Below, in pieces: positions 1-64,000 of a stretch of DNA of 64,000 nucleotides. The notes under the pieces are model-generated. The model made no database searches. It had not been told where the DNA came from and saw nothing but the letters and a program-made list of their open reading frames with translations. The stretch spans positions 243,412,001 to 243,476,000 of the forward strand of contig OZ024740.1 of the NCBI GenBank assembly GCA_964016885.1, given 5' to 3'. A program made the position numbers and the translations under genes. The DNA is from Eledone cirrhosa. Lineage: Eukaryota. Each line of letters starts with the position of its first letter. Position 1 is the first letter of the stretch.

Positions 1-272
1 ATTTTTATGACACAATGAATTATTATTTTTGTATTTGCATATATTAAACTTTAAATTGCTTTTAGAATAGTTGTATAACAGACATCATCGCATTTCATTT
101 TGAATTGTTTAAAAATGGTTATGTTACATTAAAAGCCCAATTTACTTTACCGTATTCATTATACTCTTATTCGGACTAAATTATATAGAAAATATATAAA
201 CGGGAATTGATTATGCTATACTCTTAAGCGGACTATACTCTTATCCGATATACTCTTAAGCGGACTCGACTG
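1..272. mobile_element. End of a Tigger/pogo-like DNA transposon or MITE
   Basis: Ends ...TTAAGCGGACTCGACTG next to a TG/TA run; the reverse complement CAGTCGAGTCCGCTTAA resembles a pogo/Tigger TIR. Four subterminal TATACTCTTAnnCG repeats at ~160-265. Other end is outside the window. Confidence 0.45.
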
Positions 273-297
273 TGTATATATATATATATATATATAT

Positions 298-566
298 CAT
301 CATCATCATCATCATTATCATTTTACGTCCGCTTTTCCCTGCTTGCAAGGGTGGGACGGGAACTGATTCTGGCTTGATTTCTACAGCTGGATGCCCTTCC
401 TAACACCAACCTCATTTACAGTGAGTGGTGGGTGCTTTTTTGGTGTGGCACCTCCACGACCACTTTGCAGTGGAATGATAGGGACCCCAGTCCCTATCAT
501 CTCATTTCTACAGCTGAGTAAACTGGAGCAATGTGAAATAAAGTGTCTTGCTCAAGGAAACAACAC

Positions 567-571
<5 letters not shown>
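298..571 (-). mobile_element. SINE family 1 (CORE-like body, RTE-derived tail), headless copy
   Basis: Near-identical to 57988-58340 but lacks the tRNA head; (GAT)n tail; flanked by (TA)n on both sides. Confidence 0.9.
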
Positions 572-609
<38 letters not shown>

Positions 610-1321
610 TCAGTTTTTTTATCTCAGTTTTTTTATCTCAGATTTTTTTCTCAGTTTTTTATCTGTTCTGATATAGACCTAGGAATTTTAAACTAGACAT
701 ATGATCATTATTTTTTCACACATTATTGATACGTGTCTCATTCATGAATACTGATATTTACATTATAATACCTAATTCATACGAATTGATATTTTTAGGA
801 TGATGAAACATAATGTTTTAAATCTGCCTCGTTTATCTCTGGATATTTTTCTTTTCTCTCTATGTAACGGCTGTTTTCTCTCCTAACCACATATATCTCT
901 CTCTACCTTAATACTAGAACTAAATAAATAAATAAATATATCATTGATACGTCATTCAACTGGTGCCCAACTACCTATTTTCTTTCTCTCTATCTCTATC
1001 TATATCTATCTCTCTCTATTTTTTTCTCTCTCTCTCTTCTCTCTCTCTCTCTCTATCTATCTCCCTCTGTGTTTTTTTCTCTCTCTATCTATCTCTCTCT
1101 GTTTTTTCTTGACATGAATTTCTTCTCTCTATCTATCTCTCTATATCTATCTCTCTCTGTTTTTCGTTGCATGCATTTCTTCTTTTTCTTCGCTTTCTTT
1201 CTTTCTTTCTTTTTATAACTGTCCCTAACATTTTTCACTACCAAATCAACTTTTTAAATGAAAGTTGAAGTTGTAAGGTATGTCAAATCTATCTATTTAT
1301 AAGACTGTTTATATTGTATTT

Positions 1322-1372
1322 TGTCTGAAGAAGGCATACCATATTTTTAATATGATATCCCTGAAATATATA
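1322..1372 (+). ncRNA. Degenerate type I hammerhead motif with long stem II (Penelope-like remnant)
   Basis: CTGAAGA-A-GGCATACCATATT-ttt-AATATGATATCCC-t-GAAA; stem II is mostly paired, stems I/III are not recoverable. Confidence 0.4.
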
Positions 1373-1460
1373 TAATGAAATAGATATGGTTTTATAAATA
1401 TAGTTTCCATTTATTTAATATCGTATATATATATATATATATATATATAAATATATATAT

Positions 1461-1740
1461 ATTGTTATTATATTTGGGGAGGGTCATATTGTTATAATAT
1501 TGCCAGAAATAATAATAAAACACACTCACTGTCTGGTTGGATTGGATTTCACTTCTGTATCTTTTATATCTCTATAGTTAATTTATCTGGCAATCAATTT
1601 TTATCACTGATTGACCAACGGTTAAAATATAGATATAAATATATATATAGTCTATCAAAGTTCTTTCGCCACACATCTGTTACATCATTAGTGGTACTAT
1701 TATGTTTCCTCCTGTTGTATTGTAATGTCTACGCCATTTT
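1461..1740. repeat. Interspersed repeat, uninterrupted paralogue of 30989-31900
   Basis: Aligns with 30989-31173 joined directly to 31808-31900 across AGATATAAATATATAT (1631-1649). Confidence 0.85.
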
Positions 1741-1992
1741 TATTTTATTTATTTATTTATTCTTGTCTCTGTCTCTGTTTGCGTGTGTGTTTTCTGTTTG
1801 GTGTGTGTGTTCATGTCTGAGTCTATGTGTGTTTGTATTCTATCTTTGTTCACCAGTGTGTGTTTATGTGTAGTTGTTGTTATTGTACTTGTGTATATTT
1901 ATTTATTTATTTATATTTACCTTAGGTCAGTATTGTGTGTTTGGGTATGGTTGTTGTTGTTATTCCATTCCTTTTTTTCTGTTCAACTTCTG

Positions 1993-2445
1993 TTACACCT
2001 CTCTAAGACAGTGTCACTGGATCGAGATCTTTGGCGCTACGCAGTAATACAGAAGACCCGCCTTCCCTTACATACAAACTTAAACCTACAGTCAGTAGAC
2101 ACCTCTTAACCCAATATACACCCCACACCCTGCATCCCCTACTCCATCCTCCTACTTCCACCCACACCACCCTTTCGCTGTAAAATTATGTTGGTACCAC
2201 AGAACATCCAGTCCTCACTAAAGTAGTCGTGTAGGTGTGACGACAAAAAGCACCCAGTCCACATTGTAAAGTGGTAGTGTAGGAGACACGGTTAAAAAGC
2301 ACCCAGTCCACACTGTAAATGTGGTTGGAGTTAGGAAGGGCATCCAGCTGTAGAAAACCTGCCAGACAGTCACCCGACCAATCTTGCCTTAAGTGGGACA
2401 AACCCGTCTGACCCATGCTAGACGTTAAACGATAATGATGATGAT
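1993..2445 (+). mobile_element. RTE LINE subfamily A, 3' fragment
   Basis: Encodes LHLSKTVSLDRDLWRYAVIQKTRL, then a 3'UTR matching 42865-43262 and a (GAT)n tail. Confidence 0.9.
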
Positions 2446-3112
2446 TGGTTCCTATTAGTTCACCAATTTACCAGCTTGAGCATTCAACGCTCCTTATTAT
2501 ATATATGTACACATGCATGCACACACACACACACACACATACACACACATGTGTGTGTGTATGTCTTTATGTTTGTAACTTTCTATCTATCTATGTTGAA
2601 TTATACAAAAGTAATTGAGCAATTCATTGAATGGTTTTATTGATAGGACCGATACTGTTGTCTGTTAATCAATAGGGATATTGTTAGGCTTTTCTTAGCC
2701 ATAAAGCATAGAATATTGATTATCTGCCAAAGTTAGAAAAATATATTTGAAAACTGAAAACTTCCTTAATATCTATAATGTTCTTCAACAAAGAATGTAT
2801 GCAATGAAAATATTTAAGTATTAAAGAAAATTTATAATTTTCTTTCATTTGATATAATATAATAAATCTACATAACGTTATTTTAAGATATTCAGTTGAG
2901 AAATTTTGAATTTATTCTTGTCTTAACTATGATTACAATTGACCTGTAGTGAATGTTGTTTAGCCTCAGGTATAATCAGATCCATAAGACCTCTCATCAA
3001 AGATTTGATGTAATTCCTCTACCTTTCGCAGTTTTTTATGTTTTTCACTCTAGTGGCAATATACCCCCTGTAATGAAAACACATTCTTTTCATGTATTTT
3101 CTCCTTTATATT

Positions 3113-3148
<36 letters not shown>

Positions 3149-3170
3149 GTGTGTGTGTGTGTGTATATAA

Positions 3171-3212
<42 letters not shown>

Positions 3213-3244
3213 TATATATATATATACACACACACACACACATA

Positions 3245-3296
3245 CTTGCAAGCAGGAAAAAGCGGACGTAAAATGATGATGATGATGATGATGATA
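3245..3296 (+). mobile_element. Isolated RTE-B/SINE tail
   Basis: CTTGCAAGCAGGAAAAAGCGGACGTAAAA(TGA)n between microsatellites. Confidence 0.8.
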
Positions 3297-4259
3297 TATA
3301 TATATGTATATACACATACATATACATTTAGTGAATAGATTGTAGTGGCTATGTTTTGGTTTGGTGTTGTAGAGACAGAATGTAGAGTAGATGTAGCAAT
3401 GGAAGGAATTGGTTTGTGTTTGTTGTTGTTCATTTGAACATGGCAGAGGTTGTAGTAGTAAAGTTGTTGGTTTGCATAAGTTAAAATGCGTCCCATATAT
3501 AAACATTGTGTCAAATGCTGTTGAATGAACAAATAAAACATGATCGCTACTTAAAGAAATTTTATTAAGAAAATAGCTAACTTCGATGTTATTGTTGATA
3601 AGACAGAAAAACAACAAAGAACAAAGTGAATTGAGTGGTTGGTTTGCATGAATGCAGTAGTAGTCTGACCAGATGCATTGAATAAACTTTTATCCAAGTA
3701 GCCTAACCCTGTTGACTGGGTTGGAGTGTTTTGCTAAGCGTTACATCTCTCTACTGCTTGAGCAACTTGAAGTGATGTCTGTCTCATCTGAGAAACAAGA
3801 GTGGAATGGCCTAAAGAAAATATTATCTCATTTAATCCCAAGTTGGCCAGTTTCTCCAGAGTGCAGGCACCAACCCAAGATAAAGAAAATCAGCACCCAA
3901 GTGTAGAGAGATTTCGCTACATATATATGTGTTTGTGTGTATGCACACACACTCTTTTTCTTACATATACACACACACACACATTTCTTCTTAGCTTCAT
4001 ATGGACGTATAATAACACACACATACACATGTTTATGCACGTGCACAAGTATAGCTCTTTTTACAAAACGTTTTTTTTTTTCCATTTCAGGTAGACGCGC
4101 TCCATCATCCACTTTTCTACAAAATAAATCATACACAAAACGCCAGCACCAACAGTTTTCCAAGAGATGTCAACATGAATGGATCTGTTATTTTTATCTA
4201 AAGACATTTTTTCCAATTCCAACCCGCCCGTCCCCTCAATCTATCTTATTTCTCATTCT

Positions 4260-4296
4260 TTCTTCTGATGAAGGACTAGCCTCTGAAACATTAAGA
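4260..4296 (+). ncRNA. Minimal type I hammerhead motif (Penelope pseudo-LTR type)
   Basis: TCTT-CTGATGA-A-GGACTAGCCTCT-GAAA-CATT-AAGA; stem I TCTT/AAGA; related copies at 13296-13329 and 30772-30810. Confidence 0.6.
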
Positions 4297-4676
4297 CCCT
4301 CTTCCTGCTATTTCAAGAGTTAACCTAATATATTCCTTCCATATACTGTGCCGATTGTGTTGTTATTTCTGTTTACCTTTTACATATGTATATATATCTA
4401 TATATGTGTGTGTGTTTATATATATATTTATGTATGTATGTATGTTTGTGTGTGTGTGTATAATATATATATAGGTTGATTGCTACTCTGTAGACTGCTG
4501 CTGACTTGAGTAAAGTAAGATCATGATTACGGGTAAGACATGGACTCTGCAAGCCGTAGTGAAGGCAACCCATCTAGGAGGGCAGTGACTCTGATTAAAA
4601 ATGATTGTACGGGGCAGACATGGACTCCGTAAACTATAGTGAAGGCAACTCATCTAGGAGGACAGGTCTCTGATTA

Positions 4677-4840
4677 ATAATTGTTTCTACTTTTGGCACA
4701 AGGCCAGCAATTACCCAGTACATTACTGGTACTTTATTTTATCGACCCCATAAGGATGAAAGGCAAAGTTAACCTCGGCGGGATTTGAACTCTGAATGGC
4801 AAGGGCCGTAACTCTATGCGTCAAAGCATGGCGTCCAACC
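4677..4840 (-). mobile_element. SINE family 2 (Nin/Deu-domain-like)
   Basis: Contains the reverse complement of TTTGCCTTTCATCCTTAYGGGGTCGATAAAATAAAGTACCAG; matches 29803-29992. Confidence 0.85.
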
Positions 4841-5467
4841 CTGCATGGGGCACAGGTAGGGCTCTGTAAGCTGTAGTGAAGGCAACCCTTCTAGAACAGT
4901 AGACACTCCAAATACAAACTGATACAGAGTGGAGAGGGCTCTTGAATGCAATAAGACAACCTCTCTAGTGCTGGTGGCACAAATAATGCACCTAGTCCAG
5001 TGGTTGGTGATAGGAAGGGATCCAACCAGAAAAACCCTGCTAAAAATATGACAAGGACAACAAATATTTTCACTAATTGTATATGCAGGGCTAACACAAA
5101 TCATGTTAGTGCTGTGTATGGCAGTGGGGTGGTTAGAGAAGCCATGTGCAAGAATCCCTCGACCGTCTTCAAGCAATTGCACAACCACTTTCCTTTTCAG
5201 GTACATAGAACCTCTAACCAAGGAGGTAACAACAACTATCAAGGTAGAAATCTCAGGATTGCCACCCTCAATGTTGGCACCCTGAAAAGTAAATCGGGTG
5301 AAATTGTGGAATTGTTCAAGAGAAGAGCCGTAGATGTATGCTGTGTACAAGAAGTGAGAGGGAGGGTGCCTCAGTGAGATTAATCACTGGCAAATAACAG
5401 AGATATAAACTCTACTGGGTAAGAAAGGACGATGGGGTAGGTGGTATGGGCATCCTACTAGCTAAGA

Positions 5468-6122
5468 ATCATCATCATCGTTTTTACATTCATTTTTCCA
5501 TACTTGCATGGGTTGGGAAGGCTCCTTCTTAGCACAGCATCTCTCCACTCAGCATGTTTTTTTCATTATCACCTCTCTGAGTCACAGCTATTTGAGGTCA
5601 GCTTTCACCACTGCTGCCCTGGTCTTTCTCAGTCTACTTCTACTGCAGCTTCCTTCCACTGGTATTTCCTGGCACTTCTTCTCCCATCAATAATCATCCA
5701 TGCACAACACATGTCCATACTAATGCAGTCTTCTCTCCTGCATATCACCTCAGATTTCTCTTAAACCCAGCTTCTTCAGTTGATCCAAGCTCTGCCTTTC
5801 TCTCACATTTGCATTGCACATCCAATGAAGTATGGCTGCTTCATTTTCCTCCAGTCTAAGCATGTCTTTTTGCAGCCACTGCCCATGTTTCACTACTATG
5901 CAGCATTATGCATCACGCACAGGCATCATATAGTCATCCTTTTGTACATAGGGACAACACTTTTGTTGTCAACAGTGGGAGTAGATCTGTAAACTTCTTC
6001 CATCCTATTCTTATTCAAGTTATGCTCTCAGAGCATGCTCTTCCATTGCTAATTAAGTTGCTCAGATAGCAGAAGCTACTAACCACTTCTACGGACCTTT
6101 CCTGTGACTTGAAGAGGTTTAT
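5468..6122 (-). mobile_element. RTE LINE 3' fragment (degraded) nested in another RTE
   Basis: (CAT)n tail at 5468; the reverse strand resembles the SFCYL...GW(K)KF...W(R)DAVL region of the other copies. Confidence 0.8.
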
Positions 6123-6470
6123 ATGTATAGATAAGGAGATAGAGTAGTTAGAGTAAGTGACAGAATCATCAAGCTTAGAATAGCTATAGGAAATAGAATA
6201 GTGACAATTACATCTACCTATGCTCCACAGGCAGGACTAAATAAAGACCAAAAGGACAGGTTCTATGAGGAACAAACAATTTCAAGTACTGATGAAATAG
6301 ACCTTATCATCTTGGCAGGCAACTTCGATGGATATGTGGGGCTGTACCAAGACAGATTCTGTGGAGTTGAAGGCTGTTATGGTTATGGCTCAAGAAATGC
6401 AGAGGAAATGGAGAGATGCTGTGCTGAGAAGGAGCCATTCAACCTATGTTAGCTCAACTTACTGTGATAT

Positions 6471-6685
6471 TTAACTCTTAACACCCAGTACTACATTAAC
6501 ACATATTAACAAGATATTCTTAAAAAGTAAAAAACAGTACTATAACTGCAGTGCATTAAAGATTAAAGTTTTAAACTCTCACATTACAACGATCTGTCCC
6601 CTAGTAAAGAGACTCTCAGCATTTGAATTAACAAATTCATTATAAAATATTTTCTACTAAATCATTACAGGATGTTAAGAGTTAA
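6471..6685. mobile_element. piggyBac-type MITE
   Basis: TTAA-CTCTTAACACCCAGTA ... TACAGGATGTTAAGAG-TTAA: 16-bp imperfect TIR with TTAA target duplication. Confidence 0.7.
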
Positions 6686-6905
6686 TGTATGAGGTATGCT
6701 TGGCTCAACATTGTTAGTATTTAAACTATGTATTATCCTTGACTCAACAAATAGTAGTATATAGTGTATGTGGTATTTGTGGCTCAACACATAGTAATAT
6801 GCAATGTACTTGGTATCCATGACTCAACATATAGTAATAGCTAATGTCTGTGGTGTCCTTGATTCAATATACATATGTGATATCTGTGGCTCAACATATA
6901 GTAGC
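6686..6905. repeat. 40-bp minisatellite (left part)
   Basis: CTCAACA core at 6704, 6743, 6783, 6823, (6863), 6890; same unit at 7645 and 7685. Confidence 0.8.
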
Positions 6906-7009
6906 ATATATATATACTCACACACGTATATAAACACATACACAACACATCACATTTGATATAGTGTCTATAATATATGATAGTGCACATACTTAAATAT
7001 GGAATGATA

Positions 7010-7605
7010 CACGATGGGGCCCCATCCACAGCCCCGGCGGACAGGATGGAGAAGGTGTTTCTCCAGAGGACGGCAAGGGAAACGCGCTGGAAAAGCCACT
7101 CCAACTCGCGGGGCTCACACCTGCGGCTGGCCAGCTCAGCGACTATGGTGGTGAGTAGGGAGGTAGCCCTAGGGCCAAGGACACCAGAAGTCTCCACTGT
7201 CAGGGGTACAACCGCAAACTTGTCGGAGAGCGACCGGTATTTGAGGAGTTTGGCCTCCTCAGCCCGATGTGCAGCAGAACCTGGGTTAGTTGCAGACTGC
7301 ACCAGGTTGCGGCTGCAGAAAGTGTCGGTGCAAGTAGCATCCCAGATGAGAGGTTTGCCACCTCGGAAAGGGAAGATGGTCGTGCTATCTGGCCTTTTGC
7401 CGTCCCCTCGGTCCAGCCCCACTGGCTCGAGCTAGGAAGGGAAGCCCACAGCGTCCAAGCCATGCTTTATGACCTCGTTGAGGGCAGCAAGGCGTGGAAG
7501 GCGGCCGGCACTGTGGCGACAAGAAAGCAGCTGGAGACCAAAACAGTCCACGGTGGATCCGCAGCGACATTGGTGTGGCTCGCAGATCCGGTGGCTCGGC
7601 CTCAA
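7010..7605 (-). mobile_element. CRE-clade-like non-LTR retrotransposon, C-terminal Zn knuckle + restriction-like endonuclease fragment
   Basis: Hand translation: [85 protein letters not shown]...EEAKLLKY...PLTVETSG...QRVSLAVLWRN. RPD...D...K-KY RLE signature; one in-frame stop. Confidence 0.8.
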
Positions 7606-7688
7606 GTATTTACTGGTTGTCTTTACTGTATGTGGTATCTGTGGCTCAACATACAGTAATATTTATTGTACATGGTATCTGTGGCTCA

Positions 7689-9635
7689 ACATCATCATCA
7701 TCATCACCATTTTATGTCCGCTTTTCCCTGCTTGCAAGGGTTAGACGGGTCATATTCAGCACAGCATCTCTCCACTTGTCACGGTCCTTCGTCATCTCCT
7801 CCGTGAGCTTCAGCGATCTGAGGTCTGCTCACACCACCTCTGCCCATGTTTTTCGTGGTCTACCTCTACTGCGTCTTCCCTCCACTGGGACTTCCTGGCA
7901 CTTCTTCACCCATCGGTCATCCTCCATGCGCATCACATGTCCATACCTTCTCTCCTGCACACCACAACTTATCCCTCTTATACCTAGTTTCTTTCTCAAC
8001 TCGTCTATGCCTGGTCATTCACGCACATTGACATTGCACATCCAACAGAGCATACTTGCTTTATTTCTCTCCAGCCATCACATATCTTCTGCAGTTGCTG
8101 CCCATGTCTCACTACCACTATCGCGCATCTCACACAGGCATCATATAACCGTCCTTTCATACGCAGGGAGAAACCCATCTTTGTCAACAGAGGAAGCAGC
8201 TCCCTAAACTTCTTCCAACCCGTCCTTATTCTAGATACTATGGCCTTGGAACACCCCCATCCCATGCTAATCTGATCACCTAGGTACCAGAAGCTATCAA
8301 CCACTTTTATAGAACCCACCTACATTGGAAAAATGAGTCTATCACAATGATTACTACTGCCAACTTTCCCTGTACATCTACTGCATACATAGTTTTCCCT
8401 ACCTGTTAGTTTGCCTGCTATCCCACTACATCTCTTGTGTACCCAAGATCTGCATTGTGTACATTTTATGGAATTTATGCCAGTTCCTTTCCTACATATC
8501 CAACATGGCCATTTCCCTGATGGAATCAGAGTATTGTCCTTTCTTCTACTTATCAATGCCTTTGTTTTAGCTATGTTCACTCTCAGGCCTCTTGATTCCG
8601 TCAGAGGGACCAGCTATTGAGATTGACAAATATAGTGTACAAGAGGCAATTAAGGAAATGAAGAATGGTAAGGCTTCTGGGCCGTCGGGGATAATTGCTG
8701 AGATGCTGAAGGCTTCAGGAGAAGTAGGCACTAAACTAGTTGCACGCATCATTATATGGTGGTGTCATACCCAAAGACTGGTGCAGCAGTATTCTCATAA
8801 ATTGTTACAAAGGTAAAGGGGATGTTCTAGAGAGGAACAATTATAGAGGCATAAAGCTGATGGATCAGGTTATGAAAGTGGCAGAGAGAATATTAGCGCA
8901 ATTAATTAGAGAAAAGGTCAATTTAGATAAGATGCAGTTTGGTTTTGTGCCTGTGAAAAGTACAACAGATGCCCTCTTCATAGTGAGGCAACTACAAGAG
9001 AGGTTCTTAGAGAAGAATAAGCCACTATACTTAGTTTTTGTTGACCTAGAGAAGGCCTTTGATAGGGTACCCCGATCTGTCATCTGGTGGTCCCTAAGGA
9101 AACTAGGTGTAGAGGAATGGCTTGTGAGGACAGTGCAAGCTATGTACAGGGGTGCTGTCAGTAGAGTGAGAATAGGAATGTAGTTTAGTGAGGAATTCCA
9201 GATACAAGTAGGTGTACATCAAGGTTCTGTCCTTAGCCCACTTTTGTTCATTATAGTCCTCCAAGCCATAACAGAGAAGTTTAAGACTGGCTGCCCATGG
9301 GAACTTCTCTATGCTGATGATATGGTTCTTACAGCAGAATCAGTAAAGGAGCTAGAGAATAAATTCTGGCTATGGAAACAGCAGTTGGAATCAAGAGGAT
9401 TGGGAGTGAACATAGCTCAAACAAAGGCATTGATAAGTAGAAAAGAGGACAATACTCTGATTCCATTGGGGAAATAGCCATGTTTGTAGTGAAGGAATTG
9501 GCATAAATTCCATAAAATGTATGCAATGCAGATCTTGGGTGCACAAGAGATGTAGTGGGATAGCAGGCAAACTAACAGGTAGGGAAAAACTATGTATGCA
9601 GTAGATGTACAGGGAAAGTTGGCAGTAGTAATCGC
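7689..9635 (-). mobile_element. RTE LINE subfamily B with 5' inversion
   Basis: Tail and 3' part on the minus strand (7689-8597); RT part EGPAIEID...YADD...GKVGSSN on the plus strand (8598-9635). Confidence 0.9.
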
Positions 9636-10289
9636 TATATTTTACACTGTGTAAGATGTACATTTTTACTCCTAAAATCTGCCTGCATCTTATACACTAA
9701 AGGTATGAATATAATAATCTATATTTGATAAGACCCATGTCTGTCAGTTGATCCATCATGCTCTCTCGATATAGAGGGAAAAAATACTCCACCTCCCCTT
9801 CTTTAATTAATATGCAAACAAATAAAAAGAATATAGAGTTTTTATCTTGGTTGTTTGTGTTTCTAGATATCCTTTAACATATAGACAACACAAACTTCAA
9901 AAAAAGATTTTCACTATACTGACAGGTTGTTGTTGTTACTGTTGTTATTACTGAAAGAGCAATACAGTGAGAGGGAGAGAGTGTATGTGAAAGATAGATA
10001 GAATTAAAATTTGTTTCGAGAAAAAAAAAACTCAACAGATTGTTGTTGTTGTTATTGAGAGAGAAATACAATGAGCGAGAGAGTGTGTGTGAAAGATAGA
10101 TATGTAGAGAGAGTTATCACCATACTAAGAGTTTTCAGTGAAAATGTGGGAATTTTGGGTGCAAGTCTGTCAACATGTGTGGAAAAGATATGTGTGTGCT
10201 TCAGTATATCCTAAGTAAAACCCCGGAACTACAACTAGTAATATTAATAGTAATGTAAATAATCAAAATACCATGTGTGTTTGTATAGT

Positions 10290-10440
10290 TGAATGAAACT
10301 GTGAAAGAGGTAGACCCAGGAAAACTTGGGATGATCTCGTAAAGGCTAAATCTCCTGAAGGAGATGTCACAGGGTCAGGTTATCTGGAGAGACATACTGT
10401 ACTACAGAAAACTCACCTTCCCAGAAGAGTAGGTTAAAAA
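10290..10440 (+). mobile_element. Old RTE 3' fragment
   Basis: AGAGGTAGACCCAGGAAAACTTGGGATGAT = RGRPRKTWDD motif. Confidence 0.6.
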
Positions 10441-10742
10441 TGCAGGCAAAGAGATAGAGTAACAAGCCCAACACTACTATCCACCTTAATCCCCTCACTC
10501 CCCAATCACATTCTTCACCCCCACCCACTTCTCTCATATAAGCTATGCCAACACAGAAATAAAAAAAAGAAGTATCCTCCCCACATTATTGTGCTTCCCC
10601 CTCCCACATCCCAAGTTCCCCTTCCCTACCCAATTTGTATCAGTATAAAAGAAAGATGTACCTCTAATTTACATACCTGTTCACTTCCTTGTCCAACCCT
10701 TGTTTGCATAGAAAGCCAGGTATGCTTCACAATAGCCATAAC

Positions 10743-10915
10743 TACCATATTTCTCAGTGCCGAAGACACTTCGTCCTCAAGGACACACCCTAATTTTGAC
10801 AACCAAAAATTTGAAATAAAAATAATAATGAAAAATGCAACCAATAATGTTTTGTAATATCAAGTATAAGGCTGCCTTATACAGTGGGGCATCTTTATAT
10901 GGAAATATATGGTAT
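10743..10915. mobile_element. Possible Tc2/pogo-like MITE (degraded)
   Basis: TA-CCATATTT ... ATATATGG-TA termini with internal TATAAG/CTTATA motifs. Confidence 0.35.
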
Positions 10916-11119
10916 ACCATTTTCACACCAGTCTATTATCAAGGTTTACTCCCTTCTAAACTCTCTTTGGAGTCTTGGGATACGCAATCTTTGTGCATCT
11001 ATCCCACACTTACCAGGACAGATTGCAGGCCCATCGCCAGTCTTTATAACATGAAATTTGATATATTTTTTTAACAGGCCCCTCTAGCTAAGGCCCAAGT
11101 GCATCCCTTGTTAACCCTT

Positions 11120-11251
11120 ATGAAGGATGATGCAGTATGATTCTTTTTGTTACCTCTAACTATATTGCAATTTTGGTGGTCTTATGCCAATCCACCAAAA
11201 CTGCAATATGGTGAGAGGTAACAAAAAGAATTATACCGCATTGTCCTTCGT
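11120..11251. repeat. 60-bp-arm inverted repeat (hairpin)
   Basis: Arms 11120-11179 and 11192-11251, ~8 differences, 12-nt loop. Confidence 0.85.
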
Positions 11252-12140
11252 GCAGGCTGTTCTTTTTAAATTTTGCCTAATCATGTCATTATTGAAAACG
11301 TAAGATTTTGATCTTTATACTTCAATTCCATTATCAAGTGACATTACACATTTTTCTTTCTTTCTTTTTTTTCAGTAAATCAGTTAACAGTGCTCCATTT
11401 TCCAAAGAACTGATATATTTAGCATAACATATTGATTAAGAGATATTAGTTTCATTCAGTATTCGTTTATTCAAAATTAGTAGCAGTACCCCTGCCTTGT
11501 CTGGATCTATTAATACATAAAATAAGCAGTCACAGGAATTCACTTTTTAGATAAATATGGTGGTGAATCCTTGTAGCATTTGTTTGGGATATTTCAACAA
11601 AGTTCAAGCCAATTTTACCTTTCATCATTTTGCCATGAATAAAATAGCAGTCGAGTGTGGTGATTTAGTATAACTGTTAGAAAGGTACCTTGCAGTATTT
11701 ATTCTGGCTCTTTGTATTCTGTCTGTTTCAGTTGTTCACTGAAAGGAAAAGACTGCTCATGAAATTAAGATGCAAGACATGTAATTAAGAGAATCACAAT
11801 CGCACACTATGTATGACATGGCTAGTCCTTTGCATTATAGCTACTGTCTATTTAATTAGCCTCTAATTAGTTTCTCTTGGATTGACTGAAAGTTATGACA
11901 AATGACAATTTTCCAAGATGCCCCTCAGTGGAATCCAGCCCAGAGCCATATGATTGCAAATTGAACTTCTTAACCATTCAGTCATATAATCATATAGCAG
12001 CCCTATATTGCATACAAATAGTTTAATAGAGTTTTGTGTTCATGGTGATGATAACATGCTATTAGATTGTATCAATTATATATTTATAACTAGTGTATGA
12101 TGTCATTTAAACAGTCAGAGATAGCTAGTTAATTAGTTAA

Positions 12141-12247
12141 TTGTTTTATGATCGTTTCAGGGGGTTGATTGATCATGGTAGATGTAATCGCTACCTGCTT
12201 CTAGTCTCAAAATCCTTGATCAATCCGACCATCTTCCCCAGGAACAA
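12141..12247 (-). ncRNA. Degenerate hammerhead motif, core mutated
   Basis: Minus strand TTGTTC-CTGGGGA...GATTGATCA//TGATCAATC...GAAA-CGATCA-TA-AAACAA; same GAAACGATCRTA end as 48005-48016. Confidence 0.35.
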
Positions 12248-12449
12248 TAAACTTCTATTTTACTTGCTATATTTATAAAGGAGGCTGGAATGCGCAAGTC
12301 GGGTGTGCCAATCAGTGAAAGAATAGAAACACGAAGAAAGAGAGATGGGACTAGTAAGCATATAATAGTGTGTAAAAAAAATAATAAGGATAGCATATAT
12401 ACATATAAACAGTATTAGATAGAGAGTTCCCTTTAAGAGTTATAAAAGT

Positions 12450-13182
12450 AGTGGATAATGGGTAGACTAACAGGAAGGGAAGACTTTGTTTGTAGAAGAT
12501 ACATGGAGGTAACTGAGGAAAAGATAGCCAGTAGTGTAAATCTATTCCAGTCGCAGGAAGGACACATAGAAGTGGTTGATAGCTTCTGCTATCTAGGCGA
12601 CATAATTAGTAGTGGAGGAGGGTACTCTGAGAACATAATAGGTAGAATAAAGATAGGATCGACAAAGTTCAGAGAGCTACTCCCATTGTTGACCACAAAA
12701 GGCTTCTTCCTATGTACAAAAGAACAATTGTATGAAGCCTGTGTGCAAAGTGCAATGCTGCATAGTGAAACATGGGCTGTGAGTGCAGAGGACATGTGTT
12801 GACTGGAGAGAAACGAAGGAACCATACTCCGTTGGATGTCAATGTAAGTGTGAGAGAAAGACAGAGCTTGGATGAGTTGAGGGGGAAGCTGGGTTTAAGA
12901 GATGGTGGGCAGGAGAGAAGACTGCATTGGTTTGGACATGTGATGCACATGGACAATGATTGTTGCATGAAGAAGAACCAGGAAGAAATGCCAATGGAAG
13001 GAAGTCACAGTAGTGGTAGACCAAGAAAGACCTGGGCAGAGGTTTTGAGATCTAACTTCAAATCACTGAGACTCACAGAGATGACAATGGATTGCAGCAT
13101 GTGGAGAGATGCTGTGCTGAGAAAAACTCGTCCAACCCATGCAAGCATAGAAAAGCGGACGTAAAAATGATGATGATGATGA
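12450..13182 (+). mobile_element. RTE LINE 3' fragment
   Basis: VVDSFCYLGDIISSGGG...KFRELLPLL...RRLHWFGHV...GRPRKTW, (GAT)n tail. Confidence 0.9.
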
Positions 13183-13295
13183 TATATATACACACACACA
13201 TATTATGTGTGTGAAAAGTAAATGGAAAACAACAAAGCAAAGAAGACAGTACAATAGAAATATGTATTACTTTATGGCTTGATATAGTAAGAAAA

Positions 13296-13329
13296 GAGTC
13301 TTAACATTTCGGACGCTAGTCTTTCATCA
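13296..13329 (-). ncRNA. Minimal hammerhead motif, 5'-truncated by TA run
   Basis: Minus strand aTGATGA-A-AGAC-TAGC-GTCC-GAAA-TGTT-AAGACTC. Confidence 0.5.
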
Positions 13330-13469
13330 TATATATGTATGTATATAATTCCAAGTAATCAGTGTTGGTTGATCAAGCAATCAACCGACTGTAGTGTAAT
13401 TATATGTAAGCAATCCATGACATGGGTATCATAGGTTATTACCTATAAGGTATCGGAGGAGTGTCATAT

Positions 13470-13533
<64 letters not shown>

Positions 13534-13962
13534 CTCTGTGTCTTTGCTTCACATTGACACCCTTAGTTGTAACATTTGTTTATGTTCTGTATAAATAATA
13601 AAAGTAGGGGTTGACTTCAGGAAAGGTATTTGGTCTGAGAAAAACCTGCCTGAAAATTTTTCTTCCAATGTATGCCAATATGGAAAATAAAATAAATAAA
13701 AGTGATGATGATGATAAAGATTTGTGCTCGGGAACATGGCTGTTTACATCTTAATAAGTAACCATCTGCTACTATCATTTGGAATTTTAAGAAGGAGATG
13801 TGTATGGATCCAGATGAATTGTTTAATATCAAAAGCTGTTGGTTTGATCTTTATGCTAAGCTGCCATATATGGACACTAACATTTGTTTTTATTGTTGTT
13901 TCATGGCAAACCTGAATACATATGGTGATCATAGAGGTTATGATGATAATGATGATAATGCT

Positions 13963-14298
13963 GATGGTGGTGGTAGAGATGGTAGAGATGGTGATAGTGA
14001 CAGTGATGATTGTGATAATGTTAATGGTGATGGTGGTGGCGGAGATGGCAGAGATGGTGATAGTGACGGTGATGATTGTGATAATGTTAATGGTGATGGT
14101 GGTGGTAGAGATGGTAGAGATGGTGATAGTGACAGTGATGATTGTGATAATGTTAATGGTGATGGTGGTGGCGGAGATGGCAGAGATGGTGATAGTGACG
14201 GTGATGATTGTGATGATGTTAATGGTGATGGTGGTGGCGGAGATGGCAGAGATGGTGATAGTGACGGTGATGATTGTGATAATGTTAATGGTGATGGT
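13963..14298. repeat. 66-bp minisatellite x5 within a (GAT/GGT)n low-complexity tract (13920-14545)
   Basis: TGTGAT(A/G)ATGTTAATGG recurs at 14011, 14077, 14143, 14209, 14275. Confidence 0.9.
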
Positions 14299-14734
14299 AA
14301 TAGTTGCATTTGATGGTGTTGGTGATGATGAGGGTGATGGTGAGGGTGATGGTAATAGTGGTTGCGATAACAATGATAATGATGATTATAGTGATGGTGG
14401 TATTTGATGGAGATGATGATGGTAGAGATAGTGTTAGTGGTGATAGTGGGGATGATGGTGGTAGAGATGGTGATTATGGTAATGGGGATGATGATAGTGG
14501 TAATAATGGGGATGGTGATGATGATGATGATAATGATGTTATAGTCACTACAACAAATTGATAAAGATCAACACCAACATTTGATAATGTCCAGTAATCA
14601 ATATGGACAGATACAATTGTAATTTCTGTGTATGCTCTATATACATATCTGTTGGTCATCTTGCTGTTGTTGTTGTTGATGGTAGTGGTGATTCTTTTTT
14701 TTCTTCACCACTACTATTATCATCATCATCATCA

Positions 14735-15135
14735 TCATCACCTGATTGTATGATGCTTGAGTATGAAGTGTGGTGCTTCTTGATAGCAAGACAGGAGTAT
14801 TGAATACAGAAGATTTGTGCTGGTTAGAAATAAATGAAGTGAAGCATGTATGTTCTGTCGGATGTATAATGTTTAGTGTACATGACTGGCAATGGATAAA
14901 GGAGCTAATAGAAACATTTGATACAAGAGGAATCAAAGTATATATGAGAGAAAGCTACACTGATACAGAATTGCAAAGTGTATGGGTGATGTGGAGTATA
15001 AGGAGGTGCCGAATGTTTGAAGTGGATGTATCCTGTGGAAGAGGAAGACCTAGAAGGACATTGGATGAAGTAGTGATGACTGATTTCAAGAAACTAAACT
15101 TTGTAAAGGAGATGTTAAAGCATTGTCTTGATTGA
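14735..15135 (+). mobile_element. Old RTE 3' fragment
   Basis: RGRPRRTLDEVVMTDFKKLN motif. Confidence 0.7.
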
Positions 15136-16132
15136 TTATACATGGCAAATGGCTCACTAGTATAATGGTGTTGGTGATATAGGCTAGGAGGTATAATAGA
15201 TGTGAACATATATAAGACATTATGACAACCTCACTATTTCTGGGGTTTTGATAAAATGCACTCAGTAGAATGCGTAAATGAGATGCAGGCTCCCAACCTA
15301 TACGAGCACTTCGTAGAGCATGAGAATGCATGCAAGCAAGAAACAGGCTCTTGGCTATTTGATAATGGTGAAGTTGATGATGATGATGAATCCCTTACCC
15401 TTATATTCCATCTACCACCCTTTTTAATTACCCTCCCATCTATCATTCTCCTTCACACATTCTCCAATTCAATGTACCTTCTTGCTTGCAGAACAAGGGA
15501 TGGCATTAGAACTGTACATATTCAATCTCACTGTCATTATCCTGCAATCACTTTAGCTCTCTACAATCATAGCATCTTTGTAATGAGGGATAGAATCTTA
15601 TCTGTCCATATCCAGTACACAATACCATCATTTTTCTCTACCACTAACCATTATTCTCACTCTATCCTTATGTCTATTTATTGACATCTACCATTTCAAC
15701 CATCTTAATTTACCTTCATCTATCTCTATTAGCACAGCCGTTAAAACATCAGATAGAATGCTTTGCCATATTTGTTTCAGCTCTCTGCATGGTCACCTTT
15801 GCCTTTCATCCTTTTGAGGTCAATAAAAAAAGTACCAGTCCAATATTGGGGATGATTCTTCCTTTCTCTCCTTTCTTTCTTTCTTCCTCTCTCAACCTTT
15901 CGAGTTTTATAAAGAAAATATTAGTAGGTGCAGGTGCAGCCCTCTCTCATACCAGCTGTCACATCCTGAATGTTCTACTGAATCAAGGGAGGGAGGATCA
16001 AGAGGATGTCTGTCTGCTCACTACTGTATGAGCACCTAAAACCTTCACCAAAAGAACTCACCTCTTAAGCCATATCAGTAGAATGACCCTGCTATTCTTG
16101 CTCTTGTGTTGGCATATAAACAGAATGGCAAA

Positions 16133-16170
16133 CGCTAATATTTCTGGGTTATTACCCTTCATCAGTACTG
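16133..16170 (-). ncRNA. Minimal hammerhead motif
   Basis: Minus strand CTGATGA-A-GGGT-AATA-ACCC-A-GAAA-TATT; intact core and stem II, palindromic AATATT stem III, weak stem I. Confidence 0.5.
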
Positions 16171-17039
16171 TATACTGTTTACCTACCAACTGTCAGAGCT
16201 AGTGAAAATATATGATATTTTCTGGAATATACAGTGACTGATCGGCTTGGTTTGCATATTAGCAGACTGCCTGATCAGCCAGATCTGTATATTAGCAGGC
16301 CCACTGATCAGCCAGATTTGGATATCAGCAGATAGGTCAGCCAGTTTTATGTATATGAGCGATTAATGGCTGATTTAGGTTTCATAACATGCTCCCTTCA
16401 TATTTTTCTCTCCTCTCAACAGTAATTTTTCTCGCTTCATTCCTTTTATGCTGAGTTAGAATTTTCTAGAGAAAACAAATGAAATCCCTCATGGTATTGC
16501 ATTCTCCCATCACCTTCACTTCCGCATTCCCTACTTATGCTTATATACAAGCTAATATAGAAGTCTACTTTCAATCATCATTCATCAAGTTTGTGAAAGG
16601 TTTATTTTCCCCCAGCTAAAATCTCCATTTCTCCTCCATACTACACCTTCATGTTTCATAACATGCTCCCTTTATATTTTTCTCTGCTGTCGATGTCATC
16701 CCCCATTTTACCGCCCTCCCACTCCCAAACACCACTACAGTCACCTTGAGATATTCAAAACACAACAGCGCAAATATCATGTAAATTTTAACTGAATATC
16801 TATCTCAATAACTATTATTACTTCTCCTGTTACTTCTACTTCTACTATTGTTATCTATGAGCCTGACTTGTATTGTATGGCAAATAGAATACAAAGCTGG
16901 AGCATTCCTAAAGATGAATATGAACCCACAAACCGTCTCTGGATAATCACACGAAGGCTCTTCTCTATTTGATGGAAAACCATCACCAATCCATCTTCCA
17001 CTCCCTCTCAAGTTTCCATCTTCTTCTTCTCACTTTTTC

Positions 17040-17945
17040 AGTGAACTTTATAATTTCTGAGTTGGGACCATCAATGTTGGCACAATGAAAGGAAGAGCAG
17101 GAGAAATTGTAGAGATGCTTGAACAAAAGAAAATTGATGTATGTTGTGTGCAAAGAGACTAGATAGAAGGGAATGTCAGCTAGATTGTTTGTGGGCAAAA
17201 AATGATGCTACAATTTTTTCTGGGTGGGAAATGACAATGGGCTGGGGGTGAGTAGGGATTATGGTAATTGCTGTAAATAGAGTGAACGACAGAATAATCA
17301 AACTTTGACTAGTACTAAATAGAACAACTGTAACAATTATATCTGCATATGCACCTCAATGAGGACTATCAGACAGATTAAAAGATAGGTTCAACGAAGT
17401 CCTAATGCATGTAACTTCCAAAATAAGTGACTTCATAATCATTGCAGGCGACTTTAATGAGCATGATGAGCATTACTGTTATGGATTTGGTGCTAGAAGT
17501 GAGGAAGGTTTCAGGCTTCTAGAATTCTGCGATGCCAATGATTTATCTATCTGTATCAGAAACTTAATAAAAAAACAGGCAATCACTTGATCATCTGTAG
17601 ATGAAGTGAGCAAGCCAGCCAGATAGACTTTACTGGCACTCTCTTCATTGTAAGGCAACTGCAGGAGATATACCTAGCTAAAAGCAAACCCTTCTACTTG
17701 GATTTAGTTGACCTGATAATGGAATGGGGGACTCTTTCAAAAGCTTTTCCCAGCTCCCAGTACACACTGTAAATGTGGTTGGCATTAGGAAGGGCATCCA
17801 GCTGTTGAAACCAAGCCAGAAACAATTCTGTGTGAGCAAGAAATGGTCATCTGATCTGACTTGTCCCACAGCAGGACAACTCGCCTAACCTATACTAGCT
17901 TGGACAAATGGACATTACACAGTGATGATGATGATGATGATGATT
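17040..17945 (+). mobile_element. Internally deleted RTE LINE (EN start + RT scrap + 3'UTR/tail)
   Basis: VGTINVGTMKGRAGEIVEMLEQKKIDVCCVQ; IIIAGDFN; [13 protein letters not shown] at ~17640; 3'UTR core and (GAT)n at 17755-17945. Confidence 0.8.
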
Positions 17946-18043
17946 AGCATAGTTCCACAAGAACGACAGGTACATAGTAAAATAAATATTTAATTATTCC
18001 TTGATTACAAAAATCTATGTTAAGTTACTTGACGCTCTGAGTT

Positions 18044-18131
18044 GTCTTCTTCTTCTTCTTCTTCTTCTTCTTCTTCTTCTTCTTCTTCTTCTTCTTCTTC
18101 TTCTTCTTCTTCTTCTTCTTCTTCTTCTTCT
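18044..18131. repeat. (CTT)n microsatellite
   Basis: Perfect trinucleotide run. Confidence 0.95.
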
Positions 18132-18390
18132 CAGATTGATATGTTATAAACATGACACTGACTGTGTCCTCTGTACTCTCCTCCACTTTCTCTCAGCTCA
18201 CTGTGTCTGTCTATATGGGACTAACTCCCAAACAAACAACTTTCTTTTATTAATGTTTGTATATTCTCTCTTTCTTTCACTTTCTCTTTCTTCTTTTCAA
18301 TTACAGTACATTGGGTTGTAGCAAATTTTATCTTATTTGTAAATAGTTGAAAGACCAATCTTCCTGTCTTTTGTACATTTTGTGTATACA

Positions 18391-18422
<32 letters not shown>

Positions 18423-18589
18423 TGTGTGTGTGTGTGTGCGTGTGCGTGTGTGTGCATGTGTGTGTATGTGTAAGAAAATTCATAATAAATTAAATGTAGG
18501 TGTGTGTGAATTTGATAGACAGAAACTGTAAAGAAGCCCATTATGAAGTACTGCATTAAATATGTCTTATTAGTCTCTAATTGGTTAAG

Positions 18590-18783
18590 GGTGGTGGTTT
18601 TCCAGTATCGGTAGAGTGTTAGACACCATGCTTTGCAACACAGAGTTATGGCCCTTTACGTTCTGAGTTCAAATCCCACCGAGGTTAGCTTTTTACCTTT
18701 CATCCTTACGGGGGTTGATAAAAATAAAGCACCAGTAATGCACTGGGGTAATTGCTACCCTTGTGCCAAAAGTAGAAGCATTA
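18590..18783 (+). mobile_element. SINE family 2 (Nin/Deu-like)
   Basis: GTTCAAATCC B-box and CCTTTCATCCTTACGGGGGTTGATAAAAATAAAG; matches 29803-29992. Confidence 0.85.
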
Positions 18784-18929
18784 GTCTTTAATTGGTTACA
18801 TCATATACACTTAACAACTAATATGGCAATTATCTAGCATAGTACTTCATAATGAGCTTCCTAACAGTTTCCATCTACTAAATTCACACACAGGGGCAAA
18901 TCTACATTCAATCTATTATGGATTTTCTA

Positions 18930-21270
18930 ACACATACATGCACTTACACACATACATACACTTACACACATACATACACTTACACACATACATACACTTA
19001 CACACATACATGCACTTACACACATACATGCACTTACACACATACATGCACTTACACACATACATGCACTTACACACATACATGCACTTACACACATACA
19101 TGCACTTACACACATACATGCACTTACACACATACATACACTTACACACATACATGCACTTACACACATACATGCACTTACACACATACATGCACTTACA
19201 CACATACATGCACTTACACACATACATACACTTACACACATACATGCACTTACACACATACATGCACTTACACACATACATGCACTTACACACATACATG
19301 CACTTACACACATACATGCACTTACACACATACATGCACTTACACACATACATGCACTTACACACATACATACACTTACACACATACATGCACTTACACA
19401 CATACAAGCACTTACACACATACATACACTTACACACATACATACACTTACACACATACATACACTTACACACATACATACACTTACACACATACATGCA
19501 CTTACACACATACATGCACTTACACACATACATGCACTTACACACATACATGCACTTACACACATACATGCACTTACACACATACATGCACTTACACACA
19601 TACATGCACTTACACACATACATGCACTTACACACATACATACACTTACACACATACATGCAATTACACACATACATGCACTTACACACATACATGCACT
19701 TACACACATACATGCACTTACACACATACATACACTTACACACATACATACACTTACACACATACATACACTTACACACATACATACACTTACACACATA
19801 CATGCACTTACACACATACATACACTTACACACATACATACACTTACACACATACAGGCACTTACACACATACATACACTTACACACATACATACACTTA
19901 CACACATACATACACTTACACACATACATACACTTACACACATACATGCACTTACACACATACATGCACTTACACACATACATGCACTTACACACATACA
20001 TGCACTTACACACATACATGCACTTACACACATACATACACTTACACACATACATACACTTACACACATACATGCACTTACACACATACATGCACTTACA
20101 CACATACATGCACTTACACACATACATACACTTACACACATACAGGCACTTACACACATACATACACTTACACACATACATACACTTACACACATACATG
20201 CACTTACACACATACATGCACTTACACACATACATGCACTTACACACATACATGCACTTACACACATACATGCACTTACACACATACATACACTTACACA
20301 CATACATGCAATTACACACATACATGCACTTACACACATACATGCACTTACACACATACATGCACTTACACACATACATACACTTACACACATACATACA
20401 CTTACACACATACATACACTTACACACATACATACACTTACACACATACATGCACTTACACACATACATACACTTACACACATACATACACTTACACACA
20501 TACAGGCACTTACACACATACATACACTTACACACATACATACACTTACACACATACATACACTTACACACATACATACACTTACACACATACATGCACT
20601 TACACACATACATGCACTTACACACATACATGCACTTACACACATACATGCACTTACACACATACATGCACTTACACACATACATACACTTACACACATA
20701 CATACACTTACACACATACATACACTTACACACATACATGCACTTACACACATACATGCACTTACACACATACACTTACACACATACATACACTTACACA
20801 CATACATACACTTACACACATACATACACTTACACACATACATGCACTTACACACATACATACACTTACACACATACATACACTTACACACATACATGCA
20901 CTTACACACATACATGCACTTACACACATACATACACTTACACACATACATACACTTACACACATACATACACTTACACACATACATACACTTACACACA
21001 TACATACACTTACACACATACATGCACTTACACACATACATGCACTTACACACATACATGCACTTACACACATACATGCACTTACACACATACATACACT
21101 TACACACATACATACACTTACACACATACATACACTTACACACATACATACACTTACACACATACATGCACTTACACACATACATACACTTACACACATA
21201 CATACACTTACACACATACATACACTTACACACATACATACACTTACACACATACATACATTTACACACA
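18930..21270. repeat. 18-bp minisatellite CACTTACACACATACAT(G/A), ~130 units
   Basis: Directly visible; accounts for the long spurious ORFs on both strands. Confidence 0.98.
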
Positions 21271-21516
21271 TATATATACTGCTATGGAAAACATTAAAGC
21301 TCAGAATTTAAAAGAAAGCAGAGTTTTGTTTTTATTTCATATCATTATATATATGTAGGTAACCATGAGCATGTGTATATGTGTGTTTATAAATGCATAT
21401 ACACACATATACATAGATAGACATGCACTCATACTCATAGGCACACACATTCACACATGCACTTCTAAATAGATTTGAAGTATTGAATTATGAGTTACCC
21501 TAGAAAAACGAAACAC

Positions 21517-21683
21517 CCAGCACCACCACCACCACCAGCACCACCACCACCACCACCACCAGCACCACCAGCACCAGCACCACCACCACCACCAGCACTA
21601 CCAGCACCACCACCACCAGCACCACCACCAGCACCACCACTACCAGCACCACCACCACCAGCACCACCACCAGCACCAGCACC

Positions 21684-21714
<31 letters not shown>

Positions 21715-22005
21715 CCAGCACCACCACTACCAGCACCAGCACCACCAGCACCAGCACCACCACCGTCACCAGCACCACCACCACCACCAGCACCACCACC
21801 ACCACCACCATCACCACCACCACCACCAGCACCACTAGCACCACCACCACCACCACCACCACCACCACCAGCACCACCACCAACACCACCAGAACCACCA
21901 CCAGCACCACCAGCACAATCACCACCACCACCACCAGCACCATCACCACCACCACCAGCACTACCAACCACCAGCACCACCACAACCACCAGCACCAGCT
22001 CCACC

Positions 22006-22036
<31 letters not shown>

Positions 22037-22041
22037 CCACC
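21517..22041. repeat. (CCA)n/(CCAGCA) low-complexity repeat
   Basis: Directly visible. Confidence 0.95.
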
Positions 22042-22560
22042 AGTTTGTATCTAGTTTGTGTATTTAATTAGCTCTATAAATACACTCATTGATTGCTGCT
22101 TGCTTTTCTAATTAATCCAGAAGTCATCGTTAACTGTTCTAGTTTAATCTGATGGAGGGGAGAATATATATCATCTGAAATTAAATGCAACAATTAGAGA
22201 GAGAAAAATGGTTTCATATGTCAAAGACATGGAATCAGCAAATCTGATGATGATCATTCTCTGAGGATCTTACAGATAAATCAATAGAGCATCATTTAAA
22301 TTAAAGGAGTATTTTTTGAGTTTATTGTTAGTTGATATTGTTGGTGTTGTTGTTTATCGTTGTTCTGGTGGTGGTTGTCTAGGTGTCTTGCAAAGGACAC
22401 GACAATATAGAATATAACATATCTATCACTTTTTCCGTTGTTTCTTTTGTATGTTTTTTGTTTATTTCACCAAGCTGGAAATCAATATTAAAGGTAGGAT
22501 ATACCGTTTTTCTTGACATTTTTTATGGCATATAACTTAGTATAAGTCATATATATGTAA

Positions 22561-22598
<38 letters not shown>

Positions 22599-22600
<2 letters not shown>

Positions 22601-24795
22601 GCTTTTACAAACAATCACAATGACAGAGGACGGAGACATCGTTATGCTAGCAGGGTACTTCAATGGTCATGTTGGACAGCTCCAGGGTGGTTACACTGGG
22701 GTACATGGTGGGCACGGTTATGGCTCAAGAAATGAAGAAGGAGTGAGACCTCTTGAATTTTGTGATGCAAGTACACTGACTATTTGCAACACAAACTTCC
22801 AGAAACCTGCCAACCACCTAATAACCTACAAATCTGGCGACCACATAAGCCAGATTGACTTCTTATTAGTTAGGCAGCGAGACAGGCAGATAGTGTCTAA
22901 TACCGAGGCATACCCTGGGGAAGAATGTACCCCACAGCATAGGTTAGTCGTTAGTGATATCTCAGTAAGCAAGAGATGGAATGAGACATACAGGAAGGTG
23001 TGGAGAAGAAAGGTCTGGAAGCTAAAAGACCTTTCACTAAAATACAAATTTAGGAAAGCCCTTCAAGATGTGTATGACGAAAAAGAAGACGATTTAGAGA
23101 CGTATGACATAGATAATAACTGGAATTTCATACGTGACAACTTACTGCAGGGTACTGATGAAACTTGTGGCTGGAGCAGAGCTCCAACCAGACAGAGAGT
23201 GACCTGGTGGTGGAACAGCACAGTAGATAAGGCCATTAGAGACAAAAGACTAGCATGGAAGGCTTGGAAAAAGGGTGGGAGTAGGGAAGAATATACAGCC
23301 GCTAAGAGAGAAGCTAGATAGACGTCAGGTGTACTTAGCACACAGGGAGGCTGAGAGTAGGAGGTTTGCCAATGTTCTGCGACGGGAAGATCAGAGGCGT
23401 GCGGTGTTCCACATTGCAAGGCAGTGTGTCAATGCAAATCAGGATGTTGTTGGAGATAAATGTGTCCGGGATGATGCCGGTGTACTTAGTGTCACGAATG
23501 ATCAGAAAAAGGAGGCCTGGAAATGTCATTATGAGAAACTGATGAATGTGGAGAACCAATGGGAGAGAGAGAAATTACCCTCAGTAGATCCGACAATTGC
23601 AAGAGAGGTTCTCAGAGAAAAATAAGCCACTATACTTAGCCTTTGTTGACCTAGAGAAGGCCTTTGATAGGGTACCCCGATCTGTCATCTGGTGGTCCCT
23701 AAGGAAACTAGGTGTTGAGGAATGGCTTGTGAGAACAGTGAAAACTTTGTACAGAGGTACTGTCAGTAAAGTTAGGGTAGGAATGGAGTTTAGTGAGGAA
23801 TTCCAGATACAAGTAGGAGTACATCAGGGTTCGGTCCTCAGCCCGCTCTTGTTCATTATAGTCCTCCAAGACATAACAGAGGAGTTTAAGTCTGGCTGTC
23901 CATGGGAACTTCTCTATGCTGACGATCTGGTTCTTATAGCAGAATCAGTAGAGGAGCTAGAGAATAAATTCTGGCTATGGAAACAGCAGTTGGAAGCAAG
24001 AGGACTGAGAATGAACCTAGCTAAGACAAAAGTGTTGATGAGTAGAAAAGAGGACAAAACTCTGATTCCGTCAGGGAAATGGCCATGTTCGATATGCAAA
24101 AAATGGACTGGCATACATTCTATAAAATGCACACAATGTAGATCTTGGGTACACAAGAGATGTAGTGGGATAGCAGGCAAACTAACAGGTAGAGAGAAAT
24201 ATGTATGCAGTAGATGTTCAGGGAAATTAGACAGTAGAAATCGCATTGATATACACATTTTTCAAATGCAGGCGGGTGCTATAGAAGTGGTGGATAGCTT
24301 CCGGCACCTAGGAGATCAGATTAGCAAGAGGGGGGGGGGGATTCCGAGGCCATAGTATCTAGAATAAGGACGGGTTGGAAGAAGTTTAGGGACCTGCTTC
24401 CTCTGCTGACGAAGAAGGGTTTCTCCCTACATACGAAAGGCCGGTTATATGATGCTTGTGTGAGGAGCGCGATGCTGCATAGTAGTGAGACATGGGCAGC
24501 AACTGCAGAGGATATGCGACGGCTGGAGGGAAATAAGGCAAGCATGCTCCGTTGGATGTGCAGTGTCAATGTGCGTGAACGACCCAGCATGAATGTGTTG
24601 AGAGAGAAACTGTGTCTGAGAGGGATAGAATGTAGTGTACGGAGGTGCTGAGAACAGACCTCTGATCGCTGAAGCTCACGGTGGAGATGACGAAGGACCG
24701 TGACAAGTGGAGAGATGCTGTGCTGAATAAGACTTGTCCCACCCTTGCAAGTAGGGAAGTGTGGACGTAAAATGATGATGATGATGATGGATGAT
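22599..24795 (+). mobile_element. RTE LINE subfamily B, 5'-truncated, two internal deletions
   Basis: EN C-terminus (SQIDFLL, TPQHRLVV), RT ([24 protein letters not shown]), PHD-like finger, (GAT)n tail; (TA)n on both sides. Confidence 0.95.
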
Positions 24796-24828
24796 ATATA
24801 TATATATATATATATACATATATATATG

Positions 24829-24893
<65 letters not shown>

Positions 24894-24928
24894 AGTAAGT
24901 ATGTTTTGAAACAGTGAGCAGGTTTGAA

Positions 24929-25043
24929 ATTAGAAAATAGAATAGCTTTCACCGTATTTTTGACTAAAGGGATTTTAGCCTGATAATGGGGTTAGCCTGA
25001 TAATGGAGTCAAAAATACGGTGAAAGCTATTCTATTTTCTAAT
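24929..25043. repeat. 37-bp perfect inverted repeat with duplicated spacer
   Basis: Arms 24929-24965 and 25007-25043; the spacer holds TTAGCCTGATAATGG twice. Confidence 0.85.
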
Positions 25044-25290
25044 ATATATATATATATATATAAACAACACACAAAAACAAGATGGTATAAGACAGGACAA
25101 AGGAGAGACACAAAATAAAAACCTAGTCACTGAGGAGGTCAAAGAGCTTTGACAATATATAAACAATCTTCCGATTATCGAAACAACCAACCAGCCAACC
25201 AACTGGAAACTTATAATAAATTGAAGTAAAAACCAACAGGTGCGTATATTTTTATTGGCAGCATGACCTTCTCATATATATATATATATA

Positions 25291-27258
25291 TCATCATCAT
25301 CATCATCGTTTAACGTCCGTGTTCCATGCTTGCATGGGTTTGGACGGGAGTTTTCCCACTTGAGGCAAGAGTGGTTGTCTTGCTCGCATAGGACTGTCTG
25401 GCGGGTTTTCTACAGTTGGATGCCCTTCCTAACACCAACCACATTTACAGTGTGGGGCTGGGAGGTTTTTACCGTGTTGCCTACACGGCCACATTACAGC
25501 GTGGACTGTCTGGCAGGTTTTCTACAGCTGGATGCCCTTCCTAACACCAACCACATTTACAGTGTGGGACTGGGACTGCGACGTTTTTACCGTGTTGCCT
25601 ACACGGTCACATTACAGCGTGGACTGTGTGTTTTTTTTGTCGTGACACCTACACGATCTCATTTGTTTCGGCCTGGATTTTGTGGCACCAACATAACTTT
25701 ACATTGAAAGGGGCGGTGTGGATGGGGTGGGGGTGGTGGGAGGGGGGTGTATTTTGTTAGAGATGCCTACTGACTGTAGTAGGTTTTACTTTGTATTTAG
25801 GTAACGCGGGTCTTCTCTATTACTGAGTACCGCCAAAGCTCTCGGTCCAGTGACATTGTCTTGGAGAGGTGTAAGTGTGTGAGGTTGGAATTTATCAGCT
25901 CGTCCCAGGTTTTTCTGGGTCTGCCTACTCCGTGGCTACCGTCTATCTTTATTGCCCTGCACTTTGTTATACAGCTGTCGTCTTTCATGCGCATCACGTG
26001 ACCATACCAACGTAGCCTTCTCTCGAGTAAACAACATCTGATCCCTCTTATTTCTAATTTTTTCCTTAGTTCGTTTATGCTTTGCCGTTCGCGTATATTA
26101 CTATTACACATCCAGCGGAGCATGCAAGCTTCGTTCCTCTCTAGTCTGCGTATATCCTCTGCACACAATGCCCAGGTCTCACTGCCATGCAACATTGCTG
26201 TTCGTATGCAGGCATCATACAACCTGCCTTTCACTTTTAGGGAGAACCCTTTAGCGGCTAATAGTGGTATAAGCTCTCTGAACTTTTTCCATCCAGTTCT
26301 GACTCTAGCTACTGTACTTTCGGAGCACCCTCCCCCACTGCTGATTTTGTCACCCAGGTAACGGAAGCTGTCCACTATTTCTATAGAACCCTCTGCGCAG
26401 TTGAAAGAGCTAGTATTTTATGGGCACTTGCTGCTACTTATTGCACCAGAGCACCGGCCACATGTAAAATCTGTGTTCTTAGTTAGCTTACCTGTGATCC
26501 CACTACATCTTTTATGCACCCATACTTTGCATTTGGGACATAAAATGGAGTTTCTACCTATGCCTTTCCTACACACTGAGCATGGCCATTTCCCAGAAGG
26601 GACCGGCGCCTTATTTTCTTTCCTACAAACTAGAACTTTAGTCTTAGCCATGTTAATTTTAAGGCCTTTTGATTCTAGGCCGTGCTTCCATGTTTGGAAT
26701 TTCTTCTCTAGCTCGGCCATTGATTCAGCTATGAGCGTTAGGTCATCTGCGTATAGGAGTTCCCATGGGCAGCCGGTCTTGAACTCCTCTGTTATAGCCT
26801 GGAGAGCAATAATGAATAGTAGGGGGCTAAGAACAGAGCCCTGATGGACACCAACTTTTACGTTAAACTCTTCACTATATTCGTTGTTAATTCTAACCTT
26901 GCTGACTGTTTCTTTATACATGGCTTGTATAGCTCTCACAAGCCATTCGTCAACACCTAGTTTTCTAAGAGCCCACCAGATAATGGAACGGGGGACTCTG
27001 TCGAAGGCTTTCTCCAAGTCGACAAAGGCTAAGTATAGGGGTTTACTTTTAGCTAGGTACTTCTCCTGTAGTTGTCGTACAATGAAAAGAGCGTCTGTGG
27101 TACTTTTGCCTGACACAAACCCGAACTGCATTTCATCTAGATCGATTCTCTCTCTGATTAGTTGCACTATTACTTTTTCCGTGACCTTCATGACCTGGTC
27201 GATTAATTTAATCCCTCTATAGTTACTCCTATCTAGGGCGTCTCCTTTACCCTTGTAA
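25291..27258 (-). mobile_element. RTE LINE subfamily A, 5'-truncated, one premature stop
   Basis: ORFs 26418-27191 and 25797-26375 are one frame broken by TAA (CAA in the copy at 42241); near-identical to 41400-43262. Confidence 0.95.
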
Positions 27259-27260
27259 TG

Positions 27261-27373
<113 letters not shown>

Positions 27374-27662
27374 CAAATAACGAAACGAAATTAAATTTCG
27401 TTTCGTTTGTAACTCACTTTTGTATGACTGACGCTTAAACAATTAAGTTAAAGATGTACATCCATATATGTATACTGAAATACTAGTATGTATATGAATA
27501 CACACACGTATACATATGTAGGTGTACCAAGTTTTTTCACTGGTCACTTTACTGTGAGTGGCCAGCTATTCTGTATGTAAACACACAGACAAACCGGTTT
27601 TTAGAGTCATACTGGTTTTTGAGGAAACACCTCTCCTCTATTCTCCAGAAAGCCAGACAAGG

Positions 27663-27707
27663 AATATTGAACTAGTTTCGTTGTTGTTACAACTCATCAG
27701 CAATATT
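27663..27707 (-). ncRNA. Minimal type I hammerhead ribozyme
   Basis: AATATTG-CTGATGA-GTTG-TAACAA-CAAC-GAAA-CTAG-TT-CAATATT: 7-bp stem I, 4-bp stem II, palindromic AACTAGTT stem III. Confidence 0.85.
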
Positions 27708-28034
27708 TACCTATCTTCCGGCCTCTCTAGAGAATCGTAAAAGCACATATCGTTATATGCTTTTTCTATGAAAATTAGTAGTGGGCAGACTAATTTGCAT
27801 AGAGTGTGAGTAAGTACCGGTTCAACGGAGACGATAAAAACAAATAACGAAAAGAAATTAAATTTTTTTCGTTTGTAACTCACTTTTGTATGACTGACGC
27901 TTAAACAATTAAGTTAAAGATGTACATCCATATATGTATACTGAAATACTAGTATGTATATGAATACACACACGTATACATATGTAGGTGTACCAAGTTT
28001 TTTCACTCTCTCTAGAGAGGCCGGAAGATAGGTA

Positions 28035-28079
28035 AATATTGCTGATGAGTTGTAACAACAACGAAACTAGTTCAATATT
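28035..28079 (+). ncRNA. Minimal type I hammerhead ribozyme
   Basis: Identical motif; predicted GUU cleavage at 28072/28073. Confidence 0.85.
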
Positions 28080-28500
28080 CCTTGTCTGGCTTTCTGGAAA
28101 ATAGAGGAGAGGTGTTTCCTCAAAAACCAGTATGACTCTAAAAACCGGTTTGTCTGTGTGTTTACATACAGAATAGCTGGCCACTCACAGTAAAGTGACC
28201 AGTGAAAAAACTTGGTACACCTACATATGTATACGTGTGTGTATTCATATACATACTAGTATTTCAGTATACATATATGGATGTACATCTTTAACTTAAT
28301 TGTTTAAGCGCCAGTCATACAAAAGTGAGTTACAAACGAAAAAAATTTAATTTCGTTTCGTTATTTGTTTTTATCGTCTCCGTTGAACCGGTACTTACTC
28401 ACACTCTATGCAAATTAGTCTGCCCACTACTAATTTTCATAGAAAAAGCATATAACGATATGTGCTTTTACGATTCTCTAGAGAGGCCGGAAGATAGGTA

Positions 28501-28545
28501 AATATTGCTGATGAGTTGTAACAACAACGAAACTAGTTCAATATT
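28501..28545 (+). ncRNA. Minimal type I hammerhead ribozyme
   Basis: Identical motif; predicted cleavage at 28538/28539. Confidence 0.85.
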
Positions 28546-28967
28546 CCTTGTCTGGCTTTCTGGAGAATAGAGGAGAGGTGTTTCCTCAAAAACCAGTATG
28601 ACTCTAAAAACCGGTTTGTCTGTGTGTTTACATACAGAATAGCTGGCCACTCACAGTAAAGTGACCAGTGAAAAAACTTGGTACACCTACATATGTATAC
28701 GTGTGTGTATTCATATACATACTAGTATTTCAGTATACATATATGGATGTACATCTTTAACTTAATTGTTTAAGCGTCAGTCATACAAAAGTGAGTTACA
28801 AACGAAACGAAATTTAATTTCGTTTCGTTATTTGTTTTTATCGTCTCCGTTGAACCGGTACTTACTCACACTCTATGCAAATTAGTCTGCCCACTACTAA
28901 TTTTCATAGAAAAAGCATATAACGATATGTGCTTTTACGATTCTCTAGAGAGGCCGGAAGATAGGTA

Positions 28968-29012
28968 AATATTGCTGATGAGTTGTAACAACAACGAAAC
29001 TAGTTCAATATT
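28968..29012 (+). ncRNA. Minimal type I hammerhead ribozyme
   Basis: Identical motif; predicted cleavage at 29005/29006. Confidence 0.85.
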
Positions 29013-29258
29013 CCTTGTCTGGCTTTCTGGAAAATAGAGGAGAGGTGTTTCCTCAAAAACCAGTATGACTCTAAAAACCGGTTTGTCTGTGTGTTTACAT
29101 ACAGAATAGCTGGCCACTCACAGTAAAGTGACCAGTGAAAAAACTTGGTACACCTACATATGTATACGTGTGTGTATTCATATACATACTAGTATTTCAG
29201 TATACATATATGGATGTACATCTTTAACTTAATTATATATATATATATATATATATAT

Positions 29259-29528
29259 TGATGTGTTGTTTCCTTGAGCAAGACACTTTATTTCACATTG
29301 CTCCAGTTTACTCAGCTGTAGAAATGAGATGATAGGGACGGGGTCCCTATTATTCCACTACAAAGTGGTCGTGGAGGTGCCACGGCAAAAAAGCACCCAG
29401 CACTCACTGTAAATGAGGTTGGTGTTAGGAAGGGCATCCAGCTGTAGAAATCAAGCCAGAATCAGTTCCCGTCCCACCCTTGCAAGCAGGGAAAAGTGGA
29501 CGTAAAATGAAATGATGATGATGATGAT
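29259..29528 (+). mobile_element. SINE family 1, headless copy
   Basis: Starts TGATGTGTTGTTTCCTTGAGCAAGACACTT after (TA)n; RTE-B tail. Confidence 0.9.
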
Positions 29529-29547
29529 ATATATGTATATATATATA

Positions 29548-29668
<121 letters not shown>

Positions 29669-29802
29669 GAAATTTAAATTTTATTTCTCGCCCTAGCAGA
29701 GCTGATAAATAAATGTAACTATGCATACGTACACACATGACGATTTGTCATTGGCATGGCACAGCTTTAATCGGGCCATTTGTTTACAAACAAATTGAAT
29801 AT

Positions 29803-29992
29803 CAGTGGATTGGCAGTATCGGTAGAGTGTCGGACACCATGCTTTGATGCATAGAGTTACGGCCCTTGCCTTTCTGTGTTCAAATCTCGGCGAGGTTGAC
29901 TTTGCCTTTCATCCTTACGGGGTCGATAAAATAAAGTACCAGTAATGCACTGGGTATTTGATGGCCTTGTGCCTAAAGTAGAAACAATTATT
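29803..29992 (+). mobile_element. SINE family 2 (tRNA head + Nin/Deu-like domain), full length
   Basis: A-box-like TGGCAGTATCGG, B-box GTTCAAATC, GACTTTGCCTTTCATCCTTACGGGGTCGATAAAATAAAGTACCAG, ATT-type tail. Confidence 0.85.
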
Positions 29993-30051
29993 AATATTCA
30001 ATACAACCTATACGTATGTGTGTATATATATGTGTGTACATATGAATAATT

Positions 30052-30097
<46 letters not shown>

Positions 30098-30771
30098 GTA
30101 TATATCTGTGTGTCATCATCATCATTTTATGCCTGCTTTCCATGCTGATATGAGCTGTACACATGCACAGATATCTATATATATGCATTCTTTCCATATT
30201 AGATTTACTTATATCTTCTTCTTCTTCTTCTTCTTCTTCTTCTTCTTCTTCTTCTTCTTCTTCTTCTTCTTCTTCTTCTTCTTCTTCTTCTTCTCCTCCT
30301 GCCCCCCAACCTATAGTCATTTATTTCATTTTCTCTCTTTTTTCTCTGAAATTCTACAATAATATATAAGGTAGAATATAATATAATATAATATAATATG
30401 TCTTCTGTTACCAGACTATCACTTTAACACTATGAATCCACCTCCTCCTCCTCCTGTTTTATATGCTTTTTTTAACGATATATTTATATATTTTTCCTGT
30501 TTTTTTTATAGATTTATCATCATTATCCCCACTACTACTACCGGCACCTCCATCTCCTTCACCATCAAACCACCACCATTAACCCCATTATTGCCATCAT
30601 CCCCTCAATCATTACCATCAACTCTATGTTTTTGCCACCACCATCTCTGCTTCTTCCACCATCACCACCTCCGTTTTTTTCTCTCTACTTATTTTTTTAT
30701 TTATCATATTTCTTATTTGGCTGCCTTTCCTTCTCTTCCCCAAACAATGTTATCGTCTTTCTGTTTTTTCC

Positions 30772-30810
30772 TTTTTGATGAAGAGCTAACGCCTGAAACA
30801 TCAAGACTCT
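30772..30810 (+). ncRNA. Degenerate minimal hammerhead motif
   Basis: tTGATGA-A-GAGC-TAAC-GCCT-GAAA-CATC-AAGACTC; homologous to 4260 and 13296. Confidence 0.45.
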
Positions 30811-31173
30811 TTTTATTACTTCTTTCATACTGTTATTGTAATGTGTTGCTCTCTGGTGGTGTTCTTTTTCTATTTTTTTCATTTACTTGTGTATATATAT
30901 ATATATCATCATCATCATCATCATTGTTTAATGTCTATTTTCCCCACTAACATGGGTTAGATGGGTTACTCATAATATATATATATATATTGTTATATTT
31001 GGGGAAGGTCATATTGTTATAGTATTGCCAGAAATAATAATAAAACACACTCACTGTTTGGTTTGGATTGGTTTTCGCTTCTCTATATTTTATATCCCTA
31101 TAGTTAATTTAGCTGGCAATCAATGTTTGTCATTGATTGACGAATGGTTAAAAATATAGATATAAATATATAT

Positions 31174-31657
31174 CAAATGTATATATTGAGTTAGAAACTC
31201 AAAATAGTTTCTTACAACAAAATAGCTCTAGGAAAGAGATATTTCCGAGCCGTATATTATAACTGAATATAAAAGAAAAACAAATACAGATATATACATA
31301 TATGTGTTCAAATCGTAAGGGACCAGATTCACTAAGAATAAATCAAGAAAATAAATGCAAACCAGAATTGTGGTAACTACCAATCACCCAGACAGCTTTG
31401 GCAATGCTGTTTCGCAAAATTAATTGTGAAGAGGAATACCGATTCTTGCTCATCAGTGGGTGAAGAATTAGTATCCTGGTCACTGCTAAGTATATTAAAA
31501 AACTGAATAGTGTGCGTATATATAATAACGCACATGGTATCTGAACTTAGTGTGTCTCACAAACTCACACCACTAAAAATAGCAGCCAGGTTTACTCGAC
31601 ATTTGAATTAGCTCAACAAATTAACGGAGCCGAATATATCAAAGTTAGAAACTCAAT
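31174..31657 (-). mobile_element. 484-bp non-coding hammerhead-bearing insertion with TSD
   Basis: GATATAAATATATAT duplicated at 31159-31173 and 31658-31672; AGTTAGAAACTCAA repeated at 31189 and 31643; absent from the paralogue at 1631-1650. Confidence 0.8.
31384..31463 (-). ncRNA. Canonical type I hammerhead ribozyme
   Basis: Minus strand TCACCCA-CTGATGA-GCAAGA-[loop]-TTTTGC-GAAA-CAGC-ATTGCCAAA-GCTG-TC-TGGGTGA: 7-bp stem I, 6-bp stem II, 5-bp stem III, GUC cleavage triplet. Confidence 0.9.
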
Positions 31658-31680
31658 GATATAAATATATATATATATAT

Positions 31681-31807
31681 ATCAGTTCCTGTATGAGCAA
31701 GGCATGGTCAGCCGACCAGACACTGCCCACAACAGGACAACCCGTCTAACCCATGCTAGCGTGGAAGAACGGACGTAAAACGGTGATGATGATGATGATG
31801 ATGATGA
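31681..31807 (+). mobile_element. RTE subfamily C tail, extreme 5' truncation
   Basis: Identical by eye to 35710-35835; starts in a TA run. Confidence 0.9.
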
Positions 31808-32199
31808 GTCTATCAAAGTTCTTTCATCACACACCTGTGACATCATCAGTGGTACTATTATGTTTCCTCCCGTTGTATTGTAATGTATATTCTATTCTTT
31901 ATTTATTTATTTTTAACCGTTAGTCAATCAATGATAAACATTGATTGCTAGCTAAATTAACTATAGGGATATAAAATAATCAGAAGCGAAAGCCAATCCA
32001 AACCAAACAGTGAGTGGCAATATTATAACAATATTGCCCTCCCCAAATATAACAATATTTGTTTCAACACATGATTTCATATCAAAAATCTTGCAAAACA
32101 AATTCATCGATATCTATATATATATAAAACAACAAAACAACAAAACAACAAACAACATCCCGACCTGCCTAAGCAACCTCATCAACCCATCCATGGTAT

Positions 32200-32632
32200 T
32201 ACAACAGCGCATAATTATAACTGTAACTGTGTCCAACCAGGAATGTGTCCGTTGAATAATCAGTGTCTTGAACGCAACATCATATACAATGTACTATCGA
32301 ATAGGGTAGCCAGAAGTGGTACTATGTGGGGTCTACAGCTACCTCCTTCAAATCTCGCCTTTATAGACATCGCTACTCGATAAAACATGAAAACCAGCGT
32401 TATGTAACAACACTCGCAGACAAGGCTTGGCAGCTGCGCGAAAATAACCAACAATTTAACCTAAAATGGGATATATTTCGATGGACAGAAATTTTGTAGA
32501 TTGTGTAATATGGAAATATTTTGTATTATGAAATCCAAAAATATTTTATTAAATAACAGAATAGAGCGATCGTTATACTGTAACCATCGCTTGAAATCTA
32601 CATTTTCATATTACAAACGCTACCAGGATTGA
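32200..32632 (+). pseudogene. Penelope-like element C-terminal GIY-YIG endonuclease (frameshifted)
   Basis: Hand translation across shifts: CNCVQPGMCPLNNQCLERNIIY/CTIE*GSQKWYYVGSTATSFKSRLYRHRYSIKHENQRYVTTLADKAWQLRENNQQFNLKWDIF/FCRLCNMEIFCIMKSKNILLNNRIERSLYCNH. Confidence 0.8.
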
Positions 32633-33330
32633 ACGCCTGTCTCCATCTCCGTTTGATTGTCAAAATACATATTAACATTCTCTATTAATCTTAATTCTAT
32701 CAACTCTTCTATTCTTTACCATTTAATATAAACTGCTATAGATAAAATGAGATTTCTTAATTCAATTCCCTAAAGCATATACCAGCAGGCTACCAGCATT
32801 GTTGTTATACAGTAGCAGTGAAAATCTCTCTTCCTTACTTGACACCTTATATCTGTATTAATACTACTACACCAAACCACCAGCCCTGTCCATTGTTCAA
32901 CTGGTCAAATATAAATTAAAATAGGCACTCCCAAAAATTCTTATTTAGATAAAATAAGCCATATACTCATTGTATTCTCATTAAAAACCTTCTATTCACT
33001 TGTTTATCAGCAAATTGAATTGCCAGCAAATTGAATTGCCATCTGTCATATACTTTCCCCTCTCCTCTTCCTTTCTTACAACTAATATAAATACTTTGAT
33101 TTTTCTGATTTTTTTTCCAATTTATCCAATATCTCTGAAAAAGTGACAACTGATTATACATTTGCTATCGATTACATGCTAATATTATATGATTACGCAA
33201 GCAGCGATACATAGGTATTCCGTCTGTTACAGAAACATATGTCAATACCTAATAAATTCCTTTATAAAAGCACTTTCATTTTATATTCATCTTTTCTCTC
33301 TCTCCCTCTCTCTCTCTCTCTATATATATA

Positions 33331-35840
33331 TACGACAGTAAAGGAGAACAGATAGAGACATTTAACGTAGAAGAGAACTGGGAGTTCCTAAAAAATAACT
33401 TACTAGAGGCGACGGATGAGGTTTGTGGCTGGAGTAAGACCTCAAGCAGGAGGAGAGTGACTTGGTGGTGGAACAATAAGGTAGATGAAGCAGTCAAGGC
33501 CAAGAGACAGGCATGGAAAGAATGGAAGAACGGGGGGAGCAGGGTACATTACATAGAGACCAAGAGGGAAGCTAGGCGACAAGTATACTTAGCTAGGAGG
33601 GAAGCAGAGGATAGAAAATTCAAGCATGTTTTACAACGTGAGGACCAGAAACAGGAGGTATTCAAGATTGCGAGGCAGTGTGTCAGAGATAGTTGTGATG
33701 TCATTGGAGAGAAGTGTATCCGGAATGATAAAGGTGAGCTTGCCCTCACAAGTGCTGAGAAGAAAGATGCATGGAAGAGTCATTATGATAGATTACTAAA
33801 TGAGGAGAATGCATGGGAAGAAGAGACCCTACCCCATGTAGACCCTATAGAGGGACCAGCAGTACAAGTCAGCGGCAGCGTAGTAAGTAAGGCAATCAGA
33901 GATATGAAGATGGGGAAGGCAACCGGTCCATCGGGGATAGCTGCCGAGATGCTGAAGGCATCTGGGTCTGTAGGTCACACTATAACCACACGTATCGTTA
34001 GCCAGGTAATACTAGAAGGGGCCATACCAAAAGATTGGTGCAGTAGCATCATTGTCAACTGCTACAAAGGTAAAGGCGATGCACTAGATAGAGGAAACTA
34101 TAGAGGTATAAAGTTGATGGACCAGGTCATGAAAGTAACAGAAAGAGTTATAGCACAGCTGATTAGGGACCGGGTGAATATAGACGAGATGCAATTTGGG
34201 TTTGTACCAGGGAGAGGCACCACTGATGCCCTCTTCCTTGTGAGGCAATTACAGGAAAAGTACCTAGCTAAAAGTAAGCCACTCTACTTGGCATTTGTCG
34301 ACCTCGAGAAAGCCTTTGACAGAGTTCCACGTGCAGTAATCTGGTGGGCTCTTAGAAAACTAGGAGTAGATGAATGGCTTGTGAAAGCGATACAAGCCAT
34401 GTATAGGGGAGCAGTCAGCAAAGTTAGGATTAGCAGTGAGTATAGCGAGGAATTTAGCGTACAGGTTGGGGTCCACCAGGGCTCTGTTCTTAGCCCTCTC
34501 CTGTTCATCATAGTCCTGCAGGCAATAACGGAGGAGTTTAAGACCGGATGCCCATGGGAACTCCTGTATGCTGATGACCTCGCACTCATAGCTGAATCTA
34601 TGGTAGAACTAGAGAATAAATTCCAAACCTGGAAGCAGGGACTAGAGAGAAAGGGCCTCAAAGTCAACATGACAAAGACTAAGGTCCTTGTAAGTAGACG
34701 AGAAAACAGAACCCAGATCCCCTCAGGGAAATGGCCTTGCTCAGTATGTAGGAAAGGTGTAGGTAGGAACTCCATTCTCTGCCCCAAATGCAAACAATGG
34801 GTACACAAGAGATGTAGCGGGATCTCAGGAAGCTTAATTAAGAATGTAGGATTCACATGCAGCAGCTGTGCTGAAACAGCAAGCAAACAGCCACAGGAAA
34901 CAAGTACCACCAATCTCTGGGAGGGCCCTGTAGAAACAGTAGACAGCTTCTGCTACCTAGGTGACCGAATTATCAACGGAGGTGGGTGCTCAGAAAGTAC
35001 AATAACTAGGGTAAGAACGGGATGGAAGAAGTTTAGGGAACTACTACCACTGCTAGCTGCAAAAGGCTTCTCCCTCAGAATGAAAGGCAGACTGTATGAT
35101 GCGTGTATCCGAACAGCGTTGTTGCATGGTAGTGAGACCTGGGCGCTGAAGGTGGAAGACTTATGTAGATTAGAGAGAAACGAAGCCTGCATGCTCCGAT
35201 GGATGTGTAACAGTAATATACGTGAACGACAAAGCATAAAGGAATTGAGAGAGAGACTGAGCATAAGAGGAATCAAATGCTGCGTGCAGGAGAGGCGGTT
35301 ACGCTGGTATGGACATGTGATGCGTATGAAGGATGACAGCTGCATAAAAAGGTGCAGAGCACTAGAAGTTGATGGAAACCGCGGAGTGGGGAGACCCAAG
35401 ATGACTTGGGATGAGGTGATAAAAGCCGACCTTACCCAACTACACCTCTCAAAGACAATGACACACGACCGTGACTTCTGGCGTCACGCAGTAATACAGG
35501 GTACCCGACCTCCCATGGGTACATGCTGAAGCATATAAACAATATGCCCCCACTCCCCCCACCGCAAGGTGGTCGTGGAGGTGCCACGGCAAAAAAGCAC
35601 CCAGCCCACACTGTAAAGTGGACGTGTAGGCGCCACGAAAAAGCACCCAGCACTCACTGTAAATGAGGTTGGTGTTAGGAAGGGCATCCAGCTGTAGAAA
35701 TCAAGCCAGATCAGTTCCTGTATGAGCAAGGCATGGTCAGCCGACCAGACACTGCCCACAACAGGACAACCCGTCTAACCCATGCTAGCGTGGAAGAACG
35801 GACGTAAAACGGTGATGATGATGATGATGATGATGATGAT
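33331..35840 (+). mobile_element. RTE LINE subfamily C, 5'-truncated, young
   Basis: Uninterrupted frame from the (TA)n junction to the stop at 35529; 3'UTR; (GAT)n tail. Confidence 0.95.
33457..35529 (+). CDS. RTE reverse transcriptase (no EN domain; truncated) with PHD-like finger
   Basis: [39 protein letters not shown]4HC3 finger, SFCYLG, RLRWYGHV, GRPKMTW. Confidence 0.9.
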   Translation: MTWWWNNKVDEAVKAKRQAWKEWKNGGSRVHYIETKREARRQVYLARREAEDRKFKHVLQREDQKQEVFKIARQCVRDSCDVIGEKCIRNDKGELALTSAEKKDAWKSHYDRLLNEENAWEEETLPHVDPIEGPAVQVSGSVVSKAIRDMKMGKATGPSGIAAEMLKASGSVGHTITTRIVSQVILEGAIPKDWCSSIIVNCYKGKGDALDRGNYRGIKLMDQVMKVTERVIAQLIRDRVNIDEMQFGFVPGRGTTDALFLVRQLQEKYLAKSKPLYLAFVDLEKAFDRVPRAVIWWALRKLGVDEWLVKAIQAMYRGAVSKVRISSEYSEEFSVQVGVHQGSVLSPLLFIIVLQAITEEFKTGCPWELLYADDLALIAESMVELENKFQTWKQGLERKGLKVNMTKTKVLVSRRENRTQIPSGKWPCSVCRKGVGRNSILCPKCKQWVHKRCSGISGSLIKNVGFTCSSCAETASKQPQETSTTNLWEGPVETVDSFCYLGDRIINGGGCSESTITRVRTGWKKFRELLPLLAAKGFSLRMKGRLYDACIRTALLHGSETWALKVEDLCRLERNEACMLRWMCNSNIRERQSIKELRERLSIRGIKCCVQERRLRWYGHVMRMKDDSCIKRCRALEVDGNRGVGRPKMTWDEVIKADLTQLHLSKTMTHDRDFWRHAVIQGTRPPMGTC

Positions 35841-35855
35841 ACATACATACATACA

Positions 35856-35893
<38 letters not shown>

Positions 35894-35969
35894 CGAAGGA
35901 AATGTGGTAAGGAACCAGGTGGACCATAACGCACCAAAGTACTCAATACTTAGGGTAGTAGAGTGGGTA

Positions 35970-36097
35970 ATAGGAACGAGTAGGACTCCGACGGCTGAGC
36001 TCAAGCCATTTCGACGGCTAATTCTGGACTAAATTTAGTCCAGAATTAGCCGTCGAAACGGCTTGAGCTCAGCCGTCGGGGTCCTACTCGTTCCTAT
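35970..36097. repeat. 128-bp loopless palindrome (probable Penelope-type fold-back remnant)
   Basis: Centre AAA|TTT at 36033/36034; two mismatches; lies between TA runs. Confidence 0.9.
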
Positions 36098-36108
36098 ATA
36101 TATATATA

Positions 36109-36377
36109 GGTGATGTGTTGTTTCCTTGAGCAAGACACTTTATTTCACATTGCTCCAGTTTACTCAGCAGTAGAAATGAGATGATAGGGACTGGGGTCCA
36201 TATCATTCCACTGCAAAGTGGTCATGGAGGTGCCACGGCAAAAAAGCACCCAGCACTCACTGTAAATGAGGTTGGTGTTAGGAAAGGCATCTAGCTGTAG
36301 AAATCAAGTCACAATCAGTTCCCGTCCCACCCTTGCAAGCAGGGAAAAAACGGACATAAAATGATGATGATGATGAT
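36109..36377 (+). mobile_element. SINE family 1, headless copy
   Basis: Starts GGTGATGTGTTG after (TA)n. Confidence 0.9.
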
Positions 36378-36400
36378 ACATACATATATATATAATAAAC

Positions 36401-36645
36401 AGTGGAGGCACATGGCCTAGTGGTAAGAGTGTTGGACTTACGATCACAATGTCGTCGGTTCTATTCCTGGGTTGCGTGTTGTGTTCTTGAGCAAAACACT
36501 TCATTTCACATTGCCCCAGTATACTCAGCTGAAAATGAGTGCCAGTAATAGCTGGAGGTTTAACCCTGCGATGGACTGGCGTCATGAAACCGGGATAAGC
36601 ACCGACCAAATGAGTCTTCTGCATTAAGACAGACTTTAGACTTTT
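36401..36645 (+). mobile_element. tRNA-derived CORE-like SINE with a different 3' half (family 3)
   Basis: A box TGGCCTAGTGG, B box GGTTCTATTCC, GTGTTCTTGAGCAAAACACTT core shared with family 1, then AACCCTGCGATGGACTGGCGTC...GAAACCGGGATAAGC. Confidence 0.8.
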
Positions 36646-37072
36646 TTTTTAGATATAATAAACAACAATTAAAGAGTGTTTAGAACATTTAGTCACTTAT
36701 GATCGTTTCATGTGGGCACAAGACCGGAATCATTGGAGTATATAATAAAGGTTGAAACACAAATATAGTATCAGAAGTTTGTTGTAAGAACATTAGGAGG
36801 ATACATAATATGGGAAGTAAGCATAAGTATGAACATTCATATAAGAAAAGATAGCAAACGTGGAAGAAACATATGAAAAATATGAGCATATAAATAGAAT
36901 AAAATAAAATTAGGAGCAGCTAAAAGCATTAAAAATTTAAAAGACATGCTGCTATAGAGAAACATGCTGTTATAGAGAGGTTAAGTATAGTGCAAGACAT
37001 ATATCATAATTAGTAATAAACATATATATATACTTGTTACTTTACATTGAATTATTCTAATACATATATATA

Positions 37073-39198
37073 TCATCATCATCATCATTTTACGTCTGCT
37101 CTTCCCTGCTTGCAAGGGTGGGACAGGTCTTATTCAGCACAGCATCTCTCCACTTGTCACGGTCCTTCGTCATCTCCACCGTGAGCTTCAGTGATCTGAG
37201 GTCTGTTCTCACCACCTCCGCCCATGTTTTTCATGGTCTACCTCTACCACGTCTTCAACTGGCATTTCCTGGCACTTCTTTACCCATCGGTCATCCTCCA
37301 TGCCCATCACATGTCCATACCACCTCAGTCTCCTCTCCTGTACACTACATTCTATCCTTCTCAGACACAGTTTCTCTCTCAACACATTCATGCTGGGTCA
37401 TTCACGCACATTGACATTGTACATCCAACGGAGCATGCTTGCCTCATTTCCCTCCAGCCGTCGCATATCCTCTACAGTTGCTGCCGATGTCTCACTACCA
37501 TGCAGCATTGCGCACCTCACACAGGCATCATATAACCGGCATCATATAACCCTTCTTCGTCAGCAGAGGAAGCAGGTCCCTAAACTTCTTCCAACCAGTC
37601 CTTATTCTAGATACTATGGCCTCAGAACACCCCCTCCCATGCTAATCTGATCTCCTAGGTACCGGAAGCTATCCACCACTTCTATAGCACCCGCCTGCAT
37701 TTGAAAAATGTGTCTATCAATGCGACTTCTACTGTCTAATTTCCCTGTAGATCTACTGCATACATATTTCTCCTTACCTGTTAGTTTGCCTGCTATCCCG
37801 CTACATCTCTTGTGTACCCAGGATCTGCATTGTATGCATTTTATAGAATTTATGCCAGTTCCTTTTCTGCATATCGAACATGGCCATTTCCCTGATGGAA
37901 TCAGAGTGTTGTCCTCTTTTCTACTCATCAGCACTTTTGTCTTAGCTAGGTTCACTCTCAGTCCTCTTGCTTCCAACTGCTGTTTCCATAGCCAGAATTT
38001 ATTCTCTAGTTCCTCTACTGATTCTGCTATAAGAACCAGATCGTCAGCATAGAGAAGTTCCCATGGACAGCCAGTCTTAAACTCCTCTATTATGGCTTGG
38101 AGGACTATAATGAAGAAGAGCGGGCTGAGGACTGAACCTTGATGTACTCCTACTTGTATCTGGAATTCCTCACTAAACTCCATTCCTACACTAATTTTAC
38201 TGACAGTACCTCTGTACAAAGTTTGCACTGTCCTCACAAGCCATTCCTCAACACCTAGTTTCCTTAGGGACCACCAGATCACAGATCGGGGTACCCTATC
38301 AAAGGCCTTCTCTAGGTCAACAAAGGCTAAGTATAGTGGCTTATTTTTCTCTAAGAACCTCTTTTGCAATTGTCTCACCAAGAAGAGGGCATCTGTTGTA
38401 CTCTTGCCAGGCACAAAACCAAACTGCATCTTATCTAGTTTGACCCTTTCTCTAATTAGTTGTGCTAATATCCTTTCTGCCACTTTTATAACCTGATCCA
38501 TCAGTCTTATACCCCTATAATTGCTCCACTCAAGAGCATCCCCTTTACCTTTGTAGCAATTTATGAGAATACAGCTGCACCAGTCTTTGGGTATGACACC
38601 ACCATATATAGCCTGATTGATGATTCGTACAACCAGCTTAGTGCCTACGTCCCCTGATGCCTTCAGCATCTCAGCAACTATTTCCGATGGTCCAGCAGCC
38701 TTACCATTTTTCATTTCCTTAATAGCCTCTTGGACCCTATATTCGTCAATCTCAATAGCTGGTCCCTCTGTCGGATCTACTGAGGGTAATTTCGCTCTCT
38801 CCCATTCGTTCTCCACATTCATCAGTCTCTCATAATGACATTCCAGGCCTCCTTTTTCTGATCATTCGTGACACTAAGTACACCGGCATCATCCCGGACA
38901 CATTTATCTCCAACATCCTGATTTGCATTGACACACTGCCTTGCAATGTGGAACACCGCACGCCTCTGATCTTCCCGTCGCAGAACATTGGCAAACCTCC
39001 TACTCTCAGCCTCCCTGCGTGTTAAGTACACCTAACGTCTAGCTCCTCTCTTAGCGGCTGTATATTCTTCCCTACTCCCACCCTTTTTCCAAGCCTTCCA
39101 TGCTAGTCTTTTGTCTCTAATGGCCTTATCTACTGTGCTGTTCCACCACCAGGTCACTCTCTGTCTGGTTGGAGCTCTGCTCCAGCCACAAGTTTCAT
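37073..39198 (-). mobile_element. RTE LINE subfamily B, 5'-truncated
   Basis: 402-aa RT ORF at 37614-38822, frameshifts elsewhere, (CAT)n at 37073, TA on both sides. Confidence 0.95.
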
Positions 39199-39210
39199 AT
39201 ATATATATAT

Positions 39211-39475
39211 AAATGGCTTCTACAGGACTAGAACTGTTTCATTCAGGAGAAATCATCAGGAAGCCTATGGTTAAGATGGCACAGTAAGTGCTAAAAGATA
39301 AGTTTATCCCGGGTTCAATCGGTGGTAACCACAGTAAGTAAGGTACTCAATACATGATTTCTTCCGCATGAAACAGTTCTAGTCCTGTAGAAGCCATTTC
39401 TATATTTATATTTATACTCTGCTATGTATTGAGTACCTTACTTACTGTGGTTACCCCCAATTGAATCCAAGATAA

Positions 39476-39481
<6 letters not shown>
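39211..39481. mobile_element. Penelope pseudo-LTR-like remnant with A-B-A'-B' inverted structure
   Basis: 39211-39256 is inverted at 39353-39399; 39298-39355 is inverted at 39425-39481. Confidence 0.75.
39215..39265 (-). ncRNA. Type I hammerhead motif
   Basis: Minus strand GGCTTC-CTGATGA-TTTCTCCTGAAT-GAAA-CAG-TTCTAGTC-CTG-TA-GAAGCC: 6-bp stem I, 4-bp stem III, GUA triplet, weak stem II. Confidence 0.7.
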
Positions 39482-39521
<40 letters not shown>

Positions 39522-39523
<2 letters not shown>

Positions 39524-42500
39524 TAAGCCAGAGCCCCCACGCATCACCAGTATTATTATTACGCGGACCAATCAGAAGCCAGAGGCCTATACTATCGCTT
39601 GCCTGGTTGCCTTTCGATATATGATGGATGGATGGACTGCGGAATCCTGGAGAGTGGAGGAGAGAGAGAAAAATCTGGACGCTCAGCGACAATGCCAAAG
39701 ATAAAGACAAATTCACCTCTTGGACGAGAATGCGAGCACTCCTCATTGTTTCGACCGCGGACGGCTAACATAACCCCATCGCCCCCCGCCCCCCACCGCC
39801 CCCAACCCCCAAACGCAATCCAAAACTTCAGAGTTGGTACCATAAATGTAGGCACCCTAAAGGGTCGCGCTAACGAGGTTGTAGAAATGCTTGAACGTAA
39901 GGAGGTCGATGTTTGTTGTATTCAAGAGACCAGGTGGAGGGGTGGGTCTGCTAGATTCATTGAGGGTAAAAAACGATGTTATAAGCTTTTCTGGGTGGGA
40001 AACGACGATGGGCTGGGTGGAGTAGGAATCATGGTAGCAGAAAAGTGGGCAGATAAGATAATAGACGTAAATAGAGTAAACGACAGAATAATTAAAATAC
40101 GACTTGTCCTCAATAGAACTACGGTGACAGTAATATCTGCGTACGCACCCCAATCCGGACTGCCCGGCACTATAAAAGACAGATTCTATGAGACACTGAT
40201 GCTAACTACCTCCCAAATATCCGACAGTGACTATATAATTATTGCAGGCGACCTAAATGGTCACGTTGGACAACATTGTGACAGCTACGACGAAATCCAT
40301 GGAGGCTATGGGTTTGGTACTAGAAATGAGGAAGGCTCCAGAATCCTGGAATTCTGTGACGCAAATAACCTAACTATCTGTAACACTAACTTCAAAAAAC
40401 GTGACAATCACCTGATCACCTATAGATCCGGGGAACACACAAGCCAGGTAGATTATATCCTTACCAGAAGACGTGACAGAGTGTCTGTTGTAAACACTAA
40501 ATCCCTCCCCCATGAAGAATGCACCTCCCAACATAGACTGATAATTAGCGACCTCATAGTCAGGACGAGACGTACTCGACAGCAGAAGAGGACTATCCTC
40601 AGGAGAAAAATATGGAAGCTAAAGGACCCCACAGCCAGGAATAAATTTCAAAGCATATTACTTGATGCTTTCGACAGTAAGGAAGAACATGTAGAGTCGG
40701 ACAATATAGAGGGAGAGTGGGAATTTCTGAAAGCAAACCTGCTGTTGGCGACAGACGAAGTCTGTGGCTGGAGCAGGCCTGTAGGCAGGAGGAGAGTAAC
40801 ATGGTGGTGGAACAGTAAAGTGGAGTGGTCAATTAAGGCCAAAAAGCAGGCTTGGAAAGTATGGCGGGATGGGGGAAGTAGAGAACACTATCAAGTGGCC
40901 AGGAGGGAAGCTAGGAGACAAGTGTACTTAGCAAGAAGGGAAGCTGAGGAAAGAAAGTTCAAGCATGTTCTACAACGCGATGACCAAAAACGTGAGGTGT
41001 TCAGGATTGCTAGGCAATGCGTCAAGGAAAACCGTGATATTGTCGGGGAGAAGTGTGTACTAAACGACGATGGCACACTTGCCATCACCGACGCTGATAA
41101 GAAGGTAGCTTGGAAGTGTCACTATGAAAGGCTACTAAATGAGGAGAATAAATGGGAGAAAGACAGTCTCCCCCATATCGACCCAATAGAGGGACCAGCA
41201 GTGTTAGTCGAGGGGAGTATAATAAGTAAGGCAATCAAGGATATGAAGACGGGTAAGGCGGCTGGGCCTTCGGAAATAGTTGCTGAGATGCTGAAGGCAT
41301 CTGGCACGGTGGGACACACCATGGTCACCCGCATAGTTAACCAAGTCGTACAGAATGGGGTTGTTCTGAAGGACTGGCATAGCAGCATCATCATTAACTG
41401 TTATAAGGGTAAAGGAGACGCCCTAGATAGGAGTAACTATAGAGGCATTAAATTAATCGACCAGGTCATGAAGGTCACGGAAAAAGTAATAGCACAACTA
41501 ATCAGAGAGAGCAAATTGACCTAGATGAAATGCAGTTCGGGTTTGTGTCAGGCAAAAGTACCACAGACGCTCTTTTCATTGTACGACAACTACAGGAGAA
41601 GTACCTAGCTAAAGGTAAACCCCTCTACTTAGCTTTTGTCGACTTGGAGAAAGCCTTCGACAGAGTCCCCCGCTCCATTATCTGGTGGGCTCTTAGAAAA
41701 CTAGGCGTTGACGAATGGCTTGTGAGAGCTATACAAGCCATGTATAAAGAAACAGTCAGCAAGGTTAGAATTAACCACGAATATAGTGAAGAGTTTAGCG
41801 TAAAAGTTGGCATCCATCAGGGCTCTGTTTTCAGCCCCCTACTATTTATTATTGCCCTTCAGGCTATAACAGAGGAGTTCAAGACCGGCTGCCCATGGGA
41901 ACTCCTATACGCAGACGACCTGACACTCATAGCGGAATCAATGGCCGAGCTAGAGAAGAAATTCCAAACATGGAAGCACGGCCTAGAATCAAAAGGCCTT
42001 AAAATTAACCTGGCTAAGACTAAAGTTCTAGTTTGTAGGAAAGAAAATAAGGCGGCGGTCCCTTCTGGGAAATGGTCGTGCTCGATGTGTAGGAAAGGCG
42101 TAGGTAGAAACTCCATTTTATGTCCTAAATGCAAAGTATGGGTGCATAAAAGATGTAGTGGGATCACAGGTAAGCTAACTAAGAACATAGATTTTACATG
42201 TGGCCGGTGCTCTGGTGCAATAAGTAGCAGCAAGTGCCCACAAAATACTAGCTCTTTCAATTGCGCAGAGGGTTCTATAGAAATAGTGGACAGTTTCTGT
42301 TACCTGGGTGATAAAATCAGCAGTGGGGGAGGGTGCTCTGAAAGTACAGTAGCTAGAGTCAGAACTGGTTGGAAAAAGTTCAGAGAGCTTATACCACTAT
42401 TAGCTGCTAAAGGGTTCTCCCTAAAAATGAAAGGCAGGTTGTACAATGCCTGCATACGAACAGCAATGTTGCATGGCAGTGAGACCTGGGCATTGTGTGC

Positions 42501-43262
42501 AGAGGATATACGCAGACTAGAGAGGAACGAAGCTTGCATGCTCCGCTGGATGTGTAACAGTAATATACGTGAACGGCAAAGCATAAACGAACTAAGGAAA
42601 AAATTAGAAATAAGAGGGATCAGATGTTGTTTACTCGAGAGAAGGCTACGTTGGTATGGACACGTGATGCGCATGAAAGTCGATAGGTGTATAACAAAGT
42701 GCAGGGCAATAAAGATAGACGGTAGCCACGGAATAGGCAGACCTAGAAAAACCTGGGACGAGCTGATAAACTCCGACCTCACACACTTACACCTCTCCAA
42801 GACAATGTCACTGGACCGAGACCTTTGGCGGTACTCAGTAACAGAGAAGACCCGCCTTACCTAAATACATAGTAAAACCTACTACAGCCAGTAGGCATCT
42901 AAGAAAATACCCCCCCCCCGTCCCACCACCCCCAACCCATCCATGCCACCCCGTTCTATGTAAAGTTGTGTTGGTGCCACACCATCCAGGCCGAAACAAA
43001 TGAGATCGTGTAGGTGTCACGACAAAAAAACACACAGTCCACGCTGTAATGGGGCCGTGTAGGTAACACGGTAAAAACCTCCCAGACCCACACTGTAAAT
43101 GTGGTTGGTGTTAGGAAGGGCATCCAACTGTAGAAAACCTGCCAGACAGTTCTATGCGAGCAAGACAATCACTCTTGCCTCAAGTGGGACTACCCCCGTC
43201 CAAACCCATGCAAGCGTGGAACACGGACGTTAAACGGTGATGATGATGATGATGATGATGAT
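39522..43262 (+). mobile_element. Near full-length RTE LINE subfamily A
   Basis: 5'UTR, EN + RT + PHD-like ORF, 3'UTR, (GAT)n tail, (TA)n on both sides. Confidence 0.97.
39692..42864 (+). pseudogene. RTE polyprotein (APE endonuclease + RT + PHD-like finger), one +2 frameshift; ~1056 aa if repaired
   Basis: GTINVGTL, CCIQETRW, SAYAPQ, AGDLNGHVG, QVDYIL, SQHRL; extra AG in the (AG) run at ~41504-41512 relative to paralogues (IREQIDLDEMQ). Confidence 0.9.
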
Positions 43263-43290
43263 ATATATATATATATATATATGTATATAT

Positions 43291-46179
43291 CATCATCATC
43301 ATCATCATCATCATCATCGTTTAACGTCTATCTTCCACGCTAGCATAATTGCTTCCACTTGAGGCAAGATTGGTTGTCTTGCTCGTATGGGACTGTCTGG
43401 CAGGTTTTCTACGACTGGATGCCCTTCCTAACACCAACCACGTTTACAGTGTGGACTGGGAGGTTTTTACCGTGTTACCTACACGGTCACATTACAGTGT
43501 GGACTGTGTGTTTTTTTTGTCGTGACACCTACACAACCTCATTTATTTAGGACTGAATATTGTGGTACCAACATAACTTTACAGAGAAAGGGGTGGTGTA
43601 GATGGGGGTGGGGGTAGGGATAGTGGGTGTATTTTTGGTTAAGAGGTGCCTACTGACTGTAGGTTTCGCTTTGTACTTAGGCAAAGCGGATCTTCTGTAT
43701 TACTGTGTAGCACCAAAGATCTCGGTCCAGTGACATTGTCTTGGAGAGGTGTAAATGTGTAAGGTCGGAATTTATCAAATCGTCCCAGGTTTTTCTGGGT
43801 CTGCCTACTCCGTAACTTCCATCAATTTTGATCGTCCTGCACTTTTTTTATACAGCTGTCGTCTTTCATGCGCATCATGTGACCATGCCAACGTAGTCTT
43901 CTCTCAAGTAAACAGCATCTGATCCCTCTTATTCCTAATTTCGCACTTAGTTCATTTATGCTTTGCCGTTCATGTATATTACTATTACACATCCAATGGA
44001 GCATGCAAGCTTCATTCCTCTCCAGTCTGCACAGATCCCCTGCACACAATGCCCATGTCTCACTGCCATGTAATATTGCTGTTCGTATGCAAGCATCATG
44101 AAGCCTGCCTTTCATTTTTAGAGAGAAACCTTTAGCGGCCAATAGTGGTATAAGCTCTCTGAACTTTTTCCATCCCGTTCTGACTCTAGCTACTGTACTT
44201 TCAGAGCACCCAGGTAATGGAAGGTGTCCACTATTTCTATAGAACTATCTGGGCAATGGAAAAGCTAGTATCCTGTGGGCACTTGCTACTATTTATTGCA
44301 CCTGAGCACTGGCCACATCTAAAATATATGTTCTTAGTTAGCTTACCTATGATCCCACTACATCTTTTATGCACCCATACTTTGCATTTGGGACATAAAA
44401 TAGAGTTTCTGCCTACTCCTCTCCTACACACTGAGCATGGCCATTTCCCATAGGGGACCAGTGCCCTATTTTCCTTCCTACATACTAGAACTTTAGTCTT
44501 AGACAAGTTAATTTTAAGGCCTTTTGATTCTAGGCAATGTTTCCATGTTTGGAATTTCTTCTCTAGTTCAGCCATTGATTCAGCTATGAGCATTAGATCA
44601 TCTGCATATAGAAGTTCCCATGGGCAGCCAGTCTTGAACTCCTCTGTTATAGCCTGAAGGGCAATAATAAATAGGAGGGGGCTAAGGACAGAGCCCTGAT
44701 GAACACCAACTTTTACGCTAAATTCTTCACTGCTGACTGTTTCTTTATACATGGCTTGTATAGCTCTCAGAAGCCATTCATCAACACCTAGTTTTCTAAG
44801 AGCCCACCAGATAATGGAGCGGGGGGACTCTGTCAAAGGCTTTCTCCAAGTCAACAAAAGCTAAGTATAGGGGTTTACTTTTAGCTAGGTACTTCTCCTG
44901 TAGTTGTCGTACAAGGAAAAGAGTGTCTGTGGTACTTTTACCTGACACAAACCCAAACTGCATTTCATCTAGGTCAATTTGCTCTCTGATTAGTAGTTGT
45001 GCTATAACTCTTTCTGTGACCTTCATGACCTGGTCAATTAATTTAATGCCTCTATAGTTTCCCCTATCTAGGGCATCTCCTTTACCCTTGTAGCAGTTAA
45101 TGATGATGCTGCTACACCAGTCATTTGGTATGACCCCATTCTGTATGACTTGGTTTACTATCCGGGTGACCATAGTGTGTCCCACCGATCCAGATGCTTT
45201 CATCATTTCAGCAACTATCTCCGAAGGCCCAGCTACTTTGCCTGTCTTCATATCTTTGATTGCCTTACTTATTATACTACTTTTAACTTGCACTGCTGGT
45301 CCCTCTATTGGATCAATTTGGGGCAGACTATCTTTTTCCCATTTATTCTCCTCATTTAGTAGCCTCTCGTATTGACACTTCTAAGCTACCTTCTTATCAG
45401 CATCAGTTATGGCATGTACACCATCATCATTACGGACACACTTCTCTCCAACAATATCACGGTTTTCCTTGACACATTGTCTAGCAATCCTGGACACCTC
45501 ATGTTTTGGTCCTCGCATTGTAGAACATGCTTGAACTTTCTTTCCTCTGCTTCACTTCTTGCGAAGTACACTTGCTTCCTAGCTTCCCTCCTGGCCACTT
45601 GATAGTGTTCTCTACTTCCCCCATCCCGCCATACTTTCCAGGCTTGCTTTTTGGCCTTGATTGGCTCCTCCACCTTACTGTTCCACCACCAAGTTACTCT
45701 CCTCCTGCCTATAGGTCTGCTCCAGCCACAGATTTCATCTGTCGCCTTCAGCAGGTTAACTTTCAGAAATTCCCACTGTTCCTCTATACTGTACGTCTCT
45801 AATTGCTCTTCCTTACTGTGAAAAGCATCAAGTAATATGCTTTTAAATTTGTTACTGTGGGGTCCTTTAACTTCCATATTCTTCTTCTCAGGGTAGTCCT
45901 CCTCTGTTGTCGAGTATGTCTCGTCCTGACTATGAGGTCACTAACTATGAGGCTATGTTGGGAGGTGCATTCTTCGCGAGGGAGGGATTTAGTGTTTACA
46001 ACAGACACTTTGTCACATCTTCTGGTAAGGATATAATCTATCTGACTGGCGTGTTCCCCTGATCTATAGGTGATCAAGTGATTGTCTCGTTTTTTGAAGT
46101 TTGTGTTACAGATAGTTAGGTTATTAGCGTCAAAGAATTCCAGGATTCTGAAGCCTTCCTCATTTCTGGTACCAAACCC

Positions 46180-46181
<2 letters not shown>
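43291..46181 (-). mobile_element. RTE LINE subfamily A, degraded, 5'-truncated
   Basis: Six ORF fragments collinear with 40310-43262; tail-to-tail with that copy. Confidence 0.95.
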
Positions 46182-46222
<41 letters not shown>

Positions 46223-47179
46223 CATCTGGCCCAAGGATAAAGTTTTATTTGGCTGTCTTCAACAGATCTGCTACACCATTGAGAATGGTGAGTGGCTGGT
46301 GATATGGAATCAGCTGTTCTTGCCCCAAAACTTTGATTCTCATATCAACAACAACACTCCCCCAATCTGCAGACTGTCTCCCAAGCCAGAGACCTCTGAT
46401 CTTGAACTGGAGCCTTCTTTCACAGATAGCTGCAAAAAAGTAAAGCCAGTTGTTGAATATACATCTGAGGTAAATCTCTCTGTTTTCTCTTTATCTCTAT
46501 CACACACACACACACACACACACTCGCTCTCACACACACACACACTCTCTCTCTTTATTCCACACACACTCTCTCTCTCAACGCTTCTCCTGCCTGTTTC
46601 ACTCTCTCTCTGTCATTTCTCTCTCTCCCACTTACGCTCACTCTTTCTCTCTCCCACACACTCTTTCCTATCTGTCTGTGTGTCTCACCCTCTCTGTTAT
46701 CTCTCTCTTTCTCCCCCCCCACACACTCTCTCAACCCCTCTCCTGTCTGTCTCATTCACTCTCTCTGTTCTTTCTCTCTATCCCACCCACACTCACTCAC
46801 TCTTTCTCTATCCCACCCACACTCGCTCACTCTTTCTCTATCCCACCCATACTATCTCACTCTTTCTCTCTTCCACACATACTCTCTCTCAGTCCCTCTC
46901 CAGTCTCACCCTCTCTACCTCTCTTCCTACATCCACCCACCACCACCATCACCACCATTAATGTTGAACATCCTGTAATAAATAAGTAGTAGAAGATATT
47001 TAAAAATAGGTTTGTTAATTCAAATGTTTATAGTATATTTAAAGATTCTTGGGAAAATTTGCAGTAAACTAAATAAAAAAAAAAAAATCAGTTTTGTCAA
47101 CAAATTGTTTGGCAAATTTTGAATGTATGTTAGATTATTGTTAACTGTTTCAAAACAAGCTATGATAAATAGTTGATTT

Positions 47180-47531
47180 CATATTGGTGTCACAACAAAA
47201 AGAACTCAGCCCACACTGTAAAGTGGTTGTGTAGGCATCATGACAAAAAGCACCCAGTACAGACTCTAAATTGGTCATGTAGGCACCATGACAAAAAACA
47301 TCCAGCCCACACTGTAAAGTGGTCATGTAGGAGTTACGAAAAAAAGCACCATCCAGTACACACTGTAAATGTGGTTGGCTTTAGGAAGGGCATTCAGCCA
47401 TAGAAACTTAGCCAGAAACAGTTCTATATGAACAAGACATGGTTACTTGACCCGACTTGCCTCTAATGGGACAACCCATTTTACCCCATGCTAGCGTGGA
47501 AAATGGATGTTAAACGACGATGATGATGATG

Positions 47532-47533
<2 letters not shown>
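47180..47533 (+). mobile_element. RTE 3'UTR/tail fragment with four ~48-bp tandem modules
   Basis: Repeated AAAAAGCACCCAGnnCACACTGTAAAGTGG, then the GGAAGGGCAT core and (GAT)n. Confidence 0.8.
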
Positions 47534-47569
<36 letters not shown>

Positions 47570-47703
47570 GTAGATAAATCTACCAAAAGTTTACGGTAGT
47601 GTCCAATCCGTATGAAGAACTCAATGTAATCCGGATATGATGAAAAGAAGAGATGCATTCAAAAATCACTTTCGGTGAAAGATAAACGGAAAACAGAGTC
47701 AAG

Positions 47704-48088
47704 ATAAATTATTAAAAAAATAATGAATAAACAAAGAAACAGTTCCTTATATTAAACAAAAAAAGTTCATTATTTTACGATCGTTTCTAGGACATATATG
47801 TGTTAGAATTGGTATGCATATTCAAAAGATCTATGTACAAAATTATACAAACTATCAGAGAGAATATACATACCTTCACATATATGCTGTCTTCTGAAGA
47901 CAGCATATATATGTGAAGGTATGTATATTCTCTCTGATAGTTTGTATAATTTTGTACATAGATCTTTTGAATATGCATACCAATTCTAACACATATATGT
48001 CCTAGAAACGATCGTAAAATAATGAACTTTTTTTGTTTAATATAAGGAACTGTTTCTTTGTTTATTCATTATTTTTTTAATAATTTAT
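47704..48088. repeat. ~385-bp near-perfect palindrome containing a long-stem-II hammerhead remnant
   Basis: Centre GTCTTC-T-GAAGAC at 47895. Right arm: CTGAAGA-CAGCATATATATGTG...CACATATATGTCCTA-GAAA-CGATCG-TA (47894-48016). Confidence 0.9.
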
Positions 48089-48189
48089 ATATATATATAT
48101 ATTTGTAAATCAGGTAGTGGATTGAAGTGACATCCGAACAAACACAATAGGCAAACCCAAACGAAATGAGACATCATTGTATTATTTGT

Positions 48190-49510
48190 GGACGGGTCTT
48201 TCACAGGCTTTCAGGACTCAAAACCCATTTGAGATCTCATGCCAGGAAGGAACAGACATAAAGTGTAAGAAGTGGTCAAGCTTTGTACGGAGCAGATGAC
48301 CTTCATATATATATTATGTGTTCCTGATACCAGCTGTGGAGGAAGACTTCTTATTACAAAGTTGGCAGAGGGTCTGCCAGAACACTTTATTTGTTGATCT
48401 GAAGTTGGATTCCAACTTAACCAAAAAGTCCTCCCATGTTTTAACTTTGGACACATTTACTGTCTTTGCTGCGATTTTTCGTGCCTGCTTGTACTGCAAG
48501 TGCAAGAAGGAGGATTTATTTTCAAGACAAGCTTTGTAGGGCTCCTTCTTTGCTCGGATAGCATCTTTAAACTCTTAATAGAACCAAGGGATCCTCCTGC
48601 CACCCGGTGCCACACCAAGCCTCTTTCACCCACAGCATTTAACAACTGAAGCAGAAACTGCTGAGTTGAACAATCTCCATTCTGTCTCAATGTCCTCAGT
48701 TTGCTTAGGGAGTTCTCTGAATTTGGATGCAATAGTATATGCATACCTGGTCCTTATCCACCAACACTTCCCATATTATCCTTTAGGTTGCCCTGGATCT
48801 GCCAGTTTTGTGGGCTTCTTTGGCTTTAGGTAGTCTTAAGCTGCAGATAACTAGATAGTGATCAGTTGACAATTCAGCCCCTCTCTTAACATGAACCTCA
48901 ACAACAGAATTGAAGAGATCAGAGATGAGAATAAAGTCAATTATTGATCTCTGTTCCTGATTCCCCTTATACCATGTATATTTATGAATGTCTCTGTGCT
49001 GGAAGAAGATGTTCATAATAGACAATCCATTGCTAGAACAGTCTAATAAGGCCTCTCTATTTATATTTAGATCGGGGTTGCGGTCATGTACATTGAAATT
49101 TCCCATCAGGATATATGATTCAGTCTTAACTACATCTAATGATGCACTGACTTCATCAAGGAAGGATCTGTATTCAAACTCCTTGTTTGATAAACTTGCA
49201 CCACCCACAGAGACATATCTTTCAACCTAAGCTTCAAGAGGCAAATCCTCTCTTTTAATGGGATCCAGTCCATAACACATTCTGACAGCTGGGTGATTGT
49301 GAGTATCCCACTCCTGCCTGTGCAGTCATTTCTGGTGCCACACCTGAATAGTGGAGTTTCCATCCTCCATCTAAATCTACAGTATCAGAGCCATGGAACT
49401 TTGTTGAGGAAACCCCGACTATATCTAGCCAGTAGCATCTAGCCTCCTCCACTAATTTCTATTTCTTACCTTTAAGGGTTGTGATATTCCAGGTTCCAAT
49501 TGTCAAAGTT
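48190..49510 (-). mobile_element. Rex3/Expander-like RTE LINE endonuclease region (degraded)
   Basis: WNITTLKGKEIELVEEARCYWLDIVGVSSTK..GSDTVDLDGGWKLHYSGV..AQAGVG; RSIIDFIL; VKRGAELSTDHYLV. Confidence 0.75.
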
Positions 49511-49584
49511 TGCTCCCTTTTGAACCCTCTTTTGGGTCTCAGGATATGCAATCTTTGTGTGTCAATCTCACGCCTCCTAGGACA

Positions 49585-49740
49585 GGCCAAGTGCTACATG
49601 GCTGGAATGAAAATCAGTGCTGCAGAAACTAAGACAGTTGTCCTCTCAAGGAAGCCTGCACGGTGCATTCTACATGTGAATGGAGATTCACTGAAGCAGG
49701 TAGAGCAGTTTGAGTATCTTGGGGCCATTTTCATCTGCAA
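49585..49740 (+). mobile_element. Inverted RT fragment of the Rex3/Expander-like LINE
   Basis: AGMKISAAETKTVVLSRKPARCILHVNGDSLKQVEQFEYLGAIF. Confidence 0.7.
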
Positions 49741-50285
49741 GTTGGCAGGAAACAGCAGGGGGTCTGATGCACACATACTCCAAATTGCATGTTTAGCACT
49801 TGCATAACTCAGTTGCAGAGTACTGTTCACTGATTTGGGCAGGGATCTGCCATGCCAAGTAAGTTGACATCATCTTCAACTTGGCAATGAGAATAGTATC
49901 TGGCACACTGAAATCTACACTTACTTGGTGGCTGCCTACCTTTTCTCATATAGTTCCTTCTCACATGCAGTATCAGGAGATGATCTGTGAAGCAGCACTT
50001 CTTACCAAGTCCAAGCCTGACCTTCTCATTCATGGAAAACTTTTCCAACATGCGCTTGAAATCATGTAAACCATTCTGGGAATCAATGAAGAACCTTCAG
50101 GACAATAACTTTGATCTGATAGAAGAGTGGTGACAATCATGGAATGAGTTCAAATTTACCAACCAAGACCTTGTCTAGGACCCCATATCTAAACCACCGG
50201 CTTTAACTTTCCCGGAAAGCAATGTGCGTCTCTTAATCAGATCCACACAACACATGCCAGGGCAGCCCATCAGCTCTTTCAGAAA
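49738..50285 (+). mobile_element. Ingi/Vingi-like LINE fragment
   Basis: KLAGNSRGSDAHILQIACLALA...AMRIVSGTLKSTLTWWLPTFSHIVP resembles the post-RT KLAG.WGA..LR..LAL / RIISG.LRPTP motifs. Confidence 0.6.
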
Positions 50286-50373
50286 ATGAAAGACATATAT
50301 ATATGTGTGCAAGTATGTATATATATACATACTACTGTACGTCTGTATACATATATGTATGTACGTATACATA

Positions 50374-50428
<55 letters not shown>

Positions 50429-50830
50429 TTGTCCTCATCATCATAATCATCATTATCATAATCACTTCCACTAACACCAGTACCCACACCTCCACAAATT
50501 CCACCAACATAATCATCCTCATCATCAGTGTTATTATCACCACAGCCGTCATCATCATTATCAATAGCATCATCATCAGCGTCAATAGCATCATCATTAG
50601 CATCAATAACACTGCCAAAATCGTCAACAACGCCCCCACCACAACAAGAATAATTTCAAACATCATCATCATCATCATCATCATCATCACCACCACCATT
50701 TCCATCATTGTCAACATTCCAACCATCAAAATGGTTTAAGCTTCACTAATGGTTTTACTAATCATTTAACTAACATTTTATCATTACTCCCTCACTCAAA
50801 CACACATATATACATATATAATATACACTC

Positions 50831-51006
<176 letters not shown>

Positions 51007-52429
51007 GCATATGTATAATATATACTCAAATATAATCTGATTTGAATCTATGCCGATCTCCCCACCAGTTTGTCTGAGAAATAGGCAAAAACCCAAATCC
51101 CGTTTATAAGCCAAACCAGCTAATCGCCACATTATGTTTAGATGGCGCCGTTTTGAAATTCTCATGAGTATAAAATATATTTATGAAATTTTAATATTTT
51201 GATGTTTAAAATGTTTTGTGTCATTTAAAATATAGTTTTTGTTTCACAACTCTATTACATAATGCTTTTTTACCATTTTATCTGTTTTATAATGTTTCAA
51301 CAAGTTTCTCAAATTTTTGTTTACTTCTGGCCACTCACACGCTAGGAGTACTTTAAAAGCAAGAGATTGAATAAGAGAACATTGTATTGGGATTCATAGA
51401 AGAGAAGGGGGGAGAGACAACAAGTGAGAGTGAGGGGGGGGGGGCAAGAAAAAGAGAGGGCAAGAGCAAGAATAGAGAGAGAGCAAGAGCAATAAAACAC
51501 AAGTTAGAGGTAAGATTTCAATCTTACGTAAGATTGAAATAAAAAGTATTATTAAGTCAGAGAAAAACATATATGTATGTGTGTTCATATGCATATGTGC
51601 ACATGTGCATGCATGCGTTCTTGAGTGGATGTGTATGGGATATTATGTATTTAAAAGTTCAAATTATAAAAATTTGTTGAAATATTTTCAAGGGAAAGTA
51701 TAAATAAAACCAATGATGATGTAGTAAATGTAGAAAAACTGTGTTTTTTTAATAAAATAATCACTCCAGATATTTTACCACCTTATTTATGTAGGATTTG
51801 AAGTTGGTGAATTCAGCAAAATATTGACCTCCATTTTACCATCAATTTTGTCATCACATATATTTGACCCGAATAAACCAACATCGTTTTGTTTCATCCT
51901 GTAAAATCTTACAGCTAAGCTAAAAAATTATCTATTTAATTCTTTTCTACTATTTATATAGTGTCTTTTTGCTGTTTCCATATACACCTTATTTGCACCT
52001 TATTACTTTATATTTCGATTTTCTTATTTACCAACACCAACTTTCATACAAGCACACATTGTCATTGGAGTCTTCCCACCTGCCCCCTATCCACCACCTT
52101 CCGGTTTGCTGAGTGACAGACATGGTCTGAACCCACACCCAGTTACTCTGTTGCATCAAATATAATATGTATGTGTATGTATATATATGCATGCATATGT
52201 ATTGTACATAGGCATATATTTGCGCATAATGTGTGTGTGTATATATGTACGATGTATATATTTTATATATATATATGTGTTATGTTATATATTTACATGT
52301 GTATTACCCTCGCATGTGTGTTAATGTATATTATATATGTATATTGTGTATTATGTAGCATATGTGTTTATGAACATGCATGTGTTGTATATGTATCATA
52401 TATACAACTACCCAAAACATCACTATGAG

Positions 52430-52935
52430 CAAAGTATGACACGGCTAACTGGCCAGGCGTGTCTCATAACAGGATTACCTAGCTCTACACTCTAAATGTG
52501 GTTGGAAAGGCATCCTGCAGCTGTATAAACCCAGCCTAAATATGGCCCCACTATGCACAAGGCATGGTGCAGCCAACTGGCCAGACACTCCTCATAATGG
52601 TGCCACCCAGTTCCACACTGTAAATGTAGTTGGTGTTAGGAAGGTCATTCAGTAGCTATAAAAACCCAGCCAACACACAATCCCGATATGTGCAAGGTAT
52701 AGCATGGCCAACTGGCCAGACCTCCCCCATAATGGGAGCACCCAGTTCCACATTGTAAATGTGGTTGGTGTTAGGAAAGGCAGCCAGCTGTAAAAATCCC
52801 AGCCAAAATACAGTTCTGTTTGTGCAAGGTACAGCGTGGCCATCTGGCCAGACTTGTCTCATAACATGGACGACTCATATAACTCATACAAGCATGGAAA
52901 AATAGATGTTAAACGGGGATACGATGATGATGGTC
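52430..52935 (+). repeat. Three ~130-bp tandem copies of the RTE UTR core followed by an RTE tail
   Basis: TAAATGTRGTTGG at 52493, 52621, 52756; tail GCATGGAAAAATAGATGTTAAA..(GAT)n. Confidence 0.75.
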
Positions 52936-52994
52936 ATTTCTCAGCTTATATATAAGTATATATGGTATATACATACACACACACCACAATTACA

Positions 52995-53526
52995 CCTAAC
53001 AAGGCAATAACACATGACCGTGACCTCTGGCACTATGCAGTACTACAGAAGACCCACCTTCCTATATGCTTGAGGCATATATCTAATAGGCAATACCTTC
53101 CTCCACCTTCTCCCCTCCCATACACTTCTCTTTGCAGTAACCATCCCTCTCCTATTACCTACATCTGCAATTTCCCCAAGCTTCTTCCCCCTCCTTCCCT
53201 AATTCCCATCCAACACCATGTAGTGGTTCCTCCCAGGTGTCAAGACAAAAGCACCCAGCCCACACTGTTGGTGACACAACAAAAAGTGTCCAGTCCACAC
53301 TGCAATGTGGTCGTGTAGGTGACATGACAAAAAACACCCAGCACACACTGTAAATGTGGTTGGCATTAGGAAGAGCATCGAGTCGTAGAAACCAAGCCAA
53401 AATCAGCTCCGGGTGAGCAAAACACGGTGCTTGGACTTGATGCTCTCCCAAAGGCTCAACCATTCCTACCCATGCTAGCGTGGAAAATGGACGTTAAACG
53501 ATGGTGACTATGATGATGATGATGAT
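52995..53526 (+). mobile_element. RTE subfamily C-like 3' fragment
   Basis: KAITHDRDLWHYAVLQKTH, 3'UTR, (GAT)n. Confidence 0.85.
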
Positions 53527-53793
53527 ATCATCATCATCATCATTTCATTTTACATCCGCTTTTCCCTGCTTGCAAGGGTGGGACGGGAACTGATTCTGGC
53601 TTGATTTCTACAGCTGGATGCCCTTCCTAACACCAACCTCATTTACAGTGAGTGCTGGGTGCTTTTTTGCCGTGGCACCTACACGACCACTTTGCAGTGG
53701 AATGATATGGACCCCAGTCCCTGTCATCTCATTTCTAGGCTGAGTAAACACACCACCCTGTCTGAGAATTTAACTCAGACAGGGTGATGTGTT
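53527..53793 (-). mobile_element. SINE family 1 with internal deletion and terminal fold-back
   Basis: Tail-to-tail with the preceding RTE (GATGAT|ATCATC); ends in a 20-bp hairpin at 53747-53793. Confidence 0.85.
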
Positions 53794-53890
53794 GATATAT
53801 ATATATTTATATCATCATCATCATCATCATCATCATCATATATGTGTGTGTGTGTGTGTGTACGTATATATATATATATATATATATATA

Positions 53891-54849
53891 TGGTGTCTAA
53901 TACCAAGGCATACCCTGGGGAAGAATGTACTCCACAGCATAGGTTAGTCGTTAGTGATATCTCAGTATGAAAGAGATGGAATGAGACATACAGGAAGGTG
54001 TGGAGAAGACAGGTCTGGAAGCTAAAAGACCTTTCACTAAAATACAAATTTAGGAAAGTCCTTCAAGATGTGTATGACGAAAAAGAAGACGATTTAGAGT
54101 CGTATGACATAGATAATAACTAGAATTTCTTACGTGACAACTTACTGCAGGCTACTGATGAAACTTGTGGCTGGAGCAGAGCTCCAACCAGACAGAGAAT
54201 ACCTGGTGGTGGAACAGCACAGTAGATAGGGCCATTAGAGACAAAAGACTAGCATGGAAGGCTTGGAAAAAGGGTGGGAGTAGAGAAGGATATACAGCCG
54301 CTAAGAGAGAAGCTAGATGTCCAGTGTAGTTAGCACGCAGGGAGGCTGAGAGTAGGAGGTTTGCCAATGTTCTGCGACGGGAAGATCAGAGGCGTGCGGT
54401 GTTCCACATTGCAAGGCAGTGTGTCAATGCAAATCAGGATGTTGTTGGAGATAAATGTGTCCGGGATGATGCCGGTGTACTTAGTGTCACAAATGATCAG
54501 AAAAAGGAGGCCTGGAAATGTCATTATGAGAGACTGATGAATGTAGAGAACGAATGGGAGAGAGAGAAATTACCCTCAGTAGATCCGACAGAGGGACCAG
54601 CTATTGAGATTGACGAATATAGGGTCCAAGAGGCGATTAAGGAAATGGTGGTCCCTAAGGAAACTAGGTGTTGAGGAATGGCTTGTGAGGACAGTGCAAA
54701 CTTTGTACAGAGGTGCTGTCAGTAAAGTCAGAGTAAGAATGGACTTTAGTGAGGAATTCCAGATACAAGTAGGAGTACATCAAGGTTCGGTCCTCAGCCA
54801 GCTCTTGTTCATTATAGTCCTCCAAGCCATAACAGAGGAGTTTAAGACT
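53891..54849 (+). mobile_element. RTE subfamily B fragment with internal deletion
   Basis: Near-identical to 22890-23890; starts at (TA)n; ends at EEFKT. Confidence 0.9.
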
Positions 54850-55932
54850 TTTAAGTGTTATTGGGAGGTGGTTGAGCATATCCAGGTCATCCCTTATGTA
54901 GCTTTTTATGTGTTTTAGGAAAGGTTTAAGCAGAATATTTAGGAATTTGCTTAGGCGGTGGGTTTCACAAGTGGTACCTGCTACTATGGGTCTTAATTTG
55001 AGGTCATTAGGAGGAGGGATATTGATGAAAATGCCTGTGGCTTCCTTGCAGGCCCTGCCTATTACTTCGCTTTTGTGTATCTTTGGGATTCTGTAGAAAA
55101 GGCTGGTTCTGCTTTTGAAGTTAATGATGTAGTTGTACTCCTTGTAAGTTAGACCTTCTTTGTAAAGGGTTGTTTAGAGATTTTAGGTTTCTCATTATTT
55201 TCTGTTGGCTGTAGTGTTGAGCCTTTTCGTAGTATGTTTCATTTTCTAGAGTTGTGAGTACTATGGTTGTGTAGTATTCTGTCTTAATAAGGACCACTGC
55301 ACTCCCTTTATCTGCCTCTTTGATTGTTAGGGTTTATCATTCTTTAGACTGTTAAAACCATTCCATTCTTTTTTGTTGAGGTTTGGTTTGTGTTTATGTC
55401 TGTGTAGGTGATGGTATGGGTAATTAGTAATGTGTTCGCAGAAATGATCGAAGAATTTATTCTTGCCTTTGGTGGGGTGTAGTCGTTTCCATTTCTGGCT
55501 ATTGAGTGTCCTCATTGTATTTGTCGTATAGTTGCTCACTAAGTCTTAGTTTTCTACAGAATTCTGCAATATCTTCCTTCATTTTGGGGTAGTTTCGGCG
55601 TTGGGGAGTCGGTGTAAAGTTCAGACCTTTGGAGACTATGCTGATTTGGTCTGTTGTTAATTCTTTAGGAGTTAAATTAACGATTTTTATTACATTTGGT
55701 GTCTCCTGTGTGTTTTGTGTTATCTTGTTACCCTGTGTCTGTGTGCTATGTCTATAAAATGACTACGGAAGTTGTGGTGGATGTTGAAGTTTGGTTGTCT
55801 CTTATGGTTGTATTGAGCCCTGCTGTTGTTGTAGGGTGTGTAGATTTGATGGGCGTTGTTATAGGGTGTGTAGTTGCGATGGTTGTTGAAGTTAGGTTGT
55901 ATCGTATGGTTGTATTGAGCCCTGCTGTTGTT
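54850..55932 (-). pseudogene. Penelope-like element N-terminal/RT fragment
   Basis: Hand translation: KIVNLTPKELTTDQISIVSKGLNFTPTP; EADKGSAVVL; FYRIPKIHKSEV...PPPNDLKLRPIVAGTTCETHRLSKFLNILLKPFLKHIKSYIRDDLDML. Confidence 0.85.
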
Positions 55933-56555
55933 ATGAACTGGGAGAGAAACTGGGCATAAGAGGGATCAGATGCTGTGTGCAGGAGAGGAGATTGTGTAGA
56001 TATGGGCATGTGATGTGCATGAAGGATGACAGCTGTATAAAAGTAGCAGAGCAATCGAAGTTGAAGTAGGCTATGGAGTAGAAAGATCCAGAAAGACTTG
56101 GGATGAGGTAATAAAAGTTGACCTTGCACAATTGCACCTTTCAAAGGTTGTGACACAGGAACTAGTTAAGCAGTAATACAGAAGACCCACCTTCCCATGT
56201 ACACAGGTTGAAGCATACATCTAGTATGCTCCACCTTCCCTCCATACCCCTCCCACATCCTACCACGCTACACATGTCCAAACACTCCACCCCTTACCCA
56301 TGTCTAGATCTACCTTCCTAATCTTCACAAAATTCTCCCACCCAAGCACCCAGCCCACACTGTAAAGTGATTGTGTTGGTGTCACGATAAAAAAACACTC
56401 AGTACACACTGTAAATGTGGTTGGTGTTAGGAAGGGCATCCAGCCGAAGAAACCAAGTCAGAATCAGTTCTTATGAGCAAGATATGGTCACCTGATCTGA
56501 CTTATCTCACAATTTGTTGAACCCATGCTAGAGTGGAAAATTGGTCGTTAAACAG

Positions 56556-56586
<31 letters not shown>
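55933..56586 (+). mobile_element. RTE subfamily C-like 3' fragment
   Basis: EKLGIRGIRCCVQERRL, SRKTWDEVIK, 3'UTR core, (GAT)n. Confidence 0.85.
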
Positions 56587-56671
56587 ATATGAATGTATGG
56601 GGGTGTATATTTTATACAAATATGTGACAGCTACAAACATTTCATTCTCTTCTTCTTTCTCTCTCTCTCTA

Positions 56672-56873
<202 letters not shown>

Positions 56874-57244
56874 GAGTTAGGGGGAAAGTGAGTAATATGT
56901 TTGTACCTGTCAATGGGGTTTCTTAAGAAGTTGATCCAAATTCTTAGAATGATGTAATTTCCCTTGTTTCATCCATCATAAATATTTCTGGTTCTAGTAA
57001 TAGCAATTGGTAAATCTCTATTACTGCTGCACCATCATCATCGCCATGACAACCAGTGAAAAAATTACAACGATGAAAGTAGCAGCAACAGCAGCAGCAA
57101 CAGCAGCAGCAACAACTATCACCATCCCAGTTTAACATGGTCACTTCTGTTGTTGTGAAACATGGCCATTATGGTCTAGTCAGTTTTGCAGTTAATAACA
57201 GACTTAACTTGTCTTCATGTTTCTAGTTATTTCTGCTAGAGAAT

Positions 57245-57324
57245 GATGTGGAGAGAGAGAGAGAGAGAGAGAGAGAGCAGACAAGGAGAGTGAAAGGGGT
57301 AGAGATTGGGAGTGGAGTGATAGT

Positions 57325-57368
<44 letters not shown>

Positions 57369-57410
57369 AGTGAAAGGGGTAGAGATTGGGAGTGGAGTGA
57401 TAGTGATGGA

Positions 57411-57452
<42 letters not shown>

Positions 57453-57514
57453 TGGGGAGAGAGAGAGAAAGAGAGAGAGAGAGGAGAGTGATAGTGATGG
57501 AGAGGGAGAGAGAG

Positions 57515-57553
<39 letters not shown>

Positions 57554-57642
57554 AGTGGGGAGAGAGAGAAAGAGAGAGAGAGAGGAGAGTGAAAGGGGTA
57601 GAGATTGGGAGTGGAGTGATAGTGATGGAGAGGGAGGGAGAG

Positions 57643-57683
<41 letters not shown>

Positions 57684-57725
57684 TGGGGGGAGAGAGAGAG
57701 AAAGAAATGGAAGAGAGGGAGGGAG
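57245..57725. repeat. (GA)n-rich compound minisatellite
   Basis: GAGTGAAAGGGGTAGAGATTGGGAGTGGAGTGATAGTGATGG x3, separated by GA runs. Confidence 0.9.
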
Positions 57726-57987
57726 CGGGGCTTAGACAGTCTGAAATGGAAACTACAGTCAGTTATAATTTGATACACAGTAGATAGAAGAAACAGTATT
57801 CACTCCATCAATCCAAACATGGATTACTAAGACTACATTCCAAAGACTCATAGCCAGCTATTATTTTAACCTTGATCTCTCATTAACTCTTATAAAGATT
57901 AAGTGTGACCAGTATAAGGTGCATCTAATAGAGTGAGAAAAACCATCAAATAAAATGAAATGTAGAGGTTGACAAAGATATCTGACC

Positions 57988-58340
57988 CATCATCATCATT
58001 TCATTTCATTTTACGTCCACTTTTCCCTGCTTGCAAGGGTGGGACGGGAACTGATTCTGGCTTGATTTCTACAGCTGGATGCCCTTCCTAACACCAACCT
58101 CATTTACAGTGAGTGCTGGGTCCTTTTTTGCCGTGGCACCTCCACGACCACTTTGCAGTGGAATGATAGAGACCCCAGTCCCTATCATCTCATTTCTACA
58201 GCTGAGTAAACTGGAGCAATGTGAAATAAAGTGTCTTGCTCAAGGAAACAACACATCACACGGGCTGAGAATTGAACTCACAACCTTTCGATTGCAAGAC
58301 CAATGCTCTAACCACTAAACCATGTACCTCCAGTGTTATA
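57988..58340 (-). mobile_element. SINE family 1, full length (tRNA head + CORE-like + RTE-derived body/tail)
   Basis: A box TGGTTTAGTGG, B box GTTCAATTC, TCCTTGAGCAAGACACTT; TSD ATATCTGAC at 57978 and 58341. Confidence 0.92.
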
Positions 58341-58938
58341 ATATCTGACTCACTTAATTTTGTGTAGTTATGTAAAAATTTCATTGCTTACATCGGTGAG
58401 TGACCCTGAGTATCTCTGGTTTCATAGAAGGGGCTGAAATACCTACAAAATTATTTCAACACCTGATGGGACATCGATCTCTTCATTTGACGGCAGAGTA
58501 CAGCACTACCTTTAGCACATAAGGATTGAATGGATTGTCACAGTTGGAGTCTAGAGAGGTTGGAGTATAATGTCTCACTTGTATGTTCCATTTGTGGCAT
58601 AGTTTCTATAGCTGGATGCCCTTCCTGATGCCAACCATTTTACAAAGTGTAGTGAATGTATCTATCATGGCACCAGCACTAATTAATTTCTCCTAGTTCT
58701 CACAAAACTAAGGAAGAGAAAGCAATGATAGAAAAATCAAGAGTTTGTGAGTGAAGGGTATAAGCATGTAATAGGAGAGACACAATGAATTAAAGTTAGG
58801 GGATATCAGGGAGGTGAGGACTGGGATAGAAACATTGTTGGAGGGAGTAACAAGAATGACAGTAATGGGAGTGAGAGTTTGATGGTACAGTGTAGAGTGG
58901 GGAGTAATGGATGAGATATTACTGTAGAGAGTAATAAT

Positions 58939-59126
58939 TGTTCTACTATTGGCACAAGGCCAGAAATTATCCCAGTGCATTACTGGTACTTTATTGTATC
59001 GACCCCGTAAGGATGAAAGGCAAAGTTAACCTCGGCGGGATTTGAACTCAGATCATAAAGAGACGTAACTATGCTTCAAAGCATGGTGTCCGACTCTCTA
59101 CCAATACTGCCAATCCACTGTCCTTA
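58939..59126 (-). mobile_element. SINE family 2, full length with 13-bp TSD
   Basis: AGAGAGTAATAAT at 58926 and 59127. Confidence 0.9.
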
Positions 59127-59503
59127 AGAGAGTAATAATAGCTACATGTTTGCTGATTAGAGAAATATATGACAAATGAAGTGTGGTGGAAGAGAAATGT
59201 GTGTGTGTGTTGGGGCTGATGGGTATCAATGAGAAGTGGCCTTTGGGAGAGGAAGGAATGCTTAGCAACATAGAAAAGGTGATGGCAGGATGTATGGAGT
59301 GTAAACAGATTTGATGCATTCCATCATACATGTCCACCATGATGGGTGAGGGAGTAGACTGATGTGGTTTGTGGGAGGGGAGAATGAATGCAGATTAAAC
59401 TAAAGACATCTCTCATTACAGTGAATATGAGAATTGGTGAGTGAGCATCTTAGATGATGAGAGGATTGGATAGATCCAATGCCATTCCTGGTTACATGGA
59501 GAG

Positions 59504-59569
<66 letters not shown>

Positions 59570-59571
<2 letters not shown>

Positions 59572-60865
59572 ATAATAATAATAATAATAATGAAATTATT
59601 GTGTAGTGCTCAGATGCACTACAACTCGTCAAAGGTGCATGTATAGTACTTAGAATAATGTACAAATGCCAGGAAAGTGTACAGTGTACGAGTCATGATA
59701 TACATGTGTGTGGAGGGGGGATATCAGGTGTAGTGTTGACGAATTTCAGGAAGCATGGAGGGTTTTAAAGGATGCAGCGTCCCGACAGCTAACAACTGAT
59801 GCAGGTAGTTTGTTCCATGCTTCATTTTTCCGAAAGTCAGGGAAGGGTTGTTGTTGGCAAGATGGTTAATAATTTTGTGGGTGTTTACCAAGTCAGTTGC
59901 CAGACGTCGGAGCTTCAATGTATCCATGCTCAGGGAAGCAAGGTGTTCAGAGTATGGTAGATGCCTGATGGAGGGTATTCGCTTGGTTGCATGTCTCTGA
60001 ACAGTTTCCAGGAGGTCAATGTTCTGAGCAAGATAGGGATTCCAGACTGGTGTGGCCGCACCATAGCTATATACAGCTTTAAATAGATAGCTGGAGAGCG
60101 GCTGACAAAAGTCTTGTTGAGTGATGCTAAGACACTCTCGGCCTTCTTGACAATTTTAGAGACGTGCTTTGTCCAACACAACCACAGCCGACAGTAATGC
60201 CCAGGTCATGTTCACAAGAAAACTTCTTGATATTAGTGTTGTGGAGGGAGTATCTGAATGCTGAGTTTTTCCTCCCAATGCATGGTGGTACACTTGTCCA
60301 CAGCCAGCTTGAGTTGCCAGTCCATAATCCATTGCTGCACTGTGTCCAGGTCTGATTGCAGGAAAGATCTATAGTGTACAGGATCTGTCCTTTTTATCTC
60401 AAGGTACAGCTTGATGTTATTTAAGCACTGTGGCATTCTATATGTTGGCATCTATGTCATTAATATATGCAAGAAACAAAAGGGGACCAAGAACAGTTCC
60501 CTGTCATACACCAGATGTCATCTCATATGGTGAAGAATGCTGTCCTAGAACCGTGCCTACCTCTTTTTGCCTGAGAATGAAGGACTTCAACTAGTTATAA
60601 AAATCATCTCTCACACGCATTGTAGAGAGTTTTGCCATAAGTCTTTTGTATGGCACAGAATTAAAAGCTTTAGTAAAGTCAAGGCAAACAACATCCACCC
60701 ATGAGCCGCCATCAATGATCCGGGTGATGTCTTTAAGAAACTCGATAAGTTGATCACAGCAGCTGGAGTTAGGGATAAATCCAAATTGCGAGGGCCAGAT
60801 AAGACTGTGAGAATTCCAGAAGTTCCAAAGTGTTTCTCTGACACAGGATTCCATCAGTAAAGAAC
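59570..60865 (-). mobile_element. CR1-clade LINE 3' fragment (degraded RT)
   Basis: PSQFGFIPNSSCCDQLIEF..VDVVCLDFTKAFNSVP; QGTVLGPLLFLAYIND; LKLYIAMVRPH; TLKLRRLATDL; (ATT)n tail. Confidence 0.85.
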
Positions 60866-60999
60866 ATGGAAGATCAAAGAGAGAGGCAACAGATGGAAAC
60901 TTGAGAGGGAAAGAAACAAAAATGTAGATATACTTCTGTGCCTCCAACAATACCACCATCATAACATTAATTTCATTATGTTTGTTTAGGAGGGTGGGC

Positions 61000-61345
61000 C
61001 TTCTCTGATACTGCATGTTGTCAGTCAGTGCAGTCCTTTGTCATCTTCAGTGTGAGGTTTAACTTCTTAAAGTCAGTTTTCACCACTTTGTCTTATATCA
61101 GTGCAATCCTCTCTTCTTATGAACAGTATTTCTCTCATATCATTTGTCTTTCATTGTTCATCTACATTAACATTACACATTCACTGGGGCTGTCCAATTC
61201 ATTTCTTTCTAACCCTTACAAATCTTCTGCATTCAAGATCTGTGTCTTGCTGTCATGCAGTAAAGAACATCATACACTCTACCCTTCACTCTGAGAGAGA
61301 AATCTTTTGTTCCCAGCATAAGTGAGGGGCTGGAAGCCTTGCTGG
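61000..61345 (-). mobile_element. Old RTE 3' fragment
   Basis: TKDFSLRVKGRVY motif. Confidence 0.6.
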
Positions 61346-61989
61346 AAGTATAAAGGTTAGTGATGTCATAGGATTGAAAGGCCTTGCCAGAAGCAAAGGG
61401 CAAGTGACGTAATGTTAGTGGAAATAAGACCAGTGTGGTGTGCCTCACACTTTTTGACTGTTGTGTTGTGAGCTTGAAATATTAGTTGTTAGATTCTGAC
61501 CAGAGGTTAGGCAGGTAGGACACAAACAGATACACCCCATCTGGACAAGATCAAGGATAGGAGATGACTCATGTAGGCGAGCTAACCCCCCCCCCCCACA
61601 CACACACACTCAACAATAAGTAATAGAAGTAATAGTTCCCTGAACTTTTTCCATCAGGGCATTCACCTCCACTGCTAACTAGGTCACCAAAATAATAAAA
61701 GCTGTCAGCTACTAGAGTGCCATATGTGCATTTGGGAGAATATATTTCTAGTCATGGAGGGAAGAACAGTGCCCATAGCCTTCGTCAAGACATCTAGAGC
61801 TGGTGGGAGAGAAGGAGGAAGGCATCCTCAAATTGGATATTTGGCCTCAATGCTTTTTAAAAATACCTAAGGGCCAGGTAGTATTTTAAACAAGGAAACA
61901 GAGTAAGTCTGCCAGCCAAGTAGGCCCCATGCAGGATTTCCATTAAGAATGCAGAGCTGGAACAAATACCACAAGGAATTTCGTCTGGG

Positions 61990-62770
61990 TAGGTATTTTA
62001 TTTCACTGATTGCAGAAGGGTGGAAGACAAAGTTGACTTTGGTGGGATTTGAACTCATAGTGCAGAGAGCAAGAACAAATAACTGTTTCTACTTTACCCC
62101 AGTGCATTACTGGTGGTTTATTTTATCAACCCCATAAGGCTGAAAGGCAAAGTTAACCTCGGAGGGATTTGAACCCATATCGTAAAGGGCCAACACTCTA
62201 TGCCGCCAATTCACCAAGCAAGAACAATTTTCATATGAAGGGAAATTATGTAATACAACATAGAATTAATCAATAGATTAATTAATGATTTATACTATAG
62301 GCACAAGGCCAATAATTTTGGGGGGAGGAGAAAGTCTTTTAACAACCCTGGAAAAATGAAAGGCAAAGTTAACCTTGGTGTATTTGAACATAAAGTACCA
62401 GAATGACCAATGCTGTGATGACTCTGCTAATCCACCACCTATCAATAAGTGATATACAAACACATGTGTAGCCTAGATCTAAAGTAATTATAGGGGATTT
62501 TATAATGAAAGAAAATTGTTGCAACCTCAGTTAGGGGTCATATTTAGTTTTGGAGAAAAACTTTCAAATAGGTACACTGAATTGGTGGGAGGAAAGATTT
62601 GGCCATAACACACTGCCTTAAAACATCTCATCTAACCAATGCCAGAATGGAATAGAGGATAATAAGTGTTTCTACTATTAGCACAAGGCCAGCAATTACC
62701 CAGTACATTACTGGTACTTTATTTTATCGACCCCGTAAGGATGAAAGGCAAAGTTAACAGAGGATAATAA
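61990..62770 (-). mobile_element. Cluster of four SINE family 2 fragments
   Basis: GAAAGGCAAAGTTAAC-type motif at ~62022, 62142, 62358, 62743; the last copy has TSD AGAGGATAATAA (62654, 62759). Confidence 0.75.
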
Positions 62771-62794
62771 TGATCATCATGATGATCATAGTTA

Positions 62795-62833
62795 TCATAC
62801 TGATGAAGATGATGTGGTGGTGATGAGAATGAA

Positions 62834-62869
<36 letters not shown>

Positions 62870-62999
62870 ATAGTGATAATGTTGATGATGATGATGATGG
62901 TTATGATGGTGGTTATGATGATGATGATGATGGTTATGATGATGGTTATGATGATGGTCATGATGGCAGTTATGATGATGATGATGATGATATAGTGAT

Positions 63000-63082
<83 letters not shown>

Positions 63083-63100
63083 GGTGAGGATGAGAATGAA

Positions 63101-63131
<31 letters not shown>

Positions 63132-63292
63132 TAGTGATGGCAATGATGAGGATAATGATGATGATGATGATGATGAAAATGATGACAATGACAATGATGA
63201 TAATGTGATGATGATGATGATGGTGATGACGATGATGATGATGATGAAAATGATGACAATGACAATGATGATAATGTGATGATGATGATGAC

Positions 63293-63323
<31 letters not shown>

Positions 63324-63325
63324 TT
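62795..63325. repeat. (GAT)n low-complexity tract
   Basis: Directly visible. Confidence 0.95.
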
Positions 63326-63648
63326 GAGGCATGAACTAAGAACAGAGCTCTTTTCATGGTTGTTTGATCTGCTATAAATAGCAGACAATCTTTACTCAAA
63401 TACAGGCTCACTGTTTAAGAAAGGAGCCAAAGAAAGCGATAGAGATGGAACAAAAGAAAGTAAAAAAGTTTCTTAAGTTTGATGTAACTACAATGTTGGG
63501 TAAGATGTGAAACAGGGCAGAAGATAGAGTCTGCAGAAGAATTGGAGATCAATATCTACCATTACATTAGCTGTTACTGTTGCTGATACTGCTGTTATTA
63601 CTCCCCATCATCCCCCCTCTCTCTCTCTCCTTCTTTCTCTCTCTCTTT

Positions 63649-63905
<257 letters not shown>

Positions 63906-64000
63906 TGATTGAACAGATGTGACAACACTGCTGCCTGAGAAGAAGAAGAAGAAGAAGAAGAAGAAGAAGAAGAAGAAGAAGAAGAAGAAGAAGAAGAAGA

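Follow-up and report, generated by a model that had tools for sequence, protein, structure and literature searches.

A 484-bp insertion carrying a predicted hammerhead ribozyme splits a high-copy repeat in a 64-kb stretch of the Eledone cirrhosa genome (hereafter the window), and raises the question of what kind of element it is, from what RNA it was copied and which enzyme placed it there. A preliminary description had proposed that a ~454-nt circular or tandem RNA was copied from arbitrary points, giving circularly permuted copies. The feature was found to be real and a known kind of element but the permutation model to be wrong, and behind the feature lies a new, testable cis-element.

The insertion in the window and its family

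As had been claimed, the insert of 484 bp lies between two exact copies of a 15-bp target duplication, GATATAAATATATAT. The features of the locus are:

30974-32055: host repeat in two parts (30974-31173, 31807-31912), then a partial arm in inverted orientation at 31904-32055
31159-31173: left target-site duplication; its last TAT also fits the element's own start site
31174-31639, minus strand: monomer of a ~517-bp family, 466 bp here; the RNA 3' end at 31174 is the reverse-transcription start site S1
31225-31250, minus strand: S2 hairpin module, with GCUC, a 5-bp inner stem, a 2-nt bulge and GAGC
31329-31336: junction left by the loss of 51 bp between two TAAG words, only in the window copy
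31384-31463, minus strand: type I hammerhead motif with intact core, predicted cut 31391/31390
31611-31630, minus strand: S1 hairpin module, GCUC-C...G-UU-GAGC, 9 nt from the monomer junction 31639/31640
31640-31657, minus strand: terminal overlap, in which a second monomer begins (CAA, a gap of 12 bp, AGTTAGAAACTCAA), with one extra T
31658-31672: right target-site duplication, an exact 15-bp copy of the left one
31681-31807, plus strand: second, unrelated 127-bp insertion in the same site, a non-LTR retrotransposon 3' tail ending in (TGA)n
1631-1650: unfilled paralogous site, within another host-repeat copy

Besides 31159 and 31658, the duplicated sequence has two further occurrences in the window, at 1632 and, on the minus strand, at 53799. 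The host repeat is indeed unbroken at 1631-1650, where an empty site had been seen, although this is a paralogous repeat copy (88-90% identical) and not an orthologous allele. It was also unbroken in 11/11 other host copies retrieved by a search that ranks uninterrupted copies first and so favours unbroken ones, with the exact 15-mer present once in 8/11. The gap between filled and empty site is ~630 bp because the second insertion, which had been overlooked, shares the filled site. In contigs of three sequencing runs from one sample of unrecorded kind, none of the joints listed skips exactly the insertion. The host repeat (also at 1450-1760) measures ~310 bp and is present in high copy, with a TA-rich flank and a partial arm in inverted orientation; it has 3518 candidates in the genome and is possibly another non-autonomous Penelope-type family.

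The second insertion is 100% identical to 35710-35836, which lies directly behind an RT/PHD open reading frame (ORF) 4 kb away; many older copies of this tail are present in the window, and it may have arrived either later or earlier than the ribozyme element. We take the (TGA)n tails of the two identical copies to suggest the RTE clade. Among the 15 of 51 ORFs scanned, the RT ORFs of the window belong to AP-endonuclease/RT/PHD non-LTR elements and not to Penelope-like elements, and no ORF of 150 aa overlaps the ribozyme element. An 18-bp minisatellite (130 copies, 97% identity) followed by a long CCA repeat occupies 18930-21272. At 27367-29234 lies a 467-bp hammerhead array with an inverted arm at 27367-28007, in which Rfam finds three HH9-like matches; both of its outer 3' ends (unit positions 293 and 366) are on (TA)n and leave a one-sided 73-bp tail. 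The ribozyme element was correctly described as dissimilar to the 467-bp unit, with one AT-rich match only (E 0.002). The array lacks the GCUC/GAGC module, and therefore its partner enzyme probably differs from that of the window family.

Sequence and a constrained fold both gave the type I hammerhead core with three helices that had been claimed (numbering follows the general hammerhead scheme). Stem I has 7 bp (TCACCCA at 31463-31457 with TGGGTGA at 31390-31384), stem II 4-6 bp with a loop II of ~25 nt, and stem III 5 bp, around the core words CUGAUGA (31456-31450) and GAAA (31413-31410) and a GUC triplet. Rfam misses this hammerhead at the gathering threshold and even at E 10. Folding prediction placed the active fold 4.6 kcal/mol above the free ensemble in the window copy and 2.4 kcal/mol above it in the full monomer. 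The core was intact in 19/41 sampled hammerheads of the family, GAAA was mutated in both units of the sole tandem pair inspected (L121), and a non-exhaustive family search, with that one tandem, saw no intact tandem source. From the predicted folds, self-cleavage of the monomer appears doubtful. Loop II, judged by eye, may form a putative pseudoknot with sequence 5' of stem I.

The family unit measures ~517 bp (13/16 measured periods within 510-520 bp), is non-coding and occurs in head-to-tail repeats. A 24-mer from the hammerhead is matched exactly 139 times in the genome and one from near the RNA 3' end 911 times (reversed controls 0), which indicates a 5'-truncation gradient. Terminal redundancy 454 bp apart had been reported and is present, the 14-mer AGTTAGAAACTCAA being found in the window only at 31189 and 31643, where with CAA it makes up the overlap; the spacing, however, is not the unit length. 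It results from two deletions, one of 51 bp at 31332/31333, whose junction sequence is present once in the whole genome, and one of 12 bp inside the overlap (454 + 51 + 12 = 517), so the ~454-nt RNA that had been proposed was abandoned in favour of a ~517-nt unit. Differing from the per-column family majority at 15 of 466 sites (family median 5.7%), the window copy is by sequence comparison among the less diverged members, and is an unremarkable copy that is probably dead. Clear duplications of non-repetitive target sequence, 8-17 bp long, were found at L039, L043, L070, L167 and L168, and a general scan gave a modest excess of duplications (26/115 insertions against a control mean of 14.5 and maximum of 22).

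A sister family of 547 bp is 69% identical to the window family over its 3' 230 bp and carries its own hammerhead (CUGAGGA, a GUU triplet and a long loop II, with GGUAUUC common to both families). It is young, with copies 94-99% identical and tandems of up to four units, for example at L207:2051-2598 (G000:C2, near 205.66 Mb) and G000:C3:4976140-4978245. Further diverged hammerhead families with the same hairpin module were seen at L142:3700-4500, L247 and L286-L291.

Fixed 3' ends and the hairpins beside them

Many further copies are present in the genome. Of 120 loci sampled by internal anchors, 4 duplicates and that of the window copy were set aside, leaving 115 insertions, among them the apparent duplicates L184 and L185. 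Start points in these 115 were not permuted. Outward 3' ends (n = 195) fell at reference positions 1-10 (S1; 83), at 78-88 (S2; 84) or elsewhere (28), so that 167/195 lie at two fixed sites ~84 nt apart, and only the 5' ends are scattered. TA-rich DNA adjoins 128/195 outward 3' ends compared to 10/33 5' ends. The two sites are ~185 and 270 nt downstream of the predicted ribozyme cut, and the ribozyme, correctly described as mid-element, is there because copying starts at fixed internal sites and not at a random point. Copying of a ~454-nt circle or tandem RNA from arbitrary points, though it would produce the monomer-plus-overlap shape, a mid-element ribozyme and read-through of junction and cut, is extremely improbable given the ~517-bp unit, a 454-bp spacing that depends on a deletion unique in the genome, and 167/195 ends at two sites.

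The monomer junction was read through in 35/115 insertions, to a length of up to 2.4 units, and the predicted cut was spanned in 80/115, with an insertion ending at the cut in only 3/115. The template was therefore a circle or an uncut multimer, and target-primed reverse transcription from circular or tandem RNA, as the preliminary description had it, is supported. Fixed ends, or copies that are fragments of a coding Penelope-like element, had been set out there as observations against it; the 3' ends are fixed, and no copy examined runs on into Penelope-like coding sequence of its own. We consider it very unlikely that the copies are 5'-truncated pseudo-LTR ends of a longer coding element. 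Such elements share the tandem and inverted structure, the tail and the (TA)n targeting, and retrozymes in Xenopus are described as related to pseudo-LTRs (bioRxiv 10.64898/2026.07.22.740005), but the 35/115 copies that pass position 519 return to position 1, and tblastn with seven local Penelope-like proteins (Hydra clade excluded) matched 6/173 loci of the window and sister families. These six appear, in an overall view and not locus by locus, as neighbouring insertions.

Two inverted arms were present in 81 of the 115 insertions, and the family displays partial tandems, inverted 5'-truncated arms and a one-sided tail, as Penelope-like insertions do. Where both outer ends of a two-armed insertion lie at S1 or S2 (n = 57), 56 combine S1 with S2, one has S2 twice and none S1 twice (56/57; binomial P = 4e-16). 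The sister family obeyed the same one-of-each rule in 15/16 two-armed insertions from a sample selected for S1 arms. In ~16 simple two-piece insertions, identified by eye, each arm has sequence missing from the other, which excludes copying of one arm from the other by fold-back. Across 38 insertions, arms of the same insertion differed by 6.2% compared to 11.1% for arms of other loci, and shared 36% of variant sites compared to 7%, as expected from one template, although subfamily age or gene conversion could also contribute. Of 56 arms from S1, 8 stopped at the foot of the S2 hairpin (positions 39-55) and none at 56-87. In L1 twin priming, reverse transcription of the element RNA is primed from both target 3' ends and leaves an inverted 5' part, with a variable second site and non-overlapping arms; in the window family both sites are fixed and the arms overlap by up to hundreds of bases. 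The window copy is likely a one-armed outcome, with priming at S1, one full round and a few bases more.

In the RNA 3' of each start site lies a bulged hairpin of GCUC, an inner stem, a 2-nt bulge and GAGC, with the site ~6 nt 5' of it. Other family copies end ~6 nt 5' of the S2 hairpin, near 31257 in window coordinates, and the distance from the S1 hairpin to the junction is likewise 6 nt in the window copy when the ATA common to target and element is assigned to the element. The sister family has a 6-nt spacer at both sites, with which the window family is compatible within its AT microhomology. A hairpin descriptor matched three times in the window, two of the matches being the S1 and S2 modules, and two matches in a shuffled element occurred in 1/3000. 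The third, lone match is at 15289 on the plus strand; the chance mean is 1.05 per shuffled window. A genome pattern for two modules gave 3235 matches compared to 41 in the control, some of them unrelated minisatellites, which suggests a large superfamily in this genome. Among loci of the E. cirrhosa genome, the first pair is Watson-Crick in 121/177, with all four pair types (shuffles, maximum 61).

A Hydra-clade element with the same hairpins

The double-hairpin pattern led to a coding element in which a hammerhead and two modules 101 nt apart are followed by a start codon:

L273:3036-5717 (G000:C955), minus strand: candidate partner ORF, an open frame of 894 aa

The motifs RWR, DKT, YRDD and CNCRVSANC (the CxCX5C linker), with no CCHH, were compared by eye with the Hydra definition and supplement sequences of Craig et al. 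(PMC8557442), in which the clade is described by RWK, DKT, a CxCX5C linker, a C-terminal GIY-YIG without CCHH, a hammerhead and (TA)n targets. On these motifs the element fits the Hydra clade. Its unit is 4.6 kb compared to the <3 kb described for the clade (PMC8557442), with a 3' UTR of 1.8 kb and an asparagine-rich insert between RT and endonuclease. The hammerhead matches RF00163 with E 1.5e-5, below the gathering threshold, and a Pfam search of the protein returned no RT or GIY-YIG match. A hammerhead 28-mer of this family has 2353 occurrences in the genome. At 30 loci, 30/32 ends lie just before one module, typically with 6 nt between, and the two-armed insertions, paired by eye, are S1+S2 in 13/13.

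A Pfam search for GIY-YIG, from which 20 long and 30 short loci of 150 matches listed were used, gave seven other Penelope-like families; none has the module at its ends or the 3' end of the window family, and they were rejected as partners. The Hydra partner was not recovered among the loci that this search retrieved. Young Penelope-like families with a C-terminal GIY-YIG and long frames were seen at L124:4309-7122 (minus), L126:1275-4562 (plus), L127 and L139. L139 has two 3' ends ~60 nt apart in one two-armed insertion, and one of these families carries a minimal hammerhead and two alternative 3' ends.

The partner protein has 257 homologues, the closest named one an octopod protein with 43% identity; metagenomic relatives have 31-43% identity over the matched part. 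In the 53/78 metagenomic loci whose match starts near the N-terminus, a module lies upstream of the ORF in 46/53 and two modules in 28, compared to 7/152 background windows; some loci are near-duplicates and the module counts are therefore only partly independent. Module pairs are 55-71 nt apart, and 11/15 mappable element ends lie 1-5 nt before a module. The pair beside the bulge is Watson-Crick in 67/68 metagenomic modules (shuffles, mean 41, maximum 53) and the next two pairs in 47 and 38 (shuffle maximum 33 and 29), so that three inner pairs covary well beyond shuffles, but do so only if the bulge is set at 2 nt. These counts used modules anchored at both ends; in a MAFFT alignment (65 modules) the 5' strand was misplaced. 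In the supplement of Craig et al. (PMC8557442), both modules stand at the start of Hydra-1_Ajap and one is present in the 3' end of Hydra-2_Amil; the supplement passage for Hydra-1_Obim has GCTC words with no evident partner strand.

The window family resembles the Hydra clade in its (TA)n targets, a hammerhead near the 3' end, tandem and inverted insertions and a tail at one end (PMC8557442), and the hairpin pair is common to both. In contrast, the window element has no ORF, and no extended homology was found between it and the pseudo-LTR of the local Hydra family. The tail is ~84 bp in the window family, 101 bp in the local Hydra family and 55-71 bp in metagenomic relatives, compared to 30-40 bp reported in other clades (PMC8557442).

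How the family may insert, and what it means

We consider it likely that this ~517-bp non-coding hammerhead family, with ends fixed beside two hairpins, is inserted by a Hydra-clade Penelope-like RT-endonuclease that docks on the hairpins. The enzyme would nick both strands of an AT-rich target ~15 nt apart and begin copying ~6 nt 5' of a hairpin. The hairpins would be its binding sites, with one enzyme copy per hairpin and one per target strand, and priming of both strands, with one primer per hairpin, would give two inverted arms with the 84-bp tail on one. Both primers probably use one RNA held by two enzyme copies. An unlikely alternative keeps the same element and enzyme and derives the arms from two RNAs, or the tail from an intermediate resolved by the endonuclease, a proposal of Craig et al. 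(PMC8557442), with the hairpins acting at the DNA level or only in packaging. Templates of the same age can explain the similarity of the arms, and the Penelope endonuclease of D. virilis required the tail sequence to be present in the DNA (cited in PMC11167929). Independent RNAs, however, predict S1+S1 or S2+S2 in about half of insertions, compared to 1/57 seen; the ends lie at a fixed distance from each hairpin; and both sites are RT starts in vitro in the Poseidon element (PMC11167929).

As the template, a ribozyme-cut, ligated circle and an uncut multimer are in our judgement about equally probable; ligated circles were proposed earlier for Penelope-like elements (PMC4209133). To a reading in which the hammerhead is a passenger, the family spreading from uncut multimer transcripts of a few master arrays with no circular RNA, we give somewhat less than an even chance, and it is otherwise compatible with hairpin-docked insertion on all points. 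Ribozyme mutants had no effect on insertion of the Poseidon element PAc in vitro (PMC11167929), and the competing fold and the lack of a pile-up of arm ends at the cut site (3/115) agree with it. Against it, each module lies 3' of its start site and escapes the first round of copying, which would cost a linear lineage one junction in every generation if it were not restored by a circle, a template jump or a long-lived master array, and related families retain the hammerhead core despite ~30% divergence.

By its sequence features the window element is a non-LTR retrozyme with a Penelope-type insertion pattern, its cleavage and circles putative. It resembles metazoan non-LTR retrozymes (PMC7229834; bioRxiv 10.64898/2026.07.22.740005) in being a non-coding, AT-rich repeat with a type I hammerhead, tandem and monomer copies and target duplications >4 bp. 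Those retrozymes co-occur with Penelope-like elements, their proposed movers, and their expression and circular RNA have been demonstrated (same reports). The unit is larger than the 170-400 nt of invertebrate retrozymes and inside the 51-972 bp vertebrate range; its copies are mostly dispersed, truncated and inverted and not in long arrays, and loop II has ~25 nt. For the window family a partner clade and a common cis-element can be named, and the accessible text of the metazoan retrozyme papers names neither.

The closest mechanistic parallel is PAc of Anolis, whose protein cuts AT-rich DNA on both strands, both of which are extended; two internal start sites define the tail, RNA 3' of the start is required, a dimer is predicted and ribozyme cleavage is dispensable in vitro (PMC11167929). 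The window family shares with it the two internal starts, a tail equal to their distance and a binding signal proposed 3' of the start. PAc belongs to another clade, with one AC-rich stem-loop and an unmapped binding motif compared to one hairpin per site here, and in the window family the priming sites have 2-6 nt of AT in common with the target; in the accessible text of that report no strand difference in start site was seen and coupling within one insertion is not reported (PMC11167929).

Published work already covers retrozymes carried as passengers by Penelope-like elements, a tail confined to one of the inverted arms, and initiation at two sites. The hairpin pair, the spacing rule, the Hydra-clade link and the strict pairing are new relative to the literature searched; the hairpin pair was not found described there, outside subscription journals, Repbase reports and the supplements of PMC11167929 and PMC7229834, and the words 'hairpin' and 'stem-loop' each have 0 occurrences in the text and supplement of PMC8557442.

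These results make two questions testable, namely which enzyme moves animal retrozymes and how the inverted arms and one-sided tail of Penelope-like elements originate. The E. cirrhosa genome offers a matched set, in which a Hydra-clade ORF open over 894 aa is found together with young non-coding passenger families, a covarying RNA element at a fixed spacing from the start site and a near-absolute one-of-each rule. More tentatively, at just short of an even chance, the hairpin pair may be a ruler in Hydra-clade elements across marine animals, two enzyme copies on one RNA starting ~5-7 nt 5' of the hairpins on opposite strands to give the arms and the tail, with a large group of circular retrozymes in the E. 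cirrhosa genome parasitising the enzyme by means of the pair and a hammerhead alone. If so, a ~130-nt cis-cassette would be enough to write any RNA circle into (TA)n DNA. For the builders of RNA-templated insertion tools, an RNA signal that is short and portable, and that serves a telomerase-related enzyme able to prime on both DNA strands, would also be of interest.
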